Shown in pieces: positions 1-64,000 of a DNA stretch of 64,000 nucleotides. The translations under genes and the position numbers were made by a program. The stretch comes from Oculina patagonica. Taxonomy: Eukaryota. The stretch spans positions 34,906,001-34,970,000 of the forward strand of contig NC_135759.1 in the NCBI RefSeq assembly GCF_052425735.1. The letters are read 5' to 3'. How positions within the stretch are numbered: the first letter of the stretch is position 1; the number at the start of each line of letters is the position of its first letter. The notes below the pieces were generated by a model that worked only from the letters and a program-made list of their open reading frames with translations, made no database searches and was not told the DNA's origin.

Positions 1-810
1 ATATTCTCTCTGGCCATCTCTGATCTCATGACAGCCTTTTTCTCCATGCCATTCGACGTGGAAGCTTTGTTACATCCATACCAATGGAGTTTCGGCGAGT
101 TCATTTGCAACTTCTGGGCTTTCATGTACCTCATCGCCGCGCCAACTTCAATACTCAATCTAATGGCAGTCAGCTTGGACCGGTATCTAGCTATCAGTGC
201 ACCGCTAAAATATTACAGTGTAATGAAGCCCAAGCTAGCCTTGTTGATCATTGCTACGATATGGCTCTATTCTCTGACGTTTACGACCGCTGGCATGGTG
301 CGGTGGCCCTTTTACGAGCAAAGTGTCATGTTAGGGATGTGCTTCTTTAACATTAGTCCGTACTACTCGGTGGTGAGTTCGGCGGTGAATTTCATTTTGC
401 CAACAGTGATCATGTGTATCATCTATTTCCACATCTACAAGATTGCCAGCGCGCATGCCCGCCGAATCGCAAAGCAAGAAGTGACGACCTCTGTGGCGTC
501 CAACTCCAACGAGGACTCGGGGACGATCACCTCCGAGAAGAAACGAATTAAAAAGAACATCAAGGCTGCCAAGACTATCGCAATTATAGTGTCCTCGTTC
601 CTGCTATGCTGGATGCCGCTAACTTTGACCTCCACTGTTGGCTCGCTTTGTAAAGAATGCCTCATGGTCAATGGCGAATTATGGATGGCACTTATTGTGT
701 TAGCTTACATGAACTCAGCAATGAATCCTATTTTGTATTCATTCTTCAACCAGGAGTTCCGTGAATCCTTTAAAAAGCTCTTTAAACTACAGTTTACTAG
801 ATTTCGCTAG
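1..810 (+). CDS. Rhodopsin-class (class A) GPCR, aminergic-receptor-like; 5' end lies outside the window
   Basis: The frame is open from base 1 (IFSLAISDLM, TM2 LAxxD). Also present: TM3 CNFW...SLDRY, TM5 FILP...IY, ICL3 end KAAKTIAII, TM6 CWMP, ECL3 CKEC, TM7 NSAMNPILY and helix 8 EFRESFKKLF. Stop TAG at 808-810; no introns in this part. Confidence 0.93.
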   Translation: MFSLAISDLMTAFFSMPFDVEALLHPYQWSFGEFICNFWAFMYLIAAPTSILNLMAVSLDRYLAISAPLKYYSVMKPKLALLIIATIWLYSLTFTTAGMVRWPFYEQSVMLGMCFFNISPYYSVVSSAVNFILPTVIMCIIYFHIYKIASAHARRIAKQEVTTSVASNSNEDSGTITSEKKRIKKNIKAAKTIAIIVSSFLLCWMPLTLTSTVGSLCKECLMVNGELWMALIVLAYMNSAMNPILYSFFNQEFRESFKKLFKLQFTRFR

Positions 811-3502
811 ATCTGCCTGTCAGTCTTAGTTCTGTAGCAACTAAAGAAACTTTATAGGCAAAGTTTCTCACAGACTTTCAGAGGCAGTAAATAACTTAGG
901 AAAATGAAAGTAGTATTTATTGAGACAGCTACCCAACATGTGAAATTCTCAGTCTCGAAAACCTTTAAGTGGATAAACTGAAGAAAACTAGCTGCCAAGA
1001 CTAGTTCCATAAGTAAGCCGAAGAGCTAAAAGGATAACAAGTTGACTAATTAAATCCTTACGAGAGGTCACGAAACCTAAAAGGCTTAATTTGAAAGAAG
1101 ATTTGAAACCGGAAAAAGCGGACGATAGTACGATAAAGAAACCCGCAAGAACTTCCGGTCGCGTTTTGAAAGGAAAGCGTAGAACTTTTTTGAAAGGTCG
1201 AACTTGGTGCCGAACATCATAAGTTCTCCATGGTTTAATTATAAGTTAACGTTGGTTAAGTTAACTACTAAGCTTATTTAATTAAGCAATGTGTAATATG
1301 TAAATTATTGAGCTTTAACGCTAAAAGGGGCGCTTCAAAGATGTTTATATTTGTGGGTGCGTGAGCGAGACCTCTAAACCAAAGGCGTTTAGTCAAGGAA
1401 AAAGAGATAATTCAGTAGCCCTGCATCTGAAAGTAAAAATAAAAAGATGATTAAAATTGAAATCCAAGTTATTGAGAATTGATCATTTCAGTTATGCTGG
1501 ATAAAAATGAACTTCAAGTTTGGTTCCTCTTTAAAAGAAAATAGGAAAGTAGGCGTTTGAATCGGCGAGCCTTTTCGCCACCCACTTTGAAGCAGAAAAA
1601 CCTTCCCTGCGATAAGATTTCTTTCTTTCTAGTATGCCCTACTCGGAATATAAAGCCCGATGGTTTGAAAGACGTAATGAACTACTAAAGAGCTTTGTAA
1701 GATTATTAAAACAAGCGATTTGCAGTTCACAGCTTAATAAATCATTTACAACAACACCTTGTAGACGAAAAGAAGACGGATATTGATCCTGGCGTAAAGG
1801 ATTTAAATATCTTTCAAGGTGTGCATTGCATTTCATAGTACTTCATAGCAAAGTAAACAAATTGTTTTCCTTAACCGAATGGTGTAAAAGATATCAGTCA
1901 CGAAATCGTGATATCATACCGACAAAATAAACAGAAATTTCCTCTACACCGCAAATTGGGTGTATTAACAACGAACCGATTAGAGCTAAAGAATTTGGCA
2001 TTGTTATAAAATTAAAAGTAAAGACGTGATATAACGCACGGTATTTCAAAAGTCTTACGAGAAAAATAACTGTCTGTTTCTGTTTTAGAAGTTAGGACAT
2101 AATTTACTTGCATGTTTTCGACACTGATCGAGCTTTAGAATTCCAAAACTGTGCTTTGAAAAACGTAGCCGCCAATAGCCAAAAGGGACCCTGAATTCAG
2201 CTAAAGAAACGTTGCTCGATTCTGTAGTGTTTGCTTAGGGATTTAAATGTACTCATGCAACATCCAGCAACTCAGACCACGAAAAGACGTAATCAAAGAA
2301 TTGAGTCAAAAATCTTTTAGAGAAAGGGGGTTAACGAAATGCTAAGCGACTACTTAAGGGTCAGTAAAATTTCTAGTGGCATTGTAGGGGGGTTTGAAGA
2401 GAAGTGAAGTACTTTTTGGGAGGGTCAGCAAGTTCGAGATTAACATCTATGATGTTTGATATATGCGGCTCTTTTGAAAAGAGTTGAGTTATTTCTTTAA
2501 ATTGCACTTCTTCTTGTCACTTATCGTATCGAGCACCCCACCCCTCCCACATGGGAGCCGAGGTCGCTTTATTTTGGGCGGCGCTGTTACTCCGCATATA
2601 CATGATCCTAAAATAGATGAACCTCCTAAAAAGTGTTTTTAAAATTAGAAAAACACAAAACAAACAGCAATACTTAGCTTTAATAGAAGCCGAGTTCGGA
2701 GAGACAAAATGAAACGCGATTCAGGAAACGGATTCCAAACAGCACTCTGTCAGGCCAAAGTTCCGTTTGTAAAACTGACGTGGCCCACTACATAATGCTC
2801 AGAAGTATTCATAACTTTCATTGTTTGCGATGTAGCTAAGCTTCCAGTCAGGAACCGTTGTGTTTATTAAAAAAATCTTTGAGCTCAAAATAAAGACAGC
2901 AAAGCATCAGACTAGCGCGTGGTGCGCCCCCCATGACGGAATGATACCAACTTCCTCTTGACCTTTATTACACCTGTGTTTTCAGTTAATAGGCGTTTAG
3001 CATCAAAATAGTCTTGTCTACGAGAAAACAGAAGACAAATTGGCATGGCAGCCCACTCTATCAATCAGTCAGCAATTTAGGTTCGGAAACGATATCAAGA
3101 AACTACCCAAGTTCACTCACCTTTCTTGGAGTCCAAGATAAGGAAGGATTTCTTTCAATCAGGCTTAGAAAAGAATGTATAACGGCGACTTTTACTCGAC
3201 CGTTCATTTGAAAACTACTGTTATTCTTTATCAGGTATAGGACAAAATGCTCGCCTATTTCTGTTACTCCACAAAGGAGCCCGTGTAAAGTCTACTTCCT
3301 ACGGAACAACAACATAAAAGCCTACGGCAACTTCTGAATGAAGAACTTGCAATGTTCTTTCCATGTAATTCCCAATTACAACAAAAGCCCCCCCCCCCTA
3401 CCTCCCCCGCGCCCCCTCATCCCTCGATAAAAAGCTCCCCCTGACAGAGTTATTTAAGCCCAGGTTTTATAACCGGAATTGTACGATACCACATCAATGC
3501 AT

Positions 3503-3828
3503 CTCCAACAAAGATCTGCTTGCCCAATGTCACCAAGAGAGCATGAGAACGATAATAAGAAGGAGACGTTGGAGCTGGGTAGGACATGTGCTTAGGATGG
3601 AAGGAAAAGCTATTCCAAAAACAGCAGTTCATTGGACACCAGAAGGGAAAAGACAGCGAGGACGACCAAGAACAACTTGGAGGCGGACGATAGCGTGAGA
3701 AAGCGAACTTAAAACCCTTAACTACACCTGGGGAGACATCGAAAAGAAAGCTCGTGACAGGCATGCGTGGAGAATCTTTGTCGCTGCCCTTAGCGCCGAT
3801 GGCGTATAGGGCAGTAAGTAAGTAAGTA
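3503..3828 (+). mobile_element. 5'-truncated RTE-clade LINE (3' end of ORF plus tail)
   Basis: Translates to ...RRRRWSWVGHVLRMEGKAIPKTAVHWTPEGKRQRGRPRTTWRRT...DRHAWRIFVAAL, a typical RTE C-terminus, with a frameshift. (TAAG)n tail; exact 12-bp TSD ACATCAATGCAT at 3491-3502 and 3829-3840. Confidence 0.9.
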
Positions 3829-4371
3829 ACATCAATGCATTGCTTAGCAGCACTGACATTAAACTTATCTTTGTTTGCGAGCAAGCTTTTGTGTCAGCTG
3901 GAACTTCACACAGACTTTCTCATAACTTCTCAAGCAGGCATAAAGTAAGATCCTTGTTGGAACAACCATCGGCTTAGGTATTTCATGTTAACTCTACAAT
4001 TCCACAAAACTAGTTAGAATAACTCACTGGGTATCAGTTTCCCGATAAATGGTCCGCGTTTATAGTTTACCAATGGGAAGCGCGGTGACCTAATGGTTAA
4101 CAAAAGAAATGGAGCCGGATCAGTAAAAGGAATTTATACGTTGACTCCCCTTTCTTCAGTTTACTACAACGAAATTTTCATCGGCGCATTATCTACATTC
4201 TCTATCTTCAACTTTTTTTCTTCACTGCTTACAGAATACCAGAAATGTTACACCGGGACGAAAGCGCAAAAATTGTTCAACGCTGCGTAATGTTAGCGAA
4301 AATGCGAGGAAAGTGAAAAGCACTGAACAGGAGGCTCGACTCTTCATATTTATCATCCTTACCCAATCCCC

Positions 4372-4565
4372 AGCTCTCTCCACCCGGGTGTATAAATGGG
4401 TACCGGCGAATTTACTGCTGGCGGGTAATCCCTGCGATGGACTGGCATCCCATCCAGGGGGGAAGGGGGGGGGGGGTAGCAATACTCCCAGTCGCTTAAT
4501 GCTACGGAAACCGGGATAAGCTCCGGCTGTATGGGCCACTTCGCTCGGACACAGACTTTACCCTT
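4372..4565 (+). mobile_element. SINE 3' portion (dispersed family, V-domain-like core)
   Basis: Contains CCTGCGATGGACTGGCATCCCATCCAGGG...GAAACCGGGATAAGCTCCGGC. A near-identical reverse copy lies at 60553-60710, with decayed copies near 8460-8645 and 21040-21500. Confidence 0.75.
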
Positions 4566-4889
4566 TTTACCTACCCAATCCCCAGCAGCCCGTGCTGAGA
4601 CACACACAAACCACACAAGGAAGCACACATACGAACTGATAAAGGAAGCACACATACGAACTGATTATCACAGTCAACGAAGATAACACGAACGTGAGTG
4701 AATTTTAAGAAACTTTCAGGAATGAATAGCTCTATATGAATGGACAGATTATCTTAGCAACAGATATGTAGATTAAGCCACTCGGAAATTATACAAACTC
4801 CATCACGTTGTCGACAACATTCCAAATAAATTAAACGCAGGTTGAGTAAAAATAACATATTTTATTGACTTAAATCCTGTACAACTTAA

Positions 4890-7800
4890 TCAACTGCTGG
4901 CTTCAATATTGATGTCCACAGATTTTTCAGATGACTTTTCCACCAAATGTATGTGAAGTGATCCATCTCTGACAGTTGAGAAACAAAACAGTTTTTAAAA
5001 ATCCGTTAGCTACTAGTAAACATATACGCTGGTTTATCATTCATTTACCATTTTAACCTGACGAACTCACAGTTTCTTCTTACTCGGTCTACATATATTT
5101 CTTATTGTATTAGTTCGGAGAATTTTATTACCGATACACATCAAGCCACTCCTACTTGGTGATCAGTTCTTTTTATGATATTTGAAGAGAGAGAAGCGTA
5201 TTGGAAAGATGAAGGCTTCAAAAAAGAAAAAGAATGGACTTATCGGAGATATTAATCTCACAAGAAGACAAGCGATGGACTGAACAACGGGTTAACGAAG
5301 TTAATTTCAATCAAGTTCCTCAATTCCAATAAATTAACGGTACCCGTTGGTGCACCTGGGTGAAGAAGAGCTAAGATAGGCACTGTGTTGGTACAGTGTC
5401 TTGCACACTGACAAACACAAGGGCACTCCCAGTGATCTAACGTATATACACGGAGCTCCTTTGCGAGTGGAGCTCTATACCTAAAAAAAATTGAGAAACC
5501 CATCAACCTGAAAAATTTTGGTTGTCACGTGATTGTTCGTCTGTACGTCCCTCCTTCCTTTTCTTACGCCACCTGCACGAGAAAGACAGCAAGGAACGGC
5601 CCGAGGAAAATGGTATCGTCGCATAAATTCAAAGTTACATAATGGACAAAATAAATAACTGTGGAGCCCCGCTTTAAGACTTGGCTAAATCTATATATGC
5701 CATAAGCGGAGGTTATAAACGTCTGAGATACAGCAGATTAACAACGTACCTAAATTCACTATTTAACTCGCGGTCGTTGTAACCTTACCTTCTGATGTGA
5801 AAAGTTCCGATAATTTGTGCTTCCCCTTTTGCCATCGGTGGGATGTCTTCAAGAACTACCTGATGTGATGAGAAAATGATACTAAAAGCTTTAAGTAAGA
5901 CTTAACAGCTCAAATAAGCATTTATAAAAATTGCAGCCTATTTTGAAATGAAAATATAGGAAACTACTGTTTTTATTTATATGGCTTGATGCTTTCTCAA
6001 ACTCCCTTGAGTTACTAAACATTAGCTTGCATTTCCTGTTTCTTAATTTCCAAACGATTTGGTTCAAAAATGACTTGACGCATTTTCGAGGCAACAAGAG
6101 AACAGTTTTCTAAGTACATAACTTATCTCCTGAATGGAAATCTGACATTTTCAAGTGTTTCCTCAAGAATGAGCGTCTACTGATAGCACAGGTCCACTCA
6201 ACTGTACCGAACTTCCTTTCTCGACCTTATTGTTGGGAGGGGCACAATTACTTATCCATATTATGTCAATTTTATAAATTATGTACATGCTAATGTATTC
6301 TCCAAAGATAAGAGAAACTGGACAATTAGTTTAACTTGATGCAGGCTAATTAAAGAAACAGGCAACCCACCTTAGCCACAAGAGTCTTTTCAGGGTCGTT
6401 AGGTGTGTCATCATTCACTTCATATACACATAAACAAACTGTCGCCTGCATGGCGCAGGAAAAGGAAAACAGAATGAAAAAAAAAAACATGAAAACATCC
6501 ATATAAAAATAAATCAAGCCAATGAGTGAGCTCAATTCAAACAATCGCATTCACGAGTGAGTAGAAAACTCTTGAAAAACGATGCCTCAGAGTTCGTTTA
6601 TTTTAGAAGATTTGTCGGTTTGGAGAATAGATTCAATAGGGTATTAATTTTCCCTCCTCCCCTTTTTTTTTTTTCTCTTTCCTCTTTCATTTTTTACTCC
6701 TTTTTTCTGGAATCACCTTAACTGACTAGTTGCAAGCACTTTGTGTGTTCTTTGAATACTACTCAAAGTTAACGTGGGTCGTATGGGCGGCTGCCAGGGC
6801 GGCCATAAGAAGAGAAGAAGATATGGCCGACATGGTGTTTTGATTCGGAATTTCACACCTCTTCACCCTCTTCAAATTCGTTGCAGCTATGTAGCAGTAC
6901 TGGGTCTAAAGGGCCTAAAGGGTATAAAGTTTCAGGGTCTCTTTTAGCAGACAAACTACTCGATGTGTTACCAAATATATTTGTTCCAACTTCCAACCTG
7001 GCCATCCCAATAAAATGTTTCGTTTCCCATCGCCCCATCTCTTGTGATGGTGGGTCCGTCGGTCGGGCAAAAAAAAAAAAGGAATGAACACTTTACGGGT
7101 TCTTGGTTCCAGAAAAGGCCCGGGCTGCTAAGTAAGAAAGCCTGATTACAAAGTCAAATCGAAAACGTGGTATTTTCATTCGTTATTCTTTAACAGTCTT
7201 TAAATAACGTAGTATCGATGTTTATTAAAGTCTTAGACATCACATCATACCAATTGTTTTTCACTGAAAAACAAGATCGTGTGCTTGTAAATGGAAGAAC
7301 TTGCTTCTTTGACAAGTTAATCTGGATTTTTTTTTTTACTTTCGAAAAAAATGGGTCGGTCGGGCGATGGGAAACAAAACATTTTATTGGGATGGCCCAA
7401 GGCAAATTTTGTAAATTAGATGAATTTTTAAGGAGACTTTCAATGCTGACCTGGAGACTAGGAGCGTTCAAACAGAACCACAAACCTGATTATCCACAGA
7501 GGTTGTGAAATTGTGTGTTCTTCTTGAGGGAATAGGGGTGTACTTGGGGATGATTGGACAAAGGCAGGACTCTGCTTCTTCAAGCTGTGTAGATAAACGA
7601 ATAATAAATAAAAAATTGCAATAATTATTGTATTTGTTTATTATGGAGTACAGTCCCCCGTCAAGTGACTGTCAGTCATCTCTCAGCCGGTTGCAGGTGG
7701 TCTGTGCTTTAGCCAAAACCTGTCAGGTGACAAACAGCCAGCATTTGGCCGACAAACGGCCAACAGACGACCGACAGTTGGCCAACAGATGACTGACAGT

Positions 7801-10800
7801 TGGCCGACATACAACCAACAGTCGGCCGACAGTCGACAGACAGTTTTTTTGGAGGAACTGTTCTTCACTTTTTTTGAGATATAAGTAACACTCTAAACTT
7901 ACCATCACGCTGATCGCTCTTGATGTACATTCCACTTCTATAGCATCATGTAATTGCTCTTCCCTCCCTTGAAGTAAAGATGCCTGGACAGATCAAATGA
8001 AAAGGACATGAACTGAGTAAAGGCAACTAAGTTAATATCTCTTTGGTAGGACAGACTAAACTACAAAGAAATGACTAAGAGGTTACACTACCTGAATGGC
8101 TGCTCCGTGTGCTAACACACTATCAGGATCAATGGATTGAAAGATTTCCTTTTCACCAAAATAATCCTGGACAAGCTGCTTGATTCTAGGAATTCGAGTA
8201 GAACCACCTGCCAATATAACCTTCAAAACCAAGAAAACATTCAGTTAGTCACAAACACTTCTCCCATGTGCATTAGTTGCTGATGCCGGGAATTTGGGTG
8301 GAACATGCCAGAACACAAATATAAACTTACAAAAGTCAAGCAAACATTTAGTTGGAACATGAAAAAGTGAAGTCTGTTCAATACTATGGATCAAAGGAAA
8401 TAGAAAGCCCATGAATGTCAGTGCTTAACACCAGATTCTGATAAATATTTTTTACTCTACATCCCCCCCCCCCCCCCACCAACGGATGGGATGCTAGTCC
8501 ATAGCAGGTAACCCCAGCATTTTGTTGAGTTGTCCCAACCATTCACTACTAGCCATTAACACTCTTTGGTGGAGGAAGGCTTTAATTATTATAGAATCCC
8601 ACCCGAGAACACAATGTCCTAAGCTTGAATGCGGACCTCTGGACTATACCCTTGGTGCCAGAGGGGTTTTTTTGTCACAGGTAGCAGCTTCAAAGCAAAA
8701 AACCCTCTGGCACCCAGGGTACTCAATCTAGTGTCCAACACACCTTGGTCAGTTGTCCGAGAGAATATCAATGCCTCTGTTATGGTCTTACCTGATCAAT
8801 ATTATCTTTTGTAAGATTTGATGTGGTGAGAACTCTATTAATGGTGGACAGACTTTGCTGGAATAAACTTAAACAAAGAGACTCAAACCGAGCCCTGCAA
8901 AAAGAAAAACACACCATTGGGTTCTACATAGGTTGACAGTGACACTGTAACTGTGATTTTGAGCAAGACAATGATGATCATAACAAAGAGGGCAATGATG
9001 GAAACAATGACAATGCCGAGAAATGACAACCACGCTAAGTATAGTAACAGTAATGACATTGAAAATAACAATGTGGTGACTACAGCACCATTATGATTAT
9101 GACAACACAGATGGCAAGGACAATGATAATGAAAATGATGACTAGAATGTTGAAGTTGTAAGGACACTGATGATGACAATGATAATGATGATGATGACGA
9201 CGACGACGATGATGATGATGATGATGACAACAATGACAATGATGAAAGTGACCACAGTGATTGTGACACATGCGACAATACCTTGACACTGTACTGTGCA
9301 TGTCAATTCCATCATAAAGGGACTCTATAGCACAAGTTGCTGTATCTCTGGATGACAGGATATGTTTACAATTTTCAGCACCCGCCATAAGTTTGGCCAT
9401 TGCTCTGGCATTGCCTCTGACATCTTGTTTCCACTGTCTGTAATGAAACAAGGAGGAAAAATGCTTGTTTTAGTACGAATCAGCAGATCTTTTGAAGAAG
9501 TACACTAATCTGTCAGTGATAAATGATTTTAATGATACATTTTACAAATGCACAGAAACCTTTTAAATTCTGCAGCAAGATGCTGTGCAAGCAACTCGTC
9601 AAATTTAATTCCACCAAGAGTTGTGTCATGTTCTGTTGCTACTACTCTATACATTCCACCATTCACAGCCAAAACAGTGACATCAAGTGTTGTTCCTCCA
9701 AGTCTGTACACAAGCACTGTCCTGAAAGTACAAAAAGATGGGGTCAGGACGCAGCTCTCACAAGATCCCAAATGAATGACCTTCAGGAGCATTACCCTTC
9801 AAGAGAACAATAGAGAAAACAATGGGAACAATGACCTTAACCCCTCCCCCCCAAAAACAATAGCAATTGGGAAAGAGGACACAGAAAATGGAATTGGCCG
9901 TTCCGAGGTTGAGCAGGGAACTGGGGCGAGTTTCAAATTTTAAGAAATCGATAATCTGACACCACCACATAAAAGATCACGGTGTGATTGGTCATTTGAC
10001 CAAGTTTGATGCTTTTAGGATGACCAGAGATGAAGTTATGGGCCCTGAAACATGGTTAAAAATCCATACAAACGTCTCTTACCGTATTTATTCGATTAAG
10101 CGCCCTGGGCGCTTATTAAATTTTTGGACCTTGAGGGTGGGCGCTTATTCGAGGTGGGCGCTTAATCGAGGCTGGGCGCTTATTAAATTTTCAGCTAGTA
10201 TTACGTTTATTAGCTAATAGTACGTTTAGTTTTCAAGAAAACAATGTGTAATAACTAAACGTGAAGGTGTACGAAAGCTGAATATTAAATGTTGATTGAA
10301 AGTTTCAGTAAAAAACTAAAAAAATCTTGGTCTTCGCAATAGTCTCTTAGTCAATTTTAATCTCAACTACAACAATAATCAAATTTCCTCTTGTGCTCTC
10401 ATTTTAGGGGGGTGGGGGTGGGCGCTTATTTGAGGCTGGGCGCTTATTAACTTTTCCTACCTACAGAGTGGGCGTTTATTCGAGGTGGGCGCTTATTCGA
10501 GGTTGGGCGCTTAATCGAATAAATACGGTATTTTGAGACAGCGTCCCCCAAAACCATATAAACTCTTAATTTTTTTTATGATTTTTGTGATACTCTTTAA
10601 AATGGGCAAACATAGTGGTTTCCATCTTAGTTTCTTTCAAGTAATGGGTCCTTGGCAGGATTTTACAGCAGTCACAAACGGATAAAAATATTAAGAGTTT
10701 ATATGGGTTTGGGGGACGCTGGCTGACAATTAGAGACGTTTGTATGGATTTTGAACAATGTTTCAAGGTCCATAACTTCGTTTCCGTTCATACTGAAAGC

Positions 10801-13800
10801 GTCAAATTTGGTCAAATGACCAATCTCACCGTGATTTTCCATGTGATGGTGTTAAATTATCGATTAAGTAAAATTTGAAACTCGCCCCAGTCCCCTGCGC
10901 AACCTCGGAACGGCTAATAATGGCTTCTCTTGAAATACTGTGAACTTGCTTAAAATGAATTTTATAGGTCAAAAAGTAAATTCAGAATATTACCCCCTCT
11001 CATCTTATTTTTCATTAGTAGGAGCCATTATAAGTAGAAACAGTGTATGTTGTGCAAAAAAGTTGTTTTTGCTCCGAAAAATCACAAACAATTGGAATTT
11101 TACCATCTGAAACAAAAGAAAATATAAGTCGATTTGCTTTAAAACATTTCACATCAACAACAAAATAAACCATACACTATTATTATCAATGACATAAATG
11201 AACCTACCTTAGAGTAGTCCGATCACTTTGTCCAATGTCTGTTCAAAGAAAAGTACTGTGTAAATTATAATATTTTGAGGTCAAACTGACATTGGCAAAT
11301 GACTGGGAATTACAATCTGTTTCAAATAGTAAGAGTAATTTTAAATTAGGCTTTCATGTGTATTTACATTTTTAAGGATTACTGTAATTTGTATTTAGGG
11401 TTTAACCAGACAACAAAGAACATACTCTTTATTCAGATGGCTTTGAGGTGATAATCAAATTTGCCTTCTTTTAAATACATTTCATGGTCATACAGGTGCT
11501 TTGTCCATAAACAGACAATATACATGTAGATTCACTTTAAAAGTGTACTTGATCTAAGCAGACATCTGAAACACAATAGTTACACCATATCTGCTCAATG
11601 GCTGAACAAGACACTCTGCTCCATCATTTACATTCTTATAACATTCCTTATTGTTTGAAATAATCATACAAATGGTAGGGTATTAGGCTAAAAATTAAGT
11701 CTGCCGATCTTATCTGTGACTTTACCATAAGCCAGAGCTGCTGCAGCAGGTTGACTGATGACACGAAGCACATCAAAGCCAGCATCTTCTGCTGCTTCCC
11801 TGGGGAATAAAAAATACTCATTGTTATGTATCACAGGTATTGCTTTCACATCTGTCAATTTAGATCGAATAAAAATAAATAAATCGAAACCAGGTCACAT
11901 TGGTGGGAAGCAAGCACTCTTACCACTGCGCCATCCCCGCTCCCCAATCAATATGAAAGTGATTTACTGGCACAGTAGTCCATAGATATTGACCAATCAG
12001 AGCCTTGCATCATCTTCAGTTATGGAATAAAATTCGCAAAATAATGCATCATGCCCAGCCAGAAGCTCTCAGCTTTGTTTGTAATAATTTATCACTGTAT
12101 GCAATTGACAAATATTATTATTTTGTCAATGATTTCTTTGATATTCCTTTCTGATTCTTTATTTGATAACAGATTGAAGGCTGCCAGATTTCAGCAAAAA
12201 TGGATGAGTTACATGTATGCAACTAATGACTGACCAACTGCCTGAGTAACGGACAGATGGAAGGAGGAGAGACTGATGTGCTATTTTGTTGTTAATTGAA
12301 TACCTTATGGCTGTTTTCTGCTCATCATTGAAGTGTAAAGGTACAGTGAGAACAGCTTCTTCAATGTCATTTCCACCATTGGCCTGAGCAATTTCTGTAA
12401 AATGAAAACAGTCAACAAAATGCAGTTAACTCCCTTTAGGGAGGCAAGCGTGGCCGAGTAGTTTAGGGCGCTGGTGTTGTAATTCAGAGGTCCTCCGTTC
12501 AAGACCTGCCCCTGCCACTAGCTGGATTTGTATTCGGTAGTCTCGAGTTAAAATCCTCGGTCACGCTTTGTATATAGCCAACTGGTCTGCCTCCTGCCAG
12601 TGGGGATTTTTAACCTTGTTATGTTCATTTAAAATATTTGTTTCCTCTGTTTCAGTGGCATGCCTGTAAACTAGCTATCTCAAAGCTAAGTGCATGACCA
12701 CTAGAAAACAACATTTTTTTTTTTTTTAATAACAGACACCTTCGGGACCTGGTGTCCATAATAGAAAAAAGTCCGTAGTAGCAAGAGTTATTTTCAGTAT
12801 TTCTTATTCGCCGGGACTTTAACTCCTGTCCATAATAACAGGGTGTCCGTAATAGTGAGGCGTCCGCAAGGCGAGAGTTGACTGTTGTTCCATTCCCCAT
12901 AACACAACTATGGGCTTTCTATGGGCCCATCAATGCCAGGACTTACTTGAATATCAATAAACATGCACAGAGGCAAACTGTCCAGACAGGACTCTTAATC
13001 AGGGACACTTTTACAATCACTCATCATTAATCCTTACCTAACAACTTCTGAAAAATCATCTTGACAACTTCTTTGGGGGAGAATCGTGTTGGTTTATCGT
13101 TTATCTCTAACTCAAAGAAGGGTTCTCCATCTTTATCAACAATCTGCAAAGCAGAGTTGCTTTAATCAGTTGGAAACTTTAAGATAAATACAGTTGAGTC
13201 CCGATAACTTGAACCTTGAAGGGAAATCAAAAAAAGGTTCGAGTTATTGGGGGTTTGATTTATCAAGGGTAAAATTAGTAAGAAAACGACCTGAAGAGGA
13301 ATTGAAAAATCTTCGATTTAGCAGGAGGTTCGAGTTATTGAGGGTTTCGAGTTATCAGGATTCAACTGTAGAGACTAAAGAAATGACAAGAAGTTCATTG
13401 ACAATGAATGAACACTATCCTCAGAGAGACTCTAAACCCCATAAAGTACTTATTTCACTGTCCAGTCTACCAACTGTGGCATCTTGTGGGTGGATTAATA
13501 GATGGTATTTTGTTATGCCAGTGTACAGGATAGGGGAGTAGGATAACCTCTACTTTAAAATATTAATGATAGTTTTACAAATGTGTTAGAGGGTGTGCTC
13601 TTTTAAGTTTTTATGCTCTGACAAAGGACTAATGCTAGAAACATCAGCTTTTCCAAATTTTCTATGGTGGTTATTTTTTTATAACCTTTATCAACCTTTT
13701 CTATAATCAATTAAGTGTTTCACTAATGTCTTGCCTGTTTACACAGGATTTCCGAAGATTTCCAAAGATTGCCGAGTAAGATCCAAAGATGTTTTGACTT

Positions 13801-16800
13801 AATATCGATAAACTTATGCTCATTCAGCATTGAAACAGGGCAAACTTGTCAGACAATGTTTCCAAATCAATTTAACAAACAAAGAAGCCTCGACTGTGCT
13901 CTGTTCTGTTGTAAAGCATGCAGGAAGCTAGAGCACGAAAGAAGTGTAGGGTGAAACGCGAACCGTAGGCGAGTGTTTCTCCCTACTTCTTGAGTGCTCT
14001 AGTCGCTTCCTAAGTGTTTTACAACAGAACAGAGCACAGTCGAGGCTTCTTTATTTGTTTTATAATTAAGAAATTCATTAATTTCCCTACGAATTCGCGC
14101 AATTATTTTCAAAACAAACTTTTTTCAAGCGAATAGAAGTGGCGTCAGCGTACATCTGTACTCTGATAAAGTACGCAACAATTAGCCAATCACAAAACTT
14201 GTTAGAATGGTTAAGAGAATTTGATTGGTTGAATAAGACAACAGCTGTCAACAGCTGTCAAACCATCAAGTTTGAAACCATCAAAGTTCAGAAATCCACA
14301 AGCTGAAAACGTCAAGTGGAATCCAAATTTTAACACCTGTCCTTGAAGTTCTTAGGACTTTTAGTACAACACAGGATAGAAAAGTAGACTGTTCAGTGAA
14401 AACCGGCTGAATTCTGGACCATGAAAACTTGCATTTTGTTAACTTGACAACTAGAAAAACGAACTGCTCAAAGCTTGTGGCTGGTACTTCACAAAATGCG
14501 GCCGTGCGGCGTGTTTCGCGAATCATTTACAACCATCGGATTCAAGGAAAAAATTAGAGTCAGCTGCTGTGATTGCTGTGGCCTTCCAGTCATTGCACTG
14601 TTAAGGATATAGGAACAGGATTGTCTTCCTGAATTGCATTGGAGGTTTTTAATTTCTGGAAGTCTGCTTCTGGAATGAAAGGTAAACTTGTGTTCGATGT
14701 TTTCTTTGTTTCCGCGCTTGTTCCATGTTATTCTAACTTTGCAGCAGCTTGTTTGAAGCTTGAAATTCAACCCCTTTTGCAATAAAAATTCCTCGGTTTA
14801 GGGGTGAATTGTTTAGGTGTCTCTCGATAGCATTGCGAAATCCAAGAAGCGATGACCTCGAGTAAAGTTCACCATCTTTTGTTCGAGCTTCGGCGTAGAA
14901 TTTACCGAGGTTGTTGTCTAGCTTCTTTGTTGGTCATTTTGTGAAAGCTTTTGGCAATTTTTTTTTTTCACGGCACCAAGCTGTTTTGAAAACGCCAGAA
15001 AAAAGTATTCAGTCTGTGATAAGTCTGAGTTGTGTATGTATTCGCTAGTTAATTTAGTTTTCTGTTTTTTACATTGCTGTTTGTTTGTTTTGTTTTTTAC
15101 ACGAAAATGTAGCTGTGCGTGTTTTATCTAAAATTCCGTAAGCTTACTTAAATAATGTGAAACTCACATTCAAAACTCAGATAGCCCATTTTGTACTATC
15201 TTTCGTGTTTTTCGTTTCTGCTTTCGTTATAATGTCTTCCAGTTTGGCCTTGAGTTGTTTACAAATCTTTGGTTGGTTGTTTGTTGTTGTTAAGCTTACT
15301 TTCCGGCTCGGTATTTTTTTCCGTAACTTTCTGTAATTTCACTTTCTATCGCAATTTGTGCTGTTAGGAACAGGACGTTTTAAATTAACTGACGCTAAAA
15401 GCTCGTTTTCATTCTCGTTTTTCAGGTCAAAGAAGATGTCAGGGTCAAAACAAAACCCGAGAGAGACTTTCGGGAATAGTGGTCGGCCATATTGGGTCAA
15501 TGGCGTGAAATTTCCTCCATACATCTGGACTCTGATAAAGTACACTGTTTCAGCCAATCAGAGCGCGCGTTATATGAAAACTTAATTATAAATCTTCACA
15601 AGTCATTTGAGGATAACATGTTATCCCCATGTGTGAAGATAGTATTTCACTGATGTTTATATAATAAAAAGTTATATCTACCTTGCAATCAGAGACCTGT
15701 ACCTCTTGTTGAACTGCATCATCAGAAAACCTGAAATCACAGATATTAAAAATTAATTACTACTAATTCTTATTGTTGGATTTTTTCATGGTAGAAAAAA
15801 AAAATCCAAACACTCTGAAGCTAGTTGTATTGAGACTCCTCTTTCCCTGGTTGTCAAAATAATGAAATCCTGAGTCACTATTCAGGTACAGTGGAACCCT
15901 GATATAACGATATGCCAAGGGGGCAGGTCGAGGAATCGTTATATCGGGGTTCAGTCCCATACAGTTTACTATTGCCGGGACATAACATATTCATCGTTAT
16001 ATCAGGAATATCGTTATATCAGGATTCCACTGTACATGTGCCATAATCCTGCAGGAATCATCAGTGTGCTTGCAAAATTATACTGTCCAGGCATCTTGTT
16101 TCCCATGTATTGGTGTCCATTGTGAGGCAAGATCAAGTGAAGTGGTCCCTTACCATAGAGTATAAATTATAATAAAAAAATTTAAATCATTGGCGCTAAA
16201 AGTGGTTGCAGTTCGCTACAAAAGGGGTTTGCTTATAACCCAGGGGAGGTACTCAGGCTTGTAAATGACGGAGATGATCGAATGGAGGCAAAACTTAGGA
16301 CCCAAAAAAATCCCTAAGTCTTCTGACATAACCCCAAAAAATCCCTGGACCAAAAATAGCCCCCCAAAAAATCCCTTGTCAAATTACCCCTAAATTGCCA
16401 GGAGGGGCAAAAATATAACACAAAGAAAACCATAAAAAATTGAGCGCTCGTGTTTGTTTATTCATCATACCATAAATACGACAAGGTCGCGCCAAGGCAC
16501 TTAAGTTCATTTTTAATACCCCAAAAAATCCCCTATTTAAATCAAGTCACCCAAAATTATACTTGCCAAACCCAAAAAAAATCCTTCGATCATCCCCGTC
16601 ATTTACAAGCTGGAGTACCCCCCCTGGGGCTTAAAACAGGTTGTGACTATAGTGTTTTTGGTATTTTGGAAAAGTGGTCACTTACATGAGGTGGCCACTT
16701 ATAAGAGATGGTCATACACGGAGGTTCAACTGTGAAACAAAATGGAGTGTTCTCTAAAAGCCTCTTTACATGACCCCAGGTTGGTACTAGCCTGGGTCGG

Positions 16801-17936
16801 CGTGCCACAAAGTGTGGAAAAAAATAATGTTTACATGAACCTGAGTTGCCTGGTCGTATCCAAGTTAAGTTTACCATGATGTTGATCAAGGTCAGCTTTG
16901 TTGTCACCAAAAAGTAAAAAATGGGTGACCATACCATAACAAAGCCTAGTCTCACTAAATAACGGTGGCTTTAAAAAAAAAAAAAAAAACATGGCTATTA
17001 GTATCAAACTGCCAACCCGGGTTGGCTATTGATTGAGTCTATGTATGGAAGTTGTCAACCCTTCTAGCCAGGTCAACCCGAGTCAAGATAAGGGTTACCC
17101 AGCAAGAAGGGTTGACCAGTTGGAAGGTTATTTTTCAGTTCATGTAAACACTTACAGAAGATCAACTGGAAAAGGTAACCTCTTGCAATGATTCAACCCA
17201 GGTTGACATTACCAACCCGGGATCGTGTAAGGAGGCCCTAAGTGGTCCACAGTACCTTCCAACATAGGGCAGAAGCCATTTATACCAGTATGCTTAAATC
17301 TCACCTCAAGCCAATCATTTTGCTTGCTCTTGCCATAGTGTTCTTGGCATTTCGAATAAGGCCATGCTTAGCAGGAAGACCAACAGACTAATGGCAAAAA
17401 AATAATAATTATTATTTTCATTATGTTTTAGTTAAAAAGCATGAGCCAATTACATACTCACTAAATAATGTGATAAATAAATTAGATTAATGATTGTCCT
17501 TAGCTTAGGTAAGTAGGTAGTGTTTTAGTTCTACAGAGCTTTCTTCCCAATGTAACCAGATGTAACTTACTTGCATATAATAACAAACCAGAAACGCGCA
17601 AGGCTTTGAAAAATAGCTTTTTAAACACCACACTGAGGATAAACATGACCTTTCTACAGTAATTCAAAAACCACACTGACTGCAGCACGTAATTTAGACT
17701 AATCAGCCAACCTTATCTTTTCCAGAGCACGCTACAAGCGCCGGAGTGACTCTATCTCCTGCGTCATTAGCGATGATTTCCGTCCTTCCATCCTTAAATA
17801 AAGAGCAAAATGTATAATGCCATGTTCGTTGAAAAAGAAAAGCAGTAAGGTTTTTTCAAAACAACTGATTTTCTACCTTGTAGATGGCCAAAGAAGCACT
17901 AGTATATCCAAGGTGAACACCAACTGCAGCCGCCAT
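4890..17936 (-). CDS. HSPA14: Heat shock 70 kDa protein 14 (Hsp70L1, ribosome-associated complex subunit); 17 coding exons, 509 aa
   Basis: Exons (minus strand): 17936-17877, 17792-17712, 17387-17305, 15730-15682, 13143-13038, 12394-12304, 11799-11726, 11238-11208, 9721-9560, 9437-9282, 8894-8792, 8220-8092, 7983-7903, 7584-7486, 6445-6371, 5859-5789, 4968-4890. All are GT-AG and phase-consistent, total 1530 nt. Peptide [37 protein letters not shown]...[12 protein letters not shown]...[11 protein letters not shown]...[13 protein letters not shown] matches HSPA14. AATAAA at 4866-4861. Confidence 0.96.
7000..7397. mobile_element. MITE with about 36-bp TIRs in HSPA14 intron 14
   Basis: GGCCATCCCAATAAAATGTTTCGTTTCCCATCGCCC at the left end; its near reverse complement ends at 7397. 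Confidence 0.85.
7720..7850. repeat. Degenerate 11-12-bp tandem repeat (CCGACAGTTGG-like)
   Basis: Repeated GGCCGACA/CCAACAG units within HSPA14 intron 13. Confidence 0.7.
8960..9250. repeat. (GAT/GAC/AAT)n trinucleotide microsatellite with degenerate flanks
   Basis: Pure GAT/GAC run at about 9185-9226, grading into a degenerate ATGACA-type repeat; lies in HSPA14 intron 10. Confidence 0.85.
9895..10916. mobile_element. Long-TIR non-autonomous DNA element carrying a nested TA-flanked MITE (10082-10528)
   Basis: Outer TIRs GCCGTTCCGAGGTTG...GGGGCGAGTTTCAAATTT and their reverse complement extend well over 100 bp. Inner element CCGTATTTATTCGATTAAGCGCC...GGCGCTTAATCGAATAAATACGG is flanked by TA (Tc1/mariner-pogo-type). 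Confidence 0.85.
12439..12715 (+). mobile_element. tRNA-derived SINE
   Basis: A-box-like TGGCCGAGTAG and B-box-like GTTCAAGACC head followed by a non-tRNA body; no complete cloverleaf. Confidence 0.6.
13191..13368. mobile_element. TA-flanked Tc1/mariner-type MITE
   Basis: TA|CAGTTGAGTCCCGATAAC...GTTATCAGGATTCAACTG|TA; related copy at about 48541-48715. Confidence 0.75.
13615..13648 (+). ncRNA. Degenerate minimal hammerhead-ribozyme motif (probably inactive)
   Basis: GCT-CTGACAA-AGGACTAATGCTA-GAAA-CA-TC-AGC follows the CUGANGA...GAAA-CG-UC layout but has mutations in the core and stems. Confidence 0.5.
13870..15592 (-). mobile_element. Decayed, internally deleted Crypton-type (tyrosine recombinase / DUF3504-like) transposon in HSPA14 intron 4
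   Basis: Minus-strand peptides [27 protein letters not shown] and [60 protein letters not shown]. Stops and frameshifts present; catalytic region not found. Terminal palindrome of about 190 bp at 13873-14062. Confidence 0.75.
15889..16032. mobile_element. TA-flanked MITE (CAGTGGAACCC...TTCCACTG family)
   Basis: TIRs with internal GATATAACG repeats; a longer relative lies at 46919-47419. Confidence 0.75.
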
Positions 17937-17990
17937 GTTGATTTTCGAAAATTGAGGAAAGCTGGAAACTACTCCGTTCAAGCCCCTCGC

Positions 17991-18357
17991 CATTCTCGTC
18001 CTCCTAGCCCTTTCGTTTCTCTTAGCCGGCTTGGCACTAGCCTCCCACGCAGTCGCCCCTAAGAACGACTGCGTGGGAGGCTAGCTTGGCACGAGAAAAC
18101 GGAGGGCTCTGGGGACATAGGATTTTTGAATTAATTCGAATTTTTTTGATTGGCTGTTTGGAACAAAGAATTCCTAAACGGAAGTCCAAAACGTAACGAC
18201 TTTCTCATACATTCTTTTGAAACGTCATGACTGCATACATGAAGACCGGAAGTCCTAGAATCTAGGTTTGGAAATCCTTTGCCCCCAGAGCCCTTTGTTT
18301 CCTCGTGCCAAGGCCCAGCCGGCTAAGAGAAACGAAAGGGCTATGGGGACGAGAATG
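17991..18357. mobile_element. MITE with 9-bp TSD immediately upstream of the HSPA14 start, containing a 46-bp nested mini-element (18038-18083)
   Basis: TIR CATTCTCGTCC...GGACGAGAATG with TSD GCCCCTCGC (17982-17990 and 18358-18366). Nested TAGCCTCCCACGCAGTCG...CGACTGCGTGGGAGGCTA with TSD GCTTGGCAC. Confidence 0.9.
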
Positions 18358-19707
18358 GCCCCTCGCGAACCAATCTCGTTCCCAGCGCCAACGGGCTCCT
18401 CGGTCAGCGACCACACACCGTTTTGTTTCCAGCATTTCCAGGTAGATGGGCCTATAAGTCCTATAACCAGGGGGGCTTGTAGAATTTTATGGTATTCATA
18501 ATGTTGGGAGTGTAGGACAACTGTGCTAGGATTAGCAGTCCCATGCTGATTTGATTAACTTCATTGAAACATACATACACACACACTGCATATGTCAACA
18601 AGGCTAATCCAAGCAACACGTGGGAAGTGGCCTAAGTGGCTTCATGACTCCCACAAGTCTCCTGCAGCTGTACGTATCTCATTGGAGAATGTCGGACTGC
18701 TAGGTAGAAGGTAAAAGAGGGTACCCAACAGGGTTCTCTAATCCCACCATCCCAACCAAAATACTCCCTCATTCCCATAATCCTGACGGCTGCCACTCCA
18801 CGGGTAATAGGCTGTGCGCATGCGTACAGGTCTTGGCCAGGCTGTGGAGATGTGCCGTGTGACCATTGCATTCAGTGGTTTATTTTTGGTTTTAATGGGC
18901 TTATCCTGATCCCAACCATATTTTTTTAAGTCCCTTACCACAAAGATAAAAGGCCCTTTCATCAGGTGCAAACTTCAGGTTCATTTTCTGACTTTCTTGA
19001 AGTTGAAAACTTAATTTTCTTTCCCTGATATTAGTTCTTTGAAGTGTCGTTTCCCAATTTCCACCTAGTAAAATCGCCAATCCTGTGTCCCGTTAATAAC
19101 TGCAATCCCAAAATCTCAGGCTTCCTTTTTCCTCCAAATTCCGGATCCCGCCCTTTAACTAAGCAAAATTCCAGATCCTGAAAAACCTATTAGGGACCCT
19201 CATCAAAAGTTCAACTCATGTTAGAATTATAGTTACTCAAAATTTCCCTCCAACTAGTGATCATTTCTTTCCATTTATTTATTTATTTCATTTATCTTTC
19301 CATTAATCAATCAATCAATCATTACTCAAATTATCTTTATTTTTCATATCTACAGTAACTAAAATCAGCATTTTATAAAATATGATAAAGAAAACTGATT
19401 TTTAGAAAGGATTGAATGAATAAGAGAGCTGGTAAACCATGTAAAAAAGATTTTTTGAGATAAATAAATGGGGCTACCCAAATACAATAATAATTATTTT
19501 GAATAACTTATGGTCTCCAAATTTCCTGGATGCTCTCTCCTCCGCAGAGGCTCCTTTAGTGGGGGCAGTCGAAAAACACGGGGGAGGAAGGCGAAAAGTT
19601 CTCTCCAGGTTCCGCGCGCTTACTTTTCACCTCTCCCCATTTCCCAGCCCGTACGGAACACGAAAGGGGCCTCTGCGGTGGAGAGAGTCCTCGATACCAA
19701 AAGGTTA

Positions 19708-20584
19708 CTGTAAACACTCACAGATAAGCTGCACCCCTAATTTGGAACAAAACATTTTGGTTAAGGTGGCTGAATACAGTTTTTATGTGGCTCAAAGGCG
19801 CGGGCCACAATTTTTTTCTGCTTGACATCATTATTGCTCGCGCGGGCTAAAATGGCGCTAGCAACTCTAAACAGAAACGAAAAAGAGTTCCATCCGTTTT
19901 ATTGCGCCTTACCACATTTGCATACAAAAGAAAACTTCAAAATACTTTTAGATAGGTCTTGAAACCTGGGATGGAAAACAATACGACAAAAAAGGTGGAT
20001 AAACAACCGACAGAGAAGTTCTAATTCTGTCTTTCATTATTGGTCGCGACGCATGGCGTCATATTAGCGCGTGCTCGCACACGCAATTTGATTTGCTTCG
20101 GAGTAAAAGCCAGATTTTGATCCAGATCTTCTCGAAAACCTACCGTACAACCTATTATGAAACTTTCACAATTAAATTTAAGGGGTGAACCACGTCCACC
20201 ACCAAAATTTTGAAAAAATCTGTAAGACAGATTTTGAGCTATTTTAAAAATCAGCAAAATATCACATTTTCCTATTTTGAATGATAAATGAAAGCCAATT
20301 TCTTATTTCTGAAATTTTGAGGTAGGGTCATATGAGTAGATTTTGAAAAAAACCCGTTTAAACTACTAGTGCCAGTCCCCTCTTAAGCACTCAGTCGTTC
20401 ATTTAAGCTGTTTATTAGCATTTTTATTTTCCAAATATCGCATTAGATGGTTTTAGGATGTAACAAACAGTGATAAGAGAAAGACAAAACTTTTCTGGAG
20501 ATTTTGACAGGTTGGACTGATTTGCCCTCTCAAAACTGTATTAAGCCACCTTAAATGGTGCAGCTTATCTGCAAGTTTTTACAA
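19708..20584. mobile_element. Nested MITEs: TA-type outer element with a TTAA-flanked (Kolobok-like) inner element at 19765-20550
   Basis: Outer CTGTAAACACTCACAGATAAGCTGCACC / GGTGCAGCTTATCTGCAAGTTTTTACA; inner TTAA|GGTGGCTGAATACAGT...ACTGTATTAAGCCACC|TTAA. Confidence 0.75.
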
Positions 20585-21039
20585 TATTCTCTGTTTGATA
20601 TTTACTTTAACTATTTTTTTCTTTTGTAATAAATGAATTAATAATTTATCAAATAATACATTTATCCAGTTATAAATTAAATAATAAATTAATTCAAAAA
20701 TGCTATAAATAAATAACAAATCCATTAATTGTCCATGGCACTGCTTATAAATTTAGAAAAACAGAATCTTTAAAAATCCTCTTAGAAAACAGTTTGAAGT
20801 GTTTATAAAATCCCTGATTCTATAATTTATGTGTTTTTAAAATGCCAATGGAATCATTAAACTGAAGACAAGAAAAAAGTACTGTCCAGAGTCTTGACAG
20901 AGCAGAAGCTTGCTCTCTATATGTTTTCTGGAGTTGTCAAAAGGTTTCAAGAAGATGATCTTAGCGTAATGTGAAGTTGTTCAGTTACTTCCTTGTCCAA
21001 CAAGCATGGGTAACTCTAAAGATTACGTTTGAAGTCACC

Positions 21040-21500
21040 TGTTGGCCCATTAGGCCAGTGCTTACATGTACATACAGTTTTCATAGCATGGACTAGGAGT
21101 ATTTCTACTTCCCTCTGGAAGGGATGCTAGTCCATCACAGCTTACTCCCCAGCATTTCACTTGCTGGTCACCATTTACAGGGCTGTCATTAAGTTTCTAA
21201 GCATTACATTACATTACATTAAAGTTATCACTTATAGCATTTCACTCTGTATTCAAGTGTAACATAACACCAATCAACATCTTAACCGTAACATTAAGTG
21301 AACTCAGCTGTAATAGGTGTTACAGATAATGGCAGCCCTTAATGACAGCCCTGTATTTATACCACTGGGTCAAGAGAGGCATTGTGAGAGCAAAGTGTCT
21401 TCCCACGAACACAATATAATGACCCTGGCAAGGACTCGAACCCAAACCACTTGACCTGCAGTCCAGAGCACTAACCATTAGGCCCTCACATCTCCCATGA
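21040..21500 (-). mobile_element. tRNA-derived SINE split by a CAGGG-ended MITE (21178-21353)
   Basis: SINE body homologous to 60553-60806, interrupted by CAGGGCTGTCATTAAG...CTTAATGACAGCCCTG. Confidence 0.7.
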
Positions 21501-21543
21501 TGCAACAAGCATAGTGACATAGCACAGTGCCATAGACAGTATT

Positions 21544-23106
21544 TTACATCTTTGTTTCATTGTTGGTTTCATCAACATTTGTTCTATTCATTTTTCTGAT
21601 GTCCTCATTTTCTGACTCTCTTCTTAAGTAGTTTCCTAAATCTAATCCCTCTAGCATTTCATTATTAGGAATTCTACAGGTGACTGGAGGACTAATCAAG
21701 TTTAGACTTGCTTGTAATAGATAAAGAACAACAATTCCTGCAAAATGACCAACCAAGGCACTGGCTGTGGGCTGATCTGAAAGCAAAGTAAAAACAGAAA
21801 ATATGAGAATCCCATCCTCCCGATAACAAATCTACAATAAAATAAAATAAAAAAATACTTATCATTTAAAACTCTGCTGAGAAGGAAAACCAATCGCATG
21901 TAAGATGACGCTTTTGATAACTATCATCTGATTGGCTACAGCACAATTAAAATGTCTAAGGCAAATCAAAGTGCTTGCGCTTTTCAGACTCAAACAGTAA
22001 CAGTACGTGGATACTTCTTTGAGCCCTGGGGCCCGTTTCTCGAAAGTCCCGAAAAGTTTTCGCACCCGGAAAGCCATAGCAAAATCTCAAACCACAGCGG
22101 TTCCCATCATACAAAGTTCCAGGCCTAGACACTTCTTTGTTTTAAAGATACAGCTATCTAAAAATGTAATTTCTGACAAACCCCTATTGAGCAGCCAACT
22201 TCTGTTAGCAGCGACTCAACATGTCCCGAAGGTGACCACTTTATAGGGGTTAAAGCACTTACCTGGGAGTAGATATAGATCCATCAAGTGCCATATTCCC
22301 ACCCAAGAAGCCACCACTCCAAAACCAAGTATGTATACAAAGACTTGCTCCAGGACCCGGCTCGACAACGAATGTGGCGGATTCAGTTTTCTTGTTGATA
22401 TAAACTCACTCAACAAATAGCATATACTAAATACAGAGTATCCCAGAGTGATAAACGCAATCGATGCTGAAAGCTTGTCGTTTGGATGTTTCATTATCGT
22501 CACAATAAGAAGCCAAGTTCCTCGCCAATAGCTAATCACTGCAGCTCCGATTATGAACACCGTAACAAAACTATTTAACATTCGTGCAGAGATTTTAGCA
22601 CAGGCAGAAATCTTGTTCCTCAAACAAAGTTTTACCTGAAGAATTTTCTTCGATGGATCAATGTGTCTCTCGCAGATGCAATATCCTGGAATGGCGATGA
22701 GAGAGTATGTAGTTTTCAAAGATAAAACGATTAAGAATCCAACAGCATGTGAAACACAGGCACTTGTTAGACTAGTAGTTGTGTAAAGATCTAACATCAT
22801 CCAAAATCCTCTCCAAGATGCCACGATCAGAAAAGAAAGAGGATAAAAGAGAACAAGATACAATGTTTTTCGAATTCTCGCTTTCCTTTCATTTAAGAAT
22901 TCTTTTAAATAATCCTCCACCAACATGATCAAGAATATAGCTCCAAAACTCGCTGTGAACGTCATCGAGGCACTGAGAACTTCATCGTCTGGAAACACGA
23001 ACAAGTCTAAAATGTACCACGTTCCACGCCAATAATTCACGACTGCTGGTGTGATAAGACATAAAATGAATATCAAGTTGAGAAACGATAGCAACACGAA
23101 ATACAT
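21544..23106 (-). CDS. Fuseless-family multi-pass membrane protein, paralogue A (2 exons, about 358 aa)
   Basis: Exons 23106-22263 (donor GTAAGT) and 21776-21544. Four repeats of the WRG(T/F)W / WVGIW..MD.Y motif with hydrophobic helices (TPAVVNYWRGTWYILDLFVFP), as in Drosophila Fuseless. The start ATG was chosen by alignment to the paralogue. Confidence 0.85.
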
Positions 23107-25877
23107 CTTCCTTCGCCCAGGCGGCTTTTGTTCGTGACAGAAGTTACAGAGGTCGACAGAGGTCAAGGTTGTTGGCAGAGCCCACGGTCCTTTCGGTCAG
23201 CTTCAGTGTAACATTACAAGGTAGGTACTTCATATATGGTAATTCAAAACAAAATCCTCTGCATCTTACTACAAAAAGATTACCAAGTTTTTTTTTGTTT
23301 GTGTTTTTTTTTTTTTTTTTTATAATTTTTTTTTTTTTTTTTTTTAAAAAATTTAAGGGTTTGATCCCTTTTTGCTACAAATCCCGAAGTGCAACATCTG
23401 TGATGGCCTTCATTATCTGTGACGGGTTCTGTGACGCCGGCTGAGCCTAATCCGGAAATTTACTTACTTACCTTAACATTTGTGTGTGAGCAGCTGGATG
23501 TTTGAGACGAGAGTAACTAAATAATCGATGACGGTAATGGTCCTTATGACATGTTATGACGTTGACAACGGTGATCACGAGACGTACTCGTGACGGGAAA
23601 GAGTGACATGACATGTTCGTGTCAACTGTCACGACACGCTTGACTGTCACGCCAATCTTTTACTTAGCGTTAGTGATGCAGTGATCATTCATTTTTTGTA
23701 GTTTTTCGATTGGAATATAAAAGGTTCCAGAAACTTTGCTCCTAATTTCAAAGTTCAATAAATTCGAAATTGTTTATGGAGGAAAAGATGTACTTACGAT
23801 GAAGGCAATGAAGACCGCATTACTGTCATTTCTCCTAGCTTAAAAATCGATAAAAACTTGAACTACGAATTCATTCATCGTGTCATGATTCCTGGAACTT
23901 GGTTATAGCTTGCTAGAAATTATCGAAAATTAACCTTTTCCCCATTTTAACCCAATTTGATAATCCTTGCTCAACTGCCCCGAGAGCTTCAAAACGTTCG
24001 AAACTCAGGTTTTCGTGCAGAAAACTTTAAAAAAATGGTTTACAGAAATCAAAACGAAAGTGATAAACAAAATTAAAGTAAAAACTTATGTTGAAAAGCG
24101 AGACGATCTGGGTAGGGTTTAGCCCAAGCGTTTCGCGAGAGATGTGGATAGCGTTTTTATACTGTTGTAGTTTTGGTATGGTTTGAAGAAGAAGAAAAAC
24201 AGATAAACATGATTATTCTTTTCACCCCTTTATTTACTCTCATCCTTCTCAAGCTCTATAGTGTAATGCTCCCCATGTAATTCGTCAATGAAAACGCGAT
24301 GGAATAGTATGGCCGCGCGAAGGATCTGGTAGCAATCATCATCATCATCATACTTATTTTTGGGGAAACCGGCGCAATGAAGATAACCCTATGTGAAGCT
24401 CTCAACCCGTATATATTTGTTTCAGACCACCACACCTTTGAACTCTCCGATAAGTGTGTGGGTCCTACTCAACGTAATTTACACCAAACGCTCAAGATGC
24501 GCAGATTACGGGGTCTACGTTGTTTATCTGGAACTATCATGAACATCGCTTGTATTACGTATTTGCAGTAGTCTTCCTGCAGACTTCTTGGCGCCACGTA
24601 AAAACCTCAAATTAATTAAATTAGATTTTGAGACTTTCACAGGGCTTTCGTAATTAGGTATGCAAAAACTTGCACCGGGATTTTCGGCGTGAACACCTGA
24701 ACAAGGAAACAATATCCTAGCTGTACTGCGTACCTCGAAATATGTGATGATTGTCTAGTTTTGAGAATCGCTTCGTGCAGTCTAAACCGTAACTTCATTA
24801 AATTACACAAATGTCATCGATGCTGCCGAAAACAATCAAAAAACAAAAGTTTCATGTTATCGCATTTTCAAGAAAGACTAAAAGTTTTTGCTACAAACGA
24901 ACAAAAGTGCGTGTTACGTTTGCAAAGTTAGCGTAAGGAACACCTGGGAAAGAATCCAAGTAGCCTGGAACAGTTTCTAACGAAAGAAAATATCGCTTAA
25001 ATATATACTAATTTCCCTTTGAAGCGTCAGACTTTCTAAGCAGTTTTATATTGCAATTTTCACTTAGCAAATATCGAAGATATCTAAATATTTAGTTTTG
25101 GAATGGGAAGAAATTTGTTAAATAACAAGGATGACATGAGAAGAATTTTGACACCTATATTTACGGTCATCCTTCTCAACTCTAAAGTTTGCTCCCCGAG
25201 TTTTGTAATGTTTAAATGCGAGGGAAAATGGCCGGAAGTCTGATAACGATCTTCAGTTATATCCTCGAAAATCTTCGACAAACTTCGTGAAATCTTCAAC
25301 GAAACATTCGCGAAATAAGGCCTTTGACACAACACTCGGGTAACTCTTCGGAGATCTTGGGTCCTTAAACATCCCCTGCTACCAAAATACAAGTTGCTCG
25401 AAGAGGGGACAAAGTTGCTCGAACTTATCCGAAAAGTTGAACCATGTAACAGTTGCAGATTCTTGTAAGGCAGCAATCTCCTCAATTATATTAAGACCAG
25501 AGAGTTGGTTAGGTCTTGGAGTCGAAGCCGAGATCTCCCGCACAACAGCTAGTCAGGCGCTCTACCAACTGAGCTAACCGGTCGGCGGTCAAGACGAGCG
25601 TCTCGCCCCCAGATTTTGTGCTCATGCTTTCCCTTTTTCGTTTCACACTCGACGGACTTACCGAAGCTTGGGATGTCTGTGGACAGGAAAGCAATCAGCT
25701 AATGGTCCAACTGGCAATTTTTTTCGTCATTTTATCATTTTTGTTCAGATATACAATCTAATTCGTGACTCTATCAACTGAACTCAATTGCTCAGTATTC
25801 TCAGAATTTTCACGATAGATTTCGCGGGAATATACGTACACTCGCTAAACACTCTTTAGGTTCATTAAGTTTAACAG

Positions 25878-27410
25878 TTATGGTTCCGCTTTGTTGTTTT
25901 CTTGTTTATTTGGTTCAGTTATCTTTTCCAAGTAGCTTCCCAAGTCAAACCCTTCTAGGCTTTCACTTTCATGAACTCTACAGCCTGCCGGTGAACCAAT
26001 TATATTTACACTTGCTTGTAGAAGATAAAGACAAACAATCCCTGCGAAATGGCTGACCAGTGCACTAGCCAGTGGGTGATCTGAAAAAAAAAAACAACAA
26101 CAACATCATCATCATGTATTTTACCCTCGGATTTCAGAGTAGCTTGTACAGCTAATATCTCCGAGCATTTCAACAGTACACAGCACGATGGGCAAAGACC
26201 AGACCACAACATCGGGAACTTCGTGCCCTACTCTTTACGATAAGTGTGTGGGTTCTTTTACGTCCCCTGCTGACCATATACCACTGAAGATGCAGGAGAC
26301 GGGGCCTACGGTTTATCGTCCTTATCCGAGAAGAATAGAATATCTAACCATCGGATTTGCAGATGTCATTGCAAAGGCAGCATATTCTCCTCGATTGAGT
26401 GTTGGGACTCGAACCCGAGACCTCCCGCACGATAGTCCGGCGCTCTACCAACTGAGCTAACCGGTGGGCGGTAAAAACAGACACAAACAGGCGGACAAAA
26501 ACAGGCTGAGCTATTCTGCTTGTATTTTGATACGGATTGCTCTAAAAACTGCATTAAAACTACAGTACTGACCTGGAAGTACATAAAGATCCATCAAGTG
26601 CCATATTCCTACCCAAGAAGCCACCACTCCAAAACCAAGGATATATACAAAGACCTGCTCCAGGGCCCGGTTCAACAACGAATGCGGCAGTTTTAAGGTT
26701 GATATGAATTCACCCAAACAATAGCACATAGTCACTACAGCGTAACCCAGGCTGATTAACGCAATCGATGAGAGAGGTTTGTTGGTTGGATACTTCATTT
26801 TGGTCACAATAAGGAGCCAAGTTCCTCGCCAATAGCTTATCACCGCAGCTCCGATTACGAACACCGTAACAAAACTGTTAACTATTCTCGTGGTGATATC
26901 AGCACAGGCAGTAGTCTTGCTCCTCAAACATTGCTTTCCCTTAAGAATACACTTCGATAAATCAATGTGTCTCTCGCTGATACAGTAGCCAGGACTGGCG
27001 ATGATACTGGATGCAGTTTTCGTAGTTAAAACGATCAAGAATCCAATAGCATGTGAAACACAGGCACTTGTTAGACTAGTAGTTGTGTAAAGATCTAACA
27101 TCATCCACAGACCTCTCCAAGATATTACGGTCATCAACGCCAGAGGATAAAAGAGAACAAGATACAATGCTTTTCTTGCTTTCCTTTCATTTAAAAATTC
27201 TTTTAAATAATCCTCCACCAACATGATCAAGAATATCGTTCCAAAACTCGCTGTGAACGTCATCGAGGCACTGAGAACTTCATCGTCTGGAAACACGAAC
27301 AAGTCTAAAATGTACCACGTTCCACGCCAATAATTCACTACTGCTGGTGTGATAAGAAATAAAATGAGGATCAAGTTGAGAAGCCGTTTCCAAAATAACA
27401 AGAAAGACAT
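25878..27410 (-). CDS. Fuseless-family multi-pass membrane protein, paralogue B (2 exons, about 346 aa)
   Basis: Exons 27410-26573 (donor GTCAGT) and 26080-25878 (DHPLASALVSHFAGIVCLYLLQAS...KAEP*). Same intron position and phase as paralogue A. Confidence 0.85.
26100..26470 (-). mobile_element. tRNA-derived SINE filling most of the paralogue B intron
   Basis: Minus-strand head CCGGTTAGCTCAGTTGGTAGAGCG...GGTTCGAGTCCC and (GAT)n-type tail; related pieces at about 25510-25590 and 24340-24560. Confidence 0.75.
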
Positions 27411-28173
27411 TTTCGAGAGGGCGAAGAAATGCGTAGTTTTGAGTCAAGCGGAGATATTTTGATCCTCCTGGTCTAATATCCTTCGCAGCTCTACAATTTC
27501 TTGTTTTGTATTCGAAGAAACTGAAATGAGATATATTTAAATTAGGTCTAATATTTGTCGTATTTCGGACAGTCAAATATAATGGGCTTCCCCCGAATAA
27601 TCGCCCTTCCTCTTAAGGCGGCTTCTTAATAGTACAGCGTTTCCCCAGGAAACTAGTGTTTTTGGGATACATCCGTCTTCGTGGAAATACTGGGAGAGAC
27701 TCTGATTCTTCATATTATCATCCAATCATAAACTAAGCAGCTATCCACAAGTGCTTCAAATAGACGTCATGTTGCTTAGTGTTATAAAAATCAAAGTTTC
27801 CTGAGGAAAAACGCGTAGAAGCTTAAGCAGTGCATATATCTGATTAGGTTTGAGCTTATAGATGGTGTCATTTTTAATTTTCGCAATACTTTAGGAATAC
27901 TTAAGGAATACTTAAGAGAAGAATTCTGGTGTCGAGAATGAGCAAATATTCGTAAACAAGGCAAAAGTCAAGACGATATGAATAGTTGTGTAGCACCACA
28001 GCTTTCAAAGCTCCCTATTTCCAACCGTCCTCGAACGTTTATTTCTACCTCTTTTGTGTTAAGACTGTTTAGGGCTCAGCAGGAGCACTTTTGTGTTGCT
28101 TGTCTATTGTTTGATTCTGATTGGCCAATCCCGAGTAAAGAACGTTGCAAACTGTGCAGGCACGCTTGCCCCC

Positions 28174-28251
28174 TAGCCTCCCACGCAGTCGTTCTTAGGG
28201 GCCATCGTGTTTCACTCGGATCGCCCCTAAGAACGACTGCGTGGGAGGCTA
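28174..28251. mobile_element. 78-bp hairpin mini-element (TAGCC...GGCTA family)
   Basis: TAGCCTCCCACGCAGTCGTTCTTAGGGG...CCCCTAAGAACGACTGCGTGGGAGGCTA; same family as 18038-18083; imperfect flanking repeat. Confidence 0.8.
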
Positions 28252-30351
28252 GGTTGCCCCTTTGTCGGATGATGTAATTTCTTCGATAGGTACCTAAATA
28301 AGACCTGGCGAAGTAAATGCCCCAAAAAATTTTTAAATAATCAAGTGCTTATAATTAAGTAGTCAAAATTTTTAGACAACATTCTGAGCCATTATATGGA
28401 ACAAGGGTTTAGTCATGACGGTTGCTAGTTACAAATTATAAACACAAACTGAGTTTGTGTTTAATAATTTGTCAAATTTAAAAATAACAAATAAAAGAGA
28501 CTAAATATATATCACTTTGAAGTTAATAGAGTATAGAAAATAATCTTATCGCAATTCACTAAGCATTTCTCATAAGGACGGTACTTGTCTAATGCACTTG
28601 AGTTGTCCAAGTTAAATTTGGCCTTCCGTTCCCCAAAAAGAAAGTCGTGCATTACTGGAATTGTTTGCTATTAAGAACCCGTGGAAGCTAAGTTTAAACT
28701 AAGATTAAGATTAGTCACGAATAAACTTAAATGTTTGTATAATTTTAACTTGGGTTTAAAAGCTGTCTTATTTGGCAAGAAGTGAATTAAAACTGAATCT
28801 TATCGTCTATGTGACGGCTAAAAACGGACTGAGCACTGACTTGCAGAGTTCTTTACGGAAAAGAAGAAATACAGCAGCCTGTTAAGATAATTCAACGCTG
28901 GCTTGTTGTCAACACTGTTCAAGCAAATCACAAAATTGGTGTGTAAATTAAAGTAACTTGACGGTTCGAAAATAATTCAACTTACGTGAATTTGGATCGA
29001 AGGACGATTACGCGCGTTACCCGCCAAGTACATCACTTAATTTCCTTGCTGGCTGTACGCAGGCCATTGTATTTCAACAAACTTAGTCGTTTTCCGCTTC
29101 AATTACCCTTTAGTTTTAGTCTGAACATACACATTCTCTTTAGTCTTCATCCATTTCTTATCAGTAGTCGGGAAAATTTATTATGGATAACAGTGAGGAA
29201 CAAAGACCGGACTCGAGGAGGCGGCGGAAATCGAGCCTATCGAGACCATTACTTGTCACCAAAGCAGAGAACTCTAATATCATTTTTGTTAATCTGCTTT
29301 TCATCAGGCAACAAAACTTTATTATGGTCTACAGTCGACCTGATATAATGGACACCTGCTCTTACCGACACTTCGATCGCTGTTACCGGTTAGTCTTTTC
29401 TTTAACCCTACTACGTGTTGCAAACTCATGGTCATACGCCGTGACAACTACTGTGGAGTTCCACTGTCTAAAAGCTACAATATTCTCTTTTAATCTTCTA
29501 AACGTCCACTGATTTGTATATCGTCTGAATTAACAGACACTGATATCTTTTCGGGCACTTGCCGAGGAAATACAGTTTACTACTATATAACTTATTCATC
29601 ATGTACTCCGCCTGCAGCAAGAATATCTCTATTTCGAAGGACACCAACTTCGTGATTGCACTATCGGATTGAAAATGACCCGTGTTCCCGATCGGTTCCC
29701 GACGGCGAGTTCTCATGTGACTTCATTTCGAGAAAACATCCAAGGACGATGAAGTTTATTTGGACGTTGTTGTTATTTCACAAGATTGTGTCTGAATTTT
29801 TGCCTGAATTTTTAAGCATTCTCGCCTAAATATCGACAAATAAAATCTCAGCATCTATTTAAGTTTCTGGTCGCGAAAAAATCTCGATTCAGTATTGATT
29901 ATAGTACTTCCCCGTCTGGTAAATTGCTTAAAAATCAGGAAACACTACTCGTTCTTCAGTTATATAAACTAAGTAAAGTTTACCTGTGACCTGTAGCATA
30001 TCACAAAGACTTGTGTTAGGCCCAATGAAAACGGCTATGTTCGCACTACTTTGCAGTGTTTCCCGGGCAGTTGTGATGGAAGCAGAAAAAAATATCGGTA
30101 TACACGGTGTATGCAGACGATACGATGTGATATTGCACAGGCGCCTCAGTTGACCAATTATCACGTCAAAGAATTTTTTTTAATATAAAGAAGAAGAACA
30201 TTAACTCGTTTATTACTATTTTTTTCGGTGTGTGTGGGATGGGGGGGGGGTGGGGGGGTGGGGTTGGGTGGCAGGCTGACTCTCAGAATAAGGGGGCGGA
30301 TAACTCGCCTATGCGGGATCGAACCCTACGTGGAAACGGAAGACAGATATT

Positions 30352-31489
30352 CAGGCCCAGCCAGGGGGGTTGTGGGATACCCATAGAATATACGCCATTT
30401 TTTTGCCCTGGGATACCAATATACCTGAAAACTGAAAAAACGATGATACAAAATACCTAAAATTATTACCTAAAAGCCATGTTCGATAACAAAGGCTTGT
30501 GTAACTACTGGACGGACCATTATTTATTTGGAGAGGAGGGATCTAAAATTTTTCCAAGAGAAAATTATTTTTCATGTGTCGTTGTCTGGGTAAACAATTT
30601 TTTTCGGGCTGTGTCTTCCCTCAGACAATTTTTCCTTTGGTGTCCAGATAGTGGCCTTGGTTGGTAATTTATGTATAGAACTTAAAACAAAACACGGCCT
30701 TTTCCTCTTTTTTTAATTTTTGCAGTGAGCAGGACCTGCATGAACTACTTAAGTTGAACTTTTTATCCACTACGTGTTTCGTGTGACCAGTGCACACCTC
30801 ATTTGATCAGCGAGTTTTACATCTATACAAAAAAGTAATTCAGGTTTTTCAATGACATTTTTTATAAGCCGCTTCCGATTGGGAATAGGTTGATGTGACC
30901 ACAGAAGGGGCTGTGAGGCCCCTTTTCCTAGGGGGGTCTAGGGGCATTCTCCCCCAGAGAATTTTGAAATCTAGAAAATCGGAAATGCAATTTCCAGCAT
31001 TCTGGGTATCAAAAAAGAGTGCTGTTGAAGATATATCATGATATAAATGGCTGGCTATATATTGTCATCAAACTATCTTTTTTCTCCTCCTTATGTCTGC
31101 GACAATTTTTTTTAGCCTTTTGCTCTTGCAAACGACTTTTTTCAGGATTTTTGTTCCCCTCCCCACCTCCAAAAAATAATGGTCCGTCCCTAATTAACAG
31201 CTTTGACAAAGTCAAAACCACCATTCATGACCACTCGCAGCATGCGCTCATTTGCGGACTTAGTGACGCAAGAACTGCAGATCTTTCATGATTTTTTTAA
31301 AAGTAACACAAGCACTGAAGATAAGACACTTTAAAAAAGAAAAAAGAGACACCAACATTACGCTTATATACAGAATACCAAACATTCAGGAAAAAAAATA
31401 CTTAATACCCGTATTTCGGCAAAAAGATACTGAATACCTTGGTTAAAACACCCAAGATAACGTATACCCAAAACCCCTGGCCGGGCCTG
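30352..31489. mobile_element. 1.1-kb TIR element with 6-bp TSD, holding a nested MITE (about 30510-31190)
   Basis: CAGGCCCAGCCAGGGG...CCCCTGGCCGGGCCTG with TSD GATATT (30346-30351 and 31490-31495); inner GGACGGACCATTA...TAATGGTCCGTCC. Confidence 0.85.
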
Positions 31490-32537
31490 GATATTCGAGA
31501 ATCAGGAGTTCGAGTTAACAGCGACATAAAAAAAACGGAAAGCTGGTAAGGTTTAAGTTAGGCTAGCAATGATTTAGTCTCCTCCGCAGCCGATATTTGG
31601 GTCATCAAGCAATGCTTCTCTCACCGTGATTCGACGCTAACGGCTCAGTGCTTAAACCCGAGTCACATTCCTTTCATTTTGTTTTGACCCCAGTAGCTTT
31701 GACAGCTATCAGCAAAAAGGTGACAGTTGCTATTTGCCGAAAATCTGTTTTATTGCTTCACATTTTGAGCTTATGTTCCTGTTGTTCTTTTTAAAAAGGT
31801 TTCGTATCGGACGTGTGCTGGGGAAGGAAGCGTTGTGTGACGAGCCTAAACAACGGCTGTGAGGGAAACTAGCGATTATCAGGTCATCCACTTATTATCA
31901 TTACTGCTGAAATAAATAGATTTCTTATAACGTATTGAAGTAACTGTTTTTACCTACCTACTAATGTTGACTCAGCCCTATCAGTCGTCTAATGACCGCC
32001 AAATGTTTTCCATCGAAAGATTCTCGTGCAATCCGCGCAAAGTTGACGCAATCGGCAAGTCTGCATGCTACTGAGTCTAAGACAATGACAACCAGACAGA
32101 CAGCGGCGGCCAAGTCAAGTGGTACGTTTCAGTAACGCAACTTCACTTGTCGCCCCAAGAGAGTCTTGGATTCCGGATTCCGCATCGTGGATTCCGGATT
32201 CCAGTGACTGGATTCCGGATTCAATGTCTGAGGATTCCGAATTCCAAAAGGTGCGAGATTACGGATTCCACACCTTTTAAATCTGTTTTTTAGTGGTACC
32301 TCAACAGCAGATTACGCTATTTTTATAGCATATTCAGCTGTTAAGATGCGATGTCGTCTATTTTCTTCCTTTTTTTTAGTATATTAAATTTAAATATACG
32401 TAAAAATGTAGAGCGTAAAGCGAGAAAAAAATTCAATTCAATTACAATATTGATTACTTCGAAATTACGCACGTATTTCTATAGAACAAAGAACAGCCGG
32501 ACTTACATTTATAATTCCATGCAAAAAGCTTAATCCC

Positions 32538-32639
32538 TAGCCTGTGTACAGCCGTCCCGCTCCACTAAAAAAAAAATCGGGAGGGAACCGTTCCCACCCC
32601 GATTTTTTGAGGGGGAGCGGGACGGCTGTACACAGGCTA
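32538..32639. mobile_element. 102-bp hairpin mini-element with 9-bp TSD
   Basis: TAGCCTGTGTACAGCCGTCCCGCTCC...GGAGCGGGACGGCTGTACACAGGCTA; TSD CTTAATCCC. Confidence 0.9.
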
Positions 32640-33084
32640 CTTAATCCCGTAAATACTGTTTCACAGTTCGATACGCTAACTTAGCTCGCAGTCCCGCGCA
32701 TCAAGAATTTGAGTGAAGAAGCGTGGGGCATGCTCTCAGATACCGGAAAATGCATTTAAAATTAGAAGAAAATAAACGTTCAGCGCTTAAAATATTGCTG
32801 TAAAAATGATATATTGCTTAAAGAGGAGATGAATCGGGGTACGCAAATCCGCCGATCCGTGCCGTCAATTCGCCACTGTTCTCGTTCAAGTCCAAATCCG
32901 CATTACATGAAAACTTTGTGTGGTATAGATTCGCTGCAACGGAAAGTAGATGTTGCTTCTTATGCCAACTGTTTCAGAAGGTTCGTTTCACTGCCAGCAC
33001 TTGTCAGTTGCGACAATTACGCCAACATACCGACGAAAACCGACCAAAGTGATTCGGACTTCGTTAAATATCTGTTGCAGGTCA

Positions 33085-33510
33085 AATTGGTTTTCAGGTT
33101 AAATCTGTTTTTAGTCGATTTCAACCAAGGCATTAAAATCTGTTTAATCGCTACTCTGAGTTTCATGCCTCATGCGAGGCAATCATCAGGGGACTGCCAG
33201 AAAAAACGGTTACATTGAAAGAAATTTGAAAATACAGAACAATACAATACATTGTGTGTCACATGTCACGTCACGCGGGAACTTTATCACTAGTTACATG
33301 ATAAAGTTTTCCAGCAAGAATTTCCTAGCATGTCTGCAACACGATACGGGCTCGTTTCCGGTTTACATAAAATGAAACATTTCTCCCACAAACACAAATT
33401 ACATCTCTTGGTAATATTCGAATAAGACCTAGGCTGTTTAACTTTGCACCACTTGATGTCATGCTTAGTGTTCTGATCTTTCAAACTCCATATATACTTG
33501 CAAAAAAACA
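33085..33510 (-). mobile_element. Penelope-like retroelement 3' fragment (end of GIY-YIG ORF plus terminal repeat region)
   Basis: [17 protein letters not shown]...[23 protein letters not shown], then frameshifted [18 protein letters not shown], a characteristic Penelope-like C-terminus; followed by a hammerhead motif. Confidence 0.8.
33146..33195 (-). ncRNA. Type I minimal hammerhead ribozyme (Penelope-associated)
   Basis: Minus strand reads AGUCCC-CUGAUGA-U-UGCCUC-GCAU-GAGGCA-U-GAAA-CUC-A-GAG-UA-GCGAUU: intact CUGAUGA and GAAA boxes, 6-bp stem II, short stem III, GUA cleavage triplet, and stem I with one mismatch. Confidence 0.75.
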
Positions 33511-33834
33511 AATTTGAAAACTAACTTTGGGACTTAAACTGATCTTACCTGATTTTTCTCCGGCAATGATACAGCGTACTATCTTGAGGACGGTTATTTA
33601 ATTCAAGTGATGATGGGGAATATGCTTAAATGTGATGTTTCTAATACTTTGTTATGACATCTAGAATAAGGTTATTGGTTGCCTAAGGGGATCGGGTAGA
33701 CCCTGTCCCAAGGTCTCACATGAATGGCTCGTTCCTTTCGAGAGAACAATGCCCCTTGTCCAAGAAATTAACAACATGAACTCTTACCTACAGTAGAGGA
33801 CCAGTAGAATAAAGCATTCCGGAATCATGTAAAC

Positions 33835-34356
33835 CACAGGTAGCCCAAGCTCGATATATGAGTACAATAAAGATGACCTTTTCATTGTTTCGTAATTCGA
33901 TCGATTTGCATATTTATAAGGATTTGTATGGGGAAATAAATTTGACCGAAAAGAACGAAAAATTAACCGTTGAATTACAATAAAAATCAGTCACCTTAGC
34001 TCCTTTGCTGTTTCCCTTGTGTGCTGTGTGGTTTTTTAGCCGATTGAGCGCGATTCCAGTGAGTTATAGTTCCATTGCCTTCCTCTCTCTATATACCTTA
34101 GAGAGAGGAAGGCAATGGAACTATAACTCACTGGAATCGCGCTCAATCGGCTAAAAAACCACACAGCACACAAGGGAAACAGCAAAGGAGCTAAGGTGAC
34201 TGATTTTTATTGTAATTCAACGGTTAATTTTTCGTTCTTTTCGGTCAAATTTATTTCCCCATACAAATCCTTATAAATATGCAAATCGATCGAATTACGA
34301 AACAATGAAAAGGTCATCTTTATTGTACTCATATATCGAGCTTGAGGCTACCTGTG
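33835..34356. mobile_element. 522-bp foldback element: about 257-bp near-perfect inverted arms, 7-nt spacer, 7-bp TSD
   Basis: Arms 33835-34091 and 34099-34356 are reverse complements except for one 1-nt indel near the outer end. Spacer TATACCT; termini CACAGG...CCTGTG; TGTAAAC directly on both sides (33828-33834 and 34357-34363). Confidence 0.9.
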
Positions 34357-35336
34357 TGTAAACAGGCCTATAGACTCCTTTCAATTCTGTGCGTTTTCTG
34401 TTGCTTTTAAGAAAGAAAATTACACTAAAAGACATTATTTTTTGTATTCATATTGCCAAGTTTAAAAATTCATTTAGTTTTCGACCATGACAACGGCGGT
34501 TGTCTTACAAGAATTCAAAATTAACGTGGCCGCTTGATCATAAATTTTATGTATATATCATATAGTTTATAAAATAGAAATAGATGAATGTTTCCTTTCT
34601 CTTCTCTTCTTTTTATATGTCAGTGTTATCATTTTAAGATTCTGGCAACGCGAGACATGTTTGATTATAATACCGGGCATTCTTTTAACTCTTGAGCGAA
34701 CAAATTACACGAGTATAAAAGCAATTGTGATTCCCAGATTAGAGACCTCCTGAAGAAAATAACAACCCAACCTGGCTTTAAAAGAAGCGAGCAACAGACT
34801 GACGTAGCTTTACTTTCGCATCTGTGTATGTGGCGTCTGAAGGAGAGCGTTCAAAATTTCACTCCCGAAGTTTCCAGTATCAATTAATAGCAACTGTGAA
34901 GAACACTACTGCCAAATTCTAATTCGATTGGGAAAACACGGCCCCACAAGCTTCTCTGAGCTTTAAAAAGACAACCGTGTTTAAGTAAAGGTAAGGTAAG
35001 GTGATGTTAGAAAAAATGTCTCTTACACTATCAACGATCTAGAGTAAAACTGGAAATGATGAAAGCTGATTTAATTGAAAACAACGACACCTAATAAATT
35101 GCACATCGGTTTTGCCCCAGAAATTAACAAAAGGAACTCCTACATACACTAGAGGACAAGTAGAATAAAGCATCCGAGATCGGGATGCAACACCACGTTT
35201 CATTGCTTGTTTTTTTTTTCGACAATTCGCCAACATATCGCCGAAGACCGACAAGAGTGATTCGAACTTCGTTTATCCATGATCCGACCTTCCCGAAATA
35301 AAGAGATCGGAATCTGGGCAAAAACTGTCAGCTTAT

Positions 35337-35746
35337 CAGGGGCACCCAACGAGAAAATTTTACTATAGGTTTCAGAACACCGTTTTTACGTTATAAGTGT
35401 CCTTTTTGTGCGGTTTAAAGCCTTATCTTTAAACGCTAAGAAAAGTGTATCTTTTCGGATACGCTAGCTGGATTTTCAAACTTCAGAAAGTTTTAGGAAC
35501 GAAATATTATTACCCGAATTTACGAGCCGCTGTTGCCTTCTCGAAAATCGTAGCTGGCCTTTTTTCGTACCCAAAACGACATTTTTCTCTCTCAGAAAAC
35601 AACAGGCATTACTTTCCCCATGTCACGAATGTTTGAGCTAAAGAGAACTCCAGTTTTCTCATCACACTTTAATCCGAAAATCGTAGGCCATTAATTATAA
35701 GTCTTCCGAACAGATATTCACCGAAACGGTCTGTTGGGTGCCCCTG
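35337..35746. mobile_element. 410-bp MITE with 6-bp TSD nested in the composite element
   Basis: CAGGGGCACCCAAC...GTTGGGTGCCCCTG; TSD GCTTAT (35331-35336 and 35747-35752). Confidence 0.9.
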
Positions 35747-37473
35747 GCTTATCCGCGATCTGCTGTACTTTCGAGATCCGCGAATCCGCTTGATGTATCG
35801 CAAAAAATCCACAATCCACTCTAAGTTAGAAATATACATTTGTTTTAGTGTTTTCTAATGCATCCTCGACCGGAGAGCCTGTTCACAGGCTAATGCTTCC
35901 CCATCTCGAATTCCGTACGTATTTCAATCTCCTCAAACGACAAGAAGAACCAGCTCGAACTGAGAATTTCTTGATCGCCGAATCGAAAGGGCGCCTGGGA
36001 GTCGTGTTTCTTCCACAGGGGAACTTCCTGGACAAAAATTCTCAGTGGTTTAACTTCGCCAGATTTCACCGTCAATCAAACTTACCTTTTACCGCTTTCA
36101 CTATTACCGAATTTGTGGAAAATGTACAGGGATTTTCATCTGTGTCACAAGAATGGCGAGCTCCGCATGGAACCGAAAAGGATAAACACCTCCTGTGAGC
36201 ATTGTTGACAGTTGAGAGACATTGCGTTACTCTTGGTATAAATTTCAATTTTTAAAGGTCAAAACGCAGTATGATAAAATGGTATTTTTTAACAAATAAT
36301 GCATGCGCCCTACCAGGATGATCAAAGACCACAACACCGCCGTGTTGATTTAGAACTTGATTTGAATTTACTAACCAAATATCAAAAATTTACGTTCGCT
36401 TTCTGGTTTTACTTTCTTCCTTCCCATCATCCTTCGCGTCTTGCAATTTTCGCATAAGAGACGACTGGGGACGAGTCAGGTTTTTGTAGTGCTCTGATGG
36501 TAGATTCCGGATTCCACATGAGGCTGGATTCTGGATTCCACAGGCGGGATTCCGGATTCCAAAGGCCTGGATTCCGGATTCCAAGAGCAAAAATATGTTG
36601 GATTCCGGATTCCGGATTCCCTCACATGGGGCGACACTTGCGTGTAGCATGCAGCAATGATGTTTACCAAATGTTTTTTTTTTAATGATTTTTAGGATTT
36701 TTAGATTTGTCAAAAATTAACGTAAATAAGAGAAGCTAAAAACTCGTGTTTAAATGATTGTTATTCAACAGCGAAGTGTTTGGTAAAAAAAAAGTTGCAG
36801 ACAGTATGGGAGCAGTAAAGTGGTGGGGCTGAGCGTGACGTCAGTGATCGACTGATCAAATAGAACCGAATACAACCGGAGAATAACTACAGGAATAAAT
36901 GTCTAAAATTTTTCGTGAACAGAAATCAAGTTCAACTCAACAAGAAATCGCCGCATAGATTACACAAAGCAAAATACTCTCCAGGCAGTTAGAAAGGACT
37001 AATTGACTGTTTTTGCATAAGCATAAACTGGAGTTAATGTTTACTCAATTGAAATTTACACTCCCCGTGGATGTGTTTTTCCGGCAATCTGTACTCCGCT
37101 CTTTCTTTAAACCGTAAACACGTACTTGTATCCCCCTCTATTTATACTGGCCAATGAAAGATAAGCTTGCACGCGTTCACAAATTGCCCGCCAATCAGAT
37201 CCGCACAGTCTTCCCCTGTCACACTCGAGATCGCAGTCGATCTTCACTTGCAATTCAGTTATTAAGCTACTGGACTCAAGCGTTTATTTCCCCACCCACC
37301 CTCCGCGTTTATCTCATAGCTCTACTGTTGCCACTCTCAGACAAAGCATTTCTTGTAGGCTACTAGTTTACATCTGCTCCATTTGTGATGTTATATCCGA
37401 TACATTTATAGTTAAAAAAGCGATTTTTGTAATACCATCAGAGTTTAGTCGTTGTTGTTCTTTAATAAACGGT

Positions 37474-38133
37474 TTGGGGGATAAGTGTTGCTGGCGACAA
37501 CCCTTCAGTCCCACACTGAAGCGATGCCTGGGTTGCCTTAGCTTGGGTGAGAAACGGTGGGCACATCCACTTCCCTTCACTACCCGGGGGGGGGGCACTC
37601 AAAAAAGTTTTATACGGGGAGGCTCCGCCCCAAGCTCTTACCCCTTACCCTTTTATATACCATTTTCACAGAAATTGTACCCCTTTCGTATACCTTTTAC
37701 TGAAAAAAGGTACCCCTTTCATATACCTAAAAGACATGGCATAGACTTAGAACAGGACGTTTTCTTGTCATTTTCATGTTGCGCTTTATAAATTAAAATA
37801 ATACAGCCATAAAGTGCGTCTGTTCGAAATATTTTAATTCAAGGCCCTTTTAAAAACCTAAATGACGGATTTACATACCCTTTCATATACCTAAACTTGT
37901 AAAATCCCTACCCTTTTATATACCTGAAGCCTGAAAAAGGTACCCCTTTCGGGCGGAGCCTCCCCGTATAGGCCATTATATGGAGTACCCCCCCCCCCCC
38001 GGGCTTCACTACCATCCGGGATCCCTCCAGGAGCTTGGCATAGGTACACGCCACCCTGCCTCTGTACCCCGTGACACCCATCTCACGGTTTTATATGCCA
38101 CTCGCTGACACTAGCCCTGAGTACTCGGTACTC
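37474..38133. other. GC-rich self-complementary insert (231 nt once the nested MITE is removed) flanked by a 9-bp direct repeat; class unknown
   Basis: ATAAACGGT at 37465-37473 and 38134-38142. Imperfect terminal complementarity (GGGATAAGTGTTGCTGGCGA / TCGCTGACACTAGCCC) and several internal stems. Confidence 0.5.
37583..38003. mobile_element. 421-bp MITE with CCCGGG(G)n termini and 8-bp TSD
   Basis: CCCGGGGGGG...CCCCCCCGGG; TSD CTTCACTA (37575-37582 and 38004-38011); related element at about 16239-16628. Confidence 0.9.
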
Positions 38134-38165
38134 ATAAACGGTGTCCTTTCTATTGTGTAACAATA

Positions 38166-38588
38166 CAGTCAACTCTCTTTTAACGGGCACCTCTACAAGA
38201 CGGACACCTCCATATATAAAAGACGGACATCTGGTAATGGTCCCTGCCGTTTTTCAGTCATTTTACTGTATATAAACTCCCTATTAAACGGACTCCTCTC
38301 TAAGAAGGACAACGGACACTTCAGACTTCAGGGAAGTGTTTTCTTTTAATTAAGTGAATAATACTTCAAAACTTCATATCGACAAAAAACAAAAAGTTGG
38401 ACAGCGCTTAAGGGTATCAAACTTACCGACCAAAAACAACCCAATACAACGGACTACTTCTCTGGTGAAGTGTTTGGGCACCAAATTAAAGAGGACGTTA
38501 CCTCGATTCTCTCCGAAGGGCGGACACCTCTCTAAGACGGACAGTTTGGGCTGGTCCCGAAGGTGTCCGTCTTAAAGAGAGTTGACTG
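38166..38588. mobile_element. TA-flanked Tc1/mariner-type MITE
   Basis: TA|CAGTCAACTCTCTTT...AAAGAGAGTTGACTG|TA with internal ACGGACAC repeats. Confidence 0.85.
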
Positions 38589-39869
38589 TAAACAATTACG
38601 AGACAGCGTTTGACCTTGTTTGCTCGCGAGTAGTACAGTACATCGTATATCAAGTCACACTACAAGATAACGCGACTTTTGTTGAACAATCACTCAACAC
38701 AGAAGTTGACAGCTACTTTTATTTTCATTAATCAAATTTCCTGGGAATTATTTAGGACCCTCTTGTGAACCGTCATCGCCTCTGCATGCCATGCGTGCCG
38801 TTTATTATATTTGGAAGGTCTGAAGTGATCGTCCGAGTTGTCCCAGAAGTACTGAAAAAGGCTGTTGCTTCAGTTGAGATGATGTTTGGGGATATGTCAC
38901 GATATTTCGTCATTTTCTGATGTACAGGATAACTGGGGTGCAGCGGGGTGAAGCAAGCACAAAGACGAAGGAAGATCATCGATCCATTCGACTCATTTTA
39001 TTCATTTCTACAATTAAGAGGCACCACGGAAACAACCGACCTAACGAAAATGTTGTGTTCAAATGATCAGAGAAAATCGTGCTAACGTGTCTTCTTTTCC
39101 TGAATATCACAAAAATCTGTTCAGTTCACCCAAAGGAGAAAAGTGCGGTTTTTGGCAGGGATGGCGCCCGCGATAACCTGACCTCATAAAATTAAAGCGC
39201 TCGTAGCGTTTTTGATTGGGCAAAAATAATCGCAAAAATAAGTAAAATAACATTTTAGGAATAAGACTTTCTCTGATCATTTTTCATTTCGCTTTTCTGC
39301 TTCAAATCCTACACAGCCTCATTTATGGCCGATGAGAACCCGGGGATAAGAACCGGACAGATGTCAACAAAACATTTTACATTTTATATATTTTCTCTGT
39401 CAAATCAGGTTGTTTCAAACTCCCCCGACTTATTACACAATTGATCTTTCCAGGGGAAAGTGAAAAGAACTTTTCATAATTTCCTAAACATGTAACTAAT
39501 ATCTTCTTTTTCAGGGTCCGTTTCACAGACCAGCGGTCAACAACTTAAGACTCTCCTCAGATCTCTCTCGTTTTCCAATGGCAACCAAAAAGTTAAGCTA
39601 TTTCTGGTTGTAAATTCCATTTTGTCAGTGGCTACTCGCAGCACGACGCATTGCAAACTTATTCCTTCTTGTTGACAGCGTCCAATCAAAACCCCTGGTA
39701 AACAGGGCAGTGGGAATTGAAAAATAATTTTAACTACTTCAACACAGACGGCGCAGCGTCTATTTGAAGACAACCCAAATCTCAAAGGCGCCAAGATTAG
39801 CCTGAGTGTAGTGCTTCAACTCTTCCAAAAAAAAAAAAAACAATTCTGCTTCCTAAACAGTAACCATCA

Positions 39870-42800
39870 TCAAACTCGTAGCTGAGTGGCAATTTGCATA
39901 AGAGACTTAAGTCCTGGCATGAACGTGCTGATCTCCGAGAAACTACCACTTGATATGAGCCTTGTGTGAGCCATTAGGCCACGGGGATAATCTGATCCTT
40001 GACATGCTGAGAAAAATAAACAGAAAAGCACAAATTAAATCAAACGAGTGCAGATTAACTACAAATGTTGAAAACCCCGTTGAAAATCTGCCTTATTTCA
40101 TTTCAACAGGAGCAAAGCTATGATGTGGAAGGTTTCAATTCAACAAATGTACCGCTTTACTTCTTATCAGCTTTGATGAATCGAGATAAAGAAACTTACC
40201 CTGTGCTATTTCATGAAGACCCTCTAAGATAGGATTTGACATCTATAACAGGAACAGAACAAGTATTGTAAATACGTTGGGTACCATGAGAAACATCAGA
40301 TTGTATGCAAGTATGACACTGTAAGGGTTGGGTAAATAATCCACCAAAAGCGAATTAAACAGCAACAGACCAGCAGAATTACTGATGGGATTTCAGCCGG
40401 CTTTCCACAAGCCTGGTCTGGCATTAGAAGTTACATATGTATTCTCTTACCTTTTGGTCCCTAAGCTTGTCATAAAGCGCTTCCAGGCGCTTGGATACAT
40501 CATCCAGTTTACGCTTTGTATGCTGAAGACAAAGAACTGAGTTAGAACATAGTTACGAAGAGTGAAAAGGGGTAGGGGAAAAGCACCTCTGGGCACGACC
40601 TTGGATCAAACGTTTTGCTAAAGTAGTTGACTGTAGCAGCAGACAATGTTGCCTTTAATGGTCTGGTGACTGCAAAATAGGTACTTGAACGAAATGAGAG
40701 AGACTCACTCGAAAACTAACGTCCATTTAAATACTCAGGACTGACTAGCCTCGCATAATATTTGTAGATTTGTTTCTGCAAGTTCTTTTTTTCTGCACTT
40801 CAATTTTGTTTTCCAACCACTTCTTTCGATATTCAAGATATCAATCCGCTTTCCTTCCATACGTTATAGCGTCGACTTGATCTGGCAAGAATTTACTATA
40901 GGACCTATAGACCAGCCACCTCATGTCCATAATGATCCCAGCGCGATAACTTCAGTGACTCGGCTAGTACTCACCGGATTATTGGCAGTGTTTTTACATC
41001 TCTCAGCCAAGCCATTGAAAGTCTCTTGAAGTACCAGGTGCTCGGATGGGATGGGGCCTTTCATGACTGGTGCCGGCGGCTCCTAAACAAAATGAACCAT
41101 GATAAATTATCGTATAATTTGGTGCGCGATGAGAATAGCGAAAACCATGCGCCGATGTTGTTACACAATGCTGTCACGCGATACGTACGCTTCGCGAAAA
41201 AAGTAGTCACGCAATGCGACGTGCGTTACGTTATGCCCCACCACACCCGTCCCCCTTTCCCAGCACACGAGTGCTTTTTTTGCACCCAAACCTGAAGCAA
41301 ACGAATTAAGACTTCTACACTCCAAGGCATTGATGGACAATAATAATGTTGTGTATCTTTTACTCTCGTAGTAATCAAGTCTTCTATTTGCTCGCCGCGA
41401 AATTACTCGAAAACTACTCAATTGTAATGGTTTTCGCACAATAATTTTCCGCCTGGTGAAAATTCTCTATAAAGTATAGACTATAGACGTGCTTACAAAC
41501 CGGAAACGATAAGCGAACGACGTTTAGAAAGTCTATATAAAGTACTGAAAAGTATGGATAGGACGGAATTGAGTGGTGTTGAAGTGAATGAAAAAGTGCA
41601 AAATTTAATTTATTTCGGCCATTTTAGTTTTAGACTAGAATAAATACATTAGCCTGATTATATTTTTGTACAAGTACAAGAAAAAGTGCATTTACATGTT
41701 GCTATAGTTAAACAGGCTTGAGTTAAAGTATAGGTGGAACCATTCTGCATAACAGTTCATTACAAGTAGTTAAATCAAAGGTTAAAATGAAATTTAAACC
41801 GCACTTATGAGGTAAAAATCGACAGCTTAAAACGTTTTATCAATCAGCTTGGAAGGCTAGTTGTTCTCAGTGTTAAGATGTGTTTCAGTTATGTATTGAT
41901 CAATATAATACTCACTGACGTGAACATAACGATTCACATTTTGTTACGCTCTGCACACTGAAATTGAAACAACTGATAACTGACAACTTTTTCCCTTTTT
42001 GACAATAATATGGCCAATAAGAAACGGTAACATTATAATGTGATAATCTGAATTAAGCTTTTACGAAAGTTACACTTCAAGGGAAACTTCAGAACTGCGG
42101 CATTATACATCATCTATAGATTGAGAATTTTAAGTGTTACGTGTCATCGGCAAAACTATCTTTCCTCACACAAAAAGCAGAAATATATCCTTTACGTTTA
42201 AATGTTATAAGAACATGCATGCAACATACGGAAGGGTTAATTAAAAGTGCATTTTAGCTTGTGTCAGTCCTTTTAGTTATTTTAAACGTTTTACAGCGTG
42301 TTTAAGGTGTTTAAGCGTGCTTTACCTGTGCAGGTTTTAAATGAAATGGATGTGGCATGGTATCATGCGGTGATGGCGGTGGTGAGCCATCATGTACCTG
42401 AGCACGTTGTTGAGGGGCAGCATCCCCATAACTTGGAGGCGCTCCTGGTGGGCCACCCCCCTGAGGCATCATAGGAGGCACACCGGGTGCAGGAGGGGCA
42501 CCTTGAGGCATTCCTGGAGGAGGGAAACGAATACAATTAGTGTCACAGAAGGTATGAGGTTGATGATGAGGAAAATAGGCGCTATGTGAAAAAAGGTCAA
42601 AATCAGTTTGCAGAATATCTCTTCCTTTTCTTCAACTCTTTAAAACAATGTGGTAGGTCTTGGGCAAAGGGTATCCAGAAAATGGAGAGAAAATACAATA
42701 ACTGAAAGAAAAGGCGCAAAGAGGTGCAAGAAGCGAAGCATGCATTGAAGGTGGAACATTCTCACACACTTTTACCCTGAACCAAACCATTTCAAGAGCA

Positions 42801-45800
42801 TTTAAGTTAGGCTAAAAATTCCACAAGGGGAAGTTACATAACCTTTTACTGGTAGCAGCCTTCATAGCCTGCGTAGTTTTGGGCACGTATTTTGCAAACT
42901 CGCGACTTTCACGTTTTCCAAACGCGCGCTCAAAAACTATACAGGCGCTTGCTATGCAGGCTATAGCCTCAAAGAGGCGCATCGTCAAAACTCTCCTCCA
43001 AACGTGGACATGGGAGGAAAGATTGTGTGGTAAACCAAAGAAATGTTCGTTGGTGGTGCAGGAGGCTAATGATTGATGTATCCCGTCTGTGCACAGTAAG
43101 CCCCATACATATGTACATACCAACTGGTGAAGGCTGCAGTGGCTGTTGTTGCTGTGGTGGCTGCTGGTCTCCTGCTCCAAACAGTGGAGCAGTGATAGGT
43201 GCAGGGGGCGTGAAAGCTGGGGTCTGCACGGCAAAAAAAAAAATTAAATATAAATATTAATCATCTATTCAAACAAGCTTCACGGCTTGCAAAGGACCGG
43301 CAGGAATGGAGGCGACTTGTTGATGCCCTATGCGCCACTGGGCGTTTAAAGGACTGGTGATGATGATGATGATTCAAAACAAGAACGTGAATATAACCTT
43401 AAAAGAAAATCAAGTCACTTATCATTCTCTAACGTACTCTTTATTAGCCTGCGATTGCAGATGTATTTCCGGCTGTCATTCTGTGTTCGCAGGCTAACTC
43501 TTTATGGTCAACAGGCTGATTTGCTAACAATTTGTTAGCCGTGTCTTTGTGGCGTCATACAGAGCTGGGAACTTATGATACTTGTAGGGGTACATGAACT
43601 GGGATTTGATCAAAACAAGCACGTTTTATGGCAAATATCCAAATGAACGGACAACGGCATGAGAAGAATTAAGGTTAGCTTTCAGCTGCTCACTATTTAC
43701 TTCCTACTTCACCACACAAGAAAGGCAGAAACCAAGATAAGGAGAACAGTATATTAATAAATAAATAAAACTGAATTCAATATCGTATAGAGCTGTATGA
43801 CCTGTTGTTTCTTGCCTCTCATCATATGAGTGTCTTTCCAGGCACTTGTGAGTGGAGGTGGTTCTATGAAATAAAAGGCAACATGTTATCTATAAGCTGT
43901 CGTCAAAATGTAGGAAAAGCACAAAAAGGTGAATAACAATGGCTACTATCATACCAGTAGGAGGAGGTCCTGTTGTAGGAGGGGGCGCTGCAGTCCCTGG
44001 TGGTGGAGGGCCAACTGAAGGGGCTCCAGTTGGAGATGGGCCAGAATAAGGTGCCCCAGGAGTGGCTGTGCTTCCTGGATTGAAAATCTGCACTGGAGGC
44101 TGCTGACCCTTCATCTGCATCTGGGAACCATACTGTCCAGGTGGTGGTACCTGGGTTGGTGCAGTGTTGGCAGGTTGAGGTTGGTACATTGATACTGGGG
44201 GAGGTTGAGACCATGAAGGCTGGCTAGCAGTGGGTGATGGCTGTGGTGGGGCACTGTAGTAAGGTGTTTGTGCAGGGGGTGTCTGGGCGGGGGGTCCCTG
44301 ATTAAAAGATGGCTGAGAGACAGGGGATGGCTGGGGTGCCTGTGGCTGGTAAGCAGCTGGGTTGTAGAACTGCGTTTGTGTTGAGGGCATGGATGGTTGA
44401 TATGCAGGACTAGGTGCTGGAGAGGGCTGCTGGCGTTGCTGTGGCTGGTAAAGAGTCTGCTGCTGTTGCTGTTGCTGCTGCTGTTGACGATTGGCACCAT
44501 AGCCTGGTTGCTGTTGGAACTGAACACAAAGAAACAGCTTCAAATTAATGGTCTGACTAGGCATTGCCTAACATTTGAATTAAGTTGTTTGCAAGTTTCT
44601 ACTTTGTTCCTTAGGCAATGATTGTGTTCTTCAAACCTTTATGTGACTGTTGCTAACCTGAGTTTGAGCCTGGACTTGAGGAAGAGGCTCAGCTTGAACA
44701 TCAATCCTTTGGAATGGGAATGGCGGTGGAGCAGTAGCAGATGCAAGATGGCTTGGAAATTGTGCAGTATACAGGCGATCCTTGAGAACACCAAGACTTG
44801 CCTGCAACAACAAAGACTTCAGTTTGTTTTCTTTCCATTAAAGAAAATAAGTAGTATAAAAGTTTATATTTGTTAAATTTAAGTGGTTTGGTTGTTTTTT
44901 TTTGTTTTTTTTTTTTTTTTTAAAATATTTTTTAGACAAAGGACAAAATGATCAAGGAATTTCAAAGGGCCTGATTGTACAGGTGCAACAAAACAAAATA
45001 AAGATGATCTGACCTGGTCATTGACAGCCATCAAGTATCCCATAGCAGTCTCCAGGCATCCCTGAGCTGCCAAAATCTCAGCATATTTACTGTAAAGAAG
45101 ACATCCAGTTATATCTATATAAATATCGCGTGGAACCTTCTCCCCCCTTCTCTTCCCCCCTTTTTTAAAGGAATCACATGGTAGGACATTTTACTGCACA
45201 CAAAACTATAAAATTCAGGTAGCAACCGGCGTGTCAACAGGCCCCCTATAACAAGGCTTGCTCTGTGTGCTGACATTTTTTTGCCCTGTTCCCCACTAGG
45301 GAGCCTGGTCACGGAGCAGTACCAATAGAAAAGATGTACCTACCTGAGTTTTTCAGCCAAAACAGATGAACCACTGTCAATCAGTAGTCGGCGTTCCCTC
45401 TCTACAGCCTTCTTTAGGATCATTACTTTTTCAATCAAATCCTACAAACAGAGTTAATATTTTATAGCAATAACTATATAAAAACTATAACAAAGAAGCA
45501 AGAAAAAGAGTACTTAAGGTGATTCCCTAGTATTGCATTGCGCATCCTTACTGCGCAGAATTTTACGCGTAATTAGCACGCATACATAAACAAAATGGCG
45601 GCTTTTTTCTATGCAGCTTGGCTCGCGGAGAGAGAATCATCGTTTTCTCGTAAACGAGTTCGGTGACCTATCATTTTTTCTCTTAGTTCGAGAGTAGCAA
45701 TCAAATTCTTTCTATAAAATGAATACAGATCAATTTCTATGGCAGAATAATACATTATCACCGAAAAAGGGGACTTTCAGCAGTACTCGCAAAGGAAATA

Positions 45801-48800
45801 TAAGGAATTATATGGTAAATACAAGGTCTTCCTGCTCCTAAACGAATACGGTGACCCCCCTTTTTATTTCAAAATTTAACTTCCCTTAGGGTAAACAGCC
45901 AACTGGCAAAGTTTGGTTGGAAATCTATGAGCAGTTCTATTTCTAGGGAATTACCTTAAATCAACAAAGACCAAAATCAAGAATTTGGAAATGAAATTCT
46001 ACATAAAGTTGAACTTACTTGAAGGGCCAGAGGAGAAGGTTCAGCAGGCATGTTTCTAGACCTAGTGACGACAAAGAAACAAAGCATTATTCACTTTAAA
46101 TTCTTACAGGTCTCTCCCGTGTATTGAATCTGTTACCGTTTCTAATGGTTCTAGCCAACAACTCACCAGCAGGACACAAACTTCTCCACATTTCCAGCAC
46201 AAATGTAGCAAACCATGGCATTAGCACAATGTTCATCGCCTTCTTGCTCAAGCCTCTGTCCCAGGATATCACACAGGGCAGTGAACTCTTCAGCCTTGGC
46301 ATATGTTACAAGAGCAGCAAGGGCTTCTCTCCAGTTCTCTAGGACACAGCTCTCGACAATGTCACGCCAGTCTCGATTCACAACAACTGACATCAGCTGA
46401 AAAGAAAGACAGAAAATTATACACAGAATTTTATAACTTAAACTAGTCTAAACGCTTGGCATTAGAAATCTGTAGTAATAATAAATATATTTACACACCC
46501 TTGCTACATTACTCTTGCTCTTCTCAAAGTATCTTGTCTGTATTCTGGCCAAGAGATCTGGACCTCCAGCAATAGCAAGTAGGAAAGCATCAGCCTTGGA
46601 AGAAAAAAAAATAAAGTATGAAATTTCAGATAAAGTAGTTCTTCATTTACAATAAAACTACATGGATGTAGAGTGCAGAACAGTCCATGTATTTTTTGTT
46701 TTTCTTGGTTAATGCTAGTTGATTCAACTTCTTGCATTACTGGTAACAAGTCATATACATATAATTATATTACATTTGTTAGACATACCATTCTGTCAGC
46801 ATGGAGACAAACATCTACTGCTGCTTCAAAGTTTCCAGTAAGCAAGGCTTGGGTGATGAGACCATCAGTATCTGCATGGAAAATGAGAACTTGTATTACT
46901 CTACAAATCTTATCCAATCAGTGAAACCCCGATATAACGATCCTCGATATAACGATATTCACGATATAACGATGAATATTTTATGTCCCGGCAAAAGTTA
47001 CAGTAAAATGTATGGGACGGAACCCCGATATAACGATCTTCGATATAACAATATTCCCAATATAACGATGAAAATTTAGGGGACCGAACGTAAAATTCTC
47101 CCGATATAACGATATTATCAGTACACCGTCACATTTTATTTGCAAAACATTGAATTTAATGCAATAACATTACGGTAATCGAGTCATCTTTGACGTTTAC
47201 AAAAAGAGCTTTGTACTATGCGATACAAAAATGAAAGTTTTTTTATCAAAATTATTCTCTTTATCCTCCTCTAATATGCAGTAAAAAGTACTTGTTAGGT
47301 TTACCCCAATATAACAATATTTTCGGTTATTTTACGTCCATATCGTAATATCGGGAGTTTCGATATAACGATATTATTTTACTGCTCCCTTGGCATATCG
47401 TTATATCGGGGTTCCACTGTAAAAAGAAGGTTTACTGGATACTTCAGTTGTGTATTCTCACCATCATCTGTAGGTATCTGGAAAGGCTGCCTTGGTTTCA
47501 CAGGTTCTTCCACACCTGAAATTAGCAAACAGCAACCAAAACTTATTAATAACTGTATATAAAAAGAGCCAGGTGCTAATTGTATCTTTATAGCAATGAC
47601 AGAGTGAAGCAACCAGAAATCAAAGCCAGAGCATGCAACTGACGCCAAGCACAGCTCACCTAGATCACCCCCTGTGTCAACTGATAATGGCCCTCCAGCT
47701 GCAATTACATCAAATGCTGCAGCGGCTTCACTCAGACTACCAGACTCTGATAAGGGAGTCTGAAACAACAAACAGAATGCTGATTAAACATAACTGACAA
47801 AGAAAAAGATTTTTGTCTTAAATCTACCCAGAAACCAGAGGTCATCAACAGGGCTAAAACTTAGAAAAAACGACTAAGTCAGCTTGTCAATAAGCTTAGC
47901 CAGCTTTTCTGGGTGCACCTTTACATTTACAACAAGTTTTGGTTTTCTAGTGAAACTTCAGCCAGTGATATAGCTGGTAGCTTGCCTACATCAAAAGGTG
48001 TGTCTGACAGCTTAACTACTGCAAGTAGTTTCTCCTTCAAGGCTAGAGGACTACAATTTTAACAAGTACTGTCAGGACAACAGCCTTTTATCAATTTACA
48101 GGTATTTGTTTCAAGCTAATAAAAGGGTCCACTGGGCAAATGCATTTTGCCTAAATAAACTGTTTATTTGATACTCAGATAAATGCAGCCAGTAAAAATT
48201 AATATCATGACGTAGTGAATTTAATTATTGGCTTGAGAAATGTTGTGTATTTCCCTGTAAGCCATGTGTAATGACAACCTGTGTATGGCAGTGTTACACT
48301 GCCTGCTCTCAACCACACAAATAACAGCCAACATACTTTAGATTCAGCTACAGATGGTGTACTTGCTCCACTTGAAAAGACTCCTTCCCCTGACTTCCCA
48401 CCTGCATCCTGTAACACAAGGTAACATATAAATTATAAGTTAAACAAACAGAACACTGATATTTTACTAACAGTAACTCTCTTCTCATAGATTCAGCTAC
48501 AGAAGGGTAGGAGGAAATGGACACTTAATATTAATTATAACAGTTGAACCCCGGTAACTCGGACTCTGAAGAGAAACAAAAAACAGTTTGAGTTAGCGGG
48601 GTTTTACGAGTTAACCAAGTAAAAATGACTGAAAAGTGGGTCCAAGGGAAATGGAAGTTAGTTCGAGTTAGCAGGGTTGTTCAAGTTATCCGAGTTCAAG
48701 TACCAGGGTTTACTGCATAATAAGCCTTCAATCATGAATCTGTTATGAGCGATTCTATTTTAATCTTATCAACTGACTGCTTGGTCTATGGTTAAATGTA

Positions 48801-51800
48801 AACAATAAATGGTAAGATGTTGAATCACTTTTGAAAATTTAAGTGAATCGTCTTATTTACCCCTGATGTCAAGAGCTTCATCTTTTGAACCAATTCTTCA
48901 GCATTAACACCTCCTTGACTACTGCTTGAAGCTGACGAAGTGTGAGAAGATGCAACCTGACCAAGCAGAAACACATTAGAATCACAAAACTCTTTGCGGC
49001 AGAGCCCCAGATAAAAAATATTAATTGTCCTTAGCGGAATATTTTGCACAAAGTATTAAGTACTTACCTTTTTTGATAGTTCCACTGGATCATAGCCAAG
49101 AAGTGTTAAGAAATGTCTCCTAGGTTCTCTTTCAAAGTTAATCTGTAAAAGCAAAACAAAAGAAGTAAGGAGCAATGGTTTATGTGTAATTCTTCAGTTA
49201 ATAAACAGTGTTATCAGTTACGTGTTACCCCCGATTGCATCTACCTGTGAACGCACATGCTGAAGACATGTTTTCAAGTGACGTCAAATGTCAGCATTTC
49301 AAGTATCAAACTTTGAAGTTTAGCAGACCGTAACGGCAACCTTCGCGCCAAAGGTTCAACACATTCCAGTTTTGAAATGGTGGAAAGATTAGATATAGAG
49401 ACTTCTTCTGAGAAACTGATGCTGATCTGTGTCGATATGCATACACAGGTTCACTTGAATCATTTCTAGTGTAAAGTTTCAGTGTTTATGGTGAATATTT
49501 TGAGTGCAAAAGTTTGCATTACAGTCTGCTAAACTTCAAAGTTTGACAACTGAAACGCAGATTTGAAAACATGTTTTTAGCACGTACATTCACAGGTAGG
49601 TGCAATTGACGGTAACATTGTGCACAGCAGCAAGAAACATAAAGCATCTAAAATTTAAAGTAAACTCATCTAACTGATCACCTTCAAGAAACTCCAGAGT
49701 GTTCTTTCCAACTCTTGTGTACTGCTCTCCACTTTAGAATTACAATACTGAATAAAACTTCCCGAAGCCAAGGCTCCCTCCAACTCATAGGACCTGTTGA
49801 CTAGATCCTGTTCTGTTGTAACCTGACTGATGTTCACCTGTTGAAGATAGCAGAACAGAGCAATGTGGCTTTTTTACTTATTTTTTTTATTGTTTTTAAC
49901 TACACTGTAGTCTGCTAGTCAAATAAGATATCAAAGATTTTCAAAATTTTAGGGTTTCATTAAGGGCCAGGCACAAGGCAAATTGACTGGCAGCTGTGAA
50001 CAATTCGTTCAGAACTTTGCTTCAACTGCGAACAACAACTGTGAACAACTCGTTCAGAAATTTGCTTCAACTTCAACTCGTTCAGAACTTCGCTGCTCGG
50101 ATAGTTAGTCATCATTTTGCACATAGATACATTTGTAGCCTCTCCAATCCTGTTTCTTGCCACCTCTAATTGTCTTTGACAATTAGATGTTGATCCCTTG
50201 TGGGAATAAAATTGCTGTAGAATTTATCTTTGGGTAGATAGTTTACAGAGAAGTTTAGACAAACCTGACTGGCTGGGGATTCCTTTGTGTGCGCAAAAGA
50301 TATCAGCTTACCACCAAACTAGAGATAAGAAAAAGAGATTAAAATTATAAAATTGATTACTTTAAAACCTTTCTGGAAAATAGTTCTGTGTACTGTGTAC
50401 ATAGTGTCATAATTTAATACTTATCAAGTCAAAAAAAACTCAAGACAGCATTTCATTTGTTTGCACAGATCAAATCAGTTTAGTGTTTTGGTTCAAACGC
50501 AAAATACATGCCGCATGAATTTTACTTGTAATGCACTTGCTCATTTCAAAAAAACAAGTTTCGCAGCTAAAAATGGCCTGAATTTTGCACATTTTGGAGC
50601 ATGCCTGCTGCTTCATACTTACAGCAAATGTCGCTCCACACGGCCTGCGCAGCCACTTAGGGGGCTTCTTTAAGGGGGCACTCGCTGCTTTCTGTTGTTG
50701 TTGCTGCTGTTGCTGCTGGGCTTGATGGATCTGTGATGAAAATGGGTCATCCACGTCGAATGAACTCATCACCTGAAACAAGAAAACAACAGGTTAATAA
50801 AAATTGCCAGTTAATTAAATTTTGCATATTTAGACAGGATAGCCCATCAGTGCAAAGAGCACCGGCCTGTTATTTATGGGGTCCTGTGAAATATCTAATT
50901 GGGAATTAAAAAATGTCGATTTTTGTGGAAGGGGGAAAACTGGAGAACCCAGAGAATAACTCTCAGAGTAAGGAAGAGAACCAACAACAAACTCAACCTT
51001 TATATGATGTCAGGTCCACGATTTAAATGCCGCCACATTGGTGGGAAGCAAGCACTCCCACCACTGTGCCATCCCTGCTTGCCAAATATGAAGAATCTCC
51101 ATCATAAATATAAAGAACTTCCCATATAAAGAACCTCCATTCCACAGAACAGTGGTAATGGCCTTGCTACGTGTAAAAGTAAAATAATAATGTACAGGGT
51201 ACACCTGCTTTAGGCAAAATACTGCCACAGAAGAAGGTAATAAATGACATGGCAAAGTAGTCATATTTGCCTGTTTGAATTCTGCCATAACTTGAAGACA
51301 CTTACTTGTTGCTGATGAAAATCTTGGCCAGAAGCACCTCCACCCATGAGAGAAAATACACTGACATGTCCATCAAATGATGAAGAGCACACCATGGCAG
51401 GGTTCCTGGGGCACCAGGCTACATCAAAACTCCACTGAGCTGTAGTCGGCAACTCATAAACAATCTAAAAAATTACAAATATAAAAAACAAGTATACATG
51501 TATTTATAACTTCTCTATATAAAATTTTTAAAGTATTAGATGGACAAACAAATTGCCAGAAGTGACAGAAGTTAAATTACATTGTATTATAAGAATGATC
51601 ATCACTTAAAACAATTACCTCTCCTCCTGCTTCTTGAACATTTGGATTCCAACAGAGAATGCGATTGTCCTAAGACAGTCACAGATATTAGTAAATTGAC
51701 AAATATTATTACAACTAACAAAGCATAGCTTGAACAGACCAAGACTGATACAGTGAACTGCAAGATAACATCCATGCCATTGACATTTCCAAAATTTATG

Positions 51801-54800
51801 GGGAAAAAGGGATGGGGTCCAAGTAAATCTAATTTAAGAATAAAATGAACTTCAAATGTGCACACATATGTAGCCAAGTCCCTTTTCAATGTTCATGTGT
51901 AGCAAGTGTTCCTGTACAAAGGGAAAGCTTTCCAGGCTAGTGGTTGACCACAAATTTAATACTATATGAGGTAGGTTGATAGTAAAGTTTAAGCACAAGA
52001 AGGGCCTTTAGTTAGTACCAATCTGTAACATGTATTATAGCAATACTTGTAAAGCTGAACAAAAGAATGCATAATAATAAAAATACAGTAGAACCCTGAT
52101 CTCTCAAACCCTTGGTTTCTTGAAACTCCTGATTTCTTGAACCAATTTTCGTTTCCCTTGGAAAGTACTTCTCTGCAATTTCACCCATGACTTCTTAAAA
52201 CTCCCGTTTTTTTGAAGGGTTTTTTTTCCTGGAGGTTCCAGAAATGGGGATTCTACTGTTCAGTACTGTATGTACAAGTGTGATACCTTGGCACAACTCA
52301 TGAGTAAGTCAGGATCTTGAGGACACCAGGCTATTGACAGGATTCCCCTAGAATCACAAAAAAAGTGTAAACAAATTTACTTATCTGTTACCTTATTGTT
52401 ACTTATTTTCGCGGGACTTAATTTCGGCGATTTTCGCAATGTTTTGAAAATCGCGAAATTAAAGACCCGCGAAAATTTATTTTAAACGTTTTCTATTGTA
52501 TTTTTTTATGTTAATTACGTATTTTTGGCCAAATCGCGAAAATTAAGTCCCGCGAAATATGCCCGTTCCATTTTCGTGAAATTAAGTCCCCGCGAAAAAA
52601 GTAACAATAAGGTACATTGTAGATTTTCAAGAGCATAATATATGTATGAGTGAGAAAAAGAAGCACTTACCTCTGATGGCCTTCAAGCACTTTCATAGGA
52701 GAAGTGGCAAACCTGAGATCCCACATCTGTAAATTTAAAGGAAAAATTACAGTAAATACCACAATGCATTGTTTATTATTTGTTAACTGATGACCTTTAA
52801 CAATAACATGCATTCAAGATGCCACGTGGTGTTTGCTAAGTATGAAAAGAAATGGCATTGTTTAAAACTGGTTACAGGCAATCATTAAGTACTTGCTGAT
52901 AATCAGTTAAAGCCTATGTAACAATTTAAATGAAAAAGGATGTACCAGACTGCTAAACTTTAAGCCTGTGAACAGGCTTCCTAGTGAGGTGTAGCAGGAA
53001 AAACCAGTGAGCAGAGTGAGCTAAGCATGGTCTTTGAAGTAAGATCTCCCAGCAAGAATGTGCTTAGCTCGCTTGGATTATATAGCCTGCAATGCAGGTG
53101 TTTTCTGTAGGCGCGCGTAGTATTAGTTCGCGATCGAGTACATTTACCGCCATATTGGATGAGGGCGCCAGGGCAGAGAGAGACTTGGAAGCGAGGAAAA
53201 GTGAGAGGGGGGAGGGGGTGGGGGAGAGCAAAGGAGAAAACCCTTCCCTCCCCCTCCCCCTCACTCCCTTTTCTGCCTCACTCCTACTACCCTAGGACAC
53301 GTTTCTCCTATCCCCAATCCTCTCCCGAGTAAGAATCCAAGATGGCGCCCGATCAAAATGCATTCGAATGTGCCCACAAAATATGACTGCTTTGCAGGCT
53401 AGGATTTCTAATCCCCCCACCACCTCCCAATACCCACCTGAATGACTGGGTATCTGTCATCTTCAGAAGCTAACACCATCTGAGTTGCCACATCTGGATG
53501 CCATTCAACTGCCTTACATCGAATCTGAAAACATGTAATACAGTTTTACCTTATGTGTAAGTTACATTGTACATATCATTCAATATATATTGAGTTAGAA
53601 GTACAAGTACTTCATACCACTAAACATAAATTAGGTACAACATGTCCCTATACTCACCGTAGCACTCTGATCACTGACTTTGATGATCGGTTCATTTTTC
53701 CTCAAATCCCACACAACACAGCGGCCGCAGGGAGAAGCTGAAGCCAAGATGTGTTGCACTTGTCTGTTCCACGCCACGCAACTGATGTTATCAGGCGGCA
53801 GAGTCTTACTTCCAGGTGTCAGAGGGTTGCTAGGGTTTGTCAAATCCCAGATGTAGATTTCAGAATCGCTGGCTCCTGATGCCAATAGGCTTGTTTTAAA
53901 GGGGTTACAATCCAGAGCTTGGACAGGTCCTTTTTTAAAAGTAGAAAACAGAAAAAAAAATATATTACCCAGGGTTGTCAGTGGGTTTTTGAGTAGCAGG
54001 TTCCATCCAAAAGGTAGGCGGCTACAAAACACTCAGAACTTGATAACACACACTCAGTAGCCGGCGCAGAGTTTGGAATAGCCGGTGAAAAGCGCCCGTT
54101 GCCGGCTTATTTTGACAACCCTGTATTACATTTACCGACTTGTGAATTTACTTGTATAGGATACGAGGTCTTCAAAACAAATTAATGCTTGATTACCTGT
54201 GTGTTTAGTAGACTGAAACACCATCGAGTCATCAACATCTCCCGATATAATTTTGTTTGTATCATAGATGCTGATAATGCCATTGTCACTTCCACCAATC
54301 AAAAGCCCTGACGATGAACTGGAAGACTCCATGCCATGTGATCCCCAGACTAATTTGTGGAACCTTGACGACAAGAAAATAACAACAACAACAATAAAAA
54401 ATTGAAACTACTGATTGCTGGTTCTGAAGAATACTTTTAAGACATGTACAGTGTACTTGTGAAACTGAATAATATTAAATTTTAAATATTTGAACTACGG
54501 GAGAAAGATTAAACATGTGAAGGTCATTATAGTAATGAACACACATTAAGCAGTTAGGAAAAGAAAGCCTGAAAAAAAAATTCATTCAAGCGTTGATTTT
54601 ATTTAGGTCTTCTTTTTGCAACTGCTAAGGTGCATACAATAAAGCAATGATCTTTTGTATTTCATACTGAGGTCCTTTAATAACGTTTTAACTCAATTCT
54701 ACAATATTCTACTTGATATTTCAGATTGGAAATTAAAGAGTTAATGACCTTACCTGTGTTCTGTAGCCACCGTTCCTTTGAGTGGTATCTCTGTGTCACT

Positions 54801-56050
54801 ACTTGACAGGTTAAGTGCAAAAATCTCCAGAGCAGCATTGGTGCTAAAAGAGAGCAAACAAATGATATAAATCCTTGTCGAAGCAGCTTAGCCAAAATGC
54901 AACTAGCAAATCCATTGGCACTTTGCTGGGCTGGAAGTGATTTGAGCTCAATCTCTTGCTAATAAATTTCTTGCAGTCTCTTGGTAAACAGTCAACTGTA
55001 GGCCAATTATTTTCACTGTTTAACACAGAAGTGGTATTACTTCATTTAATGTGGGACAATGAAACCATAACTTGTCAAAACAAGAACAGAACTTGGCAAC
55101 TTGCTCAAGTAAATTTGAATTAAACATGAATTGAATTGGTTTGACTGTAAGTGAAAGTGTCCTCTGGACTATATTGTAGCTAATGAATCTTGCTTCAAGC
55201 TTTACCAAAGAGACACTAAGAGAGCAAAGTGTCTTGTCCAAGACCACATTATGATAAACTTTGCCAGGGATTAAAACCTGTCCCTCTTCATCTGGAGTCA
55301 AACATGCTACCATTGCTTGCATCTAAGCGTGAACATGTAGTGCCAAAACATGATCTAATTGGATATAAAAGTGGCATGATTGGTCATCAAACGTTTGAAG
55401 TTTTGCAAACCCTAACAGCAACTTTCCCAATACATTCTGGTTTGGAAATGGTGGAAAGATTGGATATATAGACTTTCTCCAAAACATTTGTCCTAATCTG
55501 TGTCAATATGCATTAAATCACTTCTAGTGTAAAGTTTCATCTGTACTCAATGTTTATGGTGAGCATTTTGAGTGTGAAAGTTTACGTTACTATTTGCTTA
55601 ACTTCAAATGCTTGATGACCAATCATGCCACCCAATTAGATAATGTTTCCGTGGCACATGTTTATGCCTAAATGCAAGGGACAGGTCATTGTACCTCAGT
55701 ACGTATTTATAAGGACTTTCATTAAGACCAGCATCCACCAGCGGGTCTGTCGTGAATTACTGGCTAAAATTCATGCAGCTCCCTATAAAAGGGAGATGTT
55801 ACCAGCTTCTTCTATTACTCTCTGATGGGTGCCACATAAGAGCAACCACCTTCTTCAAATCTTATTAAAAGCCCTGATATATATCTTGTGATGTTTAATT
55901 TTCATTTAGATGAGGAATCAAGGATGTATATATGTACCTGAAGGTAGCATCAAGCTGTTGAGCTGCTGTGCCTGCTGCGAGATAGATAGGATACTGGGGT
56001 GCAGGACTCCAAGCAATATTTGCTGTTCTATTGACTTCTTTGACTTTCAT
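39870..56050 (-). CDS. SEC31: Protein transport protein SEC31 (COPII outer coat); 32 coding exons, about 1262 aa (1286 aa with the distal donor)
   Basis: Exons: 56050-55938, 54843-54754, 54363-54197, 53929-53658, 53524-53438, 52726-52671, 52347-52287, 51669-51619, 51464-51306, 50772-50623, 50318-50265, 49837-49682, 49142-49068, 48956-48861, 48408-48337, 47759-47660, 47515-47462, 46871-46789, 46594-46499, 46396-46167, 46061-46019, 45441-45344, 45089-45014, 44801-44658, 44519-43955, 43863-43802, 43223-43121, 42513-42398 (or 42326), 41082-40975, 40522-40451, 40242-40200, 40006-39870. Phases are consistent. Peptides: [16 protein letters not shown]...[11 protein letters not shown]40 repeats ([32 protein letters not shown]), [10 protein letters not shown], a Pro/Gln-rich region and C-terminal [20 protein letters not shown]. 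Confidence 0.96.
43278..43373 (+). mobile_element. Very short RTE-clade LINE 3' tail in a SEC31 intron
   Basis: [19 protein letters not shown]-like ending, (TGA)n tail and imperfect flanking repeat TTCAAA(A)CAAG. Confidence 0.7.
43445..43496. mobile_element. 52-bp TAGCC...GGCTA mini-element with 9-bp TSD
   Basis: TAGCCTGCGA...TCGCAGGCTA; TSD ACTCTTTAT. Confidence 0.85.
45518..45955. mobile_element. TTAA-flanked (Kolobok-like) non-autonomous element
   Basis: TTAA|GGTGATTCCCTAG...CTAGGGAATTACC|TTAA. Confidence 0.8.
46919..47419. mobile_element. MITE with GATATAACGA subterminal repeats
   Basis: CAGTGAAACCCCGATATAACG...CGTTATATCGGGGTTCCACTG. Confidence 0.85.
49225..49615. repeat. Long-TIR dispersed repeat; second decayed copy at about 55315-55690
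   Basis: GATTGCATCTACCTGTGAA...TTCACAGGTAGGTGCAATT inverted ends; both copies share the core TTCTAGTGTAAAGTTTCA...TGTTTATGGTGA. Confidence 0.65.
52391..52612. mobile_element. TA-flanked MITE
   Basis: TA|CCTTATTGTTACTT...AAGTAACAATAAGG|TA with TTCGCG repeats. Confidence 0.85.
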
Positions 56051-56845
56051 TTTATCTATAAGATGACAGTGAGAGTGATGTGATAGTTTTGAGCAAACTT
56101 ACAGTATATTTTTATTTATTTAACCTGACAATTATTGTGATACATTGGGGATGGAGATGGAACAAAAACATTAGATAAATTGTCACATAATCAATCACAA
56201 TAGGTCTCCACTACTAATTAGTTGAGTATAAATTCATTGTTGGCCAGCACAATTAAAACAAACAAAACGTTAACTAGTACAGATCAGCTGTCACATACAT
56301 GTAGAATGCTCCAATATTAATTGCATTCATCAAATCTTCCCTCAACCTTGATATCTATTATCTCCCTTACCTAAGATTTCCACACACAGAAAGTTCATAC
56401 AAAAACAATTTTGCAATTGATTTTGTTAAATAATAATTCGTTGATAATAATTAACATTCCGTTGATATCGAGAGATTTTTATGTATTTAGCAATCAGCCG
56501 AGGGAATATTCTAAAGAAAACAAACATAATTTTAGAGTGCAAAAAGAGTCGAGCTTAACAGTCGCTCAAATTGTCAAATTGTTGCCTTGAAAACCGGCTT
56601 TTTAGAAGTGCTGCTTAAAAAACTTGCTGATAGGAAAATATAATTTGACTCGACGTGAACAGAGATAACTAATACAATTATTCTGGAATCACACGAGCCT
56701 AAAACTTCATGCAGAAGCATTAATGATAAATTCGGTTTATAAACCCGTTCTCGTGGAGAAATCCCATAGGATCGATCGAAGACAGCTGAAGATCGATTAT
56801 AAACCACAGACATAAATGAAACTCCATTTGTGGCGAGCTACCTAC

Positions 56846-57050
56846 CTTTGCTTTGCGTTTCTCGTCACAAAAATAAGTTTCATAAAACCAGAAATAAGGC
56901 AGGAAAAAATAAGTTTGTCAGACCAAGGTAATGTAGTAATTATAGAGGAGAATTCCGCTGTTGTGGATCACCATACGTGTAAACCTAAACGACTCCACTC
57001 TCAGCAACGTGGCAAATATTTTGCGGCGAACCTCGCTTTCAAGCTGCAAC
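56846..57050 (-). promoter_or_regulatory. Probable non-coding first exon / promoter region of SEC31
   Basis: The SEC31 ATG lies 5 nt after an acceptor (CTTATAG|ATAAAATG). A donor GCAAAG|GTAGGT at 56846/56845 sits in a locally CpG-richer stretch. The upstream boundary is a guess. Confidence 0.4.
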
Positions 57051-57224
57051 AATGGTCAGTTGTTGTCAATATAACAATGCAGTACTTCATATAACAGTAA
57101 GCAAAGAGTCTACATAGGGAACTCAAAGGAAAGCGATATTCTGCCTAACATTAACTTGAAAATATTATACATTTTTATATTTGGAAACTCCAAAGAAATC
57201 GTCCTTGTGAGAGTTGTAACGAAT

Positions 57225-57344
57225 GTCTTGAAAGAGGCTGTTGCTTGAGATGACGTTTCGACAACCTGAGCGGAAGTCACTTCACTCTCGGAAAATGACT
57301 TCCTCTCAGGAATGTCAGTCACCAGCAACAGTCTTCGTCAAGAC
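57225..57344. repeat. Palindromic repeat made of two inverted, decayed hammerhead-like motifs
   Basis: Minus strand GTGAAG-TGACTTCCGCTCAGGTTGTC-GAAA-CG-TC with the first core box mutated; a partially deleted mirror copy is on the plus strand. Confidence 0.5.
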
Positions 57345-57519
57345 TACAAACGAAAATAGACTTATACTAGAAGTACATAATTTATAATGCATGCTGTGTT
57401 ATACGTGATCCAAGAACAAATAACCTATCTTGCTGGTCAGTCTGAAAAACAAAAACATTTTTTTTCTAGAAACATTTTTATAAGAACGTTGAGGCTAAGA
57501 TTGACCAAATTTTAAGGAG

Positions 57520-58100
57520 CTCGTTGCTCGGTTGGTTAGAGCGCCCAACCGGTATCTGGGAGGCCATGGGACCGATTCCCGTCGGGGACTCAGGATTTTT
57601 CTTTGTCCCATGCTCATCATCATTGTTGAAAAATTCATCTTCATTATTTATCACCGAGCTTAAAATTTACCATCTTTATTATTTACTACACACTTGATGA
57701 TTTCGACATTGCTTATCCTAGCAGTATGGAGGACGCGTGTCACATATCAACCTAGTAAATGGCCCAGGTCACCACGAGTCTCTCGTAGCTCAGTTGGTTA
57801 GAGCGCCCAAACGGTATCTAGGAGGCCATGGGTTCGATTCCCGTCGAGGACTCAGGATTTTTCTTTGTCCCATGCTTATGTCATTGTTGAAAAATTCATC
57901 TTCATTATTTATCGCCGAGCTTAAAATTTACCATCTTTATTATTTACTACACACTTGATGATTTCGACATTACTGATCCCAGCAGTATGCAGGACGCGTG
58001 TCACATACCACCCTAGTAAATGGCCCAGCTCACCACGAGTCTCTCGTAGCTCAGTTGGTTAGAGCATGGCTTCGATTCCCGTCGGGGACTCAGGATTTTT
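57520..58100 (+). repeat. Tandem array (about 262-bp unit, 2.2 copies) with tRNA-like Pol III promoter heads
   Basis: Units start at 57520, 57782 and 58043. Each has TAGCTCAGTTGGTTAGAGC (A box) and GGTTCGATTCC (B box) variants; no canonical anticodon arm. Confidence 0.85.
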
Positions 58101-58301
58101 AATTTATTGAAATACTATAGAATTTTCAGCCTCGAATCGTAAAATTAATATAAGAAGGGTCAGTCTTAAAATTGGACGTTCTTGTAAAAAAGTATAGACT
58201 GTAAACAGTTTAATTCGCGATATGAAAACTTGATAACTTATTACAAGAAATACTAGCGACATCAAATGTTTGCGTTTTTCATTTGCGAAACTTATATTTA
58301 A

Positions 58302-58517
58302 AAGGCGCGTTTACACGGCAGAAAAATTTGAATACGGACCCGTCAGAAAATTGGTCCGCACCTGACCACTTTTGTAGAGAAACAGTCAAATCAAAACGGG
58401 GCCATAGGCGCCTATGGCCCCGATTTGATTTGACTGTTTCTCTATAAAAGTGGTCAAGTCCGGACTAATTTTTTGACGGGTCCGTACCCAATTTTCTCTG
58501 TCGTGTAAACGCGCCTT
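58302..58517. mobile_element. 216-bp fully palindromic MITE (PIF/Harbinger-like termini)
   Basis: AAGGCGCGTTTACACG...CGTGTAAACGCGCCTT with a spacer-less centre GGGGCCATAGGCGCCTATGGCCCC. Confidence 0.85.
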
Positions 58518-60081
58518 GCAGTTTTTTATTTATTTATTGGAAATGCAGAAATTCGAGAAAATAAGGCGTCACGAATATCATCCTTCTAAAATGGTGAAAT
58601 CAACTTGCCGCGAAAATTTCATGTTGTGGGGCTGTTTTGGACTCTTGGCTTTTTCAAATGAATACGTAAAGCACGCAGCTACTTGACAGGAGGGATATTA
58701 ATACGTAAAGCAGGGGTTGTAGAAGATTTACTAGTTACTGCTACGTATTTCATACACAAACAAAACAAGAGTAAGGTAAATATACGCTCTTTTATTAAAT
58801 AATTCCAAATCTATGGCCGAATAAAGACACTGATACCGCTCTTAATTTATTGCAAAAATGTAATTGAGTGAACTTTTTGTGAACCCCTATACATGATAGA
58901 AAGTAAATACGTTATATATCAGAAACCCATTATGGGTTTCTGTATATATATAATGTATAATACATACTAGTTATGCAACGCGTTCGAGTGGTATACTATG
59001 GAATATCCCACGAGACTTTAGGCGAGTGTGTATTCCACGAAAATACAAGTGACAAGTGGGATATTCCATAGATACCACGAGAAAGTGTTGTGTAACTATT
59101 TTATACCATGCCATAGAAAATACGCTTACTAAATTTCGTCGAGAATACAAACGCAGCGCAAGATGGGAAGGTTGGGTTGAATACCGTCCAATATACAACG
59201 GCTTTCCTGTATTCTGATTGGCTGTATTTTCTATGGCATGATATAAATAACAATATAGTATAAAATGATGGTATAATTTAGATTTCATGAGTATGTGAAA
59301 TAACAACTGACCAATTGAAAATTATAAAATTAAAACCCACAAACTCCGTTTTAAAAGTCGAGTAGCTAACCGCAGTCGAGGATATATTCACATTATGCAA
59401 ATTATATGAAAGCAGTTTATGTACAAATATAATAAAGTAACATCCAAATTAAACGTACAAAATCCGTGGAAATTTAAATTTACCAAAGACCTGCCCAGAC
59501 CTCTATAATATTAGTCTGCAAAGCTGACGGTTCTTCTCGCTCAATGGCTACCAGAGAGCTTTAGTTTCTAGTTAAAGTGCGACTTCAAGTACAAGATTTA
59601 CTAATAGTAGAAGAGTTTGCGCGTGTAAACCAGTGTTTCTTTGGCGGGAAGAAACCTCGGTAGCCGCATCATTTTAACTGCAAGGTTTTCTAACCTTCGC
59701 GAAATGGCATGAGTATCCTCTGTCACTCAACATGTCAAAAATGTTTCTCAAAAAGAAAAAAAAGATTTTCATTTTTTTTTTGTCACTGCATGACATGAAC
59801 CGACAGCTACGCAAGTTAACAGAACGTTAATAACAAACCGCACAATTGAGATTTCGACAATTATGTATGAAAAAATAATACTAATGGTAAGTAAAAGAAC
59901 ATGGTCTTCAAATATTTTCGAACGCGGCTAAATTCGATTACTCGAAATTCAGACAATAAAATTTAACCAGTATTCTCGGAAAAAGGGGCTGCAACTCCCC
60001 CTCCCCCTCCGAGTCCCCCAACCCACCTAACCGCCATTTTCCTCGTTCTACCGACCTATTCCCGGTACATTATTTGGGACA

Positions 60082-60235
60082 TGTAGCAGCTCTCGTAAGG
60101 TCTCACATGAATGGCTCGCTTTCCTTCGAGAACACAATATAACAAACAACATAAACAGTACCCCTAGCCCCAAACACAATAGCAACTGCTACACTAGAGA
60201 ACCACTAGAATTACAAGTTTACGAGAGCTGTTACA
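60082..60235. mobile_element. 154-bp TG...CA element (MITE or solo-LTR-like) just downstream of the EXT2 stop
   Basis: TGTAGCAGCTCTCGTAA...TTACGAGAGCTGTTACA; homologous pieces at about 33710-33810 and 9750-9870. Confidence 0.6.
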
Positions 60236-60262
60236 CTCCTGGATTATTTAAGAAAAGTCTTC

Positions 60263-63200
60263 CTAGATGCTTCCTATGTCTTTGTACAGCTTCAGTTTAT
60301 CCGGCAGTGTTTCTCCAAACAGCAGTGGGTCGGCTCTGAACTCCACCGTCTCAAGCGGCATGCGACCATAAGCGCGGACAAACTCATTCAAACACTCGGA
60401 CCGCTCCACGAAATGACTTGGATCGGCCCACAGCGATTCAGTCACACACTCTGGGCAGCGGAAACGTTTTCGGCGGGTTACCTGTTTATATAAGAGGATC
60501 GCAAAAAAGCTTTTCATTAAAATCAAGGAAAGGAAAGTGCAAATGTGGGGTTAAGTCTGTGTTCGGGCCAAGTGGCCCATACAGCCGGAGCTTATCCCGG
60601 TTTCCGTAGCATTAAGCGACTGGGAGTATTGCTACGCCCCTGAATGGGATGCTAGTCCATCGCAGGGTTACCCCCAGCAGTAAATTCGCTGGTACCCATT
60701 TATACACCTTGCCCAAGAACACAACGCAGTGCCCCGGCCAGGGTTCGAACCTGGGCCGTTCGACTCGGATTCAGGCGCACTAACCATTAGGCCACCATAC
60801 CTCACACAGTGCAAATGTAGAAATGAACGTAATAACCAGTTTCTTTGCAAAAAAATCGCATGTGACATAGTGTTGACCAAGATTCTAACAAAAGCAAAAT
60901 CGAATGATTCGTTTAGGCGCAGTTATCTATTAACCTCCAATCTTCTTATTTTAGCTCCCCTTTTAGCAATTAGCTCTTCAAGTCTATCAAGCCAATCCAA
61001 GCAAGGTTGGAATTTGAATAAGTAAATGTAAAACCTACGCACTTTTCTCAAAACCTGTAGACTACTTCAAACACCTTCACCTTGTGGATAAAAAGTACCT
61101 TAATCGGTGCCTTGCCAGTGTAGTTGGTGACCATGAAGTTCATGGCAATGTCTTCACAGTTCATGTGTTTGTCAACCCAGTCTCTTATATAGGACGGCAT
61201 CATGTACGTAAACAAATGACTGAAATACTGCAGGCGGAGAGAATGAAAGCACATGAAATTAATATTAAAAATTTTGGTCATATAATGCGCAGTCTGAATG
61301 GTTGTGTAGGCGTTTTGTGTGAGGTTATGTATTCAAAGTTATGACGTTTCATTGCATTTTGTTGGGTTTTGGAAATTGGCTCCTTCTCTTTTCTCCGCAG
61401 AGGCTTCTGTTGTATTCTCGCATAGGCGCGCCTGGCCCGGGGGAAGACTGGGGAGAGGGAAATATAAGACGCGTGTTGCACTGACCTCCCCCGCCGGTCA
61501 TACCACGTTTACAGTGCAGTGCCAGTAGTACCGGAACGTAAGAACTACAGTACTAAATAAATAATACTCCTAACGCTGCCTCTTAAGACACCGTACAGGT
61601 CACCAAAAATTAACGAGTCGAGGGAGCTTTTTTCATATCTACCCAATCCCATTCCTAGCATGCGTAGCAGGCGTCTGTGTGCGTTTTTTAGCGCGTTTAA
61701 AAGAGTGCACGATCGCGAGAAGGCCGCGCGTTTCCTATACGCGCGCTCGAAACTACGGCGCCTGCTACGCATTCCACGCAATCCACACTTTATGCAGAGC
61801 CTCTTTGGAGGGCTGTACAATCACGGGGACTGGATTCAATCAAAATTTTGTAATACTGAGAAACGCTAAGATCTACAAAAGCCTCAATCTGATCTCTTGC
61901 TTGATTCTTGGTTTTCTTATCCACGCCGACCTCTCCGGCTTTCTGCAATGCCGTCCCAGTAACAAGTAAGCAATTTATAACACTACCTTGCGTGTCTTCC
62001 TTCTCCCGTGCAACCCTTTTGGGGGCTGTCACGCAACGCTAATGGCAAAGCACCATTGCGTGACAAGCTATATAACAGCTGTGAATGAGGCTTAGTTCAC
62101 TTGGGCAAGTGCTAATCAACAGCGAGAACAACAACAAAAGTATCTATCACGTGCACAAACCTTGTGATGAAAAGCGCATCCAGTCAGCACCATGGACACG
62201 CTGTTTGTCCACTCTGATTCGTACTTGAACTTATCACTGTTGTTCTGATTGGTGTGAACACGACCCGGGAATCCCACAAGACGATCAGGGAACTCTCGCC
62301 AGGCCTAATGAATAAAGCAGAATGGCTGTGGATTGACAAGGCAACGATCATACCAAGGACACAAAAGATTTATCTTATTAACCAAGCGTTCTAAGGAATA
62401 TTGGCCCGAGGACTTGACAAAACGGATCGAGCGCGGCAAGGTCCGTACAGAAAAGACTAAAGGCCAATATTCTTGAAGTACGCTCAGATTTATTACGCGA
62501 CGACTTTATAATTAAAAGAAGAGCAGTAGAAACTTTACCCAAGGGTAGTGGATCTAGTTGAGGGGCCCGGGTGACTCAGGCCTTCTCCTTATGTTTGGTA
62601 AAAGACATGTTTTTAATGACAGCCCCCGCTAGAATGTTTTTGGGTGCTCACACACAAAAGAGGGTCCTCCCATAGTTCAAGGTCTGGATCCACCCTTGTA
62701 ATGGAGCGACAGTAAAGAACTCTGTTTGATTGATTTTAGTTGTCAACTATCTTAGCCGTGTAATAAGCGCATTTATGGAAACTTCAATTCCTAATTATTG
62801 AAAAAACATTGTTATTGAGGCTTCCTAAATAGGTCATTTTCAGATGTCCAAAACTACTGTCAAATTGAATGAAATCACAAAATAATAGTTTTCTAAGGTA
62901 GAAAAATGCCAAAGAAGCAATAATAAACTGAAAATAAACAAGAATTGAAAGAATGGTTATAAGACTGACCATGATTTAAAGACGGATTACGAACGACAAA
63001 CTTGAAAATAATTGACCATATTTCAAAATACGGTGCCCTATCTACTACTCCATCTAAGCTACATGTGTGCCACCCCCGGCCCGGGGTCACCTACCTGGAA
63101 GCCAAATTCCAATTCATCTGGTGTGAGCATCAGAATGTCATCATCTATGGCAAGAATTGCTTCTGTTTCAATTTCATTGTAAGGATAAAACCTGCCATGC

Positions 63201-64000
63201 AAACCAAATGGCCAAAATGTTATGTTAATCACATATTAAACTCGTCCTGAAACGACAGTTGACTTTCCAAATATGAGCCGCACACCCGATAGCTTGTGTG
63301 AGCTCTGCTCACGTTGTACAGAAGAACGAGAGAAGGGATTGTTCCTACCTGTTGCTCAGCTTGTTCTCTTTAGTTCTGACAACTTTCACCGGCTTTGACA
63401 ATTTAGGCCACTTGGCAACTGTAAAGAGAACGATTACTTATTAAAATAACAGCTTTTGCTCTATTTATTGTGTCTAGCTGCCTGGTGGTTCAGTTAAGAG
63501 AGCGCCAAGTAGAAAGGGTTATGCGAGGAGAAAGCGCTGGTCCTCTTCTAACGACTGCAAGTGGCATGACCTGCTAAGATTTACCGCCCCTCTGCTAACA
63601 AGTGACTGCTTAGGACCAAAGTGACCTCGTTAAAAATCTTAACAACAGACAAGAAAAAAGCTAAAATATCTAACTTACCAGATGGAGGGGCTTTGTTGAC
63701 ATTGTTCCACACAACAACGATCTGTGAAAGAAAGAGCAAAAACTTGGCAACTTGATTCCCAGGGGTTACATAAACTTTTGGAACTGAACTAATTTCGCAG
63801 GCTGGGTTAGTTGGTGCAATGTCAAGACCAGAATTAAATAGGATGGAGAAATGAGGGAAACCAGTCACGGTAAAATGTAAAAAGATCCATCACTTACCTT
63901 TGTCAAACTAGGTGTATCTGCAATTTTTGTGATAACTTTAAACATGGTGTCCACTCGGTCATAACACAGGACCACAGCAGTAAATCCTTGATTTGAGTAA
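60263..64000 (-). CDS. EXT2: Exostosin-2 (heparan sulfate polymerase), 3' seven exons encoding the GT64 domain; 5' part outside the window
   Basis: Exons: >64000-63898, 63721-63679, 63418-63349, 63191-63095, 62304-62161, 61227-61099, 60481-60263. Peptides: [50 protein letters not shown] (DXD), [49 protein letters not shown]...RADPLLF...IGSI*. The termini fit EXT2 better than EXT1 or EXTL3. Confidence 0.93.
60553..60806 (-). mobile_element. tRNA-derived SINE in the last EXT2 intron
   Basis: Minus-strand head TGGCCTAATGGTTAG...GGTTCGAACCC; body homologous to 4372-4565. Confidence 0.8.

Follow-up and report, generated by a model that had tools for sequence, protein, structure and literature searches.

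Single minimal hammerhead ribozymes (min-HHRs) of Penelope-like elements show no detectable self-cleavage in vitro; the published min-HHRs cleave poorly, and their active form is thought to be dimeric (PMC4209133). Among DNA transposons, members of the IS3EU / GingerRoot superfamily are characterized by a 6-bp TSD and by TA..TA or, rarely, TG..CA termini (PMC10045372). Ds/dSpm-type internally replaced derivatives, Pack-MULE and Pack-CACTA elements, foldback MITEs, and hpRNA loci are the other systems with which we compare a locus of the stony coral Oculina patagonica (NC_135759.1). In the 64-kb window (the whole stretch of DNA that was analysed), positions 32150-36634 (~4.5 kb) are one copy of a gene-less, low-copy, non-autonomous TIR DNA transposon. 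Two GGATTCC arrays, which the first-pass annotation had taken for the ends of a single mobile unit, do bound such a unit, as its termini recur in other copies with TSDs of their own. The proposed anatomy (ends, TSD CACTTG, and nested items) was borne out almost to the base. The host element consists of the following parts:

32144-32149, no strand: left copy of the 6-bp TSD, CACTTG
32150-32272, plus strand: left TIR plus a subterminal array made up of five 14-mers similar to GGATTCCGGATTCC
32273-32822, plus strand: left family-specific core, with the mini-element inside; 70-90% identity to the old subfamily
35890-36408, plus strand: right family-specific core, non-coding; 71-79% identity to the old subfamily
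36409-36479, plus strand: terminal fragment (~70 bp) derived from another TIR element, unrelated and very abundant
36480-36634, plus strand: right subterminal array, whose five 14-mers point the same way as those on the left, and intact right TIR
36635-36640, no strand: right copy of the 6-bp TSD, CACTTG

The left terminus, TCGCCCCA, begins at 32150 and the right terminus, TGGGGCGA, finishes at 36634. Alignment of ends across copies gives a canonical TIR of 21 bp, TCGCCCCATGTAAGGGAATCC, which is intact on the right (36614-36634) and shortened on the left, where the outer 8 nt are retained and 14 internal nt are gone (TCGCCCCA^AGAGAG). The 14-mers, five per end, span 32168-32269 and 36502-36613; in every copy of the family the arrays are direct, not inverted, between the two ends. 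A genome search with the array pattern found GGATTCC arrays confined to family copies, and these direct-oriented subterminal repeats are probably the transposase-binding sites. The ~70-bp terminal fragment is common to the window copy and sister copies L051 and L052 and is not found in L053, L054, or L059. Its 69-bp sequence at 36412-36480 was considered as a complete ultra-short element and rejected, since it forms one end of the larger abundant TIR element.

Genome-wide, the TIR pattern identifies 46 ends at ≤2 mismatches, versus one match for a control pattern, and the family comprises ~25 copies. A chance 6-mer match can be ruled out for CACTTG, as 10 or more further full copies have these termini. 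Nine of these copies have a perfect TSD, mutually different and 6 bp long in eight to nine; in one copy its length is 7 bp. The family splits into an old subfamily and a young one with a replaced interior. A search of the genome for copies sharing the interior, as suggested in the first-pass annotation, showed that L052, L053, L054, and the window copy share it at 93-99% identity with distinct TSDs, and that element Z (described below) and the Penelope fragment occur in all young copies with distinct TSDs. The composite lacking the foldback has transposed at least four times. Sister copy L051 corresponds to the window copy minus the foldback and the MITE (98.7-99.6% identity); it has no TSD, a point against the reading that we favour below.

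Searches of the genome with the TIR pattern, the old-subfamily interior, and the array pattern, covering all but the diverged TIR matches (C5, C7, C14, and others), yielded no autonomous partner sharing these TIRs or arrays, which likewise counts against the favoured reading. Sister copy C7 contains an insert of 11.8 kb, which was considered as the transposase region of the family and rejected, since this insert is bounded by TIRs and a TSD of its own. The TIRs showed no similarity to L071, a P-like element with a 6-bp TSD ~1 Mb upstream, whose exact coordinates are uncertain.

The interior is made up of nested repeats, which are distributed as follows:

32538-32639, no strand: palindromic mini-element, 102 bp, with 37-nt arms
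32823-35817, plus strand: element Z, a nested second repeat element, 3'-truncated
33143-33499, minus strand: 3' end of a Penelope-like retroelement, 5'-truncated
33148-33193, minus strand: minimal hammerhead-like motif (core read by eye; Rfam negative)
33499-33834, plus strand: part A of a ~1.2-kb unit
33835-34356, no strand: foldback MITE, 522 bp, with 246-nt arms and a 7-nt loop
34357-35099, plus strand: part B of the ~1.2-kb tandem unit
35100-35336, resuming at 35747-35817 past the MITE, plus strand: distal part of Z (A')
35337-35746, no strand: MITE, 410 bp, with TIR CAGGGGCACCCAAC

Independent copies of Z occur at 15 or more loci (72-91% identity); L067, the sole complete copy that we examined, has short, inverted termini of the GGGGGTGAAWAG type. 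The ~1.2-kb unit forms a tandem array at C3:22.11-22.13 Mb, and sister copies L053, L054, L059, and L063 contain it in duplicate. Each interior segment has repeat matches only, with 180 to 630 first-look candidates per segment, and the matches elsewhere include the tandem array and a TIR-like element. The ~2.5 kb previously described as unexplained does not consist of captured host genes; it is another repeat element, truncated, whose tandem unit measures ~1.2 kb.

The smaller insertions proposed in the first-pass annotation are corroborated by the sister copies. The mini-element is flanked by the 9-bp TSD CTTAATCCC (32529-32537 and 32640-32648) and has a clean empty site in paralogous copies; it is found in most of the young-subfamily copies examined, is deleted in L052 and L063, and is missing from the old subfamily. 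The 410-bp MITE, with the 6-bp TSD GCTTAT (35331-35336 and 35747-35752), is likewise present in most young copies and has been excised from L051, leaving the footprint GCTTAT-CTG-GCTTAT. The arms of the 522-bp foldback are complementary at 246 of 246 positions (100%) and its 7-bp TSD is TGTAAAC (33828-33834 and 34357-34363). Only the window copy has this insertion; L051 and L052 show clean empty sites. Two-armed copies of the foldback family reside at no fewer than 30 loci with 95-100% identity, which points to a young family, currently or recently active. Matches to Rfam microRNA families score far below gathering scores and are the palindromes themselves.

The Penelope fragment comprises the 3' UTR and the last ~55 codons of a putative GIY-YIG endonuclease ORF (remnant 33511-33290). 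Its counterpart elsewhere in the genome is the C-terminal 246 aa of open frames that reach 715-733 aa. An IIY...YIG...R..H...E motif can be read in the 246-aa ORF of L065, and Atlas neighbours carry GIY-YIG and HTH_animal domains. Pfam gave no match for the relative's ORF, and a PDB sequence search was uninformative; so was a BLASTP comparison with the endonuclease ORF from a different Penelope copy, whose match (E=0.44) was limited to the YIG...R..H stretch.

Within this fragment the conserved hammerhead core (CUGANGA ... GAAA ... UH) and helices II and III are readable: CUGAUGA lies at 33189-33183, followed by a 6-bp helix II flanked by U/U and then GAAA; the predicted cleavage site lies between 33152 and 33151. 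The short, palindromic form of helix III (ACUCAGAGU) implies a dimeric active form. In ancestral copies helix I consists of 4 bp, UCGC pairing with GCGA, while the window copy and its sister copies have UCCC, giving a C.C mismatch at positions 1.2-2.2, adjoining the cleavage site. The 42-nt motif occurs 63 times in the genome, often as inverted pairs, and once within the 64-kb window. No Rfam hammerhead model matched in 9 kb at E≤1, nor at E≤10 in 401 nt of the window or 121 nt of L065, whose copy is of the ancestral type. The Penelope 3' end with a hammerhead given in the earlier description is borne out as a 5'-truncated fragment with a hammerhead-like core, which no Rfam model matches and whose helix I is mismatched. 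We regard the motif as a putative Penelope minimal hammerhead (type I, dimer-dependent class).

The best explanation for the locus, to which we assign a probability of roughly 0.85, is passive nesting inside a non-autonomous TIR transposon. This had been the alternative offered in the first-pass annotation itself, and it is favoured by the empty sites, the sister copies, and the independent copies of the repeats. According to this model, an ancestor of the young subfamily gained other mobile DNA through ordinary nesting, its cargo being Z, whose internal tandem unit measures 1.2 kb; a dead Penelope-like fragment, truncated at its 5' end and bearing the minimal hammerhead motif; the 410-bp MITE; and the 102-bp mini-element. 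The composite was then mobilized in trans and landed at several loci, the present one among them, where its insertion made the CACTTG duplication; after that insertion the foldback MITE, bordered by TGTAAAC, landed in the composite. Loss of 14 bases from the left TIR probably immobilized the window copy, and the hairpin and the ribozyme-like motif probably lie ~640 nt apart by accident. Nothing suggests that the two work jointly, and we infer no dedicated function for them.

Among the alternatives, the one that survives best, though it is unlikely, is that the element is an incidental source of RNA. Situated within an intron or among transcribed, clustered TEs, it would give rise to foldback small RNAs, as any transcribed inverted repeat does, unlinked to the hammerhead and with no selection on the locus. 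Small RNAs typically stem from perfect inverted repeats and from piles of nested TEs, and the region from 27.4 to 42.8 kb of the window contains no long ORF besides TE debris. However, this possibility is wholly compatible with passive nesting, the RNA by-product being the sole difference.

A functional bundle of hairpin and ribozyme, which the first-pass annotation had envisaged, fares worse and is very improbable. A minus-strand transcript would carry a ~257-bp stem, be released by the hammerhead at 33152 without poly(A), and feed siRNA silencing of the foldback family. The hairpin is indeed perfect, the hammerhead-like core lies downstream of it on the same strand, and a silencing trigger would be useful against a family that looks recently active. 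Yet the arrangement is found in a single copy only and stems from a later, private, and very recent insertion, whereas the same hairpin, at the many unrelated loci of its family (at least 30 besides this one), stands without the hammerhead motif. The motif itself is a solitary, mutated min-HHR, unrecognized by Rfam and with a mismatch beside the cleavage site that is not in the ancestral family; single motifs of its class, thought to act as dimers, lack detectable cleavage in vitro (PMC4209133).

A Pack-type origin, in which the interior would, as in Pack-MULEs, be assembled from pieces of host genes captured together with functional splice signals, is less probable still and is largely refuted. 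Splice-like GT/AG strings occur at ~36086 (minus strand) and ~34990 (plus strand), and a 116-aa ORF at 35848-36198 recurs in some copies. However, all interior segments match repeats only, and no ORF in the interior exceeds 134 aa. No Pfam match was obtained for seven ORFs of the element and the Penelope relative, and no coding signal was found in the interior. The subfamilies also differ across the putative exon by many indels whose lengths are not multiples of three and which break the frame, so the splice-like signals do not hold up as real exons. The Pack-type reading fails because the ~2.5 kb is a truncated repeat element with its ~1.2-kb tandem unit; the interior is other repeats, not host-gene fragments. 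What survives of the cargo-carrying element first proposed is that foreign sequence has moved along with the unit, as sister copies with different TSDs attest. Just as improbable is the reading that the foldback made a hairpin-RNA gene of the dead composite. The resident Penelope hammerhead, forming a trans-dimer with other Penelope transcripts, would trim the minus-strand RNA, which would trigger siRNA silencing of the still-active foldback family; if true, the trimmed non-polyadenylated dsRNA would be a ribozyme-terminated hpRNA arising through TE nesting.

With passive nesting as the preferred reading, the value of the locus is chiefly one of annotation, in that its TIR, 6-bp TSD, and direct GGATTCC arrays define a low-copy family of coral DNA transposons that had not been classified before. 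The element is a clean, datable case of TE-in-TE-in-TE nesting, and the private foldback insertion and the excision footprint of the other MITE indicate two MITE families that have been mobile very recently in the coral. No novel device for RNA processing or silencing is revealed. Were the hairpin shown to be transcribed, with the hammerhead cutting the RNA, the locus would be an elegant example of a regulatory RNA born of nesting, but no finding here points there.

Comparison with known systems places the element as follows. Like IS3EU / GingerRoot, it has a TSD length of 6 bp, but its termini are TC...GA and not TA..TA, on which ground membership in that superfamily was rejected (PMC10045372). 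Like Pack-MULE and Pack-CACTA elements, it is a TIR element bearing foreign DNA between its ends and transposing with this cargo; unlike them, its cargo consists of other transposons and a tandem repeat, with neither a parental gene nor a conserved reading frame. The foldback is, as in foldback MITEs and hpRNA loci, a near-perfect 522-bp palindrome with a TSD that belongs to a young multi-copy family and would form long dsRNA if transcribed, but it is one among many equivalent copies and not a dedicated locus. The hammerhead-like motif resembles the Penelope min-HHR (Cervera and de la Pena 2014, PMC4209133) in its position at the 3' end of a retroelement that probably encodes GIY-YIG, in its long helix II with unpaired nucleotides at the base, in the 4-bp helix I of the ancestral family, in its short, palindromic helix III, and in its strong conservation over many genomic copies; it differs in being a lone, 5'-truncated orphan with a helix-I mismatch, outside the Rfam hammerhead models. 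Ds/dSpm-type derivatives differ from our element in that its 14-mers run in one orientation at both ends and that no autonomous partner for it was found in the genome. They share with it the TIRs, a fixed-length TSD, subterminal short repeats, and the absence of a transposase, as well as multiple dispersed copies, old and young subfamilies, a replaced interior, and nested TEs.

Judged by its termini and copies, the element at 32150-36634 belongs to a genuine transposon family, and the locus is an unexceptional, well-resolved example of transposon nesting. The element starts with TCGCCCCA at 32150 and finishes with TGGGGCGA at 36634; GC is ~40%, and composition runs through the element without a break.

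Features of the element (window positions; L051-L054, L059 and L063 are sister copies, and L067 is a locus with a complete copy of the nested repeat Z)
32144-32149 and 36635-36640: target site duplication (TSD) CACTTG, flanking both element ends
32538-32639: mini-element, TSD CTTAATCCC; uninterrupted site in the old subfamily
32823-35817: Z, 3'-truncated copy; independent copies at at least 15 loci, 72-91% identity
33143-33499, minus strand: Penelope-like fragment, an ORF tail; a module in its own right, also found at other loci
33499-33834 and 34357-35099: ~1.2-kb unit inside Z; two copies in L053, L054, L059 and L063
33835-34356: foldback, TSD TGTAAAC; clean empty site CATGTAAACAGG in L051 and L052
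35337-35746: MITE, 410 bp, TSD GCTTAT; true empty site in the independent Z copy of L067
36409-36479: terminal fragment, ~70 bp, from an abundant unrelated TIR element

Inside each end lie five GGATTCCGGATTCC-like 14-mers with a spacing of 21-24 nt, widening to 31 nt ahead of the final one. The first-pass annotation read these two arrays as the ends of one unit, which holds with a correction of orientation: they are direct, not inverted, in every genomic copy. A left-end query gave more than 20 matches across the genome (88-99% identity), and when their flanks are aligned, homology ends at a shared terminus, TCGCCCCATGTAAGGGAATCC. The TIR 21-mer occurs 46 times (up to 2 mismatches) versus once for its reversed control, and the terminal ~110 nt are ~72% inverted-repeat. 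In the window copy the right TIR is intact (TCGCCCCATGTGAGGGAATCC reading inward), while the left retains its outer 8 nt and has lost the following 14 nt. Of ten other two-ended copies, eight carry perfect 6-bp TSDs, one a 7-bp TSD and one no TSD; no two of these TSDs are alike. Because these copies share termini and have locus-specific TSDs, CACTTG is a true TSD, as first proposed, and not a chance 6-mer. No autonomous copy was found genome-wide by these ends or arrays.

Three identical family left ends lie ~10 kb apart on the plus strand of one contig (G000:C12:27531751, 27541743 and 27551554) without right ends. The pattern resembles segmental duplication in tandem, with one truncated family copy inside the duplicated stretch; C14:9.67-9.70 Mb holds a comparable series. 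Upstream of the element, the window contains two paralogous intronless ORFs on the minus strand, one of 316 aa (22216-23166) and one of 299 aa (26511-27410). Their products resemble multi-pass membrane proteins and contain WRGTW motifs several times over; the pair is a local tandem gene duplicate. A 224-aa ORF at 43890-44564 (minus strand) is extremely Q/P-rich, its PQ/PS repeats coming after a poly-Q run, and may be part of a low-complexity protein as one of its exons.

BLAST comparison of 14 full or partial family copies with the window separates two subfamilies. Old copies (L055-L058, L060 and L061), 2.3-2.9 kb long, have only 32155-32537, 32640-32822 and 35890-36634 in common with the window, at 70-90% identity. 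Young copies (the window, L051-L054, L059, L063, L064 and a copy on contig C7) have the entire interior in common at 93-99.6%; L051 corresponds to the window without 33835-34356 and without the MITE, at 98.7-99.6% identity. Since the TSDs of the window, L052, L053 and L054 differ, the composite including its interior has transposed repeatedly. The suggestion of a cargo-carrying element thus stands in the limited sense that the interior moved with the unit; the cargo consists of repeats. The C7 copy is itself interrupted by an ~11.8-kb insertion (L070:2645-10000 plus L072:1-5500; G000:C7:4884645-4896500) with its own TIRs (GAGGTTGGACACGG...), TSD GGTTAGC and ORFs of 199-365 aa, which may be an autonomous DNA transposon.

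To identify the cargo, we searched the genome with three interior pieces and compared the fetched loci; the interior is a mosaic of repeats. Short inverted termini of the GGGGGTGAAWAG type bound the complete Z copy in L067, an assignment that is provisional because it comes from one copy. At another locus (L069, G000:C3:22111000-22120999), the ~1.2-kb unit forms a long head-to-tail array of at least seven units with 85-93% identity, spanning C3:22.11-22.13 Mb and tying this transposon-internal repeat to a satellite-like array. The longest ORF of the element is at most 134 aa, and seven ORFs gave no Pfam match. Across the right core, including the putative exon at 36192-36086, subfamilies differ by indels of 35, 36, 4, 2 and 1 nt, a pattern that argues against coding constraint. 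Taken together, the repeat mosaic, the lack of longer ORFs and of Pfam matches, and these indels leave the proposed Pack-type reading unsupported.

The nested mini-element, foldback and MITE described earlier are each borne out by empty sites. A solo end at 35868-35892, like the TIR of the 102-bp mini-element and 76% complementary to 32538-32562, may be what is left of a second mini-element-family insertion. The MITE family has TIR CAGGGGCACCCAAC and a 6-bp TSD; exactly at the window MITE position, L051:3010-3040 (G000:C1, about 39128320) reads GCTTAT-CTG-GCTTAT, by its form a classic excision footprint, which indicates recent cut-and-paste activity of the 410-bp family. The 69-bp sequence at 36412-36480 matches the genome hundreds of times with 99-100% identity, loci L035-L050 included. 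It represents the 3' end of a larger TIR element that is very abundant and very young and finishes in ...GACTGGGGACGAGTCAGG, with the inverted copy upstream in L039.

A functional device combining hairpin and ribozyme had also been envisaged. The foldback arms are complementary at 246/246 positions around a 7-nt loop. Its family (126 arm candidates) has, among 40 scored, many loci with both arms at 98-100% identity, and is young; the foldback is absent from all ~10 sister copies, and in L059 the nesting is reversed, the GGATTCC element lying inside a foldback copy. With such a young, multi-locus family, the hairpin is a routine recent insertion. The hammerhead-like motif, downstream of the Penelope-like ORF, reads CUGAUGA-U-UGCCUC-GCAU-GAGGCA-U-GAAA-CUCAGAG-UA|GCGA. 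This 42-nt motif occurs 63 times in the genome (up to 3 mismatches) versus 0 for the control, often in outward-facing inverted pairs. Variation in otherwise intact copies falls mainly in loop II or keeps pairing by G.U wobble, and the few core changes are confined to degenerate copies. The window and sister copies carry UCCC for UCGC in helix I, the motif is the only one within the 64-kb window, and Rfam searches gave no hammerhead match.

A fuller ORF in L065 (246 aa within a 286-aa open frame) has a readable GIY-YIG pattern, and its Atlas neighbours carry GIY-YIG and HTH_animal domains. Elsewhere in the genome the same 246 aa close longer open frames, the largest reaching 715-733 aa (such as those at C10:13559678 and C1:7446628), consistent with Penelope-like elements combining endonuclease with a presumed RT domain. 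L065:3191-4665 (G000:C13:30875190-30876664) holds two 5'-truncated Penelope-like copies head to head, their hammerhead-bearing 3' ends pointing outward and mimicking a TIR element, a layout that recurs at many loci.

By these sequence relationships the unit is mobile and carries nested transposable elements, as the first-pass annotation allowed, and a functional hairpin-ribozyme device is not supported. The data show that ordinary nesting took place in an ancestor of the young subfamily, after which the composite was trans-mobilised to several loci, inserted at the window locus, and received a private foldback insertion there. The 14-mer arrays are probably transposase-binding sites, the damaged left TIR has probably left the window copy immobile, and hairpin and ribozyme motif are probably neighbours by accident.

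In Penelope minimal hammerheads as published (PMC4209133), helix II is long and includes an unpaired base, helix I spans 4-5 bp, and helix III is small and palindromic; they are proposed to act as dimers, single motifs reportedly showing no detectable in vitro cleavage. The window motif fits this description well. Given the helix-I mutation, the lone motif, the negative Rfam search and the dimer-type class, a transcript from this locus is unlikely to self-cleave efficiently. TSDs of 6 bp are typical of IS3EU/GingerRoot and Polinton (PMC10045372); the family has this length in common with IS3EU, but its termini are TC...GA in place of TA..TA.
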